Shown here one piece after another: positions 1 to 64,000 of a stretch of 64,000 nucleotides of DNA. The notes under the pieces were generated by a model. It was not told the DNA's origin. It saw only the letters and a program-made list of their open reading frames with translations, and searched no databases. Both the position numbers and the translations under genes were made by a program. Origin of the DNA: Candidatus Latescibacterota bacterium (lineage in GTDB: Bacteria > Latescibacterota > UBA2968 > UBA8231). Numbering within the stretch: the stretch's first letter is position 1; the number at the start of each line of letters is the position of its first letter. The stretch is from positions 3,552,001 to 3,616,000 of the forward strand of contig OZ220089.1 in assembly GCA_964291625.2 (NCBI GenBank). The letters run 5' to 3'.

Positions 1-909
1 GTCGGCACCGCCCTGGGCACGGCGATCGTGCGCCCCGACCTCGGCGCTGCCCTCGCCGGCAGCCTGAGCTTCGGAGACATTCCGGACCTGCCTCCGTGGG
101 CGCCGGAGGCGGCGCGCGCCAATCCGCTGTTGATGATGGCCACCACCTTCGGCTACGTCGGCGGCGGCGTCTTCATCTACCTCGCCTACTCCAACTGGGT
201 CGGCCTCCACCGCTGGGGCCTCACGGACCATCCGCGCATCGAGGCGATCCGCGAGCGGTCCCTGGACAGCGGCCGCGTGGAACACCTGCCCGAGGACGCC
301 GAGTCGGTCCACCGCCTTCGGGTGCTGGCCTCGCCGGTGCGCTGGGACGTGGGCGCCGGCGCGGTGGTCCTCTTCGTGGTGACGGCGGCCTTCATGCTCT
401 CGGGGGCGGCGGTGCTCTTCCCGCTGCAGACGCAGTTCGAGGGCTGGAGTCTGCTCACCGAGCAGGCCCACGTGTGGCGGGCGATCCACCCGTCGCTGGT
501 GTGGATCTACTACGTCTGCATCCTCGCGGCCCTGTGGGGGACCCTGCAGGCGCTCCCGGAGGTCTATGCCCGCGTGGTGCAGGAGTTCCTCGCCGCCATC
601 TGGCCGCACCGCGAGTGGAGCTACGAGGGGATCAAGAGGATCAGCTGCCTGTGGGTGGCGGCGGCGGCCCTGGCCCTGATCTGGACGGGGGTGCCCTTCG
701 ACACCCTGATCCAGATCGCCAGCTTCCTGCTGGCCAACCTGGCGATCTTCCTCATCAGCCTCGGCGCCCTCTACCTCAACCGGCTCCTGCCCCGGGCCCA
801 CCGGACCCACTGGCTGATCGCCGCCGGCGGCTGGGTGTCGGCCGCCGTCCTGGGGGCCTTCGCCGCCATCAGCGCCTGGGGCCTGGCGGCCAAGTTCGGG
901 CTGCTGTAA
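1..909 (+). CDS. NRAMP/APC-superfamily membrane transporter, 5'-truncated by window edge
   Basis: Frame open from base 1; many hydrophobic TM segments; FGYVGG and 'ILAALWGT' segments resemble Nramp-like transporters. Confidence 0.6.
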   Translation, partial: VGTALGTAIVRPDLGAALAGSLSFGDIPDLPPWAPEAARANPLLMMATTFGYVGGGVFIYLAYSNWVGLHRWGLTDHPRIEAIRERSLDSGRVEHLPEDAESVHRLRVLASPVRWDVGAGAVVLFVVTAAFMLSGAAVLFPLQTQFEGWSLLTEQAHVWRAIHPSLVWIYYVCILAALWGTLQALPEVYARVVQEFLAAIWPHREWSYEGIKRISCLWVAAAALALIWTGVPFDTLIQIASFLLANLAIFLISLGALYLNRLLPRAHRTHWLIAAGGWVSAAVLGAFAAISAWGLAAKFGLL

Positions 910-929
910 GGGCCCTCGCCCTCTTGGCG

Positions 930-2012
930 ATGACGGCGCTTCGCCCGCTCCTGGCGGGCCTGCTGCTGCTGCTTGCCACGGGCTGCGCCCCCCCGGCCGC
1001 ACGGCCGCCGGGCGGCCCCGTCTTCGCCGGCGAGGCCGAGGCCGAGGCGGTCTGCGTCGTCGAGGCGATCCCCAACTACCTGCTCCACCTGACGGCCGTG
1101 GCCGGCCTCCCCTGGCCGAACCCGTACGCCGAGGCCTGGGGCCACACGGTGGACGTCGAGTCCGCCCATGTCCTGCAGTTGCACGCCCCGGCCCTGCAGT
1201 GGGGTCAGGGCGTCACCGGCGACCTGGCCCCGTTCTTCGTGTTCCTGCCCGCCTACCTGCCCCTCGAGACCGAGCACGAGCTGTACGAGTACCTCCACGC
1301 CCTCGACCAGGCCATGCGCAATCGGGACTACCGGGAACTGCGCGACCCCTACCACGGCGCCCACGAGCGCCTGAAGAGCTGGCTCTTCGACTTCGAGGGG
1401 TTCTTCTACAGCCGCGCCGAGGTCTACGAGGGCTACCTGCGGGCGATCCGCCAGCTCGTGTCGGTGTACGAGCGCAACTACCCGGCCTGGCACGACCGGG
1501 TGTGGCCCGAGGTGGAGGACGACCTGGAGCCGATCGCCGACCACCTCAACGGCGAGCTGTGGTCTCTCGACCTCATCGGCACCTGGGAGCGCAAGACGGG
1601 CGTGCGCTTCCGAGGCGACCGCTACGAGATCGTCCTCACCTCCGCCCCCGGTGGCGGCGGGGTGACGGGACTCGGATACGCCCGCAGTCTGTTGACCCCC
1701 ATCGGCGACCGCGATCACATGCTGGGCCTCATCGTCCACGAGGTGGGCATGCACCTGCTCCTGGACCTGTTCCGGGAGGCGGAGGCGCGCGACCTGGCCA
1801 GCGGCGAGCTGGACTGGACGACGTACGCCGCCTACGCCGGGCTGGCCCAGCACTATGCGCGCCAGATCGTCCCCGGCTTCGAGACCGAGATCGAGAACGA
1901 CGTCGAGATCTTCGCCGGCATCTACCGCCAGCTCGAGGACGATGAGCCCCGGGCGGGGGCCCGCCGGCTGATGGACCGCGCCCTCACCGAGTACCGCGCC
2001 GGCAAGTGGTGA
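930..2012 (+). CDS. Hypothetical lipoprotein, possible metallopeptidase-like
   Basis: ATG at 930 gives MTALRPLLAGLLLLLATGC (signal peptide plus lipobox Cys); IVHEVGMH motif near the C-terminus. Confidence 0.6.
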   Translation: MTALRPLLAGLLLLLATGCAPPAARPPGGPVFAGEAEAEAVCVVEAIPNYLLHLTAVAGLPWPNPYAEAWGHTVDVESAHVLQLHAPALQWGQGVTGDLAPFFVFLPAYLPLETEHELYEYLHALDQAMRNRDYRELRDPYHGAHERLKSWLFDFEGFFYSRAEVYEGYLRAIRQLVSVYERNYPAWHDRVWPEVEDDLEPIADHLNGELWSLDLIGTWERKTGVRFRGDRYEIVLTSAPGGGGVTGLGYARSLLTPIGDRDHMLGLIVHEVGMHLLLDLFREAEARDLASGELDWTTYAAYAGLAQHYARQIVPGFETEIENDVEIFAGIYRQLEDDEPRAGARRLMDRALTEYRAGKW

Positions 2013-2363
2013 TCCCCCCGTCGCGGGGGCGAGGCCGGCACCGCTCCGCCCGGGGCTCCGGTCCGCCGCCGGCCGCCCCCCCGGCCCCGGGTACGGCTCC
2101 AGCGACCTGATCGACGCGCCTGAGTCGGCCGGCAGCTTTTTCCCGTCGGCCCGCCGTCGGACCACCGGTACTTCCCCCTCGAACCGCCTCCACCGATGCC
2201 GGGGCCCGCTTTCCTCGGCATCTCCTTAACCAACTGTAAAACCGAGAGATAGGACCTTCTCCAGGGGACGGTTCAGGCCGTCGCCGGGGGGGAGGCATGG
2301 GCTTTGCTCATGCAGCCGGGCCAAGCGAACGCCACCTGGGAGGGAAAGGCAACGCCAGGAGAG

Positions 2364-2531
2364 ATGAATGGGCGGAGAGGGAAGCCAGATCCAGGGACGC
2401 GACAACGGATCGACCGCCAGCTCGAGGAACTCGACCGTGAGATCCGGGCCTGTCTCGAGAGCATCCGTCACACCCTCCGCGAGCTGGAGGGGTCCGTGGA
2501 GGAGGCGCCCGGGGACCCGCCGCAGCCTTGA
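2364..2531 (+). CDS. Small coiled-coil hypothetical protein
   Basis: AGGAG just upstream of ATG 2364; amphipathic helix IDRQLEELDREIRACLESIRHTLREL; ends 10 bp before the slt-like gene. Confidence 0.45.
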   Translation: MNGRRGKPDPGTRQRIDRQLEELDREIRACLESIRHTLRELEGSVEEAPGDPPQP

Positions 2532-2540
2532 ACGGGGAGC

Positions 2541-3818
2541 ATGACCATGCGAAGGCCACCCAGAAAGAGAAAGCAGGAGTTGGGACCCGTGACCGGGATC
2601 GCTCTGACCGGGGTGTTCCTCGCAGGGGCGCTGCTGATCGAGGCCCGCGTGGCCCTGCGGCCGCCGGATGAGGCCGCGGAGAAGGGTCCCGCGGTGCAGG
2701 AACCGGCGGACGCCGGGGGCGGGGGTTTCTCCCCGGAGCGGCAGGGGACCCGCACCGACTCGCTCGACCTCCCTCCGGCGGTGCCCGGTCCCGGGGAGCG
2801 CGATGAGCAGCCCGCCGATCCCGACAGCCTCTACGAGATGGGCGGGATCCAGGTACGCCACCACCGCGACGAGGAGGCCGTCGTCACCTTCGCGCGGCTG
2901 GCGGCCGAGCACCCCGGGCACGAACTCGCCGACGAGGCCCTGTGGCAGGCGGCCAAGGCGGCCGAGCGCGGCGGCGACTACACCCGCGCCCGCGACCTCT
3001 TCGGGCAACTGGTGGACGAGCACCCCCGCAGCCCGATGCGCGACCAGGCCAACTGGAGCGCCGCCTTCATGCTGTACTGCGCCGGGCGCTACCGGGAGGC
3101 GCTCTACATGTTCCAGAGGGTTGGAGTCGACGCCTCGGAGCCGCACCTCGTCGACCAGAGCTTCTTCTGGGCTGGCAAGAGCGCCCGGCGCCTGGGGCTG
3201 GAGCAGGAGGCGGAAGTGCTCTTCCAGGCGGCTGCCGACCACTTCCCGCGCTCCTACTACTCGGCGCGGGCCGTCAGCATGGGATACCGGTCGAGCAAGG
3301 GGCGGCGGCCCCGCAACCACGCGGCCCTGGACGATGTCGGCCACACGTGGGAGCATGTGAGGACGGCGGCCGGCGAGGCCGGGCTGGATCCCTACCTCGT
3401 GCTGGCCGTCATCCGGCAGGAGTCCCGCTTCGAGGAGCGGGCCGAGTCCCATGCCGGGGCGCTGGGGGTCATGCAGATCATGCCGCGCACGGGCCGCTCC
3501 CTGGCGTCCAAGGCGGGGATGGGAGACTTCGAGAAGGGCCTGCTGGCCGACCCGGAGGTCTCCATCCGCATGGGCTCGCGCTACCTCGGCGAGCAGATGC
3601 GCTCCTTCGCGTCGGGCCGGACCCGGGAGGTCGGCTTCGAGCTCGGCCTGGCCGCCTACAACGCCGGGCCCTCCGCCGCCAGGCAGTGGGTCCGACACCT
3701 TCCGCTGGACGACGCCGACACCTTCGTGGAGCGCATCCCCTACAAGGAGACGCGGATCTACGTGAAGAAGGTGTTGAAGAACTACACCGTGTACAAGACC
3801 GCCGTGTCGAGCGCCTGA
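2541..3818 (+). CDS. Lytic transglycosylase (SLT domain) with TPR repeats
   Basis: N-terminal TM; TPR-like helices; IRQESRF, GALGVMQIMP and LAAYNAGP SLT motifs; IPYKETRIYVKKV. Confidence 0.9.
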   Translation: MTMRRPPRKRKQELGPVTGIALTGVFLAGALLIEARVALRPPDEAAEKGPAVQEPADAGGGGFSPERQGTRTDSLDLPPAVPGPGERDEQPADPDSLYEMGGIQVRHHRDEEAVVTFARLAAEHPGHELADEALWQAAKAAERGGDYTRARDLFGQLVDEHPRSPMRDQANWSAAFMLYCAGRYREALYMFQRVGVDASEPHLVDQSFFWAGKSARRLGLEQEAEVLFQAAADHFPRSYYSARAVSMGYRSSKGRRPRNHAALDDVGHTWEHVRTAAGEAGLDPYLVLAVIRQESRFEERAESHAGALGVMQIMPRTGRSLASKAGMGDFEKGLLADPEVSIRMGSRYLGEQMRSFASGRTREVGFELGLAAYNAGPSAARQWVRHLPLDDADTFVERIPYKETRIYVKKVLKNYTVYKTAVSSA

Positions 3819-3827
3819 CCGGCGCCG

Positions 3828-5414
3828 TCAGCCCCGGCTCAAAGGACTGAACCAGGTGAGGTCGGCGCCGAAGTCGTCCATGGCAGCCACCTCGTCCCCG
3901 CGCAGGCGAGCGCGGATCGGCCGGCGGTGCAGCCGCGGGGACAGCACGATCTCCCGGTCCGGGAACTCGACCTCGGCCTCGATTACGGACCCCGCGGACA
4001 GGTTTCGCCAGAACAGGTGATCCGCGGCGCGGCGCGGCTCGGGAGCATCGCCGGCCAGCACCGGACCGCCTTCCAGCCAGGGAGGCAGCCGCAGCCACAG
4101 CGGCCCCGCCTGCCCGACCCGCACCGTGAGCCGCCCGTCGTGCGTGTAGGGCGAGGAGACGGAGGCCGCCTCGCTCTCCCAGTCGAACCACAGGTCGACG
4201 TGGACGCCGGTGCCGTCGGCGCGGACCACCTCGCGGCAGGCGGCGGCGAGGGAGGCACAGGCGCCGCCGACGATATCCATGTTGAAGGAGAGGTTGGCCC
4301 GCCCCTGGCCGGCGGACTCGTGGCCGTAGGGCGCCGGGAAGCCGAAGGCGCCGAGGTGGCGGCCGGCGAGGTCGCGCAGGCCGTCGAGTCCCTCGGGGTT
4401 GGGGGGCTCCTCGATGAAGGAGGGGTCCCGCAGCTGGCTGGGCAGGAGGTGGCAGCGCAGGATGCGCTCGGCGTCGGCATAGGCCGCCGCGCAGCCGTGG
4501 CGGCCGAGGATCAGGGCCGTCTCGAGGATGTCGCCGGTGTTGTTGGCCTCGCCGTGGTCCGAGTCGGTCTGGGCCATCGACTCCGGGGTCCAGCCGATCT
4601 CGTCGCGCAGCTGCCAGAGGCCGCCATCGTAGAACGCGCGCACCCGCTCCATGAGCACCGCGTCCCCGAGGTGGGCGGCCAGCTGCGCCAGGGAGGAGAG
4701 GCAGCAGGTGATGGAGTGCACGTGGGAGGTGCCGGCGCCCTCCGGGTCCCAGGACCCGTCCTCGGGGAAGCTCTCGGCCAGGAGCTTGTCGCGCAGCACC
4801 AGGGCCAGCTCGAGGGCGGCGGCCGAGCCGGTGGCGCGGTGGATCTTGACGAGGGGGCCGAGCATGCGCGCCTCGCCGTGGACGAAGCCCTGGCAGGCCA
4901 TGTGCTCCAGGCCCAGCGACTCGAGGCGGGCCTCGTCCCAGCCCATTTCAGGGGACCACAGATCGAAGATGCACCGTATGCTGCGCTCGGCGATCTCCAC
5001 CGCCTCGCCATCGTCGCGGAAGGCGGCCAGGGCGTAGAGGGCGTGGAAGCCCTCGCGCAGGTTGTGGGGACAGAAGGAGACCAGGGGGCCGCCGATCTCC
5101 TTGCGGTTGAGCGGCAGCGGCGCCGCCCCCGAGTAGGAGAACAGCGCCGCGTGACGGTGCCGGCGCACCACGTCCTCGTCGACTTCGATCCCGGCGGCGT
5201 CCTCGGACTCGAGGAGGGCGTTCAGATGGCGGCCGGGCACGTGCGACTCGGAGTGGGCCGCGCTGAAGGAGAGGCGGGCGTCGGGCCGCAGGCGCGAGCT
5301 GAAGAAGGGGACGCCCTCCGGGTCGTCGGCGTCGAAGAGCCCGCTCATGCACCGGACCCCCAGCTCGAGGGCGGCCTTCAGGTCTGTGGTATTCACGTTG
5401 CGCACGCGGGGCAT
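3828..5414 (-). CDS. Hypothetical protein, GH127-like (alpha/alpha)6 hydrolase fold
   Basis: 528-aa ORF with typical codon usage; HVHS, E-ANNTGD and C-terminal 'VSSPY..GRLTVRV..LWLRLPPW' resemble GH127-type C-terminal domains. Confidence 0.45.
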   Translation of the reverse strand: MPRVRNVNTTDLKAALELGVRCMSGLFDADDPEGVPFFSSRLRPDARLSFSAAHSESHVPGRHLNALLESEDAAGIEVDEDVVRRHRHAALFSYSGAAPLPLNRKEIGGPLVSFCPHNLREGFHALYALAAFRDDGEAVEIAERSIRCIFDLWSPEMGWDEARLESLGLEHMACQGFVHGEARMLGPLVKIHRATGSAAALELALVLRDKLLAESFPEDGSWDPEGAGTSHVHSITCCLSSLAQLAAHLGDAVLMERVRAFYDGGLWQLRDEIGWTPESMAQTDSDHGEANNTGDILETALILGRHGCAAAYADAERILRCHLLPSQLRDPSFIEEPPNPEGLDGLRDLAGRHLGAFGFPAPYGHESAGQGRANLSFNMDIVGGACASLAAACREVVRADGTGVHVDLWFDWESEAASVSSPYTHDGRLTVRVGQAGPLWLRLPPWLEGGPVLAGDAPEPRRAADHLFWRNLSAGSVIEAEVEFPDREIVLSPRLHRRPIRARLRGDEVAAMDDFGADLTWFSPLSRG

Positions 5415-5485
5415 GAGGGAAGAACTTGAGGGGCCGTCCGGGCCACGGCAAACGGTTGTGAGGGCGGATACCCGGAGGATCTGAC

Positions 5486-6211
5486 ATGAGCGAATCGGCG
5501 CTGACGGCGGAGCAGGTGCGGCTGTTCCGGCACAACGGCTTTCTCAAGCTCGACGGCCGCCTGCCGGAAGAGCTGGCGGCGCGGTTGCGCCAGGCCATCG
5601 ACGCCGACGTGCGCGCCGGGGCCGAGCCCGTGGTGCGCGACGCCGAGGACCGCGTGGTGCGCCTGTCGCAGGTGTGGGACCGCGCCCCCGTCTTCCGCGA
5701 GGCGGCGACCCATGCCGCCGTCCTCGACCCGCTGGAAGCGCTCCTCGGCCCCAACATCGAGGTCGTCCTCAACCGCCACAACCACGCCACCCTGAACGTC
5801 GCCTTGGCGCGGTCCGACTACTTCCACCGCGACATCCTGCAGTGGAGCCGGGGTCTGCTGACGGTGATCCACTACCTCGAGGAGACCAGCCTCGACAACG
5901 GCTGCACGCAGGTGATCCCCGGCACCCACCTGCTGCCCGGCGAAACGCGGATGCACCGGCTGGAGGAGCAGGACTGGATCCGGGAGTCGCGCGTGACCGG
6001 CCAGGCGGTGCCGGTGCCCATGCCGGCGGGAGGGCTGCTGGCCATAGACAGCCTGGTCTTCCACCGCATCGGTCCCAACCGCACCGAGGGCACGCGCACG
6101 AGCATGACCATCGGCTACCGCAGCGCCGACGAGCTCGCCGGGCCGCCGGACGGCAAGGCCGTGCTGGTGCGCGGCGAGAGGATCTACACGGGCAACGACG
6201 GCGGCCGCTGA
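5486..6211 (+). CDS. Phytanoyl-CoA dioxygenase (PhyH) family protein
   Basis: FRHNGFL, FHRD (HxD), NGCTQVIPGTH, distal His in LVFHR. Confidence 0.85.
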   Translation: MSESALTAEQVRLFRHNGFLKLDGRLPEELAARLRQAIDADVRAGAEPVVRDAEDRVVRLSQVWDRAPVFREAATHAAVLDPLEALLGPNIEVVLNRHNHATLNVALARSDYFHRDILQWSRGLLTVIHYLEETSLDNGCTQVIPGTHLLPGETRMHRLEEQDWIRESRVTGQAVPVPMPAGGLLAIDSLVFHRIGPNRTEGTRTSMTIGYRSADELAGPPDGKAVLVRGERIYTGNDGGR

Positions 6212-6227
6212 GGTCGCCCGGCGCGGT

Positions 6228-7325
6228 TCAGTCCGCCTCGAGCCGCGCCCAGCGCGTGTGGGTGACCCCGCCCGAGGTGCACCAGAACCAGGTCAGCAGG
6301 GCGCCGTCGTCCAGGCGCCGGCCGCCGGGCTTGCCGAAGGCGATGAGCATGTGCTCGGCGAGGAAGTTCTCGTGGTCGGGGTCGCCGAGGGTGGCCTCGG
6401 CGCCGGCGTCGAAGAGGACGACCTCGCCGGCGGTGTCGAAGGTGGAGAGGTCCTCGGTGAGGGCGGCGCGCACCCCCTGGGGCTCGTGGCGGTAGTTGTA
6501 GACGGCGAGGACTCGCCCGTCGGCCAGGGGGACCGGCGTGCACACCTGGCCCCGCAGGTTCGTCGGCCGCGGCTCCGACCAGGTGCGGCCGCCGTCCTCG
6601 GAGATCACCCAGTGGTTCTCGATGTCGTCGCTGGTGCCGTAGAGGTGGGTCCAGATGAGGGAGTAGATGCGGCCGTCCGGCAGGCGGCAGTTCATCAGGT
6701 CCCAGTAGAGGATCCGGCCCGAGGGGTCGTTGGCGACCTCGGTCAGCTCGCCCCAGGTGGCGCCGCCGTCGGTGGAGAAGACCGCCCAGGTCCGCTGGTC
6801 GGGAGGGCCCTCGTACCCCTTCGGCTTCCAGGTCTCCAGGGGCCACATCCAGCGGTCCGGCGCCAGCTGCAGCAGCTGGCCGGCGCTGTTCCAGGTGTAG
6901 CGCTCCGGGGGCAGGTCGACGGGCACGACCTGCGGCTCCGACCAGGAGTCGCCGCCGTCGTCGGACCACAGCAGGCACATCTCCGGCCGCTGCAGCTCCT
7001 CGGTGTCGGGATCGAAGAGCGTCCCGTCGCCCTCATTCTCGAAGCGGCAGCAGGTCATGACCAGCCGGGGTCCGTCGCCGGCGACGCTGATCTGCGGGGC
7101 CCGGTAGGCGTAGCCGTCGCCGGCGGGGCTGGCGACGCCGACCTCCGTGAAGCGGCGGCCGTCCTCCGAGCGCAGCACGAGGACGTGGTTGTCGGGGGTG
7201 CCGAGCCCCGAGCCGACGTGCTGGCTGGCGACGAAGGTTCCGTCCGCCAGGGGCGTGATCCACGGCATGTAGGCGCCGCGGCCCTCGGCGTGGGAGATGG
7301 TGCCCTGATCGGCGATGCGGAACAT
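6228..7325 (-). CDS. Sialidase/BNR (Asp-box) repeat protein
   Basis: Four Asp-boxes (SEDGRRF, SDDGGDSW, STDGGATW, SEDGGRTW); ATG 7325 with GGAGG SD. Confidence 0.8.
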   Translation of the reverse strand: MFRIADQGTISHAEGRGAYMPWITPLADGTFVASQHVGSGLGTPDNHVLVLRSEDGRRFTEVGVASPAGDGYAYRAPQISVAGDGPRLVMTCCRFENEGDGTLFDPDTEELQRPEMCLLWSDDGGDSWSEPQVVPVDLPPERYTWNSAGQLLQLAPDRWMWPLETWKPKGYEGPPDQRTWAVFSTDGGATWGELTEVANDPSGRILYWDLMNCRLPDGRIYSLIWTHLYGTSDDIENHWVISEDGGRTWSEPRPTNLRGQVCTPVPLADGRVLAVYNYRHEPQGVRAALTEDLSTFDTAGEVVLFDAGAEATLGDPDHENFLAEHMLIAFGKPGGRRLDDGALLTWFWCTSGGVTHTRWARLEAD

Positions 7326-7367
7326 GGTCTCCTCCAAACCGCGGTGAGGGTGAGGGAGCCGGGCCGG

Positions 7368-8648
7368 CTACCAGTAGGCCAGGGCGTCCTCGAAGAGCGC
7401 CGCCAGCTCTTCGGCCCCGGCCTCGCGCGGCGACAGCTTGGTGACCCGGTGCTGGGGCAGGGTGCCCTCCACCAGGGCGGGGATGTCCCCGCGCCCGTAG
7501 CCGAGGGCGGACAGGCCGTTGGGGATCTCCAGCCGCCGCATCAGCGAGATGATGGCGTCGGCCAGCACCCGCCCGGCGTCGGCATCGCTCACGCCGCTGA
7601 CGTCGGCCCCGAGGATGCGGGCGGCGGTCAGGTGGCGCCCGGGATCGGCCGCCGCCGTGAAGCGGAAGACGGCCGGGGCGTTGACGATGACGGCGATGCC
7701 GTGGGGGACGACGGGGTAGTCGAGACCGTAGCCGGCCGGCAGGTAGTCGCGGACCATGCCGGCCACCGGGTACGACATGCCGTGGGGCAGGTGCACGCCG
7801 GCGTTGCCGAAGCCGATGCCGGCGAAGGCGGCGGCCAGCAGCATCTGCCCCCGCGCCTCGTCGTCGCCGGGGTCGCCCACGGCCCGCGGCAGGAAGGCGG
7901 CCATCATCTCCAGGGCCCGCAGGGCCCACAGGTCGCTGATCGGGTTGGCGCCCTGGTAGGCCGGCCGCAGCACCGGCCTCTCGGGGCGCGGCCTGCGGTC
8001 GTAGGGGATGGCGGTGTACGACTCCAGGGCGTGGCTGAGCACGTCCAGCCCGGTGGAGGCGGCCACGGCCGGCGGCAGGCTCCGGGTGTTGTCGGGATCG
8101 ATGAGGCCCAGGACCGGCCGCAGCCGCCGGTGGGCGATGCCGGTCTTGGCCTTCATCTCCACCAGGTCGAAGATGGCCACCCCCGTCGTCTCCGAGCCGG
8201 TGCCCGCGGTGGTCGGCACGGCGATGAGCGGCTTCAGCGGTCCCGGCGCCGGCAGCCCGCGGCCGATGGGGGCGTTCACGTAGTCGAGGAAGTCATCGGG
8301 CGGATGGGTGGCGTAGAGGTTGGCGGCCTTGGCGGTGTCGATGCTGGAGCCGCCGCCCACGGCGACGTAGGCGTCGAAGCCCCCCTCGGCGGCGACGCCG
8401 ATCGCCTCGCGGAAGGAGGCGTCCGTGGGCTCCACGTGGACGCCGTCGTAGAGCTGGTGCTCGACGCCGGCGTCGTCCAGCGACTGGCGGGCCACGGCCA
8501 CCGGCTCCAGGCGCGACACCTTCGGGTCGGTGACCAGCATCGCGCGCCGGGCGCCCATGTCGGCCAGGTCCATGCCGACCTCGGCCGTGACCCCGGATCC
8601 GTAGCGGATGCTCGAGGTGGCCATCTCGAAGGCGGTATCGCGTTCCAT
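7368..8648 (-). CDS. Hydroxyacid-oxoacid transhydrogenase (Fe-containing ADH family)
   Basis: GGGSSIDTAK, PTTAGTGSETT, DVLSHALESYT, RPAYQGANP, GVHLPHGMSYP. Confidence 0.9.
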   Translation of the reverse strand: MERDTAFEMATSSIRYGSGVTAEVGMDLADMGARRAMLVTDPKVSRLEPVAVARQSLDDAGVEHQLYDGVHVEPTDASFREAIGVAAEGGFDAYVAVGGGSSIDTAKAANLYATHPPDDFLDYVNAPIGRGLPAPGPLKPLIAVPTTAGTGSETTGVAIFDLVEMKAKTGIAHRRLRPVLGLIDPDNTRSLPPAVAASTGLDVLSHALESYTAIPYDRRPRPERPVLRPAYQGANPISDLWALRALEMMAAFLPRAVGDPGDDEARGQMLLAAAFAGIGFGNAGVHLPHGMSYPVAGMVRDYLPAGYGLDYPVVPHGIAVIVNAPAVFRFTAAADPGRHLTAARILGADVSGVSDADAGRVLADAIISLMRRLEIPNGLSALGYGRGDIPALVEGTLPQHRVTKLSPREAGAEELAALFEDALAYW

Positions 8649-8658
8649 GGAGTCCTCC

Positions 8659-9648
8659 TCAGGATCCGCCGGCGTCTTCCCCGCTCACCGCCGCCTCGAA
8701 CTCCTCCACGTCCAGGCGGCTGCCGATCGCCAGGGGCACGCGCTCGTGCAGGGTCCGGGGCGCCAGGTCGAGGATCGGACCGGTGCCGTTGGAGGCGGCG
8801 CCGCCGGCCTGCTCGGCCACGAAGGCCAGGGGACTGGCCTCGTAGAGCAGGCGCAGCTTGCCCCCGGGGGACTTGCGGTCGCCCGGGTAGAGGAAGACGC
8901 CGCCCTTGAGCAGGTTGCGGTGGAAGTCGGAGACCAGCGACCCGATGTAGCGCGCCGAGCAGCCCCCCTCCTTGCGGCTGTCCACGTAGGCGCGCACGGC
9001 GCCGCTCCAGCCGCCGGCGTTGCCCTCGTTGACGCTGTAGATGGCGCCCCGCTCGGGGATGCGGATGCTCTCGTGGGAGAGCAGGAACTCGCCGATCGTC
9101 GGGTCCAGGGTGAAGCCGTGGACGCCGCGGCCGGTGGTGTAGACGAGCATCGTGCTCGACCCGTAGACGAAGTACCCGGCGCACAGCTGCTCGCGGCCGG
9201 GCCGCAGGAAGCTCTCGGCGGTGGCGGCGGCCGGGCCGGGCGGACGGTAGATCGAGAAGATCGTGCCGATGCTGACGTTCACGTCGATGTTCGAGGAGCC
9301 GTCCACCGGATCGAAGACGAGGATGTAGGGGCCCCGGGCGTGGGGATCGGGGATCGGGTAGAAGTCCTCCATCTCCTCCGAGGCCATGGCCGCCAGCAGC
9401 CCCGTGTGGTCGAGGGCCTGGATGATGGTGGTGTTGGCGAACTCGTCGAGCTTCTGCACCTGCTCGCCGTGGACGTTGATCCGGCCTGTGAGGCCCATGG
9501 TCTCGGCCAGACCCGCCTTGTTCACCTCGCGGCCGATGATCTTGGCGGCCGTGGTGATCCCCTCCAGCAGGGCGGTGAAGCGCCCCGAGACGCCGGGGAA
9601 CTGGCGCTGCTGCTCGATGATGAACCGGGTCAGGGTCATGCCCAGCAT
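8659..9648 (-). CDS. fbp: Fructose-1,6-bisphosphatase class 1
   Basis: GEQVQKLD, ASEE, FDPVDGSSNIDVNVSIGTIFS, ARYIGSLVSDFHRNLLKGG, GKLRLLYEA. Confidence 0.95.
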   Translation of the reverse strand: MLGMTLTRFIIEQQRQFPGVSGRFTALLEGITTAAKIIGREVNKAGLAETMGLTGRINVHGEQVQKLDEFANTTIIQALDHTGLLAAMASEEMEDFYPIPDPHARGPYILVFDPVDGSSNIDVNVSIGTIFSIYRPPGPAAATAESFLRPGREQLCAGYFVYGSSTMLVYTTGRGVHGFTLDPTIGEFLLSHESIRIPERGAIYSVNEGNAGGWSGAVRAYVDSRKEGGCSARYIGSLVSDFHRNLLKGGVFLYPGDRKSPGGKLRLLYEASPLAFVAEQAGGAASNGTGPILDLAPRTLHERVPLAIGSRLDVEEFEAAVSGEDAGGS

Positions 9649-9890
9649 CTCGGTGCTCTCCCTTTGGGGCGGGCCGGATTCGAGGGCGGAGCGCGCCGCC
9701 CGTCCGCGGGCCTGAATCAACGCCGTGGCCCGGGCGGCGGCCAGCTTGCGTCTCTCCCGGCCCCCCGGTACACTGCTGCGCCGTGGTCCACCTTCGCCGC
9801 GGCATCCCCCCTCTGAACGACTTCCGCGCCTCCGTGGCCTGCGTCCGCCTCGAGGCGCGGCCAGCCCGGCCCGCGGCATCCGCCACGTCC

Positions 9891-10214
9891 CCTCGCAGCG
9901 TGACGGGCACCCCCACCTGCAGCGGCGCCCGGCCCCCGAAGCCGCCGACGGGTTGCTCCCAGGGGCGGGCCCGTGGGCCGGCATGCCAACGGGCCGCGGA
10001 GCCCCGGGGCTTCCGCAGGCCCGTGGAGTGTGGGTTCCCGGGAGGCCCTGGCCGTAGCAGCGGCGGGGCCCCGGCCCCGCCTCGGCCTTTGCGCCGTCTC
10101 CTCGCAGCATGACGGGCCCCCTACCTGCAGCAGCGCCTGCCGTGGAGCCGCCGATGGTCTGCTCCCAAGGGCGGGTGCGTGCGTCGGCAGACCAACGGGC
10201 CGCGGAGCCCCGGG
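9891..10214. repeat. Two imperfect ~115-bp direct repeats (9891-10010, 10100-10214) in the fbp/SDR intergenic region
   Basis: Shared blocks CCTCGCAGC.TGACGGGC, ACCTGCAGC.GCGCC, AGCCGCCGA, TGCTCCCA.GGGCGGG, CCAACGGGCCGCGGAGCCCCGGG. Confidence 0.8.
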
Positions 10215-10325
10215 CCCCGGCCGCCGCAGCGGCGGCGCGGCAGCTCCCGGCGGGGGCGCCCTGCCGGGCCACCCGCACCACCGCCGCGGCCGCCGCGGGC
10301 AGGGCGAGGACAGGGGGAGCCTGAC

Positions 10326-11123
10326 GTGCCCGGCCGGCTGAGCGGCAAGGTGGCCCTGATCACGGGGGCCGGAAGCGGTATCGGACGCCAGACGGCCGTG
10401 CGCTTCGCCGCCGAGGGGGCGTGCGTCGCCGCCGTGGACGTGAATTCCGAGGCGGGACAGGCGGTGGCCGAGGAGGTCGCCGCCGCCGGGGGGCGGGCCG
10501 TCTTCGTGGAGGCCGACGTGTCCCGGGGGAGGGACTGCGCCGCCATGGTCGCCCGCGCGGAGGAGGAGTTCGGCGCCCTCCACGTGCTGTTCAACAACGC
10601 CGGCATCTCCCACGCCGACGACGCCGACGCCGTCGACACGGAGGAGGCGGTCTGGGACCTGACGATGGCCGTCAACCTCAAAGGGGTGTTCCTGGGCTGC
10701 AAGCACGGGGTGCCGGCCCTGCGGCGGGCCGGCGGCGGCTCGATCATCAACACCGCCTCCTTCGTCGCCCTCCTCGGGGCGGCGGTGCCGCAGCTGGCCT
10801 ACACGGCCAGCAAGGGAGGGGTGCTGGCCCTGACGCGGGAGCTGGCCGTGGTCCACGCCCGCGAGGGCATCCGCGTCAACGCCCTGTGCCCGGGGCCGCT
10901 GCGCACCGAGCTGCTGATGAAGTACCTCGACACCGACAGCAAGCGGCAGCGGCGGCTCGTCCACATCCCCATGGGCCGCTTCGGCGAGGCCGGGGAGATC
11001 GCCGACGCGGCCCTCTTCCTGGCGTCGGACGAGTCGTCCTTCGTCACCGGCACCGCCTTCACCGTGGACGGCGGCATCACCGCGGCGTACGTGACCCCCG
11101 AACCGGAGGAGAGGAGTCGATGA
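10326..11123 (+). CDS. Short-chain dehydrogenase/reductase
   Basis: TGAGSGIG, FNNAGI, YTASK, IRVNALCPG; GTG 10326 after GGGGAG. Confidence 0.9.
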   Translation: MPGRLSGKVALITGAGSGIGRQTAVRFAAEGACVAAVDVNSEAGQAVAEEVAAAGGRAVFVEADVSRGRDCAAMVARAEEEFGALHVLFNNAGISHADDADAVDTEEAVWDLTMAVNLKGVFLGCKHGVPALRRAGGGSIINTASFVALLGAAVPQLAYTASKGGVLALTRELAVVHAREGIRVNALCPGPLRTELLMKYLDTDSKRQRRLVHIPMGRFGEAGEIADAALFLASDESSFVTGTAFTVDGGITAAYVTPEPEERSR

Positions 11124-12433
11124 AGGAGTACTTCGAAGGCATCGGAAAGGTGGAGTACGAGGGGCCGGAGACGGACAACCCCTTCGCCTTCCGCCACTAC
11201 GACCCGGCGGAGAAGGTCGGCCGCCGGACGATGGAGCAGCACCTGCGGTTCTCGGTGGTCTACTGGCACACGATGAAGGGCGGCGGCATCGACCCCTTCG
11301 GGCCCTCCCCGGTCTACGACCGGCCCTGGGAGACCTCCAGCGACCCCATGGAGGCGGCCGAGGACACGATGCGCGCCGCCTTCGAGTTCTTCACCAAGCT
11401 GGGGGTGCCGTTCTGGGCCTTCCACGACCGCGACATCTCCCCCGAGGGCGAGAGCCTGAAGGAGACGAACGAACGCCTCGACCGCATGGTGAAGCTGGCC
11501 GCGTCGCTGCAGCGCGAGACGGGGGTGAAGCTGCTGTGGGGGACCTCCAACTGCTTCTCCAACGCGCGCTTCACCCACGGCGCCGGCACCAACCCCGACC
11601 CCCACGTCTTCGCCTGGGCGGGGGCGCAGATCAAGAAGTGCATGGAGTGCACCCAGGCCCTGGGCGGCGCCAACTACGTGTTCTGGGGTGGCCGCGAGGG
11701 CTACTCCAGCCTCCTCAACACCGATCTGAAGCAGGAGCAGGAGCAGATGGCGCGGCTCCTGCGTATGGCCGCCGACTACAAGAAGGAGATCGGCTTCCGG
11801 GGCACCCTCCTCGTCGAGCCGAAGCCGAAGGAGCCGACCAAGCACCAGTACGACTACGACGCCGCCACGGTCCTCGGCTTCCTCCGCGCCCACGACCTGC
11901 TCGACGACTTCAAGCTCAACCTCGAGGCCAACCACGCCACCCTGGCGGGCCACACCTTCGAGCACGACCTGACCGTGGCCGCCGCCGAGGGCCGCCTCGG
12001 CAGCATCGACGCCAACCGCGGCGACCTCCTCCTCGGCTGGGACACGGACCAGTTCCCCACCGACCTCTACGGCACGACCTACGCGATGATGGTCATCCTG
12101 AAGCAGGGCGGGCTGCGGACCGGCGGCGTCAACTTCGACGCCAAGGTGCGGCGCGGCTCCTTCGACGTGGAGGACCTCTTCCACGCCCACATCGGCGGCA
12201 TGGACGCCTTCGCCCGGGGGCTGAAGACGGCGGCGCGGATCCTCGAGGACGGCGTGGTGGGCGACTTCGTGAAGCGGCGCTACGCCGGCTGGCGGCGCGG
12301 GATCGGACGCAAGATCCTGAGGGGCGAGGCGACCCTGGCCGACATGGAGGCGTACGTCCACGACCACGGCGAGGCGCCCAGGGTGAGCGGCCGCGAGGAG
12401 TGGCTGGAGAACGTGATCAACGGCTATCTCTGA
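11120..12433 (+). CDS. xylA: Xylose isomerase (class II)
   Basis: VYWHT, FHDRD, FWGGREG, EPKPKEPTKHQYD, EANHATLAGH, GWDTDQFP; ATGA overlap with SDR stop. Confidence 0.95.
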   Translation: MKEYFEGIGKVEYEGPETDNPFAFRHYDPAEKVGRRTMEQHLRFSVVYWHTMKGGGIDPFGPSPVYDRPWETSSDPMEAAEDTMRAAFEFFTKLGVPFWAFHDRDISPEGESLKETNERLDRMVKLAASLQRETGVKLLWGTSNCFSNARFTHGAGTNPDPHVFAWAGAQIKKCMECTQALGGANYVFWGGREGYSSLLNTDLKQEQEQMARLLRMAADYKKEIGFRGTLLVEPKPKEPTKHQYDYDAATVLGFLRAHDLLDDFKLNLEANHATLAGHTFEHDLTVAAAEGRLGSIDANRGDLLLGWDTDQFPTDLYGTTYAMMVILKQGGLRTGGVNFDAKVRRGSFDVEDLFHAHIGGMDAFARGLKTAARILEDGVVGDFVKRRYAGWRRGIGRKILRGEATLADMEAYVHDHGEAPRVSGREEWLENVINGYL

Positions 12434-12439
12434 GGCCGG

Positions 12440-12997
12440 TCACGCGCCGACCCGCTCGGCGAGGTCCCGGACGAGGGGCCCGGCTTCCGTCTCCACCTGG
12501 AGAATGGCCCGGTCCTTCTCGCGCAGGAACCCCCGTTCCACCGCCTGGTCGAGGAAGCGCACCAGGGGATCGAAGTAGCCGGCCGTGTTGAGCAGCCCCA
12601 CCGGCTTGGCATGGAAGCCGAGTTGGGCCCAGGCCAGGGCCTCGAAGAGCTCCTCCAGGGTGCCGTACCCGCCCGGCAGGGCCAGGAAGGCGTCGGACCG
12701 GCGCGCCATGATCGCCTTGCGCTCGTGCATGTCGTCGGTCACGATCAACTCGTGCAGCCCGCCGCTGGCCAGCTCCCGCTCCTCGAGGGTGCGGGGGATG
12801 ACCCCCACGACGCGGCCCCCGGCGGCCAGGGCGGACTCGGCGACGGCCCCCATGAGCCCCACGTTGCCGCCCCCGTAGACCACCCCCATCCCGCGGCGGG
12901 CGATGGCCCGGCCCAGCACTCCGGCCTCGCGGAGGTAGGTCTCGCCGAGGCCGGCCTTCGAGCCGCAGTACACGCAGATGCTCCTGGTTGCCACCAT
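12440..12997 (-). CDS. LOG family nucleotide phosphoribohydrolase (TIGR00730-like)
   Basis: ICVYCGS, YGGGNVGLMG, MHERK, PGGYGTLEE. Confidence 0.9.
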   Translation of the reverse strand: MVATRSICVYCGSKAGLGETYLREAGVLGRAIARRGMGVVYGGGNVGLMGAVAESALAAGGRVVGVIPRTLEERELASGGLHELIVTDDMHERKAIMARRSDAFLALPGGYGTLEELFEALAWAQLGFHAKPVGLLNTAGYFDPLVRFLDQAVERGFLREKDRAILQVETEAGPLVRDLAERVGA

Positions 12998-13024
12998 CTC
13001 TCCCTTCGGCCGTACACTACAGGA

Positions 13025-13279
13025 ATGCCAACCAAGATAGGTGTTCCCGGCCATCTCCTCCGCAGGGCGGAGGCCGCCGCTGCGCTCCAGGGCAAGAGCC
13101 TCAGGGCCTTCGTCACGGAGGTTCTCGAGGAGAAGTTGGGACGCGCCGTGGGGAGGGGATCCCGCCGCCGGCTCCGGTTCCCCCTCGTTCCGTCCAGCCG
13201 TCCGGGGTCGGTCGACCTGGGCTCCGACGACAGCGGCATCCTGGAGGCGGAGGATACGGGTGCGCCTGGCAGTCGATAG
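13025..13279 (+). CDS. Ribbon-helix-helix VapB-like antitoxin (orphan, possibly decaying)
   Basis: LLRRAEAAAALQGKSLRAFVTEVLEEKL..RLRFPLV pattern typical of RHH antitoxins preceding PIN toxins. Confidence 0.55.
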   Translation: MPTKIGVPGHLLRRAEAAAALQGKSLRAFVTEVLEEKLGRAVGRGSRRRLRFPLVPSSRPGSVDLGSDDSGILEAEDTGAPGSR

Positions 13280-13322
13280 CCTGTGGGTGTGACGAGCAAT
13301 GACGAGGCGGCCACACAGACAG

Positions 13323-13358
13323 CGACTGACCCTTGCAGGTAGTGCCAAGGGTCAGTCG
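13323..13358. terminator. Perfect 13-bp inverted repeat between convergent genes
   Basis: CGACTGACCCTTG-N10-CAAGGGTCAGTCG; no clear poly-U tail. Confidence 0.55.
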
Positions 13359-13405
13359 GGGCTGGAGGCGAATTCTCTGCTGCGGGTGTGGCTGAACGGC
13401 TCGGA

Positions 13406-14245
13406 TCAGGGGGAGGCCTCGACCTCGGGATCGACAGCCTCCTTGGCCTCGCCCCAGCTCCGAGCGGGTTCGCCCGGCAACGCGGCGTCCATCTTTGCGG
13501 CGGGGAACGGCCCCGACCCGGAGCGGACGCGGATCATCTCCCCCCCTTCGAGACTGTCGGGGTCACCGATCTCGATCTCCAGGGCACCGTCCGGGAGACC
13601 CAGCGGCGCCCGGTCCTGGTTCACGTCGACGGTGACGACCCGATCCCCGCTCCCATCCAGCGTTTCCGTGACCTGGACCAACTCCAACTTGCGCACGCCG
13701 TCATCGGCCCCATCGTCCTCGACCACCAGGATGACCCCGTCCTCGGTCTCCACCGCTTCCCTGATCTCGACGGGCTCGCCGTCGATGGTCATGCTGATCC
13801 GCTGCAGGAGGCTGCCGGCGACCTCGGCGATCGCCGCCCTCTGGCTGGCGGCCCCGGCCAGCAGGACCGCTGCGGCGGCGAGCGCGGCGGCGAGGGCGCG
13901 CGGACGCCAGCGCTGCCGGCGGTGCGGCCCGGAGGTCGAACCCGGAACCCGCGGTGAGCCGTTGCCGGAGAGGACCGGGGCCGCCTCGCGCACAGAACCC
14001 ACGTCATCGCTCCGGCCCCCGAGGCGGGCGGCCAGGGCCCGGTTGGCGTCCAGGAGCAGGTCCGCGGGATAGCTGGACTCGCGGATCGACCGCCCGGCCG
14101 CACTCAACAGGGCCAGGTCTCCTCTGAGCCCGGCGGTCTCCGGGTGGGCACGCAAGTACTCCTCGACCTCCCTGCGCTCGGCCTCGGGCAGCTCGCCGTC
14201 GAGGTACTCGATCAGTCTGTCTTGGAACTGGCTGGTGGTGATCAT
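13406..14245 (-). CDS. Anti-sigma factor (zf-HC2-like N-terminus, single TM)
   Basis: LIEYLDGELPEAERREVEEYL N-terminal motif, TM segment, ATGA overlap with the ECF sigma. Confidence 0.75.
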   Translation of the reverse strand: MITTSQFQDRLIEYLDGELPEAERREVEEYLRAHPETAGLRGDLALLSAAGRSIRESSYPADLLLDANRALAARLGGRSDDVGSVREAAPVLSGNGSPRVPGSTSGPHRRQRWRPRALAAALAAAAVLLAGAASQRAAIAEVAGSLLQRISMTIDGEPVEIREAVETEDGVILVVEDDGADDGVRKLELVQVTETLDGSGDRVVTVDVNQDRAPLGLPDGALEIEIGDPDSLEGGEMIRVRSGSGPFPAAKMDAALPGEPARSWGEAKEAVDPEVEASP

Positions 14246-14763
14246 CTGCAGGCCTCCTTCTCGGCGTTTGTCGCTTCGGGGAAGTCGTCGGCTGAGAGCT
14301 GCTGGCGGATCTGTCTCGCGGCCTGAAAGGCGGCGGCCCGAGCCGCGCCCTCGGAGCAGTCGAGGATCCGGGCGATCTGCTCGAAGGAGCAGCCTTGGAA
14401 GTACCTCAGAACGAAGACCTCTCTGCGGCGCCCGGGCAGGTCCAGGGCGAGGCGCCGGATGGCGTCGACCATCAGCCCTCTCTCGACCGCATCCTCGGAC
14501 TCCCGGCAGTGAGGTTCCTCCGCCACTTCCGTCCACGGCCGCAGGCGGGCCCGCTGGCGGCTGAAGTCGATGGCGGCATTGATCGCCGTGCGGCACAGCC
14601 ACGCCTTGGGCTGTTGCAGAGGGCCGGCCTCGCCGGTGGTGACATGGAACTTGACGAACACCTCCTGGTAGAGATCGGCGGTCTCCTCCCGGTTCTGGTT
14701 GATCCGCCAGATCAGGCTCATGACCAGGGGACCGTACCTCTCGAGTGCCTGTTCTACGTGCAT
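14242..14763 (-). CDS. ECF RNA polymerase sigma factor
   Basis: ADLYQEVF, AWLCRTAINAAIDF (region 2); LPGRRREVFVLRYFQGCSFEQIARIL (region 4). Confidence 0.9.
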   Translation of the reverse strand: MHVEQALERYGPLVMSLIWRINQNREETADLYQEVFVKFHVTTGEAGPLQQPKAWLCRTAINAAIDFSRQRARLRPWTEVAEEPHCRESEDAVERGLMVDAIRRLALDLPGRRREVFVLRYFQGCSFEQIARILDCSEGAARAAAFQAARQIRQQLSADDFPEATNAEKEACR

Positions 14764-14947
14764 CCCATCTCCCTGGTGAGGGGGAACGAAGGAATCCCGT
14801 TCGGCCACACCCATAGAACGACGCAGGGCACGGTTTGTTACTTCGGCGAAGGGACGATTTCCGCCGGATCCACCCTCGGGAGGTCTCCACGACTCATGAG
14901 CTTTCTCTCGTGGGGAACCTGCTATCATTGGAGCATCAGTTGATAGC

Positions 14948-15214
14948 ATGGAGCTACACGAGGTGGTCCGAACACAGATCCAGCTGACCGAAGATCAGGC
15001 GCGGCAGGTCAAGCGGATCGCCGCCGAGCAGGGGGTCTCGATGGCGGCGGTGATTCGCCAAGGGGTGGACCTCCTGCTGCACTCGGCGGAGACGGCCGTC
15101 AGCGATGACGATCGCGCAACCCGGGCGATCGCGGCGGCCGGCCGGTTCCGTTCCGGGGGCGGCGACGGAGCCGTGGCGCACGACCGCCACCTGCGGGACG
15201 CCTACCGCGGGTGA
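14948..15214 (+). CDS. CopG/RHH antitoxin (VapB-like)
   Basis: VRTQIQLTEDQ..VKRIAAEQGVSMAAVIRQGVD; C-terminal HDRHL; overlaps PIN gene. Confidence 0.8.
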   Translation: MELHEVVRTQIQLTEDQARQVKRIAAEQGVSMAAVIRQGVDLLLHSAETAVSDDDRATRAIAAAGRFRSGGGDGAVAHDRHLRDAYRG

Positions 15215-15649
15215 TGGTCTTCGTCGACACCTCCGCCCTGTTACGCGGTGCTGGACGCCGATGACGACCAGCATTCGCGGGCCGAGGCCGAGTGGCGCCG
15301 CCTGGTGGGAGGCGGCTCCGGCCTTCTGACGACCAGCTATGTCCTGGTGGAGACCACGGCCCTGGTACAGCACCGGCTCGGCATGGTGGCCGTGGGGGTG
15401 CTTGAGCAGGAGATCCGGCCCGTCCTTCGGGTCGAGTGGGTCGACGAGGCCCTTCACGCCAGCGGCATGGCCTCGGTGCTCGCCGCCGGCCGCCGGGGGC
15501 TCAGCCTCGTGGACTGCGTCAGCTTTGCGGTGATGGCCCGCGCGGGGCTACGCGAGGCCTTCGCTTTCGACGACCACTTCGCCGGGCGGGGCTTCTCGTG
15601 CCTCCCGGCGGACCTCCCTCAGGCAGGCTCGACGGCTTCACCCGTGTAG
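15214..15649 (+). pseudogene. VapC PIN-domain toxin with +1 frameshift near 15241 (or sequencing error)
   Basis: ATG 15214 MVFVDTSAL, extra T, then YAVLDADD..TTSYVLVET..LSLVDCVSF..FAFDDHF. Confidence 0.75.
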
Positions 15650-15695
15650 AACGCCGTCGTTCGCCTCGCGGCGGCGCTGGCCTTGCTGCGGCCCC

Positions 15696-16676
15696 TCAGT
15701 TGTCGCGCGGCACCGCCATCATGCGTTCGAGGGAGAGGCGCGCGCCTTCGATGACATCGTCGTCGAGGTCGATCTCGAAGCGCTCCTCGGCCAGCGAGAA
15801 GTAGACGTCCTGCAGGCCCGTGACCTTCATGTACGGGCAGTGCAGGCGGCAGCCGATGCAGCCGTCGGCGGGGACGAACTCCTTGCCGGGGTAGCGCTTC
15901 CTGAGCTGGTGGATCATCCCCTCTTCGGTGGCGATGATGAAGGTCCGGGCCTCGGGGTACTTGCCGACGGCGTTGAGCATGCCCGTCGTCGAGCAGACCT
16001 CGTGGGCGGCCTCGACCACGTCCTGCCGGCACTCGGGGTGGGCGATGATCACCGCCTCGGGGAACTCCTTGCGGGTGCGGTCGACGGTGGCGTGGCGCAG
16101 CACGTCGTGGGTCGGGCAGACGCCGTCGTAGGCGACGACCTCCTTCTCGGGCACCTGGTCGGCCACCCAGCGGGCCAGGTTCTTGTCGGGGGTGAACAGG
16201 ACGCGGTCGGTGTCGAGGCTGCGCACCACGGAGACGGCGTTGGCCGAGGTGCAGCAGATGTCGGACTCGGCCTTCACCTCGGCCGAGGAGTTGACGTAGG
16301 TGACCACGGCGTGGTCGGGATAGCGCTCCTTCCACTCGTAGAGGCTCTCGACGGTGATCGAGTCGGAGAGGGCGCAGCCGGCCCCCAGGTGGGGCAGGAA
16401 GACGCGCTTGTCCGGGCTGAGGATCTTGGCCGACTCGGCCATGAAGTGGACGCCGCAGAACACGATGATGTCGGCGTCGGTCCGCGACGCCTCCACCGAC
16501 AGCCCGAGGGAGTCGCCGGTGACGTCGGCCAGGTCCTGGATCGGCGGGATCTGGTAGTTGTGGGCCAGGATCACCGCGTTCTTCTCCACCCGGAGGCGGT
16601 CGATCTGCTCGATCAGCTCCTGGTCCGGGATGTGCTCGAAGCGGGTCTGGCCGGCGGGGGGGGCAACCTGGGTCAT
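15696..16676 (-). CDS. nadA: Quinolinate synthase
   Basis: ILAHNYQ, GDSL, FCGVHFMAE, YVNSSAEVKA, CTSAN, AHPEC, CPYMK. Confidence 0.95.
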   Translation of the reverse strand: MTQVAPPAGQTRFEHIPDQELIEQIDRLRVEKNAVILAHNYQIPPIQDLADVTGDSLGLSVEASRTDADIIVFCGVHFMAESAKILSPDKRVFLPHLGAGCALSDSITVESLYEWKERYPDHAVVTYVNSSAEVKAESDICCTSANAVSVVRSLDTDRVLFTPDKNLARWVADQVPEKEVVAYDGVCPTHDVLRHATVDRTRKEFPEAVIIAHPECRQDVVEAAHEVCSTTGMLNAVGKYPEARTFIIATEEGMIHQLRKRYPGKEFVPADGCIGCRLHCPYMKVTGLQDVYFSLAEERFEIDLDDDVIEGARLSLERMMAVPRDN

Positions 16677-16891
16677 GGCTCGCTCACCTTCGCCCCCGCG
16701 TCGGGGGGGACGGTCTCGGTTCCGTTGGGGAAGACGCGCCAGAACTCCTTGCGGATGAGGCCGGTGATCATGGCGCTCTTGCTGCTTCCGTGGTAGCGGG
16801 CGACCGCCTCCAGCATCTGGAAGTCGCGGTCGTGGGCCGAGAAGGTCCGCGGCCGGGAACGGTCGCTCTTGGGCTTTGATGCGGCGGGCAT
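16673..16891 (-). CDS. Small ribbon-helix-helix DNA-binding protein coupled to nadA
   Basis: RPRTFS (strand) DRDFQMLEAVARYHG SSKSAMITGLIRKEF (helix-turn-helix of RHH); AGAGGA SD; stop overlaps nadA ATG. Confidence 0.65.
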   Translation of the reverse strand: MPAASKPKSDRSRPRTFSAHDRDFQMLEAVARYHGSSKSAMITGLIRKEFWRVFPNGTETVPPDAGAKVSEP

Positions 16892-16920
16892 GGATCCTCT
16901 GCGGAGGAGGGAGAGGGGCG

Positions 16921-16981
16921 TAAGATTTATTTAATTCTTCCTTAACTGATGTACACTAAATAGGCCTGGGGCGTCTGTCAA
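16921..16981 (-). promoter_or_regulatory. sigma70 promoter for RHH-nadA with AT-rich downstream tract
   Basis: TTGACA (16981-16976), 17 nt, TAGTGT (16958-16953); TGTACA palindrome 16950-16955. Confidence 0.65.
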
Positions 16982-17070
16982 GCCCGTGTGACGGGGATGT
17001 GACGCCGCGGAGACGGCCGATGGCGGGGGAGAGGAGCCGCCGCGGAGATCGAGCCGAGGCCGGTTAGAGG

Positions 17071-18297
17071 CTACAGGGCGCGGATCCGGCGCAGGGCTTC
17101 CTCCACGAGGGGACGCTGCTGGAAAGCGGAGAGGCGCACGTAGCCCTCGCCGGCGGCGCCGAACCCGGCCCCCGGGGTGCAGACCACGTGGGCCTCCTGC
17201 AGCAGGCGGTCGAAGAAGTCCCAGCTGCCGGCGCCCCCGGGGCAGGCGATCCACAGGTAGGGGGCGTTGTCAGCGCCGAAGACGGTGTAGCCGGCCGCGG
17301 TCAGGTCCCGCTTCATGAGCCGGGCGTTCTCCTGGTAGAAGCCGACGAGCTCGCCCACGGCCGCCCTTCCCTCCGGGGTGTAGCAGGCCGCGGCTCCCTT
17401 CTGCACCGGGTAGGAGACGCCGTTGTACTTGGTCGACTGGCGCCGGTCCCAGAGCCCGTGGAGGGGCACGGCCTCGCCCGCGGCCGTGTATCCCATCAGC
17501 TCGTGGGGCACGACGGTGAAGGCGCAGCGCACGCCGGTGAAGCCCGCCGTCTTGGAGAAGGAGCGCATCTCGACGGCGACCTCCCGGGCGCCGTCGATCT
17601 CGTAGATCGAGCGCGGGATCTCCGGGTCGGTGACGTAGGCCTCGTAGGCGGCGTCGAAGAGCAGGACGGCGCCTTCGCGGCGGGCGTACTCGACCCAGGC
17701 GGCCAGATCCTGGCGCGTCATCACGGCGCCGGTGGGGTTGTTCGGAGAGCACAGGTAGACGAGGTCCACGTGGCCGTCCGGCAGGGGCGGGCGGAAGCCG
17801 TTCTCCGCCGTGCAGGGCAGGTAGACGAGCCCCTCGTACCGCCCCTGGCCGTCGGCGGCGCCGGTGCGGCCGGCCATGACGTTGGAGTCGCAGTAGACGG
17901 GGTAGACCGGGTCGGTGAGGGCCACCCGCTGATCCAGGCCGAAGATCTCCTGGATATTGGCCGAGTCGCACTTGGAGCCGTCGGAGAGGAAGATCTCGTC
18001 GGCGCCGACGGAGACGCCGCGGGCGTTGTACTCGTGCTCGGCGATCGCCTCGAGGAGGAAGTCGTAGCCGCGGGCCGGGGGGTAGCCGTGGAAGCTCTCG
18101 TCGTGGGCCAGCTCCTCGCAGGCCGTCTTCATCGCCTCGGCCACCGGCCGGGGCAGGCCGCGCACGACGTCGCCGATGCCCATGCGGATGATGTCGGCGT
18201 CGGGGTTGGCCTCGGCGAAGGCCGTTGTGCGGCGGCCGATCTCGGGGAACAGGTAGCCGGCGGCGAGCTTCAGGTAGTGCTCGTTGAGCAGGGCCAT
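17071..18297 (-). CDS. dapL: LL-diaminopimelate aminotransferase
   Basis: [56 protein letters not shown]. Confidence 0.95.
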
Positions 18298-18422
18298 GGT
18301 TCTCTTTTCTTCATAGATTTCACGGCTTGTCCGGGTGGGAAGCCCCGGAATTTACGGCAGCGGCACCCCTCTGCAACACGAAGGCCGCGCCCGCCTCCCG
18401 GCGCGCCCGGCCCTGACGGAAG

Positions 18423-20123
18423 ATGGAGAATCCGATGGAGAGCGAGGACGGCGGGCGCCCCCGCGACTTCCTGCGCGAGGCGGTGGCGGCGGACACCGCC
18501 TCCGGCCGCTACGACGGCCGTGTGGTGACCCGCTTCCCCCCCGAGCCCAATGGCTATCTGCACATTGGCAACGCCAAGGCGATCTGCGTGAACTTCGGCG
18601 TCGCCGCCGACTTCGGGGGGCGCTGCAACCTGCGCTTCGACGACACCAACCCGGCGCGCGAGGAGCAGGAGTTCGTCGACGCCCAGATGGAAGACATCCG
18701 CTGGCTCGGCTTCGACTGGGGCGAGCGCGAGCTCTACGCCTCCGACTACTTCGAGCAGCTCTACGAGTGGGCCCGCGAGCTGATCCGCAAGGGCCTGGCC
18801 TACGTGGACGACCAGTCCGCCGAGGAGATCCGCCTGACCCGCGGCACCCTCACCGAGCCGGGGCGGGACAGCCCGCACCGGGACCGTTCTGTGGAGGAGA
18901 ACCTCGACCTCTTCGAGCGCATGCGGGCCGGCGAGTTCGCCGATGGCGAGAAGGTCCTGAGGGCCCGCATCGACATGGCCTCCCCGAATCCCGTGCTGCG
19001 CGACCCCGTGATGTACCGCATCCTCCGCGACCCCCACCACCGCACCGGCGACCGCTGGTGCATCTATCCCATGTACGACTGGGCCCACGGCCAGAGCGAC
19101 TCCATCGAGGGCGTCACCCACTCCCTGTGCACCCTGGAGTTCGAGGACAACCGCCCGCTGTACGACTGGTTCATCGAGAAGCTCGGCATCTTCCCGTCGC
19201 GGCAGATCGAGTACGCCCGGGGCAACGTCACCTACACGATCACCCACAAGCGCCATTTGAGAGAGCTCATCGAGTCGGGGCGGCTCTCGGGGTGGGACGA
19301 CCCGCGACTGCCCACCCTCTGCGGCCTGCGCCGCCGCGGCGTGCCGCCCGAGGCGATCCGCCGGTTCTGGAGCGAGGTGGGGGTGGCCAAGCGCGACAAC
19401 AACATCGACGTGTCGCTGCTGGAGTTCTGCATCCGCGACCACCTCAACAAGGTGGCGCCCCGGGTGATGGGCGTTCTGCGGCCCCTCAAGGTGGTGATCA
19501 CCAACTATCCGGAGGGGGAGAGCGAACAGCTCGAGGCGGTGAACAACCCGGAGGACGAGTCCGCGGGCACCCGGCCCATCCCCTTCGGGCGGGAGCTGTG
19601 GATCGAGGCCGACGACTTCATGGAGGACCCGCCGCGAAGGTTCTTCCGCCTCGCCCCCGGGCGCGAGGTGCGTCTGCGCTACGCCTACTTCATCACCTGC
19701 GAGGAGGTCGTCAAGGACGCCGACGGCCACGTCGTCGAGCTGCGCTGCACCTACGACCCGGCCACCCGCGGCGGCGACGCTCCCGACGGCCGCAAGGTGA
19801 AGGCCACCCTGCACTGGGTCTCGGCGGCCCACGCCGTCGAGGCCGAGGTGCGGCTCTACGACCGGCTCTTCCGGGTGGAGGACCCCCTCGACGTGGCCGA
19901 GGGCGAGGACTGGATGGACAACCTGAACCCCGACTCGCTGGAGGTGCGGCGCAACTGCTGGCTGGAGCCCGGCCTGGGCGCCGCCGCCCCGGGGACGACG
20001 GTGCAGTTCGAGCGCCTCGGCTACTTCTGCGCCGACCCGGACTCCACCCCGGCCAGGCCGGTCTTCAACCGCACCGTGACCCTGCGCGACGCCTGGGCCA
20101 ACATCAGGAAGCGGGGCGGCTGA
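18423..20123 (+). CDS. glnS: Glutamine--tRNA ligase
   Basis: [62 protein letters not shown]. Confidence 0.95.
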
Positions 20124-21624
20124 CCCAGTCCCGGGCCCCGGTCCACTCCTTCTCGAGCCGGCGGGTCTTCTTCTTGGAGAGCCCGCCCAGGACCTCGATC
20201 GCCTCGAGGATCCGGGCCCGCGTCAGGTCGGCGTCGAGGAGCACCATCGACTCGTAGAGGGGCGGCCCCACGGGCTGTCCCATGAGGGCCGCGTAGAGGG
20301 GCCGGGTCAGGTCGCGGATCGGCCAATCGCGGGCGGCGGCGACCTCCTTCAGGGCCGCTTCCACGCCCTCCCGGCCCCAGGGCGCCACCTCCTCCAGGGC
20401 CCAGACGACGCACTGCAGCGCCTCGGCCACCTCGACGGGGGTGCGCTTCTTCGGCACCAGGTCCTCCGGGCGCGGCTCCACCCGCCGGGCGAAGAGGAAG
20501 GCGCACCGCGGCAGGAAGTCGCCCAGGGTCTCCATGCGCGGCTGCATGAGCGGCACGAGGCTGCCGAAGGCGTCGTCGTTGAGGGCCCACTCCCGCAGGG
20601 CGGCGAGCAGCTCCCCCTCGGTCAGGTCCTCGCGGATGTAGCGGCCGTTCAGCCAGCTCAGCTTTTCCAGGTCGAAGACGGACCCGCCCAGGTTGACGCG
20701 CTCCAGCTCGAAACGGGAGGCCAGCTGGTCGAGGCCGAACTTCTCCTCGTCGCTGCCGTCGGCGTGTCGGGCCGGGGGATACGCCATGAGGGCGAGGTAG
20801 TTGAGGACCGCCGCCGGCAGGTACCCGGCGCGGCGGTAGTAGTCGATCGACGTCGGGTTGCGCCGCTTCGACATCTTGGAGCGGTCGGGGTTGAGCAGCA
20901 GCGGCAGGTGGGCGTGGACCGGCGGCTCCCAGCCGAGCCACTCGTAGAGGAGCAGGTGCTTCGGCGTCGAGTTGATCCACTCCTCGCCGCGGATGACGTG
21001 GCTGATCCCCATGAGGTGGTCGTCGACGACGACCGCCAGGTGGTAGGTGGGGAAGCCGTCCGACTTGAGCAGGACCTGGTCGTCGAGGCCGGCGAGGTCG
21101 AAGCGGATCTCCCCCCGCAGCAGGTCCGGCACCACGAGGGCGCCCTCGCGGGGGACCTTCATGCGGACGACACAGGACTCCCCGGCCGCCCGGCGCCGGC
21201 GGCCGTCCCCGGGGTCGGCGTCGCGCTCGGCCTCGTGGGGGGGCGGCTCTCCCGCCTTCTGTCCCTCGGCCCTCCAGGCGGCCAGCTCGGCGGGGGTCGC
21301 GAAGGAGTAGTAGGCGTGTCCTGCTTCGACGAGGCCATCGGCGGCCTCCCGGTAGCGGTCGAGGCGCTCGCTCTGCCGGTAGGGGCCCGCGGCGCCGCCC
21401 ACGATGGGGCCCTCGTCCCAGTCGAGCCCCAGCCAGCGCAGGGCGTCGATGAGGCGGCGCTCGTGGTCGGGGTGGGACCGCGAGCGGTCGGTGTCCTCGA
21501 TGCGCAGGATCAGCCGGCCGCCGTGGCGGCGGGCGTAGAGGCGGTTGAAGAGGGCGATGTAGGCCGTGCCCAGGTGCGGGGCGCCGGTGGGAGAAGGGGC
21601 GACTCGGACGCGAACGTCGGCCAT
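20104..21624 (-). CDS. gltX: Glutamate--tRNA ligase
   Basis: [43 protein letters not shown]. Confidence 0.95.
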
Positions 21625-21731
21625 GGCGGGACTCGCGGGAATCGATGTAAGAGGTTATTCCGAAGGGGATGCCAAGATACGGCGACCTCGGGGCGGGGCA
21701 ACGCCCCGGGCCTCCGCTGAACCTCTGGAGG

Positions 21732-21759
21732 TTGCGTAATTTCAGATATTTCATAGTTT
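21732..21759 (+). promoter_or_regulatory. Putative sigma70 promoter for the DEAD-box helicase
   Basis: TTGCGT-16nt-TAGTTT in an AT-rich patch of the divergent gltX/helicase spacer. Confidence 0.4.
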
Positions 21760-21900
21760 TACAGACCGTTCCTCCCTCCCAGCCGGCCCTCCTGTTCCGC
21801 CGGCGCCCCATCCTCTGACGGACTTCCGTCTACGCTCCGTCCCGCCCCTTGCCAAGGGACGCTCAGAGCGAGAGCACGACCGAGAAGGAATCACATCGCC

Positions 21901-23169
21901 TTGAAATTCACGGACCTGGACCTCAAGCCCGAGATCCTGTCGGCCCTCGACGAGATGGGCTACCAGGAGATGACCCCCATCCAGGAGAAGGCCATCCCCA
22001 AAGTCCTCGGGGGCCGCGACGTGGTCGGCCTCGCCGAGACCGGATCGGGCAAGACCTCGGCCTGCGCCATCCCCCTGGTCCACATGACCGACCCGGATCT
22101 CCGGGTCGTGCAGCACCTCGTCCTGGTGCCGACCCGCGAGCTGGCCATGCAGTACGTGCAGGAGATCGACGACGTGGCGCGCCACACCGACGTGGTGCCC
22201 TTCGCCGTCTTCGGCGGTTTCGACATCGGCGTGCAGAAGAGCAAGCTCAACCACGGCGTCCACATCCTCGTGGCCACGCCGGGCCGCCTCATCGACCTGA
22301 TCTGGAACACCCGCATCGACCTGCAGCAGGTGCGCACCGTCGTCCTCGACGAGGCCGACGAGATGCTCGACATGGGCTTCATCGAGGATGTGGACTTCAT
22401 CCTCGCCTGCCTGCTGCAGGAGCACACGGTGCTGTTGTGGTCGGCGACCATGCCGCCGGCGATCGAGAACCTCACCGCCAAGTACCTCAAGGAGCCGGTC
22501 CGGATCGAGCTCAACCGCGACCAGCAGGCCCCCAGCTCGCTGCAGCACCACTTCCTGCACGTGCGCGGCGACCGGGTCGACATGCTCACCGACTTCCTCG
22601 CCGGCGAGGAGGGGATCGACCAGGTGATCGTGTTCTGCAACTCGCGCGACAAAGGGGGAGAGCTGTACCGCAAGGTGCGCCGCTCCCTGCGCTCGGTGGA
22701 GTACATCCACGGCGGCCTCGACCAGGACCGCCGCATCTCGATCTTCGACCGCTTCAAGGGCCGGGAGATCAAGTACATGATCGCCACCGACGTGGCCGGC
22801 CGCGGGCTCGACTTCACCAACGTCAGCCACGTGGTCAACTTCGACTTCCCCTTCAACCCCGAGATCTACGCCCACCGCACCGGCCGCACGGGGCGCATGG
22901 GCCGCACCGGCATCGCCCTCACCCTGGTCACCGACCGCGATCTGGGCAACCTCAAGCGCATCGTCCAGTCCCGGGGCATCGAGCCCCAGTGGCGCGGCCA
23001 CGCGCCCGACCTCAACGCGGTCCGGTCCCGCGGCGGGGGCGGGCGCCGGCGGGGTCGTGGACGCGGCCAGCCCCGGGGTCCATCGGGCCGCCGCCAGGAG
23101 CACCACGGGCCGCCGCACCACCGCGAGCACCACCACGGAGGCCGCGGCGCCGGCCGCCCCTCGCGCTAG
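21901..23169 (+). CDS. DEAD-box ATP-dependent RNA helicase
   Basis: Q motif, AETGSGKT, PTRELA, TPGR, DEAD, SAT, HRTGRTGR; Arg/Gly/His-rich tail; TTG start with AAGGA SD. Confidence 0.95.
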   Translation: MKFTDLDLKPEILSALDEMGYQEMTPIQEKAIPKVLGGRDVVGLAETGSGKTSACAIPLVHMTDPDLRVVQHLVLVPTRELAMQYVQEIDDVARHTDVVPFAVFGGFDIGVQKSKLNHGVHILVATPGRLIDLIWNTRIDLQQVRTVVLDEADEMLDMGFIEDVDFILACLLQEHTVLLWSATMPPAIENLTAKYLKEPVRIELNRDQQAPSSLQHHFLHVRGDRVDMLTDFLAGEEGIDQVIVFCNSRDKGGELYRKVRRSLRSVEYIHGGLDQDRRISIFDRFKGREIKYMIATDVAGRGLDFTNVSHVVNFDFPFNPEIYAHRTGRTGRMGRTGIALTLVTDRDLGNLKRIVQSRGIEPQWRGHAPDLNAVRSRGGGGRRRGRGRGQPRGPSGRRQEHHGPPHHREHHHGGRGAGRPSR

Positions 23170-23340
23170 TCCAACCGCCGCCCTATCTTCGCAAGCGCGG
23201 CACTCTCTCCCCGCAAGACAGCTCTCTCCCTCCCCCGGAGGATCGGGTCCCCCCAACGGCGGGCTCGACCCCGCCCGGCCCATTGCCACGCCCGGCGAAG
23301 GCCCGCCCCGGCCGCTTCCCCGGGCCGCCTGCGGAACGCC

Positions 23341-25197
23341 ATGACGACGACGCAACCCGACCTGTTCACCCCTGCCAAACGCAAGGCCGCCGCCAACGGC
23401 GCCAACGGCTACGACGAGAGCAAGATCAAGACGCTCTCGTCCCTCGAGCACATCCGCCTGCGCACGGGGATGTACATCGGCCGCCTCGGCGACGGCTCCG
23501 ATCCCGACGACGGCATCTACGTGCTGCTCAAGGAGGTGATCGACAACGCCGTCGACGAGTTCTTGATGGGCCACGGACGCAAGGTGGAGGTCGAGATCGA
23601 GGGCGGCGGGGTCCGCGTTCGCGACTACGGCTCCGGCATTCCCCTGGGCAAGCTGGTGGAGTGCGTCTCGGTGATCAACACGGGAGCCAAGTACAACGAC
23701 GACGTCTACCAGTTCTCGGTGGGCCTCAACGGCGTCGGCACCAAGGCGGTGAACGCCCTCTCGCGGCGCTTCCGGGTGGTCTCCTACCGGGCCGGGAGGT
23801 ACGCCGAGGCGGTCTTCGAGTCGGGGGAGCTGAAGAAGGAGACGAAGAGGGGATCGGCCGCCGGCGAGCCCGACGGCACCCTGGTGGAGTTCCGGCCCGA
23901 CCCCGGGATCTTCGACAGCTACGAGTACGACAGCGAGTTCGTCGAGCGGCGGCTGTGGAACTACGCCTGCCTCAACCGCGGGCTCACCCTGGTCCTCAAC
24001 GGCCGCTCCTTCACCTCGAAGAGGGGGCTCCTCGACCTGCTGCGGCGCGAGGTCGGCGACGCCGAGGAGGGGGTGGCCTACGAGCCCGCCCACTACGCCG
24101 GCAAGCATCTCGAGTTCGCCTTCACCCACGTCGACGGCTACGGCGAGACCTACTGGTCCTTCGTCAACGGCCAGTACACATCCGACGGCGGCACCCACCA
24201 GTCGGCCTTCCGCGAGGGTCTGCTGAAGGGGGTGAACGAGTTCTACCGCAGGAGCTTCAACGGCGTCGACGTGCGCGAGGGCATCGCCGGCGTCGTGTCG
24301 GTGCGCCTGAAGGAGCCGGTCTTCGAGTCGCAGACCAAGAACAAGCTGGGCAACACCGACGTTCGCGGCTGGATGGTGAGCGAGGTGAAGGGGGCGGTGG
24401 CCGACTTCCTGCACCGGAACCAGGAGGCGGCCGGGGCCCTCGAGGCGCGCATTCTCAACAACGAGAAGCTGCGCAAGGACCTGAACGCGGTGAAGAAGGA
24501 GGCCCGGGAGAACGCGCGCAAGATCTCCATCAAGAACCCGAACCTGCGCGACTGCAAGTACCACCTCGGCCACCGCAAGCACGGCGACGAGTCGACCCTG
24601 TTCATCACCGAGGGGCAGTCGGCGGCGGGCTCGATCGTCTCCTCCCGCGACCCCAACACGCAGGCGATCTTCGTCATGACGGGCAAGCCGCAGAACGCCT
24701 TCGGCCGCAGCAAGGCCACCGTCTACAAGAACGAGCTGCTCTACAACCTGATGATGGCCCTCGGGGTGGAGGACGGCCTCGACGGCCTGCGCTACAACCG
24801 CGTCGTCCTGGCCACCGACGCCGACGTGGACGGCTTCCACATCCGCAACCTCCTCCTCACCTTCTTCCTCACCTGGTTCGAGGAACTGGTGGTGGCCGGC
24901 CACGTCTACATCCTCGAGACGCCCCTCTTCCGGGTGCGCAACAAGAAGCAGACCCGCTACTGCTACTCCGAGAACGAGCGGGACCGGGCGCTGCGAGAGG
25001 TGAAGGGCGCCGAGGTGACCCGCTTCAAGGGGCTGGGCGAGATCTCGCCGAAGGAGTTCGGGCGGTTCATCGGCGAGGAGATGAAGCTGGTGAAGACGAG
25101 CATCGACAAGATGTCGACGGTGCACCAGACGCTGGAGTTCTACATGGGCAAGAACACGCCCGAGCGCCGCGAGTACATCATGGAGCACATGGTCTGA
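23341..25197 (+). CDS. parE: DNA topoisomerase IV subunit B
   Basis: HIRLRTGMYIG, EVIDNAVDE, GLNGVG, TOPRIM TEGQSA, TDADVDG, TRFKGLGEI. Confidence 0.85.
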   Translation: MTTTQPDLFTPAKRKAAANGANGYDESKIKTLSSLEHIRLRTGMYIGRLGDGSDPDDGIYVLLKEVIDNAVDEFLMGHGRKVEVEIEGGGVRVRDYGSGIPLGKLVECVSVINTGAKYNDDVYQFSVGLNGVGTKAVNALSRRFRVVSYRAGRYAEAVFESGELKKETKRGSAAGEPDGTLVEFRPDPGIFDSYEYDSEFVERRLWNYACLNRGLTLVLNGRSFTSKRGLLDLLRREVGDAEEGVAYEPAHYAGKHLEFAFTHVDGYGETYWSFVNGQYTSDGGTHQSAFREGLLKGVNEFYRRSFNGVDVREGIAGVVSVRLKEPVFESQTKNKLGNTDVRGWMVSEVKGAVADFLHRNQEAAGALEARILNNEKLRKDLNAVKKEARENARKISIKNPNLRDCKYHLGHRKHGDESTLFITEGQSAAGSIVSSRDPNTQAIFVMTGKPQNAFGRSKATVYKNELLYNLMMALGVEDGLDGLRYNRVVLATDADVDGFHIRNLLLTFFLTWFEELVVAGHVYILETPLFRVRNKKQTRYCYSENERDRALREVKGAEVTRFKGLGEISPKEFGRFIGEEMKLVKTSIDKMSTVHQTLEFYMGKNTPERREYIMEHMV

Positions 25198-25209
25198 GGG
25201 AATAGCGCC

Positions 25210-27096
25210 GTGGCCCGGATCCGGCAGATCTACGAGAAGAACTTCATCGAGTACTCCTCCTACGCCATCAAGGAGCGGGCCATCCCGCACCTGGAGGACG
25301 GGCTCAAGCCGGTGCAGCGGCGCATCCTCCACACCCTCCACGAGATCGACGACGGGCGCTTCCACAAGGTGGCCAACGTGGTGGGCCAGTGCATGCGCTA
25401 CCACCCCCACGGCGAGGCGTCGATCTTCTCCGCCCTCATCGTGCTGGCCAACAAGGACCTGGCCATCGACAAGCAGGGCAACTTCGGCAACATCCACACC
25501 GGCGACATGGCCTCGGCGGCGCGCTACATCGAGTGCCGCCTCACCGACATGGCGCGGCAGGTGATCTTCGATCCCAAGGTGACGGAGTACGTCGACTCGT
25601 ACGACGGCCGCAACCGCGAGCCGGTGGTGCTGCCGGTGCGCATCCCCCTGCTGCTGGCCCAGGGGGCCGAGGGCATCGCCCCGACGATGGCGACGAAGGT
25701 CCTGCCCCACAACCTGATCGAGCTCCTCGAGGCGCAGGTGGCGTTCATGAAGGACGAGCCCTTCCAGGTCCTTCCCGACTTCCCCACCGGCGGCCTGGTG
25801 GACGCCTCCGGCTACGACGACGGCAACGGCCGGGTCCTGGTGCGGGCCCGCCTCGACGCCTCCGACGACAAGCGCATCGTCGTCCGCGAGATCCCCTACG
25901 GCTGCACCACCGAGACCCTGATCGCCTCGATCGAGGACGCGGCCCGCAAGAACAAGGTCAAGGTCGCCTCCATCCACGACTTCACCGCCGAGAAGGTGGA
26001 GATCGAGATCAAGCTGCCCCGCGGGGTCTACGCCGCCGACGTGGTCGACTCCCTCTACGCCTTCACCGACTGCGAGACGTCGATCTCCGTGAGCCTCCTC
26101 GTCATCGACGGCGAGCTGCCGCGGATCATGTCGGTCTCCGAGGTCCTGCGCCACAACGTCGACCGCCTCGTGGACGTCCTGCGGGCGCAGCTGCGTGTCG
26201 AGGAGGGGGAGGTGGCCGACCGCCTCCACGCCCGCACCCTGGAGCGGATCTTCATCGAGCACCGGATCTACCAGGCCATCGAGGAGGAGCGCACCCAGGA
26301 AGGGGTGGAGCGGGCCGTCCTCGAGGGGCTGGCGCCGCACCGGGAGAGCATCGGTCGGGAGGTCACCCCCGAGGACGTGGAGGCCCTGCTGCGCATCCCC
26401 ATCCGGCGGATCTCCCTCTACGACATGGAGCGCACCGGCCGCGAGATGCGCGAGCTGGCGGCGCGCCTGAAGCAGATCCGCCGCCACCTGAAGGAGATCG
26501 TGGCCTACGCCATCGGCTACCTGGAGGACCTGATCGAGCGCTACCGGGAGGACTTCCCCCGGCGCACGGAGATCACCTCCTTCGAGCGGGTCGAGGCCCG
26601 CGAGGCCGCCAAGCGCGACCTGCGGCTGTGCTACGACCGGTCCGCCGGCTACCTGGGGCACCAGGTGACGGGCGCCCACGTGGCCGACGTATCCGTCTAC
26701 GACCGCGTCCTCGTGATCCGCGCCGACGGCACCTGGTCGGTGATCGACGCGCCGGACAAGCTCTTCGTCGGCAAGGGCATGGCCTACGCCGGTCTCCCCG
26801 ACAAGGAGCAGGTCTTCACCGCCGTCTTCCGCGACGCCAGGGGCGGCACCTGCATCAAGCGCTGCCGCATCGACTCGTACATCCGCAACCGCAGCTATTC
26901 CCTGGTGCCCGACGGGGCCAGGCTGCTCAAGCTCACCACCGCCGAGGAGGCCACGGTGCAGCTGGTCTACAAGCCGAAGCCGCGGCTGCGCGTGCTGGAG
27001 GAGAGCTTCGCCGTCTCCGACTACCCGGTGCGCGGCCAGCGGGCCGGCGGCATCCGCCTGAGTCCGAAGGAGCTCAAGTCGGTGCGTCTCGGATGA
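25210..27096 (+). CDS. parC: DNA topoisomerase IV subunit A (short C-terminal type)
   Basis: DGLKPVQRRIL, YHPHG, QGNFG, AARY catalytic Tyr; no GyrA box or long CTD. Confidence 0.85.
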   Translation: MARIRQIYEKNFIEYSSYAIKERAIPHLEDGLKPVQRRILHTLHEIDDGRFHKVANVVGQCMRYHPHGEASIFSALIVLANKDLAIDKQGNFGNIHTGDMASAARYIECRLTDMARQVIFDPKVTEYVDSYDGRNREPVVLPVRIPLLLAQGAEGIAPTMATKVLPHNLIELLEAQVAFMKDEPFQVLPDFPTGGLVDASGYDDGNGRVLVRARLDASDDKRIVVREIPYGCTTETLIASIEDAARKNKVKVASIHDFTAEKVEIEIKLPRGVYAADVVDSLYAFTDCETSISVSLLVIDGELPRIMSVSEVLRHNVDRLVDVLRAQLRVEEGEVADRLHARTLERIFIEHRIYQAIEEERTQEGVERAVLEGLAPHRESIGREVTPEDVEALLRIPIRRISLYDMERTGREMRELAARLKQIRRHLKEIVAYAIGYLEDLIERYREDFPRRTEITSFERVEAREAAKRDLRLCYDRSAGYLGHQVTGAHVADVSVYDRVLVIRADGTWSVIDAPDKLFVGKGMAYAGLPDKEQVFTAVFRDARGGTCIKRCRIDSYIRNRSYSLVPDGARLLKLTTAEEATVQLVYKPKPRLRVLEESFAVSDYPVRGQRAGGIRLSPKELKSVRLG

Positions 27097-28907
27097 ACTG
27101 GGACCTCGCCAGCTACTTCCCGAGCTTCGACAGCTCCGAGAGGGACGCCTTCGAGCGCGCCCTGGCCGACGAGCTGCAGGCCCTGCTGCAGCGCGCCTCG
27201 GAGCTGCCCACCCTCGGCGCCGACAACGCCGGCGACTGGGAGTCGGTTCTCGTCGACGTGGAGGAGCTGTCCCGCCGTCTGAGCCACCTGGGCTCCTATC
27301 TCGGGTGCCTGACCGCCGCCGACGCCGCCGACGAGTCCTACAAGAAGGCGGAGGCCGCCTTCGCCCGCACCGCGGCCGAGGCCGAGAAGCTCGAGGTCGA
27401 GCTGCAGCGCGGCCTGAAGCAGGCTTCCGCCGCCGCCGTCGACGGGCTCGCCCGCCGCCCCGCCCTCGACGGCTGCGCCTACCACCTGCGGCGGATGCGC
27501 CAGGAGGCCCGGCGGACCATGAGTCCGGCGGAGGAGCGCCTCTCCGCCGATCTCGGCGTCGACGGCATCCACGCCTGGGGGCGCCTCTACGACACGCTCT
27601 CGGGCAAGCTCGAGTTCGACATGCCCTGGCCCGACGGCCGCCGCGAGCGCCTGCCCATGGCGCAGAGACGCTCCCTCATGTCGCATCCCGACCGCGCCGT
27701 GCGCCGCGCCGCCTTCGAAGGCGGCAACGCCGCCTGGGAGGGGGTTCAGGACGTCGCCGCGGCGGCGATCAACGCCATCTCCGGGACCCGTCTCACCCTC
27801 AACCGCCACCGCGGCGTCGACCACTTCCTCGACACCGCCCTGTTCCAGGCGCGCATCACCCGGCGTTCCCTCGAGGCCCTCTTCGAGGCGATCTACGACC
27901 GCGCCGAGCTCGCGCGCCGCGTCTTCCGCTTCAAGGCGGAGGCCATGGGCGCCCCCGGCGTCGCCTGGTACGACCTGGAGGCGCCGCTTCCCGCCGCCGG
28001 CGAGGAGAAGCACCTCTCGTGGGAGGAGGCGCGCTCGTGGGTGGAGGAGGCCTTCGCCGCCGCCTACCCCGCCCTCGGCGAGTTCACGGCGCAGATGAGC
28101 GAGCGCCGCTGGATCGAGTGGGAGCCCCGGCCCGGCAAGCGGCCGGGGGCGTTCTGCACCGGTTCGCTGCTGACCATGGAGCCGCGGGTGTACATGACCT
28201 TCAACGGCCGCCTCGGCGATGTGCGCACCCTCGCCCACGAGGCCGGTCACGCCTTCCACCACCACCTCCTGCGTCGGACTCGCCCCTTCCTCCACCACTA
28301 CCCCATGACCCTGGCCGAGTCGGCCTCCACCTTCGGGGAGATGATCCTCACCGAGGGCGTCCTCTCCGACCCCGCGGTGAGCGACGAGGACAAGCTCCGC
28401 GTCCTCGACATGGAGGCCGCCCACGGCGCCGTCTATCTCATGGACATTCCGGTGCGCTTCGAGTTCGAGAAGGCCTTCCACGAGGAGCGCCTGGAGGAGG
28501 AGGTCGAGGTCAGCCGCCTGTGCGGGCTCATGGCGCGGACCCAGCGCCGCCTCTTCGGCGACGCCCTGGAGGAGGGCGGCGAGGACCCCCTGTTCTGGGC
28601 CTCCAAGCTGCACTTCTACATCACCAGCCTGACCTTCTACAACTTCCCCTACACCTTCGGCTTCCTCCTCAGCCGCGGGCTCTTCGCCCGCTTCCGCGAG
28701 GAGGGCGCCGCTTTCCTGCCCCGCTACGAGGAGTTCCTGCGGCGCGCGGGCTCCGACTCGGCCGAGAACGTGGCCCGCGAGTCGATCGGCGCCGACCTGG
28801 AGTCGCCCCGGTTCTGGCTGGAGGCGATCGACACCCTCCGGGAGCCGATCGAGCGCATGGAGGAGTTGTGGTCGCGGCAGGCGCCGCGGCCGGGCGGCCG
28901 CAGCTGA
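27093..28907 (+). CDS. pepF: M3 family oligoendopeptidase F
   Basis: MNWDL start, GKRPGAFC, TLAHEAGHAFH (HExxH), MTLAESAS, FYNFPYTFG. Confidence 0.85.
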   Translation: MNWDLASYFPSFDSSERDAFERALADELQALLQRASELPTLGADNAGDWESVLVDVEELSRRLSHLGSYLGCLTAADAADESYKKAEAAFARTAAEAEKLEVELQRGLKQASAAAVDGLARRPALDGCAYHLRRMRQEARRTMSPAEERLSADLGVDGIHAWGRLYDTLSGKLEFDMPWPDGRRERLPMAQRRSLMSHPDRAVRRAAFEGGNAAWEGVQDVAAAAINAISGTRLTLNRHRGVDHFLDTALFQARITRRSLEALFEAIYDRAELARRVFRFKAEAMGAPGVAWYDLEAPLPAAGEEKHLSWEEARSWVEEAFAAAYPALGEFTAQMSERRWIEWEPRPGKRPGAFCTGSLLTMEPRVYMTFNGRLGDVRTLAHEAGHAFHHHLLRRTRPFLHHYPMTLAESASTFGEMILTEGVLSDPAVSDEDKLRVLDMEAAHGAVYLMDIPVRFEFEKAFHEERLEEEVEVSRLCGLMARTQRRLFGDALEEGGEDPLFWASKLHFYITSLTFYNFPYTFGFLLSRGLFARFREEGAAFLPRYEEFLRRAGSDSAENVARESIGADLESPRFWLEAIDTLREPIERMEELWSRQAPRPGGRS

Positions 28908-28941
28908 GGCGGGCCCCCCGCCGGGCCAGGCACGGGGCCGC

Positions 28942-29787
28942 TCAGTTGGGGGAGAACTCCCCGAGCATCTCGCCGCAGTTGTCGCGCAGCTTCGTCAGGG
29001 CGCGGTTGCGCAGCTGGCGCACGCGCTCGCGGGTGACGCCCAGGCAGTCGCCGATCTCCTCGAGGGTCATGGGCTCGGAGCCGCCGAGGCCGAAGTAGGC
29101 GCGCACGATCTCGCCCTCGCGCTCGTCGAGCTGACTCAGGCACGAGGACAGGCGGTCGCGCATCTCGGCCTCCTCGAAGCGGGCGTCGGCGCCGGTCTCG
29201 GGGGCCGCGTAGACCGACAGCAGGGGCGCCGCCTCGCCGGGGTAGGCGGGGGCGTCGAGGGACAGGTCGTGCTGGCCCACGTCCAGGGCGTTGCGGGTGC
29301 GCTCGGCGCTGATGTCGACGCGCTCGGCGATCTCGGCGCTCGTGGGCAAGCGGCCCAGGCTCTGGGCCAGCTGCCCGGCCTCGCGCTCGATCTTCTGGAG
29401 GTCGTTGATCTGGCTCATGGGGGGCCGCGCCACGCGGCCCTGGAGGGCCAGGGCCTTGAGGATCGCCTGCCGGATCCACCACACCGCGTAGGTGATGAAC
29501 TTGAACCCCCGGGTCTCGTCGAAGCGCTTCACCGCCTCCAGGAGGCCCACGTTGCCCTCGGAGATCAGCTCGCCGAGGGAGAGGCCGTAGTCCTTGTAGT
29601 CGCGGGCGACGCTGACCACGAAGCGCAGGTTGGCCTCGATGATCCGCTGCCGAGCACCTTCGTCCCCCCCGCGCAAGCGGGTGAACAGCTCGACCTCGCG
29701 CTCCCGGCTGAGGGGCTCGTTGTCCTTGATCTCGCGCCAGTAGAGCTCGGCGGCGTCGGTGGTGCTCGTGGGCCTGCTGGCGGCCAT
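28942..29787 (-). CDS. Alternative sigma70-family factor (RpoD/RpoS-like, lacking region 1.1)
   Basis: [55 protein letters not shown]; GGAGG SD. Confidence 0.9.
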
Positions 29788-29815
29788 TCCGCCCTCCGAA
29801 TCCTCCAGGATCCAA

Positions 29816-29884
29816 ACCTTAACGTGAACGTACCTTAACGTGAACGTAAAGGTAACAATAGAGAGGGCAGCCGCACATTGGCAA
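29816..29884 (-). promoter_or_regulatory. Promoter plus duplicated palindromic operator upstream of the sigma gene
   Basis: TTGCCA-18nt-TATTGT (minus strand); ACCTTAACGTGAACGT x2 (29816-29847); dyad ACCTTAACGTGAACGTAAAGGT (29832-29853). Confidence 0.7.
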
Positions 29885-29920
29885 GCCCTTCCTGTGGGAC
29901 GCCTCAACGGGTGTATCGGT

Positions 29921-30367
29921 TCACTCGGAATCGGGACGCCGCCGCAGGCTCTTCTTCCGGGACTGGTGCATCTTGGCTTCGCGGCGGCGGGCGATCGCCG
30001 CCCGTCCCGGCCTCGTGCGCCGCCGCGGGGGGCCGGGAGGACGCAGGGCTTCGGCCATGAGGGCCTGGAAGCGCTCGATGCAGTGGAGGCGGTTGCGGGT
30101 CTGGGACCGGTGCCGGGAGGAGGCGACCACCAGCTCGCCGGCGCGGTTGAGGCGGTCTGCCAGCCGGGCCAGGGCGCGTTGGCGCAGCTCGACGGGGAGA
30201 CGGGGACAGGCCGCCACGTCGAAGCGCAGCTCGACGCGGGTGTTGACCTTGTTCACGTGCTGCCCCCCGGGGCCGGGGCTGCGGCTGAAGGAGAACCGCA
30301 GCTCGGAGAGGGGCAGGCGGACGCCCCCCGGAAGGTCGATCCCGTCGCGGCTCTGGAGAGGTTCCAT
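29921..30367 (-). CDS. arfB: Alternative ribosome rescue peptidyl-tRNA hydrolase
   Basis: [23 protein letters not shown], basic C-terminal tail. Confidence 0.9.
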
Positions 30368-30391
30368 GGGCGGTATCTATACTATCCCGTC

Positions 30392-31567
30392 ATGCCAGCG
30401 AAATACAGAGCCGCCATCGTCGGCTGCGGCGGCATTGGACAGGCCCACATGGAGGGCTATGCCCTCGTCGACGGAGTCGAGGTGGTGGCCGTGGCCGATC
30501 CCGTGGCCGAGGCCCGGACCCGCTACATCGAGGAGGTCTATCCCCACCTGAACCTGCGGGGCTTCGAGAGCGTGGAGGAGATGCTCGCCGAGGCGAAACC
30601 CGACATCGTCAGCGTCTGCACCTGGCACCTGCTGCACCCGGCGCCGACGATCGCCGCCGCCGAGGCCGGCGTCGGAGCGGTGATCTGCGAGAAGCCGATG
30701 GCCATCGGCCTCGGCGCCGCCGACCGCATGGTGGAGGCCTGCGAGGCCAGCGGCACGAAGCTCGTGGTCAGCCACCAGCGGCGCTTCACCAAGGGCTGGG
30801 AGAAGGCCCGCGACCTGATTCGGCAGGGCGCCGTGGGCGAGCCCCTGATGGTGACCAACAAGGTCGCCGACGGGCTGTCGAACTGGGGGACCCACTCCAT
30901 CGACGGCTCGCGCTTCGTCCTCGGCGATCCCGACCCCCGGTGGGTGGTGGGCGCCGTCGAGCGCCTCACCGACCGCTACGAGCGCGGCACGGCGATCGAG
31001 GACTCGTGCCTGGGGCTGGTCCACTTCGAGGGGGACGTGCAGCTCTTCATCCAGTCCGACCTGATGCGCGAGGGGGCCACGGCCGGCGGCTTTCAGATCC
31101 GCGGCACCGAGGGGCTGATGGACGTCAACGAGGGCCGGGTGCGCCTGATGAACGCCGGCGCCGCCGGCTGGCAGGAGATCGATCTCGGCCTCGGGAAGGG
31201 TGGCCAGGCGATCGGCGGCGACACCAACGCCGCCCAGGTGCGCGAACTCGTGCAGTGGCTCGAGGGCGAGGTCGACGAGCACCGCGGCTCCGGCGCGCAG
31301 GCGCGGGTCACGGTGGAGATCATGATGGGTCTCTACGAGTCGGCCCGGCGCCGGCGGGTGATCCACTTCCCGCTGCAGGAGAAGGAGTACCCCCTGGGTC
31401 TCATGATCGAAGCGGGGGAGTTGCCGGTGGAGGCCGAGGGTGGCCGCGACATCCGCGGCTACAAGAGCTGGGAGGGCATCGACCGGGACCGCTACAGGGC
31501 CCTGCGCCGCGAGGGAGTGGCCCACGGCGAGGCCATGAGGCGGCTGCACGAGGAGATGGAGGAATAG
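30392..31567 (+). CDS. Gfo/Idh/MocA family oxidoreductase
   Basis: AIVGCGGIG, PDIVSVCT, ICEKPMA, HQRRF. Confidence 0.9.
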   Translation: MPAKYRAAIVGCGGIGQAHMEGYALVDGVEVVAVADPVAEARTRYIEEVYPHLNLRGFESVEEMLAEAKPDIVSVCTWHLLHPAPTIAAAEAGVGAVICEKPMAIGLGAADRMVEACEASGTKLVVSHQRRFTKGWEKARDLIRQGAVGEPLMVTNKVADGLSNWGTHSIDGSRFVLGDPDPRWVVGAVERLTDRYERGTAIEDSCLGLVHFEGDVQLFIQSDLMREGATAGGFQIRGTEGLMDVNEGRVRLMNAGAAGWQEIDLGLGKGGQAIGGDTNAAQVRELVQWLEGEVDEHRGSGAQARVTVEIMMGLYESARRRRVIHFPLQEKEYPLGLMIEAGELPVEAEGGRDIRGYKSWEGIDRDRYRALRREGVAHGEAMRRLHEEMEE

Positions 31568-31568
31568 C

Positions 31569-32381
31569 ATGTACTCGGTTTCCTACGACGGCTCCAACCG
31601 CAAGGTCATGTGGCAGGAGATGCTCCGCCACGAGTTCGAGGAGGCGGTGGAGCAGGCGCCGGTGGTGATCGTGCCCGTGGGCTCGGTGGAGCAGCACGGC
31701 CCCCACTGCCCCATGGACGTCGACATCTCGGCCCCCTTCCACATGGCCGCCGAGGTGGCGCGGAGGGTGGAGGACTTCCCCGTCATCGTGGCGCCGCCGA
31801 TCTGGTCGGGGTTCACCCACTACAACATGGGCTTCGCCGGCACCATCTCCCTGGGCCTCGAGACCTTCCAGGCCCTGGTGGCCGACGTCTGCCGCAGCAT
31901 CCACGCCAACGGCTTCGAGCGCATCGTCACCCTCAACGGCCACGGCGGCAACGCCGCGCCCTGCCGCGCCGTCAGCTGGCAGTTGGCCGAGGAGGACGTC
32001 TTCACCCTCAGCTTCAGCTGGTGGGACGCCGTCGAGGCCGAGATGCGGGAGTGGAGCGCCACCGACGAGCTGGTTGGTCACGGCGGCGAGTGGGAGACGG
32101 CGGTGCAGCTGCACCTGCGGGCCCACATGGTCGACATGAGCCGCGCCGCCGCCGACAACTCCCTGACGGCCCCCTTCGAGGAGCTGCCCTTCGCCGTCTT
32201 CGCCGAGCGCCGCCGCGACACCGCCGGGGGCACCGGCATCATGGGCGACGCCCTGGCCGCCTCGGCGGAGAAGGGCCGGCGGATCTACGAGCTGGCCTGC
32301 GAGCGGCTGGAGGCGCTGGCCCGCCGCTACCACGAGCTGCCGGTCCGCCACTACCGCGACTTCGGCAGCTTCTGCCGCTAG
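31569..32381 (+). CDS. Creatininase family protein
   Basis: PVGSVEQHGPHCP.DVD, NGHGGN, HGGEWET. Confidence 0.9.
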   Translation: MYSVSYDGSNRKVMWQEMLRHEFEEAVEQAPVVIVPVGSVEQHGPHCPMDVDISAPFHMAAEVARRVEDFPVIVAPPIWSGFTHYNMGFAGTISLGLETFQALVADVCRSIHANGFERIVTLNGHGGNAAPCRAVSWQLAEEDVFTLSFSWWDAVEAEMREWSATDELVGHGGEWETAVQLHLRAHMVDMSRAAADNSLTAPFEELPFAVFAERRRDTAGGTGIMGDALAASAEKGRRIYELACERLEALARRYHELPVRHYRDFGSFCR

Positions 32382-33712
32382 GCGCTCCGAGCGCCCGCCC
32401 CCCCGGGCTCCCCGCGCCGGAACAGGACACCGAGCAGCACCCAGAAGGCCCCCGCCGTGGCGGGCAGGTGCAGCGGGTAGCTCACCAGCCCGTGGACCAT
32501 GACCGCGGCGCATCCGCCGAGGGCCGCCCAGGTCACCGGATCCCCCGAGCGCCAGGCGGGTCCGAGGGCGCCCAGGCCGCCCGCGGCGAGCAGGACGACC
32601 AGCGGCAGCAGGCCCGCCAGGCCCGACTCGGCGGCCGTCTGCAGCAGCTCGTTGTGGGCGTGGCGGGGCAGGCCCCCCCTCACCGTGGCCAGCAGCCGCG
32701 TCTCGGCCTCGTCCGCCAGGGCGCCCGCCGTCCGGAACTGCCCGGGTCCGGCGCCGAGCCAGGGGTCGGCGGCGAACATGCGCCAGGCGAGGCTCCGGAG
32801 CACCCGCCGGTGCACCAGGGTGGCGTCCCGGTCGGCCTCATCCCCGGCCACGTTCAGCATCGCCTGCAGCCGCTGGCCGACCGAGGTCTCTCCCAGGCGG
32901 TTGCTCATGACCGGCTCGTGGCGGAGCAGCAGCGCCAGCCCCGCCGCGCCGAGCAGCAGCGGCAGCCATCCCAGGGGCCGCGCCCGGAGCCGGCGCAGCC
33001 GCGCGCCACGGACGTAGCCGGCGAAGACCACGGTGGTCCCCGCCAGACAGCCGGCCAGCGCCCCGCGGCTGCCCGCCAGCAGCAGGATCCCGAGGATCAG
33101 CAGGACCGCCAGCCCCAGGCCCAGGGCCGGCCGCCAGCGGACCCCGCCCGGGGAGCTGCCCGCGCCAAGGCCGGCGGTCAGCAGCAGCGGCAGGGCCGCG
33201 GCCAGGAAGCCGGCGAGGTGGTTGGGGTTGGCGAAGGGCCCCACCACGCGGTCGGGAAAGAAGTCGGCCCGGGGGACCGGGTCCCAACCGGCGTGCTGGG
33301 CGGCGGCGTGCAGGGAGGCCGCCACGGCGCCGGCGCCGATGCCGGCCATGGCGACCGCGGCGTCGGGCCCGCGCCGGAGCTGCCAGCCCACGAAGAGGGC
33401 CGCCGTCCCCAGCAGGGGGGGCAGCAGGGAGGCCGGCTCGGAGGATCCGCCCAGGGCGAAGCTGATCACCAGGCCGGAGAGCCAGGCGGCGGCGGGCCAC
33501 AGCAGGCGGCGCGGAGGCCGTTCCGGGCAGCGGCGGAGCAGCCCCGCTGCGAGGAGGACCGCCGTCGCCGTCAACCCGGCGGCCAGGGGTCCGCGGGAGC
33601 CTGCCGCGGGGGGCAGGAGGGCGACGATTGCCAGGCAGAACGCGGCCCAGCGGGCGAGGCCGGAGGCCTGTCTCCATCGTTGACGGAGAGAGGCATGTTC
33701 CCTAGCTTCCAA
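32378..33712 (-). CDS. O-antigen ligase (Wzy_C) family membrane protein; start uncertain
   Basis: GPFANPNHLAGFL, SRGALAG, PWLGAGPGQF, HAHNELLQTAAESG; an out-of-frame ATG at 33677 may be the true start if there is a 1-bp indel. Confidence 0.8.
   Translation of the reverse strand: MEAREHASLRQRWRQASGLARWAAFCLAIVALLPPAAGSRGPLAAGLTATAVLLAAGLLRRCPERPPRRLLWPAAAWLSGLVISFALGGSSEPASLLPPLLGTAALFVGWQLRRGPDAAVAMAGIGAGAVAASLHAAAQHAGWDPVPRADFFPDRVVGPFANPNHLAGFLAAALPLLLTAGLGAGSSPGGVRWRPALGLGLAVLLILGILLLAGSRGALAGCLAGTTVVFAGYVRGARLRRLRARPLGWLPLLLGAAGLALLLRHEPVMSNRLGETSVGQRLQAMLNVAGDEADRDATLVHRRVLRSLAWRMFAADPWLGAGPGQFRTAGALADEAETRLLATVRGGLPRHAHNELLQTAAESGLAGLLPLVVLLAAGGLGALGPAWRSGDPVTWAALGGCAAVMVHGLVSYPLHLPATAGAFWVLLGVLFRRGEPGGAGARSA
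33680..33708 (+). promoter_or_regulatory. sigma70 promoter for rpsR
   Basis: TTGACG (33680-33685), 17 nt, TAGCTT (33703-33708). Confidence 0.65.
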
Positions 33713-33776
33713 AGCTCACCTGCCGCATCGGCCCTCCCGCCGGCGGCCCCTCCACGCCGCACAGGAGCCAAGCGCC

Positions 33777-33998
33777 ATCGCCCGGGTCAATCGCAAAGAG
33801 TTCACGGCCAAGCTTAAGCCCGAAGAGATCGACTACAAGCGGCTCGACGTGCTGTCCCGCTTCCTCACTCCCTTCGGCAAGATCGAGCCGGCCCGCCGTA
33901 CCGGCGCCACCCGCTCCCAGCAGACCAGGATCGTGCGCGCCATCAAGCGGGCCCGCTATCTCGGGCTGCTGCCCTACAGCATCAACGATACGCGTTAG
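33777..33998 (+). CDS. rpsR: 30S ribosomal protein S18, Cys-free type, apparent ATC start (absent from ORF track)
   Basis: Manual translation: IARVNRKEFTAKLKPEEIDYKRLDVLSRFLTPFGKIEPARRTGATRSQQTRIVRAIKRARYLGLLPYSINDTR*; AGGAG at 33763-33767. Confidence 0.9.
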   Translation: MARVNRKEFTAKLKPEEIDYKRLDVLSRFLTPFGKIEPARRTGATRSQQTRIVRAIKRARYLGLLPYSINDTR

Positions 33999-34013
33999 CC
34001 CCTCTTTTCACCC

Positions 34014-34493
34014 GTGCCCGGGTCCGCTATCGGACTGATCGAGACCCGCGGCCTGGTCGGCGTCATCGAAGCCGCCGATACCGCGGCCAAGGCGGCCGAT
34101 GTCCGCCTGCTCGGGTTCGAACGCATCGGCGGCGGTTTCGTTTCCCTCAGCTTCCGGGGCGACACGGCGTCGGTGACCACCGCCGTCGAGGCCGCCCGCG
34201 CCGCGGCCGACCGTGTCGGTGAGGTCGTCAGCGCCCACGTCATCCCGTCGCCGCGGATCGACGTGGAGTCCCTGGCCCCGAGGGCCCCGGCCCCCCGGCC
34301 CGAAGGGGACGCGCCGGAGCCGGCGGAGCTTCCCCAGGATCTCGACGCGGTGCCGGTCAGCCGGCTGCGGCGGCTGGCCCGCCAGACCGCCGGTGTCGGC
34401 CTGAAGGGCCGGCAGGTATCGCGCGCCAACAAGGAGCAGCTGATCGAGGCGTTGCGCCAGGCCCTCGGCGCCCCCGGATCGGCGGGAGAGTGA
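34014..34493 (+). CDS. Bacterial microcompartment shell protein (BMC-H) with C-terminal extension
   Basis: AIGLIETRGLVGVIEAADTAAKAADV..GGG..FRGDTASV..SAHVIPSP; Pro-rich linker; helical tail. Confidence 0.85.
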   Translation: MPGSAIGLIETRGLVGVIEAADTAAKAADVRLLGFERIGGGFVSLSFRGDTASVTTAVEAARAAADRVGEVVSAHVIPSPRIDVESLAPRAPAPRPEGDAPEPAELPQDLDAVPVSRLRRLARQTAGVGLKGRQVSRANKEQLIEALRQALGAPGSAGE

Positions 34494-34867
34494 GCATGGA
34501 CAGGACGTGGGATTCCATCAAGCGCGGGTTCCAGGGCGGCGCCGCCGCCGCCGCCAACAAGGCCGGCAAGCTGACCCGCATCGGGCGGGCGCGGCTCGAC
34601 GTGGCCGCCGCACGGACGCGCCTGTCGCGCCTCTACACCGAGCTGGGGCAGAAGGTCTTCCGGCTTCTGGAGGAGGGCCGGGGCGCGGAGCTGAGCAGCG
34701 AGCACGGGGTCCGCGAGCTGCGCCAGCGCATCCGCGAGGCCGCGGCGGCGCAGCGCGACGCCGAGGCCGCGTACGAGCGCGTGCGCCGCGGCGAGCAGGA
34801 GGCCGAGGAAACCCCGCCGCCGGACGAAGGCCCGGAGGCGCCCGAGTCTCCCTCCAGGGCGGAGTAG
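34490..34867 (+). CDS. Hypothetical coiled-coil protein
   Basis: Overlaps BMC stop; helical, typical codon usage. Confidence 0.6.
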   Translation: MSMDRTWDSIKRGFQGGAAAAANKAGKLTRIGRARLDVAAARTRLSRLYTELGQKVFRLLEEGRGAELSSEHGVRELRQRIREAAAAQRDAEAAYERVRRGEQEAEETPPPDEGPEAPESPSRAE

Positions 34868-35145
34868 CCGCGCCGGCCTCGCCGGCCGGTCCGGTCCCGC
34901 GGATTCAGCCTTCGGATCCCCCCCCGCCCGTGAGCAAGTGCCGGCGGGGACCACCCGACCCTCGCCGCCGCGCAAGTCCCCTTCGGGCCCGCCACAGCGC
35001 CCGCCGGAGCCGGCCGGGGGCTGGCTCCGGAGCCAGACTCGGCCCCCCTCGGGCGGGCTCAGCCGCGGACCCACCCCTTGTCGTCCCGGTTCCCGGCGCG
35101 CCCGCCGCACCGTGCCCAGGCGGGCGGCTCACGGCTGACCGGCGG

Positions 35146-36123
35146 TCAGCGGCCCAGCTCGCGGAAGAAGCGCACCGCGTTCCCCCAGAAGTGGTCCTCG
35201 ATCTCGGACCGCGTCAGCCCCAGCATCTCCGCCACCTGCCGCTCCTGGCGCAACTGCTCGTAGATCACCCACGTGGCCTCCGGATCGCAGTGGGGCAGGG
35301 CGGGGTCTCCGCCGTGGAAGTGCCAGGCGCCGGCGTAGGTGATGTACTTCCCGCGGCCGCATCCGGCGACGACGTTGTCGGAGCCGTACATCACCCGGCG
35401 GCGGTCCTCGTGCTTCATCAGCAGGTAGTGGGCGTACACGTCGTTCACCGCCGAGGTGTCGTACCAGATCCCCGGCAGCCCCTTGAGGAAATGGATCGCC
35501 TCCTCCAGGAAGACGGCGTTGAAGCCGCGGGCGCAGTGGGCGAGGATCCAGCGGACGCCGGGGTAGACGCGGGTGTAGCGCTCGAGGTCGGCCAGGTTCT
35601 CGAAGTCGGCGGGCCCGGCCCGCTTCGACAGGTGCATGGTCACCGCCAGGCGCCGCTGGTGGGCCACCTCGATGAGCGGCTCGGGCAGGAAGTCCCGGAT
35701 CGGCGCCTCCGCCGGGTCGGGGGCGAAGGTCCGGTAGGGCTTGAGGCCGACGAAGCCGTGGCGCTCCACCATGGCGTCCACGTACTCGGGGCTCATGGCG
35801 GGGGTGACCATCATGTTGACGCCCGAGCGCGGGTCGGCGGCCATCTCGGCCGCCATCCACTCGTTGTGCCCGTGGGCGTCCATGCCGACGATCGGCGTGG
35901 CCAGCACGAGGTAGTGGATCTCCCGCCCCGGGTACAGGGCCTCGGCCCAGGCCAGGTGGTCCCGGTAGTCGATCTCCCGCCGCAGACCGCTCATCTCCGA
36001 GTCGCCGGCGTGGGCCTCCGACCACATGTGCACGTGCATGTCGTAGAGCCGCCCCGGGACGTAGTCCTCCAGCTCCCCCTCCCAGATCCGGCGGTCGATG
36101 TCGCGGTGGTCGATGACGGTCAT
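35146..36123 (-). CDS. Amidohydrolase family protein
   Basis: DMHVH, GLKPY, MH, ILAHCAR, YDTS, YGSD. Confidence 0.85.
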   Translation of the reverse strand: MTVIDHRDIDRRIWEGELEDYVPGRLYDMHVHMWSEAHAGDSEMSGLRREIDYRDHLAWAEALYPGREIHYLVLATPIVGMDAHGHNEWMAAEMAADPRSGVNMMVTPAMSPEYVDAMVERHGFVGLKPYRTFAPDPAEAPIRDFLPEPLIEVAHQRRLAVTMHLSKRAGPADFENLADLERYTRVYPGVRWILAHCARGFNAVFLEEAIHFLKGLPGIWYDTSAVNDVYAHYLLMKHEDRRRVMYGSDNVVAGCGRGKYITYAGAWHFHGGDPALPHCDPEATWVIYEQLRQERQVAEMLGLTRSEIEDHFWGNAVRFFRELGR

Positions 36124-36195
36124 TCGATTCCTCTCCTGGTGAGCGACGTAGTTTAGGGGCCGAACCGCCGCAAACCCAACCCGGGAGTTCCGCCC

Positions 36196-37083
36196 ATGCA
36201 TCACCGCCTCGGCCGCGACCGCATCGCCTACCGCTTCGACAAGGCCCTGGAGCCGGTCCTCGAGATCGACCCCGGCGACCGCGTCACCTTCGAGACCTTC
36301 GACGCCCGCACCGGCACCATCCGCTCCGACGAGGACCTCCTCGACCGGCCCCACCCGGCGGGCGCGAACCCGGCCACCGGCCCGGTCCTCGTGCGCGGCG
36401 CCGAGCCCGGGGACGGCCTGTGCGTCGAGATCGAGAGCATCGACCTGGCCGATGCCGGCTTCCTGGCGGTGAAGAAGGGGGAGGGGCTGCTGGCCGAGCG
36501 CGCCGGCCGCTACGCCACCCGCATCGTCCCCGTCTCGGACGGCGTGGCCCGCTTCGGCGATCTGCGCTTCCCGGTCCATCCGATGGTCGGCGTCGTCGGC
36601 ACGGCGCCGGCGGGGGAGCCGGTGTCGACCAGCTTCGCCGGACCCCACGGCGGCAACATGGACAACAAGCACGTCGGCCCCGGGGCACGGGTGCACCTGC
36701 CCGTGGCCGTTCCCGGCGCCCTCCTCGGCCTCGGGGACGTGCACGCCGCCATGGGCGACGGCGAGATCACCTTCATCGGCCTGGAGATCTGCGCCGAGGT
36801 CACGGTGCGGGTAGACCTGGTGAAGGGGGCGGAGACGAAGCGGCCCCTGGTGGAGACCGCCGACCACTGGATCACCACCGGGGAGGGCGACAGCCTGGCC
36901 GCCGCGGCAAGGCTCGCGGCCGGGGAGATGGTGGATCTCATGCAGCAGCGGCTCGGTCTCGGCTTCGAGGACGCCTACATGCTCTCCAGCGCCGTGGTGG
37001 ACGTGCAGATCTGCCAGTGCTGCGAGCCGGGGGCCTTCCCGGTGACGACGCGGGCGGTGGTGTCGAAGGAGGTCGTGCCCTGA
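36196..37083 (+). CDS. Acetamidase/formamidase family protein
   Basis: NPATGPV.V.GAEPGD, HGGNMD, LGDVHAAMGDGE. Confidence 0.9.
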   Translation: MHHRLGRDRIAYRFDKALEPVLEIDPGDRVTFETFDARTGTIRSDEDLLDRPHPAGANPATGPVLVRGAEPGDGLCVEIESIDLADAGFLAVKKGEGLLAERAGRYATRIVPVSDGVARFGDLRFPVHPMVGVVGTAPAGEPVSTSFAGPHGGNMDNKHVGPGARVHLPVAVPGALLGLGDVHAAMGDGEITFIGLEICAEVTVRVDLVKGAETKRPLVETADHWITTGEGDSLAAAARLAAGEMVDLMQQRLGLGFEDAYMLSSAVVDVQICQCCEPGAFPVTTRAVVSKEVVP

Positions 37084-37090
37084 GCGCGGC

Positions 37091-37840
37091 TTAGCGGGTG
37101 AAGACGGTGCCGCGCACGTACTCGCCGTCGTCGGAGGCCAGGAAGGCCAGCACTCTGGCGACGCCAGCCGGATCCCCCAGGGAGCGCCGCGCCGCGGCCA
37201 CGGCGGCCTCGGGGTCATCCCCCCGGGCCTCGGCGCCCTGGGCGATGTTGAGCAGCTTCAGGGGCGTGGCGATGCCGCCGGGGCAGATCACGTGGACGCG
37301 GGTGCCGTCCGGCCCCAGGTCGCTCTCGAAGTTGTACTGCATGCCGTGCATGCCCGCCTTGCTGGCGGCGTAGGCGTAGGAGGAGGAGGCGCCGCGCACG
37401 CCGGCGCCGGAGGAGACCAGGAGCAGCACCGAACGTCCCGCGGCCCTCAGCAGGGGGGCGGCGGAACGGACCGTCAGGTAGGTGCCCTTGAGGTTGGTGT
37501 CGATGGTGGCGTCCCACTCCTCCTCGGGCAGATCGGAGATGCTCCGGTAGGCGCCGTCGAGCACGCCGGCGCTGCACAGGAGCACGTCGACGCGGCCGTG
37601 GCGGGCGCCGATCTCGCCGAAGACGCCGGCCGCCTGCTCGTGGGAGCGCACGTCGAGGGGGTGGAACTCGGCCCGCCCCCCGGCGGCGTCGACCCGTTGC
37701 ACGGTGGCCCGGCCCTCCGACTCGTTGTGGTCGAGGATCACGCTCAGCGCGCCCTCGGCGGCGAAGCGCTCGGCGGCGGCGCCCCCGATGCCCGTGGCCC
37801 CCCCGGTAACCACGGCGACGCGGCCCTCCAGCCTACCCAT
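37091..37840 (-). CDS. Short-chain dehydrogenase/reductase
   Basis: TGGATGIG, YAASK, ICPG. Confidence 0.9.
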   Translation of the reverse strand: MGRLEGRVAVVTGGATGIGGAAAERFAAEGALSVILDHNESEGRATVQRVDAAGGRAEFHPLDVRSHEQAAGVFGEIGARHGRVDVLLCSAGVLDGAYRSISDLPEEEWDATIDTNLKGTYLTVRSAAPLLRAAGRSVLLLVSSGAGVRGASSSYAYAASKAGMHGMQYNFESDLGPDGTRVHVICPGGIATPLKLLNIAQGAEARGDDPEAAVAAARRSLGDPAGVARVLAFLASDDGEYVRGTVFTR

Positions 37841-38429
37841 CGGCGCTCCCGGGAACCAGGCCCGGCAGGCCGCGGACGAAGGCTGCCACCGCCTCGCCGA
37901 GGAGCCGGCTGCCCTCGTCGGTGAAGTGGACGCCGTCGTCGCGCAGCAGCCGCCCCCGGCCGGCGGATTCGATCACGGCGAAGAGGTCGTTCACGGGCAC
38001 CCCCGCGGCCTCGGCGGCTTCGAGGGCGGCCTCGTTGTAGGCGTCGACGTCGGCCTCGAAGCGGTCGAAGCTCTTGTTGCGGTGGTGGAGGACCTCGTCC
38101 ACGGGGGTGATCGTGGCCCACACGGGGCGGATGCCGGCGGCCTGCACGCGCTCGAAGATGCGGGCCACGTTGCTCCCGTACTCCTCCAGCGGCACCCGCG
38201 CCAGGCCGGAGTCGAAGTCCTTCGCCAGGTCGTGGAGGCCGCAGTTGAGGTGGGCCACGACCGGGGGGCGGTCCAGCACCCACTCGTCGAGGTGCTCCAG
38301 CACCTTGCGGGAGGGCCCGCCGTTGGGCTCCGGCGAGCGGACGCGGATCCCCGGTTCCAGCTCGCGGCGCACCGTCTCCTGGTAACCCATGCGGATCGAG
38401 TCGCCGATGAGGGCGAGTTCCATGGTCAT
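37833..38429 (-). CDS. SGNH/GDSL hydrolase
   Basis: LIGDSI, NCGLHD, DGVHF. Confidence 0.9.
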   Translation of the reverse strand: MTMELALIGDSIRMGYQETVRRELEPGIRVRSPEPNGGPSRKVLEHLDEWVLDRPPVVAHLNCGLHDLAKDFDSGLARVPLEEYGSNVARIFERVQAAGIRPVWATITPVDEVLHHRNKSFDRFEADVDAYNEAALEAAEAAGVPVNDLFAVIESAGRGRLLRDDGVHFTDEGSRLLGEAVAAFVRGLPGLVPGSADG

Positions 38430-38442
38430 GGTGAGCCCGCGC

Positions 38443-38913
38443 TCAGCGGCGCGGTTTCCACTCTTCGTGGTACTCCCACTGCACCACCAACTGCAGCGCC
38501 TCCAGCTCGCGGGTGCGCTCCTGCAGGGCGCTGCGGATGACGTCGCCGATGGAGAGGAGTCCGATGAACTCGCCGGCCCGATCGATGAGCAAGTGGCGCA
38601 GCCGCAGGCCGAGGAACTTGTCCATCAGCTCGTAGGCGTTGTCCGTGTGGGGGGCGAACTTCAGCCCCCGCGTCATGTAGTCGCCGATGCGGGCCGTCCC
38701 CGGGTCGAAGGAGGGATCGATGGTGTTGCGCATGAGGTCCCGCTCCGTGTAGATGCCCACCGGGCGGGTTCCCTCCGCCACCAGGGTGGACCCGACCTTG
38801 TTCTCCACCATGAGGCGCAGCGCCTCCAGAATGGTGGCGTCCTCTCCTACCGAGTAGAGCTCACCGCCCTTCTCCCGCAGGATCTGCTCGGCGGTCTTCA
38901 CGTCCTGGGCCAT
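38443..38913 (-). CDS. CBS domain protein
   Basis: VGIYTERDL, LRHLLI, GLLSIGDV. Confidence 0.85.
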   Translation of the reverse strand: MAQDVKTAEQILREKGGELYSVGEDATILEALRLMVENKVGSTLVAEGTRPVGIYTERDLMRNTIDPSFDPGTARIGDYMTRGLKFAPHTDNAYELMDKFLGLRLRHLLIDRAGEFIGLLSIGDVIRSALQERTRELEALQLVVQWEYHEEWKPRR

Positions 38914-39064
38914 GACAGGCTCCCTTCCGGCGCGGGTCGCGCCTGACGAGGGCGGGTCGGTGGAACGACCCGAAACCGCTGCAAGGACCGCTCCGGGGCC
39001 GGTCCGGCCCCGGGGGGCGCGCAAGATACGAACTGGGCGGGCCGGCTCCTACCGGGTGATTCCG

Positions 39065-42000
39065 TCAGACGTTGCGCAGCAGGATCAGGCTGTGGTGGTC
39101 GCGCCGCAGGTCGAACTGGGCGCCGAGGAGGTCGGCGAAGGGGCTGGAGGCGGCGGGTCCGCCGTCGATCGTCTCGATCTCCAGCTGGCGCACCGGCTGG
39201 CGGGCCCGGGTGAGGAGGTGATCGAGGGGCGCCAGGTACTCGGGGAGGCGCGGATCGTCGGGGGGGACGTGGAATACCAGCCGCCGGCCGTTTCGCCGGG
39301 ACTCCAGCACCAGCCGCGGCCCGTGGTAGACGAGATGGGTCCCCGCCACCCGGGGGGGCAGGGAGGATCGCAGGCCGTCCAGCCCGAGGCCGCAGGCGGA
39401 GGCCGGATCGGCCGCGGAGAGCCAGAACACGGCGTCCTCGGGCAGGCCTCGCGAGAGCAGGCGGAAGGCCCGGTGGCTGGCGAACTGCGGCCCCGGCACG
39501 CCCTCGAAGAAGTGGCCGGCCAGGATCTCGCCGGAGAGCTCCATGAGCCGCAGGGCGCGGAAGAGCCCCTTCCAGCGCAGGGCGGGCAGCTCCCGCTGCA
39601 GCAGCTCCCGGAAGAGGACGCCGTAGCGGTCGAGGAGGAGGCGCACGCGGTCCTTGTTGCGCTCCTCCTTCTCCAGCGGGTCCCCCGGCGGCGCCGGTTG
39701 CGGCAGCGGCTGCCAGCTTCCGGGGTAGACGGTGGACCCCCGCCAGCGCCCGGCGGCCCGGCGGGAGAGGCGGGCCCCGCGGGGACCCCGGTGGAGTCCG
39801 CCGGCGGGCCGGGAGCCCTCCGGGGCGGCGGGCGCCTCGGGCGGCTGGAAGCCGGTGTCCAGGCCGCGGCGCACGGCGGCGAAGGAGTCGTTGCCGACGC
39901 GGCCGGACCAGGCGCCCTGCCACAGGGCCGCGGCCAGGGCGGGAGCGTCGAGGCCGGCCAGCTCCTGGAGGGTGGAGAAGTCGTAGCGGCCGTGGGGGTC
40001 GGGGAAGAGGGAGGCGGCGCCGTTCCCGGAGCCGTCCGGCTCCTCCTCCTCGGCGGCGGGTCCGGCGAGCAGGTCGAGGTCGTGCTCGAAGCAGAAGGTC
40101 AGGCGCTCGCGGCCGCAGCCGACCCAGCGCAGCCCGCTCTCCTGCAGGACCCCGTCGAGGAGCGGCGTCTGGTAGGAGCGCATGCGCGCCGGCAGGATCT
40201 CGGTCTCCCACAGGCCGGCGGGGGCGCCGCAGCCGAGGAGGGGCTCGAGGCGGCGGCGCAACGCCTCGGGCGTGTCCCCCGGCTCGTGGAGGCCGTGGAA
40301 GACGGCCAGGAACAGGGGCAGCTGGTCCACCGGCAGGGCCTGGAAGGCCGGCGTCGCGTCGGCCCGGGCCATGCGCAGCAGGGACTCCAGGTTCTCCGCC
40401 TCGCAGACCTGGTCCTCGCCCTCGCCCTCGACCAGCGCCCCAATGACCACCGCCTGCTCGCCGGCCAGATCGTCGAGAACGGACGCCAGCAGCGGGTCCC
40501 CGAGGCCGAGGCTCCCCGCCAACTGGCCGCGGTCCACGGGGCCGTAGTACGACAGCCAGGAGGCCACGGCGGCCTCGAGGGGAGGCTCGTCCCGCGCTCC
40601 GGTGCCGTCCCCGGCGGTGCCGATTGCCGAAGCCGGGTCCTCCCGGGCTTCGTCCTCGGGCCCGACGCCGCCGCCGGCTTCATTCAGGCCCGGCTCCTCC
40701 CGTACAACCTCCGCGTCCGCAGCGGCTCGGGCGGCGACCTCCCGGCTCGGCACCTCCGGCCCCTCTTCCGCGTTCCCGCCGCCGCCGGCCTCGATCTCCA
40801 GGCCCGTGGCCCCGGGCCCCTCCTCTGCGTCCCCGCGAGCGCGGCCGTTCCCGGGCTCCACGCCCGGCCCCTCCTCCGCGTGCCCGCGAGCGCCGCCGTT
40901 CCCGGGCTCCACGCCCGGCTCCTCCCGCCCCTCCTCCGCGTCCGCAGCGGCTCGGGTGGCGACCTCCGGGCTCGGCACCTCCGGTCCTTCTGGCGCGTCC
41001 CCGCCGAGGCCCGGGGCGGCCTTGACCTCCACGGTCGCGCCGTCCAGCGTCCTCACCCGCGCCTCCGGCCACCAGGGGAATACGGCCAGCCGCTCCAGGG
41101 CCTGGCGCGCAACGGCCACCGGACCGGCCAGGGCCTCGGCCTCGATGCGCACGATCCGCCCCCGCCAGGCGCCCTCCTCGATCCATCCCTCCTCCCCGGC
41201 CTCGGCCGAGTCCCGCGCCGCGGCGGCGAGCAGGGCCTCCCACTCCTTCCACGGGACCAGCAGCCGCTCGTCCACCCAGTCGACCAGCTCGCGCGACTCG
41301 GACGGGGCGTACCCCGGGTGCAGGCGCTGGCGCTTCTCCTCGAAGCGCCGCACCACGTGGGCCGGGAGGGTGGGCCGCAGGTCGGGGGTGAAGACGACCT
41401 CGCGCAGCAGGTCGGAGCGCAGCTCGGAGGTCTGGCGGCCGGCGGCGGCGTCGCCGGCGTACATGTACTCGTTGACCTGTCCCCAGGCGACGGAGCGGGA
41501 GAACGGGCTCGGGCGGCTGGTGCGGCACTCCGACCACTCGATGGCGCCGGACTCCAGCTCGGAGAGGACGAGGCGCAGGGCGGGCAGGTCGAAGCCGTCC
41601 TGGAGGCAGGTGCGCCAGGCCTCGACGAGGATGGGGAAGTCCTCGTAGCGCATGACCGTGTCGAGGAGCCGCTGCGAGCGCAGACGGCTGAGCCACAGGG
41701 GCATGCGCTCGGTCAGACTGCGCCGGGTCAGGAGCAGGGAGCGCTGGGCGCACTCGCGGAAGCGGGCCCCGAAGTAGCCGGAGGCCTCGAGCCGCTGGCG
41801 CAGCAGCTCCTCGACGCGGCCCGAGGTGACCAGGCTGAGGATCTCCTCGGAGCCGGTCTCGGCGGGCAGGACGAGGACGATGCAGTCGTTGGAGGGATAG
41901 ACCTCGATGCGGCCGCCGAAGCGCTCCTCCCAGGCGGCGTCGAGGGCCATGGAGAAAGGCTGGTTGACGCACCCGCCCCAGAACGTGTGCAGCACCACCT

Positions 42001-43992
42001 GGCTGCCCATGTACCCGCCCGGGGCCGAGGCGACGTGCTCCACCAGCAGGTGGTGGCGGTGGGGCAGGGGGGCGCCGGTGGCCTCGCGCTGGCGCCGCAG
42101 GAAGTCGAGGAGCTGGCCGGCGGCGGTCTCGTCCATGTGATGCCGCTCGGTGAGCCGCTCCCGGAAGGCGGGGCTCTCGAGGGAGGCCTCGGCGTCCTCG
42201 AGGAAGCCGCCGATGGCGTTGGAGAAGTGGAAGTCGCGGTTGGCGCCCTCCCCCTTCCAGAAGGGCAGGTCCACGGTGCGGGCCGGCGCCGGGCTCACGA
42301 GGACGTCGTTGTGGGTGATCTTGCGGATCGTCCAGTTCTGGGTGCCCAGGGTGAAGGACTGCCCCTCGGACGACTCCCACACGAACTCCTCGTCCAGCTC
42401 GCCCAGCTTCGCGCCCGAGTCCTCCAGGCGCAGGTTGAAAAGGCCGCGGTCGGGGATCGTCCCGCCCGACATGTAGAGCTGGCTCATCGCCCCCCGGCGC
42501 GCCGCCACCGTGTTGTCCAGGCGGTCCACCGTGAGGCGCGGCCTCAGGTCGCGCACGCGGCTGCCGGCGTAGCGGCCGGCGAGCATGTCGACGACCAGGT
42601 CGAACTGCCGGCGGGCCAGGTGGCGGTAGGGGAAGCTGGCGCGGACCTCGTCGTAGAGCTCGTCGAGGTCCCAGCTCTCGGTGCCGGCCATGGAGACGAG
42701 CACCTGGGCGAGGACGTCGAGGGCGGCGGTGACGGGGTGGATCTCCTCGATGTCGTGGGCGTCGATCTGCGCTGCCAGGACCGCCGCCTCGAGGAAGTCG
42801 TGGCCGTGGGTGGGATAGAGGGTGGCCTTGCTCACCTCGCCGACCTGGTGGCCGGCGCGGCCGGCGCGCTGCACGGCGGAGGAGACCGAGGGCGGCGACT
42901 GCACGAGGACGACCTCGTCGAGGGCGCCGATGTCGATGCCCATCTCCAGGGAGTTGGTGGCCACGATCGCCTTGAGCCCGCCCTCCTTCAGGCGGCGCTC
43001 CACGACCTCGCGGATCTCGCGCGACAGGGAGCCGTGATGGGCATAGGCCAGGGGCTGCTCGCGGCCGTCGTTGAGGAAGCGGGTGATCTTCTCGCACAGG
43101 CGGCGGGCGTTGACGAAGAGCAGGGTCGAGCGGTTGCCGGCGATGATCTCCTCGAAGGCCTCGGCCATGGCCGGCCAGATCGAGTCGTCCTGGTTCTCCC
43201 CCTCCGCGTCGGCGGCCTCGGGGTAGCGCACGGAGACGTCGTAGCGCTTGGACGCCGCCGAGCGCAGGACCGCCACCGGCCGCGGCTCGTAGCGGGCGCC
43301 GCCCCGCCCCGGCAGCCGCCGGAAGCCGCCGACGAAGGCCGCCACCCGGTCGAGGGGCCGCACCGTCGCCGACAGGGAGATCCGCTGGAACTCCCCCGAC
43401 AGCCGCACCAGGCGGTCGACGGCGGTGATCAGGTGGACGCCGCGCTTGCTGCCGACGACGGCGTGGATCTCGTCGAGGATGACGCACCGCAGGCCGGTGA
43501 GCAGGCCGCGCCCCCCTGGGAGGAGAGCAGCAGGTTCAGCGACTCCGGGGTGGTGATGAGGATCTCCGGCGGCTGGCGCAGCATGCGGCGCCGGTCCTCC
43601 TGGGGCGTGTCCCCGGAGCGGGTGAGGGCGCGGATCGCGGGGAAGGGCTCGCCGGCGGCCTGGAAGCGCTGCTGCAGCTCCTCCAGCGGCCCCAGGAGGT
43701 TGCGCTGGATGTCGTTGTTGAGCGCCTTCAGGGGCGAGACGTAGAGGACGCTGGTGGCGCCCTCGGGCCAGTCGCCGCGGACCAGCCGGTCGAGGGCCCA
43801 GAGGAAGGCGGTGAGGGTTTTGCCGGAGCCGGTGGGCGCGGTGACCAGCAGGTGCTCGCCGGCGGCGATGCGCGGCCAGGCGGCGGCCTGCACGTCAGTC
43901 GGCTCGCCGACGCGCTCGGCGAACCAGCGGCGCACCAGGGGGTGGAACAGCTCGAGGGCTTCCTTCGCCCCCGGGGGCGCGGCGCCGCTCAC
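39065..43992 (-). CDS. lhr: Lhr-family DEAH helicase, split by a 1-bp frameshift near 43515 (G homopolymer)
   Basis: GTG 43992; APTGSGKT, YVSPLKAL, TTPESL, then in the next frame DEIH, SAT, HHGSLS, QRAGRAGH, GGTIPDRG; C-terminal LLDRYGVL. Confidence 0.85.
40700..41000 (-). repeat. In-frame nested tandem repeats within lhr
   Basis: GPEVPS(P/R)EVA(T/A)RAAADAE x2 flanking PGVEPGNG(G/R)ARG(H/D)AEEG x2. Confidence 0.75.
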
Positions 43993-44837
43993 GGGGCCGC
44001 CAGGCGCGCCGCCTCGACGACGGCGCGGAACTCGTCGATGCCGGTGCCCACGCCCCGCACCCAGCGGTTGATCCACTCCTTCATGGCCACGGTGACCACG
44101 TGCTCCCGCTCCGGCTTCCCCTTCTCCCACGGGGCCACCGGCCACACGGCGTGGCCCTGCTTGTCGCAGAGCTGGTGGCGGCGGTCGTTCAGCCTCAGGC
44201 GCAGGCGCCGGCCGTCCAGCCACTGCGGGGTCAGGCGCGGCTGGAAGGTGGCGGCGCCGGTGCCGTCGTGGCACTCGAAGAGCCAGGCCTCGACGTCGCA
44301 GCCGGGCAGGGCCAGCGGCTCCCGGAGGCGCGCCCGGTGCAGGAAGCGGGAGTCGAACACGGTCATCTCGAAGCGCATCCGCGGCGCCTGCCGCAGTCCC
44401 AGCTGGTGGGCGAAGGCGCCGCCGTACCCGGGCACGCAGCCCTCGAAGGACTCGCCCCACAGCTCGGAGGTCGCCGCGGCCGGGTCGAGGGCCAGACCGT
44501 GGCGTCGCAGGTGCGCCAGGATCTCCTCCCTCAGCCTCCGGTAGTACTCGTCCAGACCGCCGCTCTCGGGGAAGGGGCTCCGCAGTTGCAGGGCGCCGCC
44601 CTCGCCGAGGGACTCGGCCGCCGCGTCGCGCAGGTACCCCGGCCCCCCGAGCTGCACGAAGAGCGCGCCCCCGCCCCGTCCGGCGAGATCGGCCAGCCAG
44701 CGCGCCTTCACCTCCTTCTCCCTCTCGAGGAAGAGCTGCATCCCCTCCCGCCGGATGCGCTCCGCCTCGATCGGCTCGTAGCAGCACGGGTGGATGAGGA
44801 AGATCAGATGCTCCACGGGCGCGGGCATGGTCCTCAC
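43989..44837 (-). CDS. Hypothetical protein
   Basis: 282-aa ORF with typical codon usage; stop overlaps lhr GTG; HPCCYE and WGESFEGCV motifs. Confidence 0.65.
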   Translation of the reverse strand: MRTMPAPVEHLIFLIHPCCYEPIEAERIRREGMQLFLEREKEVKARWLADLAGRGGGALFVQLGGPGYLRDAAAESLGEGGALQLRSPFPESGGLDEYYRRLREEILAHLRRHGLALDPAAATSELWGESFEGCVPGYGGAFAHQLGLRQAPRMRFEMTVFDSRFLHRARLREPLALPGCDVEAWLFECHDGTGAATFQPRLTPQWLDGRRLRLRLNDRRHQLCDKQGHAVWPVAPWEKGKPEREHVVTVAMKEWINRWVRGVGTGIDEFRAVVEAARLAAP

Positions 44838-44879
44838 ATCCTATTGCCAGGATCGAACCGCCGCCACAGGTTGAGGCCC

Positions 44880-46346
44880 ATGTCGACGACGCTCGTGCCC
44901 GCGCCCACGTCGGTGCTGCGCCTCGGCCACGCCCAGGGCGACATCACCCCGCCCGCGGGCATCTACCACCGCATGTGGGGCGCCGCCCGCCACGACCGCG
45001 CCACCGGCGTCCACCGGCCGCTGCTGGCGGACGTCCTCGTCCTCGAGCCCTTGGACCGGCCGGAGGAGCGCCTGGTGCGCGTGCAGCTCGACCACGTGCT
45101 GCTCGAGGACGGACAGACCGACGCGGCGGTGGCCGGCCTGGTGAAAGCCGCCGGCGTCGACCGCGACCGCGTCCACGTCACCTTCTCCCACACCCACGCC
45201 GCCGGGTTCCTCACGCGCGACCGTATCCCCCTGCCCGGAGGGGAGCACATCGAGCCCTACCTCGCCGGGCTCGGAGAAACCCTCGCCTCCCTCGCCCGGG
45301 CCGCCGTGGAGGACCTGGACGAGGCCGTGGTCACCTACGCCGAGGGCCGCTGCACCATGGCCGCCAACCGCGACTACCACGACGAGGAGCGCCGCCTCCG
45401 GGTCACCGGCTTCAACCCCGACGAGGCCGCCGACGACCTGGTGGTGACGGCGCGGGTCACCGCCCCCGACGGCACGCCCCGCCTGCACCTCGTGCACTAC
45501 GCCTGCCACCCCACGACCCTGTCGTGGGACAACAGCCTCCTGAGCCCGGACTTCGTCGGCGCCGCCCGCGAGGTGGTGAGCGACCACACGGGCACGCCCT
45601 GCGTCTACTTCCAGGGCCCGTGCGGCGAGCTGGGCCCCCGGGACGGATTCACGGGCGACACCGAGGTGGCCGACCGCAACGGCCGGCAGCTGGGCTTCGC
45701 CGCCCTGTCGGCCCTCGTCGGCCTGGGTCCGGCGGGACACGACTTCGCCTACCAGGGTCCGGTGCTCTCCGGCGCCACCATCGGCACCTGGGCGTGGACT
45801 CCCTTCGAGGACCCCCGCGCCGAGTCGGTGCGCCGCTGGTCCGGCGGAAACCACCAGGTCGACCTGCCCCTCAAGCCGCTGCCCGACGCAGATCAGCTTC
45901 GGTCGGATCTCGACCGCCACACGGGGGAGCAGGCTCGCGCCGACGCCGCCGGCGACACCCTGGCGGCCCGGGATGCCGGCGCGCGCGCCGAGCGCTGCCG
46001 CCGCTGGCTGCGGAGGCTGGCCGAGCTGCCCCCGGGGGACCGCTGTCCCTACCGGTTCTCGTTCCACGAGATGGGGGACGCCCTCTGGATCACCTGCGCC
46101 GCCGAGCCCTACAGCGTGCTGGCCGCGGAACTGCGGCGGCGGTTCCCCGAGCGGCCGGTGCTGATCTCGCCGGTGGCCGGGACCCCGCAGCTGGCCTACC
46201 TGCTGCCGCGGGACCGCTACGGCCTCGGGCTCTACCAGGAGGAGCCCTCGTGCCTGGCGCCCGGCTGCCTGGAGGCGGTCCTCGAAGCGATGACCGACGC
46301 CGTGCAGGAGCTCACCGGTTCCCGGGCGGTTCGTCCCGACGGGTAG
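44880..46346 (+). CDS. Neutral/alkaline ceramidase-like N-terminal domain protein
   Basis: DITPP, FSHTHA, YACHPT, SPDFVG, QGPCGE. Confidence 0.7.
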   Translation: MSTTLVPAPTSVLRLGHAQGDITPPAGIYHRMWGAARHDRATGVHRPLLADVLVLEPLDRPEERLVRVQLDHVLLEDGQTDAAVAGLVKAAGVDRDRVHVTFSHTHAAGFLTRDRIPLPGGEHIEPYLAGLGETLASLARAAVEDLDEAVVTYAEGRCTMAANRDYHDEERRLRVTGFNPDEAADDLVVTARVTAPDGTPRLHLVHYACHPTTLSWDNSLLSPDFVGAAREVVSDHTGTPCVYFQGPCGELGPRDGFTGDTEVADRNGRQLGFAALSALVGLGPAGHDFAYQGPVLSGATIGTWAWTPFEDPRAESVRRWSGGNHQVDLPLKPLPDADQLRSDLDRHTGEQARADAAGDTLAARDAGARAERCRRWLRRLAELPPGDRCPYRFSFHEMGDALWITCAAEPYSVLAAELRRRFPERPVLISPVAGTPQLAYLLPRDRYGLGLYQEEPSCLAPGCLEAVLEAMTDAVQELTGSRAVRPDG

Positions 46347-46471
46347 CGGGCGGGACCGGTCCAACAACAACCGGCGGTGCCGCCGGGTCGCGGCGGGCTC
46401 ACCGGCGCCCGGCCGCTCGACAAGGGAATCCGCCCCGGCGGGCGTCGCCGGCGCACCAGGAGGAGAAGCCT

Positions 46472-47614
46472 GTGAACCTCGAGGAGATCCGCGCCCACTA
46501 CCCCGGCCTCGGCCGGGGGATCCAGCTCAACACCGGCGGCGTCGGGCTGCCGTCGAGGCAGGTGCACGCGGCCGTCCAGGCCGGCTTCGACCAGCTCTAC
46601 GAGGAGCACGTGCCGCCCATCGAGTGGTATACCCTCACGCGCCAGGCGGCCGACACGGCGCGGGCGAAGCTGGCCGCTTTCGTCGGGGCGGCGGAGAGCG
46701 AGATTACCCTCACCGTGAGTACCGCCGACGGCCTCGCGTCAGTCATCGGCGGCATGTCCTGGGAGCCGGGGGACGAGGTGCTGATCACCAGCGAGGAGCA
46801 CCCGGTGCCGCACCAGGCCGTCCTCGGCCTGAAGGAGCGCTACGGCGTCGTCCTCAAGAGCGTGGAGATCGACCACGATCCCGCCGTGGTGGTGGAGCGC
46901 ACGGGGGAGGCCCTGACGCCGCGGACACGCCTGATCTGCATGAGCCACGTCACCACCGACACCGGGCTGGTGATGCCGGCGGAGGAGATCTGCCGGCTGG
47001 CCCGGGAGCGCGGCGTCCCCACCCTGTGGGACGGCTGCCACGCCGTAGCCCAGATCCCCGTGAACCTCCGGGAGATGGGCTGCGACTACTACGCCTCGAA
47101 CTGCTACAAATGGATGCTCGGCCCCATCGGGACGGGCTTCCTCTACGTCAGCGTCGAGGCGCGCCAGGGCCTGAAGCCCCTCCTCCGTCCCCACGACCCC
47201 GAGGCCGGCGCCGCCCAGTACATCACCAGCACCCCCTCCTACGCCCTCTACGCCGGCGTGGCGGCGAGCCTCGACCTCATGGAGAGCATCGGCGGCGTCG
47301 AGGCGATCCAGCGGGAGTCCGCCCGCAAGGCGGAGGACCTCAAGGCGAGGCTGGACGCGGTGGCCGGGGTCTTGGTGCTCAGCTCACGGCGCCCCGACTC
47401 GCAGACCGGCACCGTGACCTTCGCCATCGAAGGCGTCGACGGCGGCCAGGTCTCGACGGCGCTGAAGGAGCGCTGGCAGATCGTGCAGCGGGCCACCTAC
47501 CTGACCGACCCGAGCGGCGTCCGGATCTCGGTGGCGTTCTACATCAGCGAGGCGGAACTGGATGCGCTGGTGGAGGCGGTGAAGGTGCTGGCGGCGGGGG
47601 CGGGGTGGGGGTGA
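46472..47614 (+). CDS. Class V PLP-dependent aminotransferase (cysteine desulfurase/isopenicillin epimerase-like)
   Basis: GTG 46472 after AGGAGG; LNTGG, EHP, SHVTTDTG, DGCHA, NCYKWMLGPIGTG. Confidence 0.85.
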   Translation: MNLEEIRAHYPGLGRGIQLNTGGVGLPSRQVHAAVQAGFDQLYEEHVPPIEWYTLTRQAADTARAKLAAFVGAAESEITLTVSTADGLASVIGGMSWEPGDEVLITSEEHPVPHQAVLGLKERYGVVLKSVEIDHDPAVVVERTGEALTPRTRLICMSHVTTDTGLVMPAEEICRLARERGVPTLWDGCHAVAQIPVNLREMGCDYYASNCYKWMLGPIGTGFLYVSVEARQGLKPLLRPHDPEAGAAQYITSTPSYALYAGVAASLDLMESIGGVEAIQRESARKAEDLKARLDAVAGVLVLSSRRPDSQTGTVTFAIEGVDGGQVSTALKERWQIVQRATYLTDPSGVRISVAFYISEAELDALVEAVKVLAAGAGWG

Positions 47615-47629
47615 GGTCCGGGGGTGGAG

Positions 47630-48694
47630 TCAGGTTCGGTGGCTGTCGATGAGATCGGCGACTTCTCGGAGACGGTTCGCGACGGCCTTGAGCACGTCGT
47701 CGTACTCGACTCCGGTCGGGAGGGCAATGGGCACGAGGAGCGCCTGATTTTCTTCCAGGCACCCGGGCGGGTCGGTACGCTTGAGCGGCTCAAGGGCCCT
47801 GCGCGTTTCCGGCCAGCGGGCTTTGTGCCGCTCATCTCGCCATTGCTCGAAGAAGAGCCAGAGAGGGGTATCCGGATAGGCCCCCCGGGCCCACCAGTTC
47901 TGGCCGATGCCAAACCAGGCGCCCGCGCCTTTCAACGAGAGATACCGTCCATAGCCACGAGCGAGCGGGGTGACAATCAACCCCTTGATGTTGGCATGGC
48001 CTTGGGCCACGGCGCGCTCCGTGGCATCGTCCACGAGACGGCGCAGGCTGAGCAGCCGACGGGGGATCTCCGGCGCCAGTTCCTCCGGCCGGAGCGGCGG
48101 AAACCCACTCTCGTCATCCACCCGATGTGTCAGACCCCGCAACTGCTGTATCTCGTCTCTTGAGGCGGAATCGGCTGCAGCTTCGAGGCGGGCGAGCAGT
48201 TGCGTCCAGCTGATCAGCACCAGGTGCTTCCCCTCATCGGTCGCGCCGCTCTTGAGGGCAGCCTTGTCGAGGATGGAGAGCAGGCCGTCAGCGCCGGCCC
48301 GGCGGCACAGCTCCGGCCAGAGCGTCTCAAGCCTCGATTCAGGCGCGACGAAGAGAAGTGCCTTGCCTGGGGCCAACCTGTCGAGGTAGGCCTTCGGCTG
48401 GTTGGCAGTGAGCCCGGCCCAGAACTTGGCTTCGATTAGAAGGCACTCCTCGCCTTGTGCATCGAGAGCGACCAGGTCGGGCCGCGTCTCTCCCTCGCCG
48501 CTGACCTGGGTCTGGACCCTGGCAATCGTTCCGACATCCGCTCCCCCATCCCTGAGCAGATCCTCCATCACACGGAGCAACGGCTCGGACTTCAGGATGT
48601 AGCCGAGGGCTTCGACCGCGATGTCTTCGTGACTCTTCGCGAGTTTCCACGCGAGATGGGCGAGTAGTGTGTCGCCCTCAGTCTTGTGTTCCAT
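47630..48694 (-). CDS. PD-(D/E)XK-family nuclease-like protein
   Basis: HEDIAVEAL..RPDLVA..LLIEAKFWAGLTANQP; AAGGAG SD; lower GC. Confidence 0.65.
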   Translation of the reverse strand: MEHKTEGDTLLAHLAWKLAKSHEDIAVEALGYILKSEPLLRVMEDLLRDGGADVGTIARVQTQVSGEGETRPDLVALDAQGEECLLIEAKFWAGLTANQPKAYLDRLAPGKALLFVAPESRLETLWPELCRRAGADGLLSILDKAALKSGATDEGKHLVLISWTQLLARLEAAADSASRDEIQQLRGLTHRVDDESGFPPLRPEELAPEIPRRLLSLRRLVDDATERAVAQGHANIKGLIVTPLARGYGRYLSLKGAGAWFGIGQNWWARGAYPDTPLWLFFEQWRDERHKARWPETRRALEPLKRTDPPGCLEENQALLVPIALPTGVEYDDVLKAVANRLREVADLIDSHRT

Positions 48695-48736
48695 TGTGCT
48701 CCTTCACCTCAGCGGGGCCGGCGGAGGACGATCCGT

Positions 48737-51448
48737 TCACCCCTGTGCCCGCGTGTGCAAATCCCTCAGAATCGCCAGGTTCCGCCGGATGTCCCGCGCA
48801 ACCTCGGCGACCTCCTGAGCTACCAGGGGCGTGCGGCCGAGTTCCTGTTCCAGCGCGGTGGTCAACGGCAGGAAGAGCTTCGCTGATGGAGAGCCCTGGA
48901 GAAGCTCGATCATGGGCTCCGGGCCGAGCCTGATGCTGAAGTGCATCAGTTCGTAGGAGCATTCTTCAGGCAGAGTCTCAAACTGGGGAAGGATCTGGAG
49001 GATCTCCTTGATCTCCCTCAGGCAGCAGGTCGGATCACCGCTACGCAGGCTGGCCTTGGCCCGGGTGAGGTGACCGCGCCAGCGGTTCTCCAGCGATTGC
49101 GTGTTGCTCTCGGCGAGCACCCGGCCAGCGGTAGACGCGGCTGCATCGTACCGCCGGCAATCCAGCTCGAGGTCGGCTTTCTCGAGGAGCGCCTGCTCTA
49201 CCCGGCCACGCAGTGAGGGTGAATCATCTCCTCCGAAGCGCCGCACCACTTCCTCCAAGACAGCCAGGCCTTCCTCCTCCCGGTTCTGTTCCCCGAGTGT
49301 CATCCCCTTGTAGGTCAAGGCCACTGCCAGCGGCTCGATGAGGGCGGGGTTCTTGCTCTCACCGAAGCGCTGTATCACCTCCTCATAGGCGGCCAGCTCT
49401 TCCTCCGGTCGGTGCAGCTCGCCAAGTGTGGCGCCCCTGTTGACAAGAGCATTGGCAACCATCTGCAGATTGTCCGGTGTTTCGCTCTCCTCGAATCGGC
49501 GCACCACCTCCTCGTAGACGACCAGCGACTCCTGGGTCCGGCCCAGCGCGCCGAGGGCAGCACCCTTGTTGAGGAGGGCCCTGGCGAGCAACGCCAGATG
49601 TTCCTCCGTTGCGCTCTCTCCGAGCCGCCGTTCCACCTGCTCATACGCGGCCAGTGCCTCCTCCGGTCGGTTCAGGATGGCGAGGGCGACGCCCATGCAG
49701 AAGAGAGCTGCGGCGACCTGCTCAAGAACCTCTGGCAAGGGACACCCGCCGAATCGCCGCACCACCTCCTCAAAGACGGCCAGGGATTCCTCCGTCCGGT
49801 CCAGTTGGGCGAGAGTGACCCCCTTGCTGAGGAGGGCGCCGGTGACCATCTCCACATCCACCTCCGTATCCCCGCCGAATCGCCGTTCCACCTCCCCATA
49901 GGCAGCCAGTGCTTCCTCATGTCCCGCAAGTGCTTCCTCCCATCGGCCCAGTTCTCCAAGAGCCTCCCCTCTGCAGTAGTGGGCTATGGCGACCACTTGG
50001 GAGACCTCGGGTGACCGGCTGTTCCCTAACCGCCGCACGACCTCGTCCCAAGCGGCCAGCGACTCTTCCGGGTCTTTGGCCTGCAGCTCGAACGCTCTGT
50101 GCAACAGCGGCCTCGCAGCCGCCAGCTCTTCGAATTCGTCTTCGGGAAGGAGAGCAAGCAACTCTTCTCGGTGCCTGGCCAGGACCGGCAGTTGCGCCAG
50201 TTGGTCAAGTGCCGTCCAGTACAGCGATCGACGCTCCCCGTCCAGACCGTGCGCCTCCCGGGCGATTCCCTCGCCAATCTCCTTCAACTCGGACCGGGAG
50301 TAGAACGATTCCATGAACTTGATGAGGGCCTGGATCAGGGAATCCGGACCGCCATTGCGGCGCAACAGGTAGTAGATGTTGTACAGGCGCTCGGTCAGGT
50401 AGTACTGCTTGCGCCGGAGGGTGCCGCCCGTCACCTGGACGACGCCCCGCTCGGCGAGGCGGGTGAGCTGGGCGCTGCACTTGCTCGTGTCGACGCGGGA
50501 GCGCTCCGCGATCTCCCTCGTGGTCGCGGGCTTCCACAGGTCGGCCAGCGCTAGGTAGACCCGCCGCTCCTGGGCGGGGAGAGCCTCTATGTGGCCCTTG
50601 AAGTACTCCGTGTGCTCGTCCACGAGATCGAGGAGGTCGTCCATCAGCTCGCGGAAGGAGAGCCCCGCGCCGAAGCGGGCCACGATGGCGACGAGGCGGG
50701 GGCTGCCGCCGGTGAGGATCTCCAGAGGGCGGATCGTCTGGCGCGGGGGAGGCGAGCCGGAGAGCGTTGTCCACAGCTCGGTGCACTCCTCGGTGTGGAG
50801 AGGTTGCAGCGTGCGCACGCGGAACAGGTCGTAGAGGGCGTGGTCCGGTTCGTCGATCTCGGCGAAGCGGCTGGTGGCGCTGGCGAGCAGGATGATGCGC
50901 GGCTCGGTCTGGAGGATCTTGCGCAGCCGCCAGCTGGCGTCGCGGTCCGACATGTCACGGAAAATCGAATTCAGGTTTTCGACCATCAGTACGAGCCGCT
51001 TGCCCTCGCGGTCGGAGAAGTCGAGGAGAGCGCCGAGGCAGCGGTCGCCGAGCGTCTGTTCGTCCCGGATGGTGCGCAGGTCCTCCAGGGTGCGGTGCAA
51101 TTCCGGGGCATCGTCCCCGTCCGGCGCCTGATCCGCCAACCGGGAAAGGGCTTCGAGCCAGAACTCCCCGGCGCTGGTGACCTCGTAGCTCTCCTCGGCG
51201 AAGACGACGGGGAAGAAGTTGCGCGATAACTCCGGATCCCGGCGAACCTCGGCCGCCACGCGCAGGAGCAGGCTGGTCTTGCCGCTGCCGCGCGGGCCGA
51301 TGACGATCTGATGCTGGTTCGACGTGCCGGTGCATCCGCGCAGCATCTCGACCAGGGAGTCGAACTCGGCGGTGCGTACGCAGAACGAGGCCGCCAACTC
51401 CTCGTCGGTGAGGAAGCCCGGGTTGTACTTCCTGACGGGGGCGGTCAT
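48737..51448 (-). CDS. STAND-like P-loop ATPase with winged helix and TPR repeats
   Basis: Walker A GPRGSGKTS, Walker B-like LVLMVEN, TGGSPR, wHTH ATTREIAERSR..CSAQLTRL, multiple ~45-aa TPRs. Confidence 0.8.
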   Translation of the reverse strand: MTAPVRKYNPGFLTDEELAASFCVRTAEFDSLVEMLRGCTGTSNQHQIVIGPRGSGKTSLLLRVAAEVRRDPELSRNFFPVVFAEESYEVTSAGEFWLEALSRLADQAPDGDDAPELHRTLEDLRTIRDEQTLGDRCLGALLDFSDREGKRLVLMVENLNSIFRDMSDRDASWRLRKILQTEPRIILLASATSRFAEIDEPDHALYDLFRVRTLQPLHTEECTELWTTLSGSPPPRQTIRPLEILTGGSPRLVAIVARFGAGLSFRELMDDLLDLVDEHTEYFKGHIEALPAQERRVYLALADLWKPATTREIAERSRVDTSKCSAQLTRLAERGVVQVTGGTLRRKQYYLTERLYNIYYLLRRNGGPDSLIQALIKFMESFYSRSELKEIGEGIAREAHGLDGERRSLYWTALDQLAQLPVLARHREELLALLPEDEFEELAAARPLLHRAFELQAKDPEESLAAWDEVVRRLGNSRSPEVSQVVAIAHYCRGEALGELGRWEEALAGHEEALAAYGEVERRFGGDTEVDVEMVTGALLSKGVTLAQLDRTEESLAVFEEVVRRFGGCPLPEVLEQVAAALFCMGVALAILNRPEEALAAYEQVERRLGESATEEHLALLARALLNKGAALGALGRTQESLVVYEEVVRRFEESETPDNLQMVANALVNRGATLGELHRPEEELAAYEEVIQRFGESKNPALIEPLAVALTYKGMTLGEQNREEEGLAVLEEVVRRFGGDDSPSLRGRVEQALLEKADLELDCRRYDAAASTAGRVLAESNTQSLENRWRGHLTRAKASLRSGDPTCCLREIKEILQILPQFETLPEECSYELMHFSIRLGPEPMIELLQGSPSAKLFLPLTTALEQELGRTPLVAQEVAEVARDIRRNLAILRDLHTRAQG

Positions 51449-52701
51449 CGCTGCGCGAGGGGGACGAAGTGCCCGCCGTGCCGGCCGCGCCACCAGTCTT
51501 CGAGCAGGCCGGAAACAAACCGGTAGCCGTCTCCGTGCCGCTCCAGGTACCCATCGTGTTCGAGCACGCGGAGCACGTCTTCGAGTGGGACCGGATCCGC
51601 CTCCGCCTCGTCCTTGGAGCCGCCTTGGAGATACTCGTGATACCGGCGGATCGTATCGCCACTCAGCAAGCCGTCATTGACGGCGGCTTCGGTCAGAATC
51701 TCCAGGGCGATCCGATACCCCTCCCTTCCGAGCACCATCCTCAGCCGGCCCTCGTAGTGCTCCAGGTCCATCTGCCCGCGGACGCCGAGCATCTCGTTGG
51801 TGTACACGCGCTCCACGTCTTCCATCGTGGCTTCGCGCCGGCCGGTGCGGCGCAGGTCGTCGTGGAGGTTGTCGAAGAACTGCTGCACGTGATGGGGGAT
51901 CAGACACCGCAGCCGCCGGCACATCTCCCGGCGGATGTCGAGGGGAAGGTCGAGGCCGTAGGTCCGAGCCAGTTCCGCGAGGCAGGCGGCTGCCGTCTCC
52001 TCGTCCCAGGGCTTCAGGTCGAAGGCCGAGTGGATGTTGGCGTGAGCGCTGAGCCCCGCCTGTTCCAGGATCGGCTCCAGGCTGACACTGCCGGCGAGGA
52101 TCAGGATGACCCGGTCCCGATGGGTCTGGCCGTTCTTGCGGAGCCAGGCCATGAACTCGTCCACCGCCTGCCGCCGCTCCGGGGTGATGCGGTGGTCAGG
52201 CCCCTTGAGCAGCCTGTTCACGAGGATCGGCAGCTCGTCGATGGCCAGCACCACAGGCCGGTCGCTCTCGGCCAGGGCGGCGAAGACCTCGTCCCCCTTC
52301 TGGCGCCAGCTTCCGGCGTCGATCCCAGCGCGGAGCTTGACCTGGATCTCACCGACGGCCACCGAGTCGACTCGATCGCCGATGTCTCTCAGGGTGTTGG
52401 CGAATCCGGCCTTGATTCCCGGCCAGGCGCCCCTCACCGACCTTGACCGGGCCCCGATCTCGGCGATGGCGTCGGCCGGGGCGACGGCGTCCTCCAGATC
52501 GACGAAGACCGTCTCGAAGCGGCCATCTTCGTCCAGGCGGCGCAGCAGCTCCCGGACAAGGCTCGTCTTTCCCATCCGCCGCTGGGCTGTCAGCAGGGTA
52601 TGCGTGCCGTTCCTGACCCGCTCGGCCAGGGCTTCGAGCTCCACCTCCCGGTCGAAGAACCGGTCCCCGTCCACCCAGTTGGCCCCTGCTTTCCTCAGCA
52701 T
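51445..52701 (-). CDS. AAA/archaeal-type ATPase (STAND-like), translationally coupled to the TPR ATPase
   Basis: FFDREVEL, AQRRMGKTS, VVLAIDE, LAGS, C-terminal LEHDGYL..F..GLLEDWW; ATGA overlap. Confidence 0.8.
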   Translation of the reverse strand: MLRKAGANWVDGDRFFDREVELEALAERVRNGTHTLLTAQRRMGKTSLVRELLRRLDEDGRFETVFVDLEDAVAPADAIAEIGARSRSVRGAWPGIKAGFANTLRDIGDRVDSVAVGEIQVKLRAGIDAGSWRQKGDEVFAALAESDRPVVLAIDELPILVNRLLKGPDHRITPERRQAVDEFMAWLRKNGQTHRDRVILILAGSVSLEPILEQAGLSAHANIHSAFDLKPWDEETAAACLAELARTYGLDLPLDIRREMCRRLRCLIPHHVQQFFDNLHDDLRRTGRREATMEDVERVYTNEMLGVRGQMDLEHYEGRLRMVLGREGYRIALEILTEAAVNDGLLSGDTIRRYHEYLQGGSKDEAEADPVPLEDVLRVLEHDGYLERHGDGYRFVSGLLEDWWRGRHGGHFVPLAQR

Positions 52702-52715
52702 CTCCGTGCCCTTCC

Positions 52716-52779
52716 CAACGTATCCGTTGGCAACGATCTTGTTGGCAACGAATTTGTTGGTAAGGCCGGGAAATGTCAA
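52716..52779 (-). promoter_or_regulatory. TTGACA followed by three tandem 15-bp palindromic operators
   Basis: CAACGTATCCGTTGG, CAACGATCTTGTTGG, CAACGAATTTGTTGG (52716-52760); TTGACA on minus strand at 52779-52774. Confidence 0.75.
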
Positions 52780-52849
52780 GGGGGGCTATTGCCCGCGTCC
52801 CGAGAATTCGCAGCAGCTGCCCGAATCGGCCGCAGGGCGCGGCCGTGGA

Positions 52850-53601
52850 TCAGATCCAGTCCTGGGGATCTTGTGCCAGGATGACTTCGCTCAACGGGGC
52901 AAAGAGGACCGGCCGGTAGTGTAGAAAGGGACCAGCCGGCCCGTCTCATCCGGCTTCAGTTCAGAGCGCATCCAGTCACTCAGCATCTCCGGATCGCCGG
53001 CATCCTCGACTTGCCTCCACTCTTCCCCCAGGCCGTTCCATCGTTTCTCGCGCGCCGACCGGAGCCGTTCCGAGTTGAGGTTCAGAATCTCGATGGTGCG
53101 AGTCACGCGGTCGGGGGGAAAGCCGGCCGTGCCGCATGCGCTTTCATCGGCCTCGATCAACCCGTTGTCGATCACCCGCAGAAGCGACGGCAACGCGGGA
53201 AGGCCCCGGGGGTCGACAAAGCGCTCGTCGCTCTGATTCCCCTTCGCCTGGCCGCAGCTCGGTTTCCCGCGCTTGCGATTGCCCTCCTCCGAGTCGGGAA
53301 CCGAAAGGGCTGTACCAGGACAGCAGGCGACCATGTTGGCTATGTCGAGGGCCTTGGCTTGGCCCGATTCGGCGTCGCTCTGCGGGATCACGTGCTCCAC
53401 CTGACGATGCCGTCCACCAATCGCAATCTCGCAGTAGGCGCAGAGGCCGCGCTGGCTCAGGGTCAGTGATTCCCTGAGTTCCTCGTACGATGCTCCGGAA
53501 GTGTGAGAACGGAACTCGACCCAGTTTGCCTTCGCGCCGACGGAAGCGAGGTATGCGGCCAGGCCGGGAGTCGGGTCGTTGACTTCGCGGATCTTCTTCA
53601 C
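52850..53601 (-). CDS. HNH endonuclease, PtuB / retron-associated TIGR02646-like; probable C-terminal frameshift near 52905
   Basis: QRGLCAYCE, VEHVIPQS, NMVACC, SCGQAKG, TIEILNLN; an alternate frame continues FAPLSEVILAQDPQDWI* to 52850. Confidence 0.75.
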
Positions 53602-54899
53602 CTCGACTCGAACCGCTGGCTGAACAGCTTGCGCCGCCGGATCTCGAGGTCGGCACGATCGAGGGCCGGATCCTGGGGGGACATGTCCTCCAAGCGCGTC
53701 CGCAAGTCCTGGGCTTCCTTGGATTCCCATTGTTCCTCCCTGATCAGATGCCGGTAACGATCCAGGGTCTTTGTGAAGTCGTTCTCTGGCGGCCGTTCGC
53801 CTACGCCCATCACCACGGATAGAACGTCGCCGGCCTCGGCTCCGAACGTCGGCCCGGCCGGGGCCCCGGCGACGACGCGGTCGCCGTCGTGAGAGAGTTC
53901 CACGATCCCGTGAGGCTCGACAGTAGTCAGTACCTGCGGGCTGTGGGTTGATACGATGAACTGGGAGTTCGGAAACGTGCGCCTGAGATCGCCAAGGATC
54001 CGCTGCTGCCAGCTCGGATGCAGATGCAGTTCCACCTCGTCGATCAGGACGATCGCTTCGGATTCGAGGGGGTCGTCGAGATGGGGGTTTCCCTGGGCCA
54101 TTCGGCGAGCGAGGTCCGCGGCGAGGGCAAGCATTATGCGGTAGCCGCCGCTCAACTGGTCGAGGGAGAGCTTCTTCATCCCTCCTTGTTGCGGTCTCAC
54201 GGATACTACAAGCTGGAGCGGATTCAGCTCGGTGCGCGGTTCGGACACCTCAGGGAGCATGGAGGTAATCGCCTGGCGAACCGTGGACAGATCGTCCAAC
54301 TGGTATTCGAAATCGCGCCGCTCCTTCTGTTCCCTCAGCTCCTCGTCTTCCTTGATAAAAAACCAGCCCAGGAGGCCCTTGAAGTCCGTGCGGGCAGACA
54401 AGGCTCCTTCCAAGGCAGCGAACCGGACGAATGGACTGACAGTCTTGGGTTACCGTGGCGCCTTCCGCACACCCGAGACGTTGCGGTCGGTGCTGTAGAA
54501 GGCAACGATCGGCAGATCGCCAACTGGCTCTTGTACGTCCGCATTCCGGGGCAGGCCCATGCTTTCCAGCAACCTGCCAAGGCCAACCAGTCTCTTGGCC
54601 ACCGCCCTGTCATCACCCTGCTTTCCCCCTTGTCGTTCCCAGGTGGTTCCATCGGTTGCGGTGAGCGATACGCGCGGAGCCTCCGCGCCAGTGCGTTGAT
54701 CCTCCTCGGAGAAGTCAAGGCCCGATCTGTCCTGAGGCAGCAAGTCCGAGATCGCCCCCAGGCCCACGGCGATCGCGCTCAAGACACTTGTCTTGCCCTG
54801 TCCATTGGGGCCGTAGAAGACCGTCAGGGACGGGTCGAGGGGGAGCGTGAGCTGCTCGATGGCGCGGTAGTTCTCGATCTCCACGGATTTCAGCTTCAC
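53598..54899 (-). pseudogene. PtuA-like ABC/AAA ATPase interrupted by an in-frame TAA (54450-54452)
   Basis: IENYRAI, GPNGQGKTS; after the stop, same frame: QLSGGY, LIDEVELHLHPSWQ, QFIVSTHSPQV; coupled to the HNH gene. Confidence 0.8.
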
Positions 54900-54990
54900 G
54901 GTAGCCTCTCTTCCGCTCGGCGCTCGGTCAGAAACCGCTATATCCGCCCACCAGGATAGGCGAGATGGGCCATGAGAAAGATAACCACCC

Positions 54991-55719
54991 TCACTCCACC
55001 GAGCCCTGCCCCAGCGGCTTGACCACCAACTCCGAGATCACCACCCGCGGAGGCAGCGCCGCTACGTAGATCACCACGTCGGCGATGTCCTCGGGTTGCA
55101 GGATCCGCGCCTTGTGCTCGTCGGAGACCTTCACCGGCCGCTGGTCGAGGATGGGGGTGTTGATCTCGCCGGGGGAGATGACGCTGGCGCGGATGCCGTG
55201 CTTCGCCTCCTCGAGGTTGACGGTCTGGGTGACGACGGACATGGCGTGCTTGGCGGCGGAGTAGGCGGCGCCGGCGAGGACGCCGGGGGCGGTGCCGGCC
55301 ACGGAGGAGATGGCGATCACGAGGCCGTCCCGCTGGCGGCGCATGATGGGCAGGACCTCGTGGAGGGTGTTGAAGGCGCCGGTGGCGTTGACGTCCATCT
55401 GCAGGTCCCAGTTCTCCGGGGAGAGCTTCTCCAGGGAGCGGTCGACGACGTTGACGCCGGCGTTGTTGACGAGCACGTCGACGCGGCCGAACTCGCCCAG
55501 GGTCCAGTCGACGACCTCCTTCACGCGGGCCCGGTCCCGGACGTCGCCGGCCATGGGGTGGGCGCCGTCGCCGGCCTTGTCGCAGGCGGCCCTCAGCCGG
55601 GTCTCGTCGCGGCCCATGGTCACCACCTGGGCGCCCTCGCGCACGCAGCCCTCGACGATGGCGGCGCCGGCGCCGGAGCCGCCGCCGGTGACGATGAATA
55701 CCTGGTCCTTGAGCTTCAT
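54991..55719 (-). CDS. Short-chain dehydrogenase/reductase
   Basis: TGGGSGAG, VNNAG, YSAAK, PGEINT. Confidence 0.9.
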   Translation of the reverse strand: MKLKDQVFIVTGGGSGAGAAIVEGCVREGAQVVTMGRDETRLRAACDKAGDGAHPMAGDVRDRARVKEVVDWTLGEFGRVDVLVNNAGVNVVDRSLEKLSPENWDLQMDVNATGAFNTLHEVLPIMRRQRDGLVIAISSVAGTAPGVLAGAAYSAAKHAMSVVTQTVNLEEAKHGIRASVISPGEINTPILDQRPVKVSDEHKARILQPEDIADVVIYVAALPPRVVISELVVKPLGQGSVE

Positions 55720-56555
55720 TCCACCACCTCCTCGCCGAAGATCTGGGTGCGGTTCATGATGCGGCGCTGATCGTCGGGGAAGGGCAGACGCCGGTGGCTG
55801 GTGGGGCGGTTGTCCCACATCACCAGGTCGCCCACCCGCCACTGGTGGGTCCAGACGAACCGCGGCTGGTCCATGTGGGCGTAGAGTTCGGCGAGGATGG
55901 CGCGGCTCTCCTCCTCGCTCACCCCGTGGATGTGGTGGGTCAGGTGAGGGCTCACGTAGAGGGACGGCCGCCCGGTCTCGGGATGGCGCCGCACCACGGG
56001 ATGGATCGTCGGCTCGGGGGGGTTCTGCTCGTCCACGTGGTGGCGGTGCACGGCGCGCAGCTTGCGCACCTCGGCCTGGCGCTCCGGCGGCAGGGCGTCG
56101 TACGCGGCGCGGCCGTCGCACCACTGGGTGTCGCCGCCGGCGGGGGGGATCTCCACGGCGTAGAGCAGCGAGATCGTCCCCGGCCTGGGCAGGTAGGAGA
56201 GGTCGGAGTGGAAGTCGATCAGCTCGCTGCCGAGGGCGCCGATGGGCTCGCCGTTCTCCTTCACGTTGGAGATGATGAAGATCTCCTTGACGCGGCGCTC
56301 GCGCTGCTTGCGCACGTGCTCCACGGGCCGGCCGAAATACGACGTGAAGCGCACCTGGTCCTCGTCGGTGATGCGCTGGTCGCGGAAGACGAGGACGCAG
56401 TGTTCGAGCAGGGCGGCGCGCACCTGCTTCACCTGCTCCGGGGTCAGCTCGCGGCCGAGGTCGAGGCCGCGGATCTCGGCGCCGAGAGCGCCGCCGGAGG
56501 GCCGAACGCGCAGCTCCGCGCCGGTGGTGACGGTCATGCCGTTCTCCTCAGACAT
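55716..56555 (-). CDS. TauD/TfdA family dioxygenase
   Basis: LGAEIRGLDL, FHSD, GGDT, HPVVRRHPETG, WDNR..H.R. Confidence 0.9.
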   Translation of the reverse strand: MSEENGMTVTTGAELRVRPSGGALGAEIRGLDLGRELTPEQVKQVRAALLEHCVLVFRDQRITDEDQVRFTSYFGRPVEHVRKQRERRVKEIFIISNVKENGEPIGALGSELIDFHSDLSYLPRPGTISLLYAVEIPPAGGDTQWCDGRAAYDALPPERQAEVRKLRAVHRHHVDEQNPPEPTIHPVVRRHPETGRPSLYVSPHLTHHIHGVSEEESRAILAELYAHMDQPRFVWTHQWRVGDLVMWDNRPTSHRRLPFPDDQRRIMNRTQIFGEEVVE

Positions 56556-57309
56556 GGCAGGTGGCGAAGGTGGTCTTCAGGGACTCGATGGGGTCGCCCT
56601 TGGGCGAGTACTCGTGGCCCACGTAGCCGTTGTAGCCGGTGGCGGCGATGGCCCGCATGACGGCGGGGTAGTAGATCTCCTGGGTGTCGTCGGGATCGTT
56701 GCGCCCCGGGTTGCCGGCGGTGTGGAAGTGGGAGATCCACTCGATGTTGTCGGTGATCGTGCGGATCAGGTCGCCCTCCATGATTTGCATGTGGTAGATG
56801 TCGTAGAGCAGCTTCACCCGCGGCGAGTCGACGGTCCGGCACAGACGCGCCCCCCACTCGGTGCGGTCGCACTGGTAGTCGGGGTGGTTGACCCGGCTGT
56901 TGAGCAGCTCCATGCACAGGTTGACGCCCTTCTCCTCGGCGTAGCCCTTCACCCGCAGCAGGCCCTCCACGCAGTTGTCGAAGCCCTCCTCGTCGGACCG
57001 GTCCTCGAGGTTGCCGGAGAACGTGATGAGCGACGGGATGCCGTGCTCGACGGCCTTGTCGATGCTCTCCTTCAGCTCCGCCTCGATGCGGCCGTGGTTG
57101 CCGCGGTTGTTGAGGCCGTCGGGCAGGGAGGCGTGGCCGGAGACGATGGCGATGTCGAGGCCGTGATCCCGCACCAGCGGCCAGTGCTCCTCGGGAAGCA
57201 TCTCGACGGAGACGAAGCCGATCCCGGCGGCGGCGGCGATGCCCTCCGCCGGGTTGTCGAAACCGCGGGCGAGGGGGCCGTAGCAGACGGACTGACGGAT
57301 CGAGGTCAC
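56548..57309 (-). CDS. Hydroxypyruvate isomerase-like TIM barrel protein
   Basis: MELLNS, LLYDIYHMQIMEGD, HFHTAGNPGR, YVGHEY. Confidence 0.85.
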   Translation of the reverse strand: MTSIRQSVCYGPLARGFDNPAEGIAAAAGIGFVSVEMLPEEHWPLVRDHGLDIAIVSGHASLPDGLNNRGNHGRIEAELKESIDKAVEHGIPSLITFSGNLEDRSDEEGFDNCVEGLLRVKGYAEEKGVNLCMELLNSRVNHPDYQCDRTEWGARLCRTVDSPRVKLLYDIYHMQIMEGDLIRTITDNIEWISHFHTAGNPGRNDPDDTQEIYYPAVMRAIAATGYNGYVGHEYSPKGDPIESLKTTFATCHV

Positions 57310-57358
57310 GGGCAAACTCCCTTCGGAGACGGGTGAGCGTCGGAGGGAAAGAGGATGG

Positions 57359-58540
57359 TCAATCGGCGGAGGCCCGCAAGTAGCCGAGCTGAAAGCGGGC
57401 GACCTCGTCCTCGGGATCGAGCTCCAGTACCTGGTGGTAGCGGCGGGCGGCGGCCTCGGCGTCACCCTTCACCCGGGCCAGGCTCGCCAGGCCGTGGAGC
57501 AGTTCCTTGCGCTGCGGCAGCCGCTCCTCCAGCGCCAGCAGCTGCATCTCCGCGTCCACCAGGAAGTCGGGCACGTGGGGCTGCCCCGCGCCGCTGCCGA
57601 GGCGGCCCAACGTCCGAGCCACGGCGCCGCCCAGGCCGCCTCCACCGCCCACCCCACCGCCGCCCGGGGCGAGACGGGCTTCCATGCGCTCGATCCCGCG
57701 GCCGGCGCAGCGCAGGAAGGCGGCGGCCGCCTCCTCGGTCCGTCCCAGCTCGAGGAGCACGGCGCCGCGGTTGTAGTGGACGGCGGGATTGCCGGCGTCG
57801 GTCTCGGCCAGCTCGTCGTACACGGCCAGCTCGCCGTTGCGGTCGCCGGCCTCGTCGCGCTCCCGGGCCAGCCGGTGGAGGCGCCGCACCGAGCGGCGTC
57901 CGGTGCCGGTGGTCTCCATCGCCTCCTCGCGGCGCTCGGGGGGCACCAGCAGGGAGGTGGTGGGATCGCCCTCCGGCGTGAAGGGGGGACCCCGCAGGAC
58001 GTGGGGGATGCCGGCCTCGGCGAGACGGTCGGCCAGGGCCCGCACGTCGTCGGCCTCCTCGCTGCGGACGACGATCTCCCATTCGTCGAGGTGGTGGCCC
58101 TCGCCCGCCTGGTCCCGCCAGTCCCGCAACGCCAGGAAGGTCTCCAGGAGGGCCCGCGCCGCATCGGTCTCGTCCACCAGGTACGAGAGGCCGTAGCTCT
58201 CCCCCTCGTAGTTGTGGGCCACCCAGCCCCAGGCCTCGCGCTGCAGGATCAGGGTCTCGCCGAGGCAGTCGGTGAAGGCGGCCACGGCGCCGCGCGGGAC
58301 TTCGTCGTTGATCAGGGCCGCCGCCTCGGCCGCGGTCAGGGTGGTCTCGCGGTCGCGGCCGAGCCGCACGGAGACCCGGTCCATCACCGCCTCCACGGTG
58401 AGGCCGCGGCGGTCCAGCTCGCGGCCGGCCTCGTCGATGAGGGCGGCCGAGTTGGTCTCGCGGTCGACGGTGAGGGCGCGCACGAGAGCGGCGTCGTCGA
58501 GGCTGGCGCAGTGCTCGCGGATGGCCTGGCGTTCCTGCAT
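57359..58540 (-). CDS. TPR-containing hypothetical protein
   Basis: AVHYNRGAVLLELGR..EAA and YHQVLELDPED..ARFQL TPR motifs. Confidence 0.7.
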   Translation of the reverse strand: MQERQAIREHCASLDDAALVRALTVDRETNSAALIDEAGRELDRRGLTVEAVMDRVSVRLGRDRETTLTAAEAAALINDEVPRGAVAAFTDCLGETLILQREAWGWVAHNYEGESYGLSYLVDETDAARALLETFLALRDWRDQAGEGHHLDEWEIVVRSEEADDVRALADRLAEAGIPHVLRGPPFTPEGDPTTSLLVPPERREEAMETTGTGRRSVRRLHRLARERDEAGDRNGELAVYDELAETDAGNPAVHYNRGAVLLELGRTEEAAAAFLRCAGRGIERMEARLAPGGGGVGGGGGLGGAVARTLGRLGSGAGQPHVPDFLVDAEMQLLALEERLPQRKELLHGLASLARVKGDAEAAARRYHQVLELDPEDEVARFQLGYLRASAD

Positions 58541-58544
58541 GCGG

Positions 58545-58715
58545 CTACAGGGGCAGGCGCCGGCGGGGCCGGTCCTCGGCGGGAGCCTTGCCGCGGAAGA
58601 GGCCGACCACCCGGCTGGCCGCCCACCAGATGAGGACGAAGAGGGCGGCGAGGCTGTACTCGAAGAAGTCGGACTGGATCCAGCGGGAGAACTGCCGGTA
58701 GAGGTCCTCGATCAC
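58545..58715 (-). CDS. Small single-TM hypothetical protein
   Basis: GTG 58715: IEDLYRQFSRWIQSDFFEYSLAALFVLIWWAASRVVGLF; fills the gap between co-oriented genes. Confidence 0.5.
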   Translation of the reverse strand: MIEDLYRQFSRWIQSDFFEYSLAALFVLIWWAASRVVGLFRGKAPAEDRPRRRLPL

Positions 58716-58723
58716 GGGAAGCC

Positions 58724-60373
58724 TCAGGCGGCGCGGGCGGAGGAGAACCCGGTCAGCAGCCGCACCAGGGCCGGCTCCGGGCGGCCGCGGCGGGAGAGCA
58801 GGGCGTCGAGGGGGGTCCGGCCGCGGCGGTCCCGCCGACCCGGGTCGGCCCCCTCCAGCAGCAGGAAGGCGACCGCGTCGGCGTCGCGCCGGGCCGCGGC
58901 CCGGTGCAGGACCGTGGCGCCCGCGTCTCCGGCGGCGTCGATGTCGGCGCCGGCCTCCAGCAGCAGCTGCATGGCGGCGATCACGTCGGCGCCGCGGCCT
59001 CCCTTCAGGGTGTGGTGCAGGGGCGTCTCCCCCTGACGGTCGCGGGCGTCGACGCGGGCCCCGCGGTCGAGGAAGAGCGCCATCGTCTCGAGGAACCCGG
59101 CCTTGGCCGCCGCGTGCAGCGGACAGCGCCCGTCGGCCTGCGGGGCGTTGACGTCGGCGCCGAAGTCGAGGAATGCCCGGGCCAGGGCGGGGCCGCCGCC
59201 GCGGCTGCGGATGTCGGCGGAGCACGAGAGCCGCACCCAGCGCGAGTCCCCCATGTTGGCGGCGCTCGCCGCCAGCAGCCTGGCGATGGCGCCGTCGACC
59301 ACCCAGGGGCCGGGGATCACCTCGGCCGGGTCGGCGCCGTGATCGATCAGCAGCCTCACCAGGTCGGCGCGCCGGATGCGGGCGGCGCGGTCGAGCAACC
59401 CGCGGCTGTGGGGGCGCACCTCGGCGCCCCGGTCCAGCAGCAGCTCCGCCGCCTCGGCGCGGCCGGCGCCCACGGCGTGGGCCAGCGGCGTCACCGGCCA
59501 CACGTCCTCGGCGCGCTGGGTCTCGTGGACGCGGGCCGGGGTCGGCGTCGAGAAGGCGGCGCAACTCGGCGATGTCCCCGAGGAAGGCGGCGGTGTGGAC
59601 GTCGATCCGGGCGCCGCGGGAGATCAGCAGGTCCGCCGTCTCGCGGTGGCCCCGCCAGAGGGCGGCGCAGAGGGGGGTCAGCATCAGGTCGGCGCCCACG
59701 GCGTCCAGCCGGGAGGCCGTCGAGCTGAGGCCCGGCTCGCAAGGGTCGGCGCCGCTGATCGAGAAGGAAGCGGGCGATCCGCAGCCGCCCGCGCCAGGCC
59801 GCCTCCCAGAGCAGGGTGCGGCCGCCGGGACCGCTGATCTTCGGCATCAGGGGATCGTCCTCGAGGGCGGCCTCCAGCCCCGGCCGGTCGTCCGCGGCGA
59901 TGCGGGCGACAGGCTCGCGGAAGAGCCTGGGAGCGCACGCAGCGCAGGTCCCGCGGCATCAGGGGCCGGCGCTCCTCCTGGTCGTTGACCACGTGCCCGG
60001 CCAGCCGGCGCAGGGCGGCCATCACCTCGGCGGCGGCATCGGCGGGCGCGCCCACCTGCCGCAGGGCCGCCTCGAAATGCTCCAGCCAGCGCTCCGAGTG
60101 CCCGGGGGTGATGAACAGGTGGCCGTGGAAGCGGCGCATGCCGGTGCGGGCGGTGCGGGAGTAGCCCGGGGGCCCGCCCAGCCACTCGACGAAGAACTCC
60201 TTCACCCGCTCCCGGCCCTGGCGCAGGTGGAAGTCGTGGAAGAGGGGCTTCAGCTCGCCGTCGGCGGCGATGGCGTCGTAGAAGGCGTCGATCAGGCGGT
60301 GCACGCCCCCGGCGCCTCCGAGGCGGCCCAGCAGCGACGGGTCGGGGTGGAAGGGGGTGCGGCGGGCGGTCAC
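58724..60373 (-). CDS. Truncated hemoglobin (2/2 globin) fused to ankyrin repeats; multiple frameshifts
   Basis: LGGAGGVHRLIDAFYD..LF..FFVEWLGGP..Y..H..I..W..HF; ankyrin pieces in successive frames (GRTLLWEAA, LTPLCAA, VTPLAHAV, GRCPLHAA, GETPLH, GATVLH). Confidence 0.65.
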
Positions 60374-60375
60374 GC

Positions 60376-61334
60376 TCAGTCCCGGCGCAGCCACAGGCGG
60401 ACGTAGTGGCGCCGCTCGGCCGCCTCCGGGTGATCGGTGAAGGCGGTGCGGTTGTGCAGGATCCAGTGGTTGTTGGTGAACAGCATCTGCCCCGGCCGCA
60501 GGTCGAACTCGACGCGCATCCCGGGCCGCGCCAGGACCTCCTCCACGGCCTCGAGAAGCTGGCCCTGGCCGGGGGACAGGGCCTCGCCGGCGCGCTCCTG
60601 GCCGACCTCGATGTAGTAGGCCATGTAGCGCATGGAGAGCTCGCCGTCGTCGCGGGCGAAGAGCCGGCGGCGGGCGATGGGAGGCTCCCCCGGGCCCTCC
60701 TGGCCGCGGCGGTCGAACCAGAAGGCGCCGTGGAGGGTTTCGGGGTCGACGTCGGGCAGCAGCTCGTTGTAGAGGGTCAGGGCGTTGACCAGCTGGCTGC
60801 GGCCCCCCTCGAGGGCGGCGCGCCGGCAGAGGAGGCCCACGAAGTCGGGCAGCAGGTCGTTGAAGGCGTTGTCCGTGTGGAAGGTGCTCTCGGCGCGGGT
60901 CACCGAGAACCGGGCGCCGTCGGTGACGGAGCGGCCGGTGTCGCGCACGTCGTAGAGCAGGGTGCCGGCCACGTCCTGGGCGAAGGGGCGGCCGAGGAGC
61001 CGGCCGAGGGCCCAGTAGGCGGAGACGGCGGCGCCGCCGAAGCGGGACTCGTCGAGGCCTTCGACGATGGCGAACCCGCGGCCCTGGTCCAGCTCCTCGC
61101 GCACCGGGGCCAGCTGACGAGCGCAGGAGGGCAGCCGGGGGCGGTCGAGGCTCGGCGAGCCGGAGAGGGCCTCGCGCGACGGGTCCGGCTGCTCGGCGCA
61201 GGACGGCAGGGGGAGGCCCTCCAGCTCGCGCAGGGAGTCCTCGCCGAGGACGGTGGTCCAGGCCGAGGCGTCGCCGGCGGTGGCCGCGGTCCACACGCGG
61301 GGCCGCGGATCGGCTCCAGGGTCTGGCTCTGCAT
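60376..61334 (-). CDS. TauD/clavaminate-synthase-like dioxygenase; N-terminal frameshift near 61300
   Basis: GRGFAIV, FHTD, DFVGLLC, GG.SQL, PGQMLFTNN..LHNRT, RHYVRLWL; start MQSQTLEPIRGP is in the neighbouring frame. Confidence 0.8.
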
Positions 61335-61446
61335 GGGGTGAGAAGATAGGGAGGCGCGTTGCCTTCGGCTCGAACGGTCCGGTGGTGCGCCGCCGGCAGG
61401 AGCCGGCTATCTTCAGGCCCCACGCACCCACGGATCGAGGGCGGAA

Positions 61447-62577
61447 ATGACCACGCCAGCCGAGCAGACCATCCCACCCGGGGCCGCGCCCTGCCGCGAT
61501 CTCCTGCGGCCCGAGGTCCTGGCCGCCTTCGACCGCGACCGCTTCGAGCGCGAGGGTTACTGGGTCTGGGACGGGGTCCTCACCGACGAGGGCCGCCGCC
61601 GCTGGACGGCCTCCCTGCAGCGGCTCCAGGCGATGAACGACGCCCTCCTCACCGGCACCGACTGGGGCGCCGTCGACTACGCCGCCCGCGGCCTCCCGGC
61701 CCCCGATCCGAAGACCTGTACCCCGGAATCCCTGGCCGCCTGCTGCGGCGGCTCCGAGCAGATGCGGGTCATCCAGCTCACCCCCGGCCTGCGCGACTAC
61801 ATGAAGGACCAGGGCCTCTTCGGGCCCGGCACCGTCCCCGGGGCCGACGGCCGCGAGTGGCAGGGGGTCATGCCCGAGTACTTCTCCCCCGCCTACGACG
61901 ACTTCATCCTCGACGCGACCACCACCCATCCGCAGATGATGGACCTCCTCGGCAAGCTCCTGGGGCCGCGGGTCCTGCTCGATCACATCCTGATGCTGAA
62001 CCGCCCGCCGGGGTCGACGGGCCGTCGCTGGCACGCCCACGGCTACCGCCAGGGCCAGCACGAGACCGAGGACGTCCAAGGCCGCGACAACGACCGCCCG
62101 CCGAGCCGGGAGTACTTCCCGCTCCAGTGCGTGCGCACCCTCTGCTATCCCGAGGGCATGGGCGCCGACGACGGGGGCGGCGAGCTGGCCGTGGTCCCCG
62201 GCGCCCACCTCTACCGCAGCCCCTACCTGTGGAACACCGGGCGCAGCGAGTTCGACGAGGAGTTCCAGGCCGGCTGGATGCGGGGCCGGGTCCACGCCTT
62301 CACCGGCGAGCCCCTGCGCATCGAGGTCCTCTCCCTGAACCCGGGCAGCATGGTCTCCTTCGTCCACCACATGCCCCACCGCGTCGGCTTCCGCGACGAC
62401 GACGCCCCCACCCGCTGGGGGCTGCTGATGGCCTACCGCACGCCCGACCCGGACGAGGCGGAGACGGCCCGCTGGAACGAGGGGGTCCCGGTCCACTGGG
62501 CCGATCGCCAGGAGGCCGCCGGCCGGATCACCGAACCGATGCGCCGCGTCTTCGAGGGAGACAACCCGCCGGCCTGA
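61447..62577 (+). CDS. PhyH-like dioxygenase with atypical metal motif
   Basis: FEREGYWV, WHAH, GELAVVPGAH, PGSMV..HHMPH. Confidence 0.65.
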   Translation: MTTPAEQTIPPGAAPCRDLLRPEVLAAFDRDRFEREGYWVWDGVLTDEGRRRWTASLQRLQAMNDALLTGTDWGAVDYAARGLPAPDPKTCTPESLAACCGGSEQMRVIQLTPGLRDYMKDQGLFGPGTVPGADGREWQGVMPEYFSPAYDDFILDATTTHPQMMDLLGKLLGPRVLLDHILMLNRPPGSTGRRWHAHGYRQGQHETEDVQGRDNDRPPSREYFPLQCVRTLCYPEGMGADDGGGELAVVPGAHLYRSPYLWNTGRSEFDEEFQAGWMRGRVHAFTGEPLRIEVLSLNPGSMVSFVHHMPHRVGFRDDDAPTRWGLLMAYRTPDPDEAETARWNEGVPVHWADRQEAAGRITEPMRRVFEGDNPPA

Positions 62578-62660
62578 CCGGCGCCCGCGGCGCCCGGTCC
62601 GGCACCCGCCGGCCTGAGGCGCCGGCGGACTACCCGAACGTCACATCAGGAGCGAGAGCG

Positions 62661-63530
62661 ATGGACACTTCCTTCACCAATCCAAAGGAGAGCCTGGCCG
62701 GGGCGCGGCGGGACGAGCGCGACTACGCCAGCCTGACGCGGGCCGAGCAGATCCGCTGCATCGAGCTGGAGGGCTACGTGGTGCTGCCCGACCTGCTGCC
62801 GCCGGAGACGGTGGAGACTCTGCGCCAGGAGTTCTCCCGCCTGCCGACCCGCGGCGTCGACTACAGCCCCCACCAGCGCGGCGCCCGCGACGTGCAGTGG
62901 ACGGACTCGCCGGTGGCGATCGAGACGATCGCCCATCCGCCGACGGTGGAGTTCCTGCGCGATCTCTTCGGCGACGACATGATCTGCACCTCCTGCGGCT
63001 TCGGAGTGTCGGAGCCCGGACACCCGGGCATCGCCGTGCACACCGACGCCCAGCCCTACGGCTCCAAGATCTTCGGCGTCCAGTCGAGCGCGCCGGTGCT
63101 GGCGCGGGTCCTCTACTACCTCGACGACCAGACCCCGGAGCGCTCGCCCTTCAAGGCGATCCCGCGCTCCCACCTGTCGATGCACCGCAACGCCAACCCC
63201 TACCTGCGCTACCTGAGCCACCCCGAGGAGGTGATGGTCTGCTGCAAGGCGGGCTCGGCGGTGGTCATCAACCAGAAGCTCTTCCACGGCAACTACCCCA
63301 ACCACTCCGACTCGGTGCGGCGCATGTTCGCCATCGCCTACCGGCCCGACTGGGCCGGCCCCATCGGCGAGGTGGAGGACTACGACCCGGCCCAGGTGGC
63401 CACCCTGCCGGAGCACATCCAGCCCTTCTTCCGCAGCCTGAACACGCGGGAGATCGAGTTCGACCTGCCCAACCGCCCCGACGGCATGGCACGCGACGCG
63501 GCGGGGGTCGGACCCAGCCGCTGGGGGTGA
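62661..63530 (+). CDS. Phytanoyl-CoA dioxygenase (PhyH) family protein
   Basis: EGYVVLPDLL, VHTD, YYLDD, IPRSH, LFHG; AGGAG SD. Confidence 0.85.
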   Translation: MDTSFTNPKESLAGARRDERDYASLTRAEQIRCIELEGYVVLPDLLPPETVETLRQEFSRLPTRGVDYSPHQRGARDVQWTDSPVAIETIAHPPTVEFLRDLFGDDMICTSCGFGVSEPGHPGIAVHTDAQPYGSKIFGVQSSAPVLARVLYYLDDQTPERSPFKAIPRSHLSMHRNANPYLRYLSHPEEVMVCCKAGSAVVINQKLFHGNYPNHSDSVRRMFAIAYRPDWAGPIGEVEDYDPAQVATLPEHIQPFFRSLNTREIEFDLPNRPDGMARDAAGVGPSRWG

Positions 63531-64000
63531 CCGACTGTCGAATGGTTGGGTTCTCGGTGTCGTCGCCCGGCTAGCGGCGGAGGTTCACACCACGGTGCGC
63601 ACCTGCCCCGGGCTCACCGAGTGTCCCGGACCCCCCGGCCGCTGAGTTCCAGCCCGCCCTCCTTCTCCTCCAGGTAGGAGTGAGCCACCTGCCCAGTCCG
63701 GTGACGCACCGGCACTCCCAGGAAGTCTTCATCAGCACCGGGCCGGCGGAAGTCCCCGCGACCTGACGTGCGCCGACAGGTCCGGCGCCCGCAGCGGCCC
63801 GGGCCCGCGACACGCTGGCTGCCCTCGCTCAGTCGGGACAGTCGCTCCCGAAGCGCGGCGACTGCCTTCAGGGGGTTCCTCGGCAGGTCTCATCCGTCAC
63901 CTCGGTCTGTAGCTGATCCGGGTCTCAGGACCGATTCCGCCCCGATTTTCCAGCAAGCCGCCCAAGACACACAAGAAAACACCCCCTTCGGCCAGGAGGC

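Follow-up and report, generated by a model that had tools for sequence, protein, structure and literature searches.

The window analysed here, a stretch of 64,000 nucleotides from Candidatus Latescibacterota, raises the question of how, and from which codon, the genome makes its ribosomal protein S18, as the S18 reading frame that it holds was missing from the list of open reading frames. The original prediction was that a cysteine-free S18 gene (rpsR) lies there behind an ATC start codon, through which it may be controlled. The reading favoured here, to which we give a probability of about 0.7, is that rpsR is the sole functional bS18 gene of the genome, that it is started at AUC, that this start is ancestral in the order, and that the translation obtained from it is most likely low and dependent on initiation factor IF3.

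The S18 frame and its start codon

The frame stays open on the forward strand from TGA 33681-33683 to TAG 33996-33998 and comprises 104 residues, of which residues 46-96 match the Ribosomal_S18 family PF01084 with 67.7 bits (E 9.4e-19, cut-off 21); in a six-frame search of the genome the same gene scores 68.8 bits. The presence of a missed S18 gene is thus confirmed. The sole ORF with a canonical start in this frame opens at GTG, spans 33849-33998 and encodes 49 aa; its first codon already lies ten codons into the Pfam match, and this accounts for the absence of rpsR from the ORF track. The features from which the gene is read are the following.

33763 to 33767, + strand: Shine-Dalgarno sequence AGGAG, 9 nt before the ATC
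33777 to 33779, + strand: ATC initiation codon of rpsR, exactly where protein conservation begins
33777 to 33998, + strand: rpsR coding sequence (bS18, 73 aa, no Cys), with the PF01084 match and the stop TAG at 33996-33998

Residues 9-68 of the product align with residues 13-71 of E. coli S18 (75 aa; E 3.1e-13), so that initiation at the ATC yields, with 73 aa, an S18 of normal length, and 68 distinct PDB sequences of solved bS18 chains match it. As had been proposed, no ATG, GTG or TTG stands in frame ahead of the S18 domain, and the position of the ATC 9 nt after AGGAG is confirmed; the only in-frame near-cognate codons between TGA 33681 and GTG 33849 are CTG 33720 and ATC 33777. No variant at 33777-33779 is listed in the contigs of three RNA runs and one DNA run. 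Comparison between genera shows upstream sequences that are unrelated and a protein similarity that starts at the Ile of ATC 33777.

The order to which the genome belongs is represented in the collection by 76 genomes from one family and 18 genera. An S18 match was found in 71 of the 76, the five genomes without a match being 58-94% complete, and the 74 matches were reduced to 73 full genes by dropping one partial match of 30 bits (L090). The starts of these genes fall into three types.

67 genes: ATC at the codon homologous to 33777
1 gene (in genome G054): ATA at the homologous codon and ATC in the codon before it
5 genes: ATG with an N-terminal extension, as sole copies in genera g4, g11 and g21 and as second copies in two g13 genomes

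The ATC type accordingly accounts for 68 of the 73 genes, in 15 of the 18 genera and with 58 distinct sequences from -30 to +3, and at no start position among these 68 genes is ATG, GTG or TTG found. GGAG precedes the ATC by 7-9 nt in 64 of them, the three S18 genes of genus g22 carrying AAGGGGA in its place, and for 14 of the 68 no canonical or near-cognate codon other than the ATC is listed ahead of the domain. The extension of the ATG-started S18 proteins in g4, g11 and g21 amounts to about 20 residues. By contrast with the start, the invariant internal Ile positions of S18 are written as ATC in 55 of 67, 59 of 65 and 56 of 66 genes; as the genomes are related to one another, the invariance of the starting ATC against these variable internal codons is a hint, rather than a test, that the codon itself has been retained.

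These comparisons also bear on a rival explanation, namely that position 33779 was misread in sequencing, that the gene is a pseudogene, or that the start is wrongly assigned, with initiation in fact taking place at CTG 33720 or GTG 33849. Public databases do hold S18 products of 49 aa or with a 5' extension (P0051, P0008 and P0018), as callers limited to ATG, GTG and TTG would produce. An error or a mutation private to this genome, for which ATG in relatives or in the reads would have spoken, is at odds with ATC-type starts in 68 independently assembled genomes and with the lack of a contig variant. Starting at GTG 33849, ten codons into the Pfam match, would remove the conserved EIDYK block, and CTG 33720 has no Shine-Dalgarno sequence, is missing in genome G007 and in other genera, and lies upstream of the positions where the RNA contigs start (see below). 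This explanation is therefore extremely improbable, and the ATC can be taken as a real and conserved start. It is in fact already implicit in three NCBI annotations (P0003, P0013 and P0015), which are 73 aa long, read MARVNRKEF… and begin at the ATC codon. It has to be noted that gene callers that accept no start but ATG, GTG or TTG miss, extend or truncate what is a universal marker, and that a mis-called S18 affects both the completeness scoring and the marker-based phylogeny of these genomes.

A single, cysteine-free S18 away from rpsF

Pairs of S18 paralogues, one Cys-free (C-) and one Cys-bearing (C+), are known and have been linked to zinc economy. In that light, it had been suggested that the gene in the window is a paralogue that replaces a zinc-binding S18 when zinc is limiting, with the odd start serving its control. 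The part of this proposal that concerns the protein is correct: translation of the frame gives no Cys, nor is there one in any of the 68 ATC-type S18 genes of the order, and the product may descend from such a paralogue, given that the sister families carry a Cys3-His motif (see below). A protein of the C- kind is named in the title of PDB entry 9e16, "30S ribosomal protein S18 C-".

The part that concerns a partner is not. The second rpsR for which a search had been suggested was looked for in two ways: the six-frame Pfam search found one S18 in the assembly (5.9 Mb in two contigs, 95% complete), and tblastn with both its own S18 and a Cys-bearing S18 as queries found no second copy, the next match having an E of 0.48. 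With no other S18 in the assembly, and so no C+ partner, rpsR cannot be an alternative for zinc limitation. The same holds across the order, where 68 of the 71 genomes bearing S18 have a single match and three have two, the second copies being, where sequenced, also Cys-free. In addition, inspection of the promoter region by eye showed no Zur-box-like palindrome. A role as a zinc-limitation paralogue is consequently very unlikely. Compared with the known pairs, then, the product is alike in being Cys-free, with sister families that have CxxC…CxxH, and differs in that the C- form is here the constitutive and sole S18.

The gene has also left its usual place. As claimed originally, rpsR lies outside the rpsF operon, rpsF and rplI being located about 1 Mb away, and between these two genes stands a gene for a DUF2232 membrane protein and no rpsR. 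For comparison, 20 S18 genes from 13 genera in three sister families of the class were examined. Their starts are ATG in 19 cases and GTG in one, and 19 of the 20 carry the motif CRFC…TGTCARH, the remaining one (L140) having a deletion in the motif's second half. The order of genes is rpsF-rpsR-rplI in G092 and rpsF-rpsR followed, after about 1 kb, by rplI in G106. The Pfam S18 scores of the sister families are 83-93 bits (except for G112, with 61.5), compared with 56-73 bits in the order studied here. Taken from these sequence comparisons, the simplest history would be that the ancestor of the order gave up the Cys-bearing S18 of the operon for one that is divergent, Cys-free and encoded elsewhere, so that the latter looks like a permanent replacement of the operon copy.

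Promoter, transcript and neighbouring genes

At its new locus, rpsR is preceded by a putative promoter of its own and followed by two genes on the same strand.

32378 to 33712, - strand: gene for a Wzy_C (O-antigen ligase-like) membrane protein (PF04932, 65.2 bits), which bounds the promoter region
33680 to 33685, + strand: -35-like hexamer TTGACG of the rpsR promoter, kept in orthologues
33703 to 33708, + strand: -10-like hexamer TAGCTT, 17 nt after the -35, kept in orthologues
33729 to 33776, + strand: part of the 5' untranslated leader, as seen in RNA-library contigs
34014 to 34493, + strand: gene for a BMC-domain protein (PF00936, 92.4 bits), 15 nt after rpsR
34490 to 34867, + strand: gene for a 125-aa protein (p125), third of the cluster and conserved in it

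The promoter TTGACG-17-TAGCTT had been part of the original prediction, and it is its conservation that speaks for it: the pattern TTGACN, 16-18 nt, TAnn[AT]T precedes the ATC in 62 of the 67 regions long enough to be examined, with the -10 variants TATCTT, TACTTT, TATTTT and TAGTTT at equal spacing in orthologues. A scan of 33500-34600 for consensus promoters and terminators, whose rule is stricter than the conserved pattern, called neither this pair nor any other promoter or terminator. The five regions without the pair form one subclade of genus g1.

Contigs from RNA libraries cover the Shine-Dalgarno sequence and the ATC. They start at 33729 in two studies (X16 and X18) and at 33736 in a third (X2), whereas a DNA contig is continuous across the leader from 33696. 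This gives a weak hint that the 5' end of the transcript is near the start predicted at about 33715, contigs being unable to prove 5' ends. Two RNA contigs, 33729-34150 and 33885-34082, span rpsR and the BMC gene, so these two are probably part of one transcription unit; contig depth is given per contig and was not used for ranking expression. Probably the unit also extends to the 125-aa gene, with all three genes being transcribed together.

A regulatory structure in the leader was considered as a further element of the mechanism and was discarded. Rfam gave no match in 33300-34300 at E values up to 1, and RNAalifold found no consensus pairs among 33 leaders of g14 and g16, in a MAFFT alignment that does not register the hairpins. 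When 56 distinct leaders were folded one by one, the mean z was -1.67; g14 alone folded strongly (26 sequences, mean -2.48), and the leaders of g2, g6 and g22 gave no fold. A hairpin confined in this way is not a shared part of the mechanism.

The arrangement around rpsR is itself conserved, most genera having the Wzy-like gene in divergent orientation, then rpsR, the BMC-domain gene and the 125-aa gene. Among the 24 loci of the order that were compared (the locus in the window counted, and two being without a neighbour match), the BMC gene lies downstream of rpsR in 20, the 125-aa gene follows the BMC gene, or rpsR directly as in g12 and g15, in 18, and the Wzy_C gene is upstream and divergent in 17. 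The 125-aa protein matches no Pfam family. Genera g4 and g11, which have the ATG-type S18, have not kept this cluster; there, the S18 gene adjoins a gene whose N-terminus looks, as judged by eye, like that of MoeA.

How an ATC start might be used

Near-cognate start codons are read by the initiator tRNA, which gives an N-terminal Met, and a known example is infC, the gene for IF3, whose start in E. coli is AUU. From this general knowledge of initiation, the sequence of events at rpsR would be that the gene is transcribed from its own promoter TTGACG-17-TAGCTT, that AGGAG positions the AUC at 33777 for initiation by being 9 nt upstream of it, and that the initiator tRNA reads the AUC to give an S18 of 73 aa started with (formyl)methionine. 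An aragorn scan for tRNAs returned three with a CAT anticodon and one Ile-GAT, and no initiator of a GAU type, so that the tRNA set looks ordinary as regards initiation. The AUC would have arisen together with the Cys-free S18 at the new locus, when this took the place of the Cys-bearing rpsR of rpsF-rpsR-rplI, and would have been kept by selection as the ancestral state of the order.

Initiation at AUC in E. coli is reported to reach about 1-2% (0.02-3%) of that at AUG, with Met at the N-terminus (10.1101/063800), and the rejection of near-cognate starts by IF3 is described as the basis of the autoregulation of infC (PMC2830850). An AUC would, by analogy, limit the translation obtained per rpsR mRNA and tie it to IF3 and to the status of the ribosome, as for infC. 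At about 1% of AUG, as in E. coli, a protein needed in stoichiometric amounts such as S18 would require compensation, either by an abundant mRNA or by more permissive initiation. It is this combination, of a one-per-ribosome protein with such a codon, kept throughout an order, that is unexpected for a ribosomal protein gene.

Whether such starts are peculiar to rpsR was assessed in the rest of the genome. The start of infC is likewise ATC, 8 nt after GGAGG, and an infC ATC after GGAGG was found in each of the 40 loci that were examined among 76 matches, those of g4, g11 and g21 included; in nine of these 40 it is the only candidate start, and several others offer an in-frame ATG or GTG as well, either farther upstream or at most two codons away. 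All 21 ribosomal protein genes of the main cluster (the set identified by Pfam, with GC3-filtered genes left out) have a plausible ATG, GTG or TTG start, which is TTG for rpsL, rpsC, rplW and rpsK, and the same goes for EF-G, EF-Tu, SecY and RpoA. Two genome-wide counts of ATC codons preceded by a Shine-Dalgarno sequence showed no excess, with ATC 18 compared with GTC 13, TTC 14 and CTC 16 under the first filter and ATC 87 compared with GTC 119, TTC 87 and CTC 124 under the second, these counts having a high background of internal sites, so that they cannot number ATC-started genes.

A narrower search started from 100 sites with a Shine-Dalgarno sequence and ATH, of which 13 were picked by eye; in seven of the 13, the frame from the preceding stop to the site is free of canonical start codons, and two of the seven gained Pfam support when tested as 110-aa N-terminal pieces. 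One is a GntR regulator, which needs a non-canonical start because its Pfam domain opens at residue 15, ahead of the first canonical codon at 30, and the other an OppC_N permease, with the domain at residues 31-75 and the first canonical codon at 49, for which the same applies. ATC initiation in this genome is thus rare, being neither unique to rpsR nor general, and with the GntR regulator among its users, and the OppC-like permease likewise lacking a canonical start, it is not restricted to translation genes. The orthologues of the GntR gene start with ATC in g1, g22, g11 and g15 (one of them with ATT), with TTG in g14 and with ATG in distant members, which indicates that there has been time enough for start codons to change and makes the invariance at rpsR and infC the more telling.

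Based on these findings, the ATC could alternatively be a fixed low-efficiency setting, or a quirk tolerated by a lineage whose initiation is somewhat permissive, with no dynamic control by IF3. The GntR regulator and the permease, which also lack a canonical start, are in keeping with this, as are the ATC and ATT starts of GntR orthologues in four genera and the ATG-started S18 in three genera, which is without visible harm. The logic of an IF3 circuit is moreover not clearly homeostatic, as an excess of IF3 would lead to less S18 and hence to fewer 30S subunits, reinforcing the excess. It also counts against the preferred reading that the three genera without the S18 ATC (g4, g11 and g21) have nevertheless retained the ATC of infC. 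The alternative does not sit well, however, with ATC at all 68 ATC-type S18 genes while the start of GntR turns over, with the canonical starts of all 21 other ribosomal protein genes examined, or with the missing genome-wide excess, which implies that ATC starts are rare rather than general. A fixed weak start is held to be less likely than the explanation preferred here. As an AUC is discriminated against by IF3, and as infC carries the same codon, a low, IF3-dependent output of rpsR is considered the most likely function, and the control of rpsR through IF3 that it implies is plausible by analogy.

Several described systems are related to this preferred reading. The closest is the autoregulation of infC, with which rpsR shares an AUN start, a good Shine-Dalgarno sequence and a conserved codon, the infC of this very genome having the identical ATC in a similar context of Shine-Dalgarno and spacer; it differs from rpsR in that the latter encodes a stoichiometric ribosomal protein rather than the discriminating factor, so that the feedback is not self-evident. 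In Deinococcus-Thermus, the infC start is reported as AUA, and N-terminal proteomics has established an ATC start for Deinococcus dnaA and a CTG start for rpsL (PMC2830850). These are likewise lineage-wide non-canonical starts on core genes that gene callers missed or set wrongly; the differences are that rpsL encodes S12 and not S18, that the phylum is another one, that the start is here predicted from sequence, and that rpsL itself starts with TTG in this genome and CTG in Deinococcus. In Streptomyces, IF3 is reported to repress the non-canonical GTC start of sigR (PMC5472188), which resembles the rpsR case in being a conserved non-canonical start that lowers the translation of one partner and thereby sets a stoichiometry, and differs from it in concerning a sigma/anti-sigma pair and in having been shown by experiment, where the case of rpsR is inferred. 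A literature search, with supplements outside its scope, returned nothing on an ATC-started S18 or rpsR or on start codons in Latescibacteria. An ATC-started S18 in an uncultured phylum thus joins the known conserved non-canonical starts of core genes, and offers a natural test case both for the strength of IF3 discrimination outside model organisms and for start-codon choice as a means of coupling a ribosomal protein to IF3.

A more elaborate model, in which the supply of S18 would correct itself, starts from the report that start codons are poorly proofread by immature 30S particles: in E. coli, pre-30S of rbfA and ksgA mutants show more non-canonical initiation, and extra IF3 brings the check back (PMC6868393). 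By analogy, 30S subunits that are immature or short of IF3 might prefer the AUC-started mRNAs of rpsR and infC, topping up S18, a platform protein that binds late, together with IF3, which binds next to it. The two genes would then constitute a small start-codon regulon that has replaced the control of rpsR within the rpsF operon. We regard this model as doubtful.

Genes around rpsR and the rpsF-rplI cluster

The S18 gene is followed in the window by two further genes:

34014-34867, 3' of rpsR: a BMC-domain protein (159 aa) and a protein of no family (125 aa)

Most genera of the order have these two genes 3' of rpsR, which makes them conserved, but odd, partners for a ribosomal protein gene. 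The rpsF-rplI cluster of the genome holding the window (G000; contigs C1 and C2) is the following:

C1:2573523-2575300 (locus L091, 1492-3274): rpsF-rplI cluster

Here, a gene for a DUF2232 membrane protein occupies the slot that rpsR holds in the sister families with Cys-bearing, ATG- or GTG-started S18. The ORF located 5' of the cluster was named by eye as a putative membrane pyrophosphatase.

The rpsR leaders of genus g14 (e.g. L050:291-358) carry a GC-rich hairpin approximately 10 nt 5' of the SD, with a mean folding z of -2.5, and in divergent members of g14 and g16 its position is kept while its sequence differs. No such hairpin is found in the rpsR leaders of g2, g6 and g22.

S18 variants within and beyond the order

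Two g13 genomes carry a second S18 beside the ATC-started copy (L079, G089:C59; L085, G088:C109), which is likewise Cys-free, is divergent, with 58-67% identity to the rpsR product of the window, and starts with ATG. In three loci, L022, L024 and L049 (g4, g11 and g21, respectively), the only S18 gene is of an ATG type, in which an N-terminal extension duplicates the RREF motif and the C-terminal tails are long and Arg/Asp-rich. In L022 and L024 this gene lies outside the rpsR-BMC cluster, adjoining an ORF that resembles MoeA by eye.

Among public proteins, a 75-aa S18 (P0053) shares 65% identity with the type of the order and is labeled by NCBI as Candidatus Bathyarchaeota archaeon; because a bacterial-type S18 here carries an archaeal label, this suggests that its source is a misbinned contig.

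Other genes of the genome with non-canonical or candidate non-canonical starts

Outside the window, the following genes are of interest with respect to their starts:

C2:778818-779333 (locus L092, 1498-2013), (-): infC (IF3)
C1:1177405-1177809 (locus L146), (+): GntR-family regulator
C1:255007-254090, (-): OppC_N-type permease
C1:1869002, C1:527126, C1:2522592, C2:219215: four more ORFs with an SD-preceded ATC

The infC gene starts at an ATC located 8 nt after GGAGG, and both the ATC and the upstream GGAGG are kept in all 40 loci examined across the order. In the GntR-family regulator, no canonical start precedes the HTH domain and the gene starts at an ATC 7 nt downstream of GGGAG; the start codon of its orthologues is ATC or ATT in four of the genera, whereas others have TTG or ATG. 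The earliest canonical start of the permease already falls within its N-terminal TM domain, and the best candidate for its start is an ATA 7 nt after GGAG.

In each of the four remaining ORFs, the stretch from the upstream stop to the ATC contains no canonical start. By eye, one product is aldolase-like, one has a signal peptide of lipoprotein type, one is an ABC permease and one is a protein of 582 aa whose N-terminus is acidic; a Pfam search with the first 110 aa of each found no match.

As for tRNA genes, aragorn reported a tRNA-like gene at C1:1557843-1557920, labeled tRNA-???, whose anticodon (tacg) has four bases, and a tRNA-SeC lies at C1:3423790-3423886.

Follow-up and report, generated by a model that had tools for sequence, protein, structure and literature searches.

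Three co-oriented genes, P0001, P0002 and P0003, follow one another on the minus strand of the window (the 64,000-nucleotide stretch of Candidatus Latescibacterota DNA analysed here), inside an island of lower GC content (0.61-0.69 over positions 47500-55000 versus 0.71-0.79 in the flanks). The locus raises the question of whether these genes form a single split defence system, as the original prediction held, with two ATPases as sensor and a separately encoded nuclease as effector. The predicted low-GC block and the ATGA overlap coupling P0001 to P0002 are both present (Table 1); the gap before the nuclease gene, given earlier as 43 bp, measures 42 nt, and the earlier end of the block at 52779 belongs to a longer, TTG-started ORF of P0001.

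Table 1. Features of the ATPase-pair locus and its neighbours (positions within the window)
Feature	Position	Strand	Remarks
P0003	47630..48694	-	354 aa; stand-alone PD-(D/E)XK-type protein; adjoining gene, very probably outside the pair's core
P0003 C-terminal alpha/beta domain (residues 206-354)	47633..48079	-	mixed, middling matches only
P0003 N-terminal nuclease-fold domain (residues 10-178)	48161..48667	-	AF2 model, pLDDT 79; VIA-align
P0002	48737..51448	-	903 aa; start overlaps P0001 stop as ATGA; ATPase, winged helix, TPR array, conserved helical tail
P0002 conserved C-terminal helical tail (~residues 790-903)	48740..49081	-	conserved block, n=73 sequences
P0002 TPR array	49230..50073	-	5-7 copies of a 129-nt (43-aa) repeat; repeat families D1-D3; Pfam TPR at 466-700
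P0002 winged-helix domain (residues 293-355)	50384..50572	-	Pfam TrmB 293-350, HTH_24 309-338
P0002 deviant Walker B, V156-E157-N158-L159-N160	50969..50983	-	invariant, n=45 sequences
P0002 Walker A (G51-T58)	51275..51298	-	G51, G54, G56, K57, T58 invariant, n=45 sequences
P0001	51445..52701	-	418 aa, counted from ATG; ATPase_2 / Orc1-Cdc6-like AAA+ core, lid, C-terminal winged helix
P0001 Walker B acidic pair, D155-E156	52234..52239	-	invariant, n=47 sequences
P0001 Walker A (R41-S47, RRMGKTS)	52561..52581	-	G44, K45, S47 invariant, n=47 sequences
Operator array, three CAAC-N6-GTTG palindromes	52711..52760	-	15-bp spacing; last half-site overlaps ribosome-binding region
-35-like TTGACA of the pair's promoter	52774..52779	-	read from sequence
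PtuB (HNH)	52891..53601	-	start inferred at GTG overlapping PtuA stop
PtuA (ABC-type ATPase)	53598..54899	-	in-frame TAA at 54450-54452

P0003 is PD-(D/E)XK-like, as proposed. It has no match in Pfam, PADLOC or NCBIfam at E<=0.01, and sub-threshold PDDEXK_4 matches occur in 35 of 61 members of its family; D73, E88, K90 and Q99 are invariant among 61 relatives, reproducing the D...ExK and following Q..xY of PDDEXK_4 and restriction-endonuclease nucleases. The N-terminal domain matches the restriction-endonuclease fold at Z 5-7.5, with middling VIA-align scores for the small subunit of R.BspD6I (7.5), N.BspD6I (7.1), EcoT38I (6.9), AF1548 (6.6), Can2 (6.5) and NucS (6.3), while the C-terminal domain, left unassigned, gives only mixed, middling scores, against the C-terminal domain of MotA (Z 7.4) and against Pfu-178653 (7.2). 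The Atlas neighbour cluster of P0003 carries the name 'Restriction endonuclease'. Unlike nucleases of the PDDEXK_4 or restriction-endonuclease kind, however, P0003 falls below the Pfam cut-off, has an extra C-terminal domain and lacks a methylase or other partner, and it is multi-copy, often tandem, and set among housekeeping genes.

The view that the ATPase pair senses and P0003 is its dedicated nuclease effector draws on the invariant D...ExK motif and on local layout: P0003 lies just downstream with its own Shine-Dalgarno sequence, a site scan of the window found no terminator-like site between it and P0002, and two related genomes (loci L080 and L081) have all three genes in this order. 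Because the genes are co-oriented across a short gap that lacks such a site, P0003 may be co-transcribed with the pair in this window. However, only 2 of 80 pair loci have a P0003 relative beside or after the two ATPase genes, and the pair lies within 8 kb in only 2 of 79 P0003-family loci, one of which (L061) has a different, divergent arrangement; in the other 77 the family stands alone. All loci with the window's gene order come from close relatives within a single lineage and occupy the same syntenic site, so they amount to one event. The P0003 family also lacks a conserved neighbour, the most frequent reaching 10 of 79 loci, and most of the ORFs closest to it belong to housekeeping, toxin-antitoxin or transposase genes. 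These counts make a three-gene system very unlikely. P0003 is very probably not a core component of the pair's system; it is a PD-(D/E)XK-family gene that stands by itself and adjoins the pair only within the variable island of this lineage.

The two ATPases, by contrast with P0003, belong together as originally suggested. Of 80 loci found with P0001, 78 have a P0002 relative as the next gene downstream, and of 80 found in the reciprocal search with P0002, 76 have a P0001 relative just upstream. Their junctions range from -17 to +27 nt (median 4), with an overlap in 26 of 78 loci. No further conserved partner ORF was found near the pair, no other ORF cluster being common to more than 8 of 80 loci. 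P0001 and P0002 very probably constitute an autonomous, autoregulated two-gene module. No model in PADLOC v2 or NCBIfam names the pair, in keeping with its description as uncharacterised, and nSTAND1, the STAND-specific Pfam model, stays below cut-off for both proteins. Likewise, no fused enzymatic effector was found by Pfam in either protein or in the relatives scanned: among the best 150 P0001-family representatives all full-length matches are ~400-430 aa, and four longer or N-extended relatives (P0170, P0146, P0270 and P0224) carry ATPase or TPR families only.

P0001 is the small ATPase that its motifs AQRRMGKT and AIDE had indicated, reaching 34.5 bits against Pfam ATPase_2 (cut-off 33.2). 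Foldseek with its AF2 model (pLDDT 89) gives 2qen (3.7e-10) and 2fna (3.7e-9) as best matches, then Orc1/Cdc6 proteins (2qby, 2.1e-8; 2v1u, 4e-8) and CED-4. The first two are archaeal ATPase_2 proteins (PF01637; PAB2304 of P. abyssi and SSO1545 of S. solfataricus), the best sequence as well as structural matches, with the same AAA+ core, lid and winged-helix layout; we take them to be 'MNS'-type relatives of STAND. Whereas these are single proteins of unknown function, P0001 has an obligate partner, a paralogue with a TPR array and a deviant Walker B, as well as a conserved operator.

P0002 is, judging from sequence, a distant paralogue of P0001: hhalign detects homology across 189 columns and aligns E157-N158 of P0002 with D155-E156 of P0001. 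The ATPase-winged helix-TPR architecture foreseen for P0002 is borne out, as are its canonical Walker A (GPRGSGKT) and its degenerate Walker B (LMVEN), the EN of which is invariant in a 45-sequence alignment. Pfam matches include AAA_16 (37.1, cut-off 32.6), TrmB (31.4, cut-off 25.6), TPR_12, TPR_1 and TPR_2, as well as ORC-CDC6-like (33.7, cut-off 27) over residues 4-70 only. The catalytic glutamate is absent because Walker B reads EN (hhhhEN), with asparagine in its place. In AAA+ proteins a change from Glu to Asn in Walker B is expected to leave ATP binding intact but to reduce or abolish hydrolysis, and P0002 would by analogy behave in this way. The same deviant motif (IVENL) is kept in the P0002 homologue on a Clostridium estertheticum plasmid, where the pair is at 23% identity. 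Relatives of P0002 span 527-1662 aa and differ in length chiefly by repeat number; the helical tail (consensus of 73 sequences, S..A.LLlPLttALe.elG..prVa.EV.evA.DIR) is kept even in TPR-poor ones.

The operator-laden promoter expected upstream of P0001 also exists. Its TTGACA, at which a consensus promoter scan of the window reported no site, recurs in 57 of 79 related loci, no more than 120 bp upstream. The window contains GTTGSCAAC twice (0.11 expected), and 69 of 79 loci have an exact CAAC-N6-GTTG, as against none of 79 control regions. The relaxed form NAAC-N6-GTTN is present in 74 of 79 loci; it occurs 148 times in the 120 bp upstream of the pair across all 79, versus 100 times in the remaining ~1 Mb, and 54 of 74 operator intervals are 15 bp. 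One of the two winged helices would bind these palindromes and so autorepress the pair.

Direct 15-bp repeats next to an initiator-like gene could instead mark the origin of a small integrated element, with P0001 and P0002 as an ORC-like replication initiator pair. Archaeal Orc1 genes adjoin their origin repeats in a similar way, and ORC is a heteromer of catalytically unequal AAA+ subunits; P0001 has the AAA+ and winged-helix fold of Orc1/Cdc6, and P0002 matches the ORC-CDC6-like model. Yet in each locus the repeats lie within the promoter, exactly between the -35-like TTGACA and the ribosome-binding site. Moreover, the hosts are bacterial, P0002 bears a TPR array, and the pair has no conserved integrase, partition or other element genes as neighbours. 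Plasmid and phage searches gave no close relatives (two distant matches and one partial match, respectively), and IMG/VR gave a single weak, partial match. An initiator role is therefore extremely unlikely.

Relatives of the pair (47-88% identity) occur in at least nine phyla, and their tree contains well-supported groupings that join different phyla, with cross-phylum transfer at 60-70% identity. The distribution is patchy: of 168 genomes of the phylum 35 have the pair, and of 10 in the genus 3 do. Together with the lower GC content of the island, this points to horizontal mobility.

The PtuAB-like pair noted next door is a Septu pair. PtuB matches PADLOC at 9.3e-48 from residue 45 of a long ORF and TIGR02646 at 61 (cut-off 52.15); PtuA matches PADLOC at 5.6e-90 over profile positions 183-452 only. 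Its one-frame translation contains a single internal stop, and a second assembly (run X1) shows no difference over 53982-54816. This Septu pair is decaying. Septu lies immediately upstream of the ATPase pair here, and 8 of 80 other loci have this PtuAB subfamily no further than 8 kb from the pair, but its protein families (an ABC-type ATPase and an HNH protein) are unrelated to those of the pair, and the system is absent from 72 of 80 pair loci. The association with defence islands is moderate: among 129 nearest ORFs, 19 have PADLOC matches (E<=1e-12), spread over 16 of 77 loci, a raw rate with no matched background. The types are PtuA/B, HmaB/DUF1156 methylase, type III REase, AbiEi, type I MTase, JetA, NsnA, PD-Lambda-1 and HNH effector. 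The other 110 nearest ORFs have no PADLOC match, and many pair loci lie between housekeeping genes (acetate kinase, PQQ dehydrogenase, MFS transporters, aldo-keto reductase).

Such neighbours, mostly not defence genes, would suit a non-defence signalling or transcription-factor pair, a MalT-like regulator under the control of ATP and a ligand that is autorepressing and acts on host genes elsewhere. The winged helices in both proteins, the conserved operator over the promoter and the lack of an enzymatic effector point the same way, and STAND clades include transcriptional regulators (preprint 10.64898/2026.01.04.697583). However, the 5.9-Mb genome has a single copy of the double operator site, which is therefore not shared by any regulon, and no conserved target gene lies nearby. 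Cross-phylum transfer and patchiness within the genus are also unusual for a housekeeping regulator, and this role is unlikely.

Horizontal spread and patchiness would also fit a selfish, toxin-antitoxin-like addiction module in which one ATPase inhibits growth and the other restrains it, with autorepression through tandem operators. The tight operon of overlapping or near-overlapping genes, the tandem palindromes over the promoter and the toxin-antitoxin/Abi genes (AbiEi, HicB, HEPN) adjoining several loci are consistent with this, but both proteins are large, Pfam and Foldseek found no known toxin fold, and the long, variable TPR array fits ligand sensing better than simple neutralisation. 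Addiction is thus quite unlikely. This reading overlaps with abortive-infection defence, and the two are compatible.

The favoured reading, to which a probability of about 0.5 is assigned, is that P0001-P0002 would be an autoregulated, horizontally mobile, NLR-like conflict sensor directed against phages or mobile elements; a defence or conflict role is held to have the same even chance. Like Avs and other bacterial NLR-like proteins, the pair has a P-loop ATPase, helical lid, winged helix and variable TPR-type sensor, together with horizontal mobility and a partial defence-island context, and CED-4 is among the structural matches of P0001. Unlike Avs, it lacks a fused effector, splits the NTPase over two paralogous genes, one of them with an hhhhEN Walker B, matches no PADLOC or NCBIfam Avs model, and adds a conserved operator array. 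A tentative and rather doubtful scheme can be sketched, in which the TPR array of P0002 would capture a foreign ligand and P0002, with ATP bound, would go on to form a hetero-oligomer with the hydrolysing P0001; output would follow at the DNA level via the winged helices or via a partner encoded elsewhere. This last step is purely conjectural, because no enzymatic effector was found in the pair. The unit of interest is reduced from three genes to two, an ATPase pair that has no name in PADLOC or NCBIfam.

The gene for P0001, an ATPase_2/Orc1-Cdc6-like ATPase, and that for P0002, an ATPase-winged helix-TPR protein, form an autonomous, mobile two-gene unit. With P0001 as bait and one genome per species, 182 stretches were found to encode relatives, from which 80 loci were kept; a P0002 relative lies immediately downstream of the P0001 relative in 78 of them. 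A search with the N-terminus of P0002 returned more than 594 relatives, and in 76 of the 80 loci kept a full-length P0001 relative immediately precedes the P0002 relative. The junctions between the two genes range from -17 to +27 nt. No further conserved partner was found, no other cluster of flanking ORFs being common to more than eight of the 80 pair loci.

In the window, three co-oriented genes do occupy a block of lower GC content, as had been claimed (0.61-0.69 over about 47.5-55 kb versus 0.71-0.79 around it). The third gene encodes P0003, a PD-(D/E)XK-type protein, and indeed lies just downstream of the ATPase pair, although the gap is 42 nt and not 43 bp. The island is bordered by a class-V aminotransferase gene on one side and by genes for a short-chain dehydrogenase, TauD and a sugar-phosphate isomerase-like protein on the other; a repeat search of the flanks found no direct repeats marking its ends. 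A generic scan of positions 47400-55100 detected neither terminator-like nor sigma-70-like sites that rose above chance.

Coordinates of features in the island (window positions)
Feature	Position	Strand	Details
P0001	51445-52701	minus	418 aa
P0002	48737-51448	minus	903 aa; ATG overlaps the P0001 stop codon as ATGA
P0003	47630-48694	minus	354 aa; 42 nt downstream of P0002
PtuA	53598-54899	minus	one in-frame TAA at 54450-54452, codon 150 (single-frame reading)
Operator array	52711-52760		three CAAC-N6-GTTG sites, 15-bp spacing; last half-site enters the ribosome-binding region

The original prediction joined these three genes into a split system, with the ATPase pair as sensor and the P0003 nuclease as effector. 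This grouping is not borne out elsewhere: a P0003 relative occurs downstream of the pair in only 2 of the 80 pair loci, and a search with P0003 as bait (122 relatives, 79 loci kept) placed the pair within 8 kb of a P0003 relative in only 2 of 79, one a syntenic relative and one with a different, divergent layout. In the window and in two related genomes (L080 and L081) the trio occupies one shared chromosomal site, as judged by synteny. Because co-occurrence is rare and the cases are syntenic, the trio amounts to a single juxtaposition within a variable island, specific to one lineage. A three-gene system that includes P0003 is very improbable; judged from gene order, the conserved unit is the P0001-P0002 pair. 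A Longimicrobiales locus (L061:245-7068) contains the ATPase pair twice, the copies being divergent and oppositely oriented, beside a P0003 relative.

P0003 has no family match at E<=0.01 in Pfam, PADLOC or NCBIfam. The predicted PD-(D/E)XK motif was recovered, D73, E88 and K90, and likewise Q99, being invariant in 61 relatives. P0003 scores 14.3 bits on the PDDEXK_4 model versus a threshold of 22.3, and 35 of the 61 relatives give sub-threshold matches to it (best 1.7e-4). In the structural model (pLDDT 79), the N-terminal half aligns with chains of restriction-endonuclease fold at middling Z scores of 5-7.5 (VIA-align), and a Foldseek search of the model against the PDB gave nothing at E<=0.001. 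From motif and model, the N-terminal half is accepted as a probable PD-(D/E)XK nuclease domain, which is followed by a C-terminal domain.

No informative extra domain was found in longer P0003 relatives (13 proteins), and the family has no conserved neighbor, the best cluster reaching at most 10 of the 79 loci. A second P0003 copy or fragment is present in 13 of the 79. Metabolic genes predominate among the 135 ORFs nearest to P0003 relatives, and some of the others encode toxin-antitoxin systems or transposases. Several copies per genome are seen, often as tandem duplicates between housekeeping genes and with no partner gene (for example, L015, L017, L019, L042, L066, L067, L073 and L074), and contig OZ250139.1 carries three such loci (L013, L060 and L078). 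The family may be one of stand-alone or selfish nucleases. Recognizing it as separate, multi-copy and stand-alone corrects a tempting inference of guilt by adjacency.

A PtuAB-like neighbor had also been predicted, and a Septu pair does lie upstream of P0001; its PtuB looks intact (PADLOC match of 9.3e-48, TIGR02646 above its cut-off), but PtuA is interrupted by a stop codon. The PtuA match (PADLOC, 6e-90) spans just the last two thirds of the profile, and the window does not encode an intact PtuA owing to the in-frame TAA. The region of this stop codon reads identically in another assembly of what is probably the source sample. At the shared chromosomal site, PtuAB is broken in the window, a remnant in L081 and missing from L080. 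The Septu pair of the window looks like a decaying defense system in a variable island. Within 8 kb of the pair, on either side of it, the same PtuAB subfamily is found in 8 of the 80 loci, which suggests joint transfer on common islands or a functional link. Members near the pair in L082, L087, L094, L104, L105, L106 and L124 show 45-67% identity to the PtuAB of the window and come from several phyla.

Relatives of P0001 with 61-88% identity occur in Latescibacterota, Acidobacteriota, Binatota, Chloroflexota, Gemmatimonadota, Rhodothermota, Pseudomonadota, Spirochaetia and others, and a clade of 47-48% identity in Thermodesulfobacteriota and Myxococcota. A quick maximum-likelihood tree of 47 P0001 sequences requires 13 phylum changes (minimum 8) and contains well-supported cross-phylum pairs, such as Binatota-Thermodesulfobacteriota, with branch lengths below 0.1. 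A P0001 relative (E<=1e-40) is present in 35 of 168 genomes of the window's phylum and in 3 of 10 of its genus, and at E<=1e-30 the family comprises 604 clusters or representatives at 50% identity.

No close relative of the pair was found in phage, plasmid or IMG/VR collections. The phage collection gave one partial hit, IMG/VR one weak partial hit and the plasmid collection two distant ones, namely a solo gene adjoining a type I restriction gene and a pair in Clostridium. The latter, on Clostridium estertheticum plasmid pCF003-70 (L160, 5941-9991), is 23% identical, has an 8-bp overlap and carries the same IVENL Walker B; an AAAC-N6-GTTG site lies upstream, and DUF3800, GIY-YIG nuclease and integrase genes lie downstream. 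With no more in its annotation than 'ATP-binding protein' and 'tetratricopeptide repeat protein', it would permit tests in a plasmid of a cultured Firmicute. Sequencing runs labeled as sponge metagenomes contain 90-99% identical pieces, and RNA contigs of run X13 contain 90-99% identical pieces of all three genes, which is not proof of transcription. Metagenome contigs of runs X1 and X3 cover the conserved ATPase part of P0002 (50325-50569 and 51060-51304) at a summed depth 10-20 times that of neighboring bins, so many different carriers of the pair are present in the same communities.

The setting of the pair is in part that of a defense island. From the ORFs nearest to the pair in 77 loci, 131 were chosen and 129 entered into PADLOC, two P0003 relatives being omitted; 19 of the 129, in 16 of the 77 loci, match defense models at E<=1e-12. 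As a raw rate, this enrichment is suggestive and not a test. Pfam adds HEPN, HicB, NYN, GmrSD_N and several transposases and integrases, together with many housekeeping genes. The pair may have a role in defense or conflict. That it is instead an addiction module is decidedly unlikely.

P0001 reaches the gathering score of Pfam ATPase_2 (PF01637; 34.5 bits versus 33.2), while P0002 scores 20.8 bits, under the same cut-off. Both ATPases fall short of the nSTAND1 model (20.7 and 22.4 bits versus 27.1), generic AAA_16 and ATPase_2 models being those that reach their cut-offs. The AlphaFold model of P0001 (pLDDT 89) comprises an AAA+ core, a lid and a C-terminal winged helix. Its top Foldseek hits are the archaeal Walker-type ATPases 2qen and 2fna, also the sole PDB sequence hits; matches to Orc1/Cdc6 (2qby, 2v1u, 1w5s and 1fnn) have E-values of 2e-8 to 3e-7 with TM scores of just 0.39-0.49, and CED-4 ranks under both groups. 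By fold and Pfam, the pair groups with the archaeal ATPase_2 / Orc1-Cdc6-like ATPases. P0002 passes the cut-offs of AAA_16, of a TrmB-type winged helix (residues 293-350) and of several TPR families (TPR_12, 1.7e-16).

The ATPase domains of the two proteins are homologous, with 25% identity over 189 columns in a profile-profile comparison. P0001 shows no variation in Walker A (G44, K45) or Walker B (D155, E156) across 47 relatives. The Walker B of P0002 is degenerate, as predicted from the window: it reads V156-E157-N158 in 45 of 45 sequences, with an invariant Walker A. In the profile alignment E157-N158 stands opposite D155-E156 of P0001, so that the metal-binding acid is retained and Asn substitutes for the catalytic glutamate. 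An AAA+ site with Asn in place of the catalytic glutamate is expected to hold bound ATP and to hydrolyze it poorly.

At the DNA level, the TPR array of P0002 shows up as a 129-nt unit repeated five to seven times. Repeat number varies among its relatives, which are 527-1662 aa long, and the C-terminal helical tail is conserved; an Atlas search with this tail (745-903) gave TPR-like leads alone, all under 0.9. Neither ATPase carries an effector family in Pfam, in agreement with the original prediction. The survey for fusions covered the 150 best-ranked P0001-family representatives and, for the P0002 family, the loci seen. Nearly all full-length matches among those 150 are about 400-430 aa, and in four of the longer or N-extended P0001 relatives a scan showed no fused effector (P0170, P0146, P0270 and P0224 carry ATPase or TPR families only). 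In P0170 (700 aa), TPR repeats are fused directly behind the ATPase; therefore, the short partner is also able to acquire a repeat sensor. The sole longer fused form met in the search for longer P0001 forms, P0123, joins a P0001 C-terminus to a P0002-type protein; it was set aside as a fusion because it may be a frameshift or call artifact.

The promoter upstream of P0001 is laden with operators, again as first described, with TTGACA followed by three CAAC-N6-GTTG palindromes. This layout recurs upstream of P0001 relatives in nearly all loci, across phyla. An exact CAAC-N6-GTTG lies within 120 bp upstream in 69 of 79 loci, compared with none of 79 control regions 1 kb upstream, and the looser NAAC-N6-GTTN has 148 sites in 79 short upstream regions compared with 100 in the remaining locus DNA of about 1 Mb. 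Adjacent sites are 15 bp apart in 54 of 74 intervals, the spacers are 76% A+T, and the double site occurs once in the 5.9-Mb genome of the window. The array is best read as a putative autoregulatory operator for a dimeric winged-helix domain of the pair, through which the pair would repress itself. In the upstream sequences, the A/T-rich spacers seem to serve as the -10 region as well. In L096 (7840-8000), a 15-nt operator-like unit, ggcaacggaatcgat, stands in about nine tandem copies upstream of the pair, and in L083 a variant peculiar to that locus is present five times. The number of operator copies can thus expand.

Two further rival accounts of the pair were considered. In one, P0001 would be an ORC-like initiator with iterons: it has the AAA+ plus winged-helix fold, and the repeats adjoin the gene. 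However, the repeats lie inside a promoter and no element genes are conserved nearby, so this is extremely improbable. In the other, the two proteins would form a regulator pair with no part in defense, which is unlikely.

In the reading favored here, the two proteins would form a hetero-oligomer in which the TPR array senses a ligand, and output would come at the DNA level or else via an unlinked partner. A bolder version, to which a probability of about 15% is given, is an effector-less bacterial immune sensor built of two unequal ORC-like AAA+ subunits: an ATP-locked, TPR-bearing subunit would recognize the invader and, with its hydrolyzing partner, assemble on DNA via the winged helices, the bound assembly directly blocking replication or transcription. 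Until triggered, the module would be silenced by the CAAC-N6-GTTG array.

In function the pair would be most like STAND sensors of the Avs/NLR type, with which it shares a C-terminal repeat sensor (the TPRs of P0002), but it has neither a fused effector nor a match to a named model. As expected from the prediction that it belongs to no named system, PADLOC v2 yields only weak, P-loop-level mad8 hits (4.9e-5 and 3.2e-4), and no NCBIfam model comes close to a cut-off on the pair. A 2026 preprint (10.64898/2026.01.04.697583) has, according to its accessible portion, classified 589 STAND clades, including an 'MNS' clade that the accessible part of Kaur et al. 2021 also mentions. No description of the present pair was found in the literature as far as these texts are accessible, and the tables of the 589-clade preprint may already hold its clade.

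This large family, which databases list simply under 'ATP-binding protein' and 'tetratricopeptide repeat protein', crosses phyla as two genes and an operator that stay together. If its role is in defense, it would show an NLR-like sensor working without a fused effector, with labor divided between two ATPase paralogs. If not, it is still a clean case in which to study a protein-operator pair conserved over at least nine phyla.
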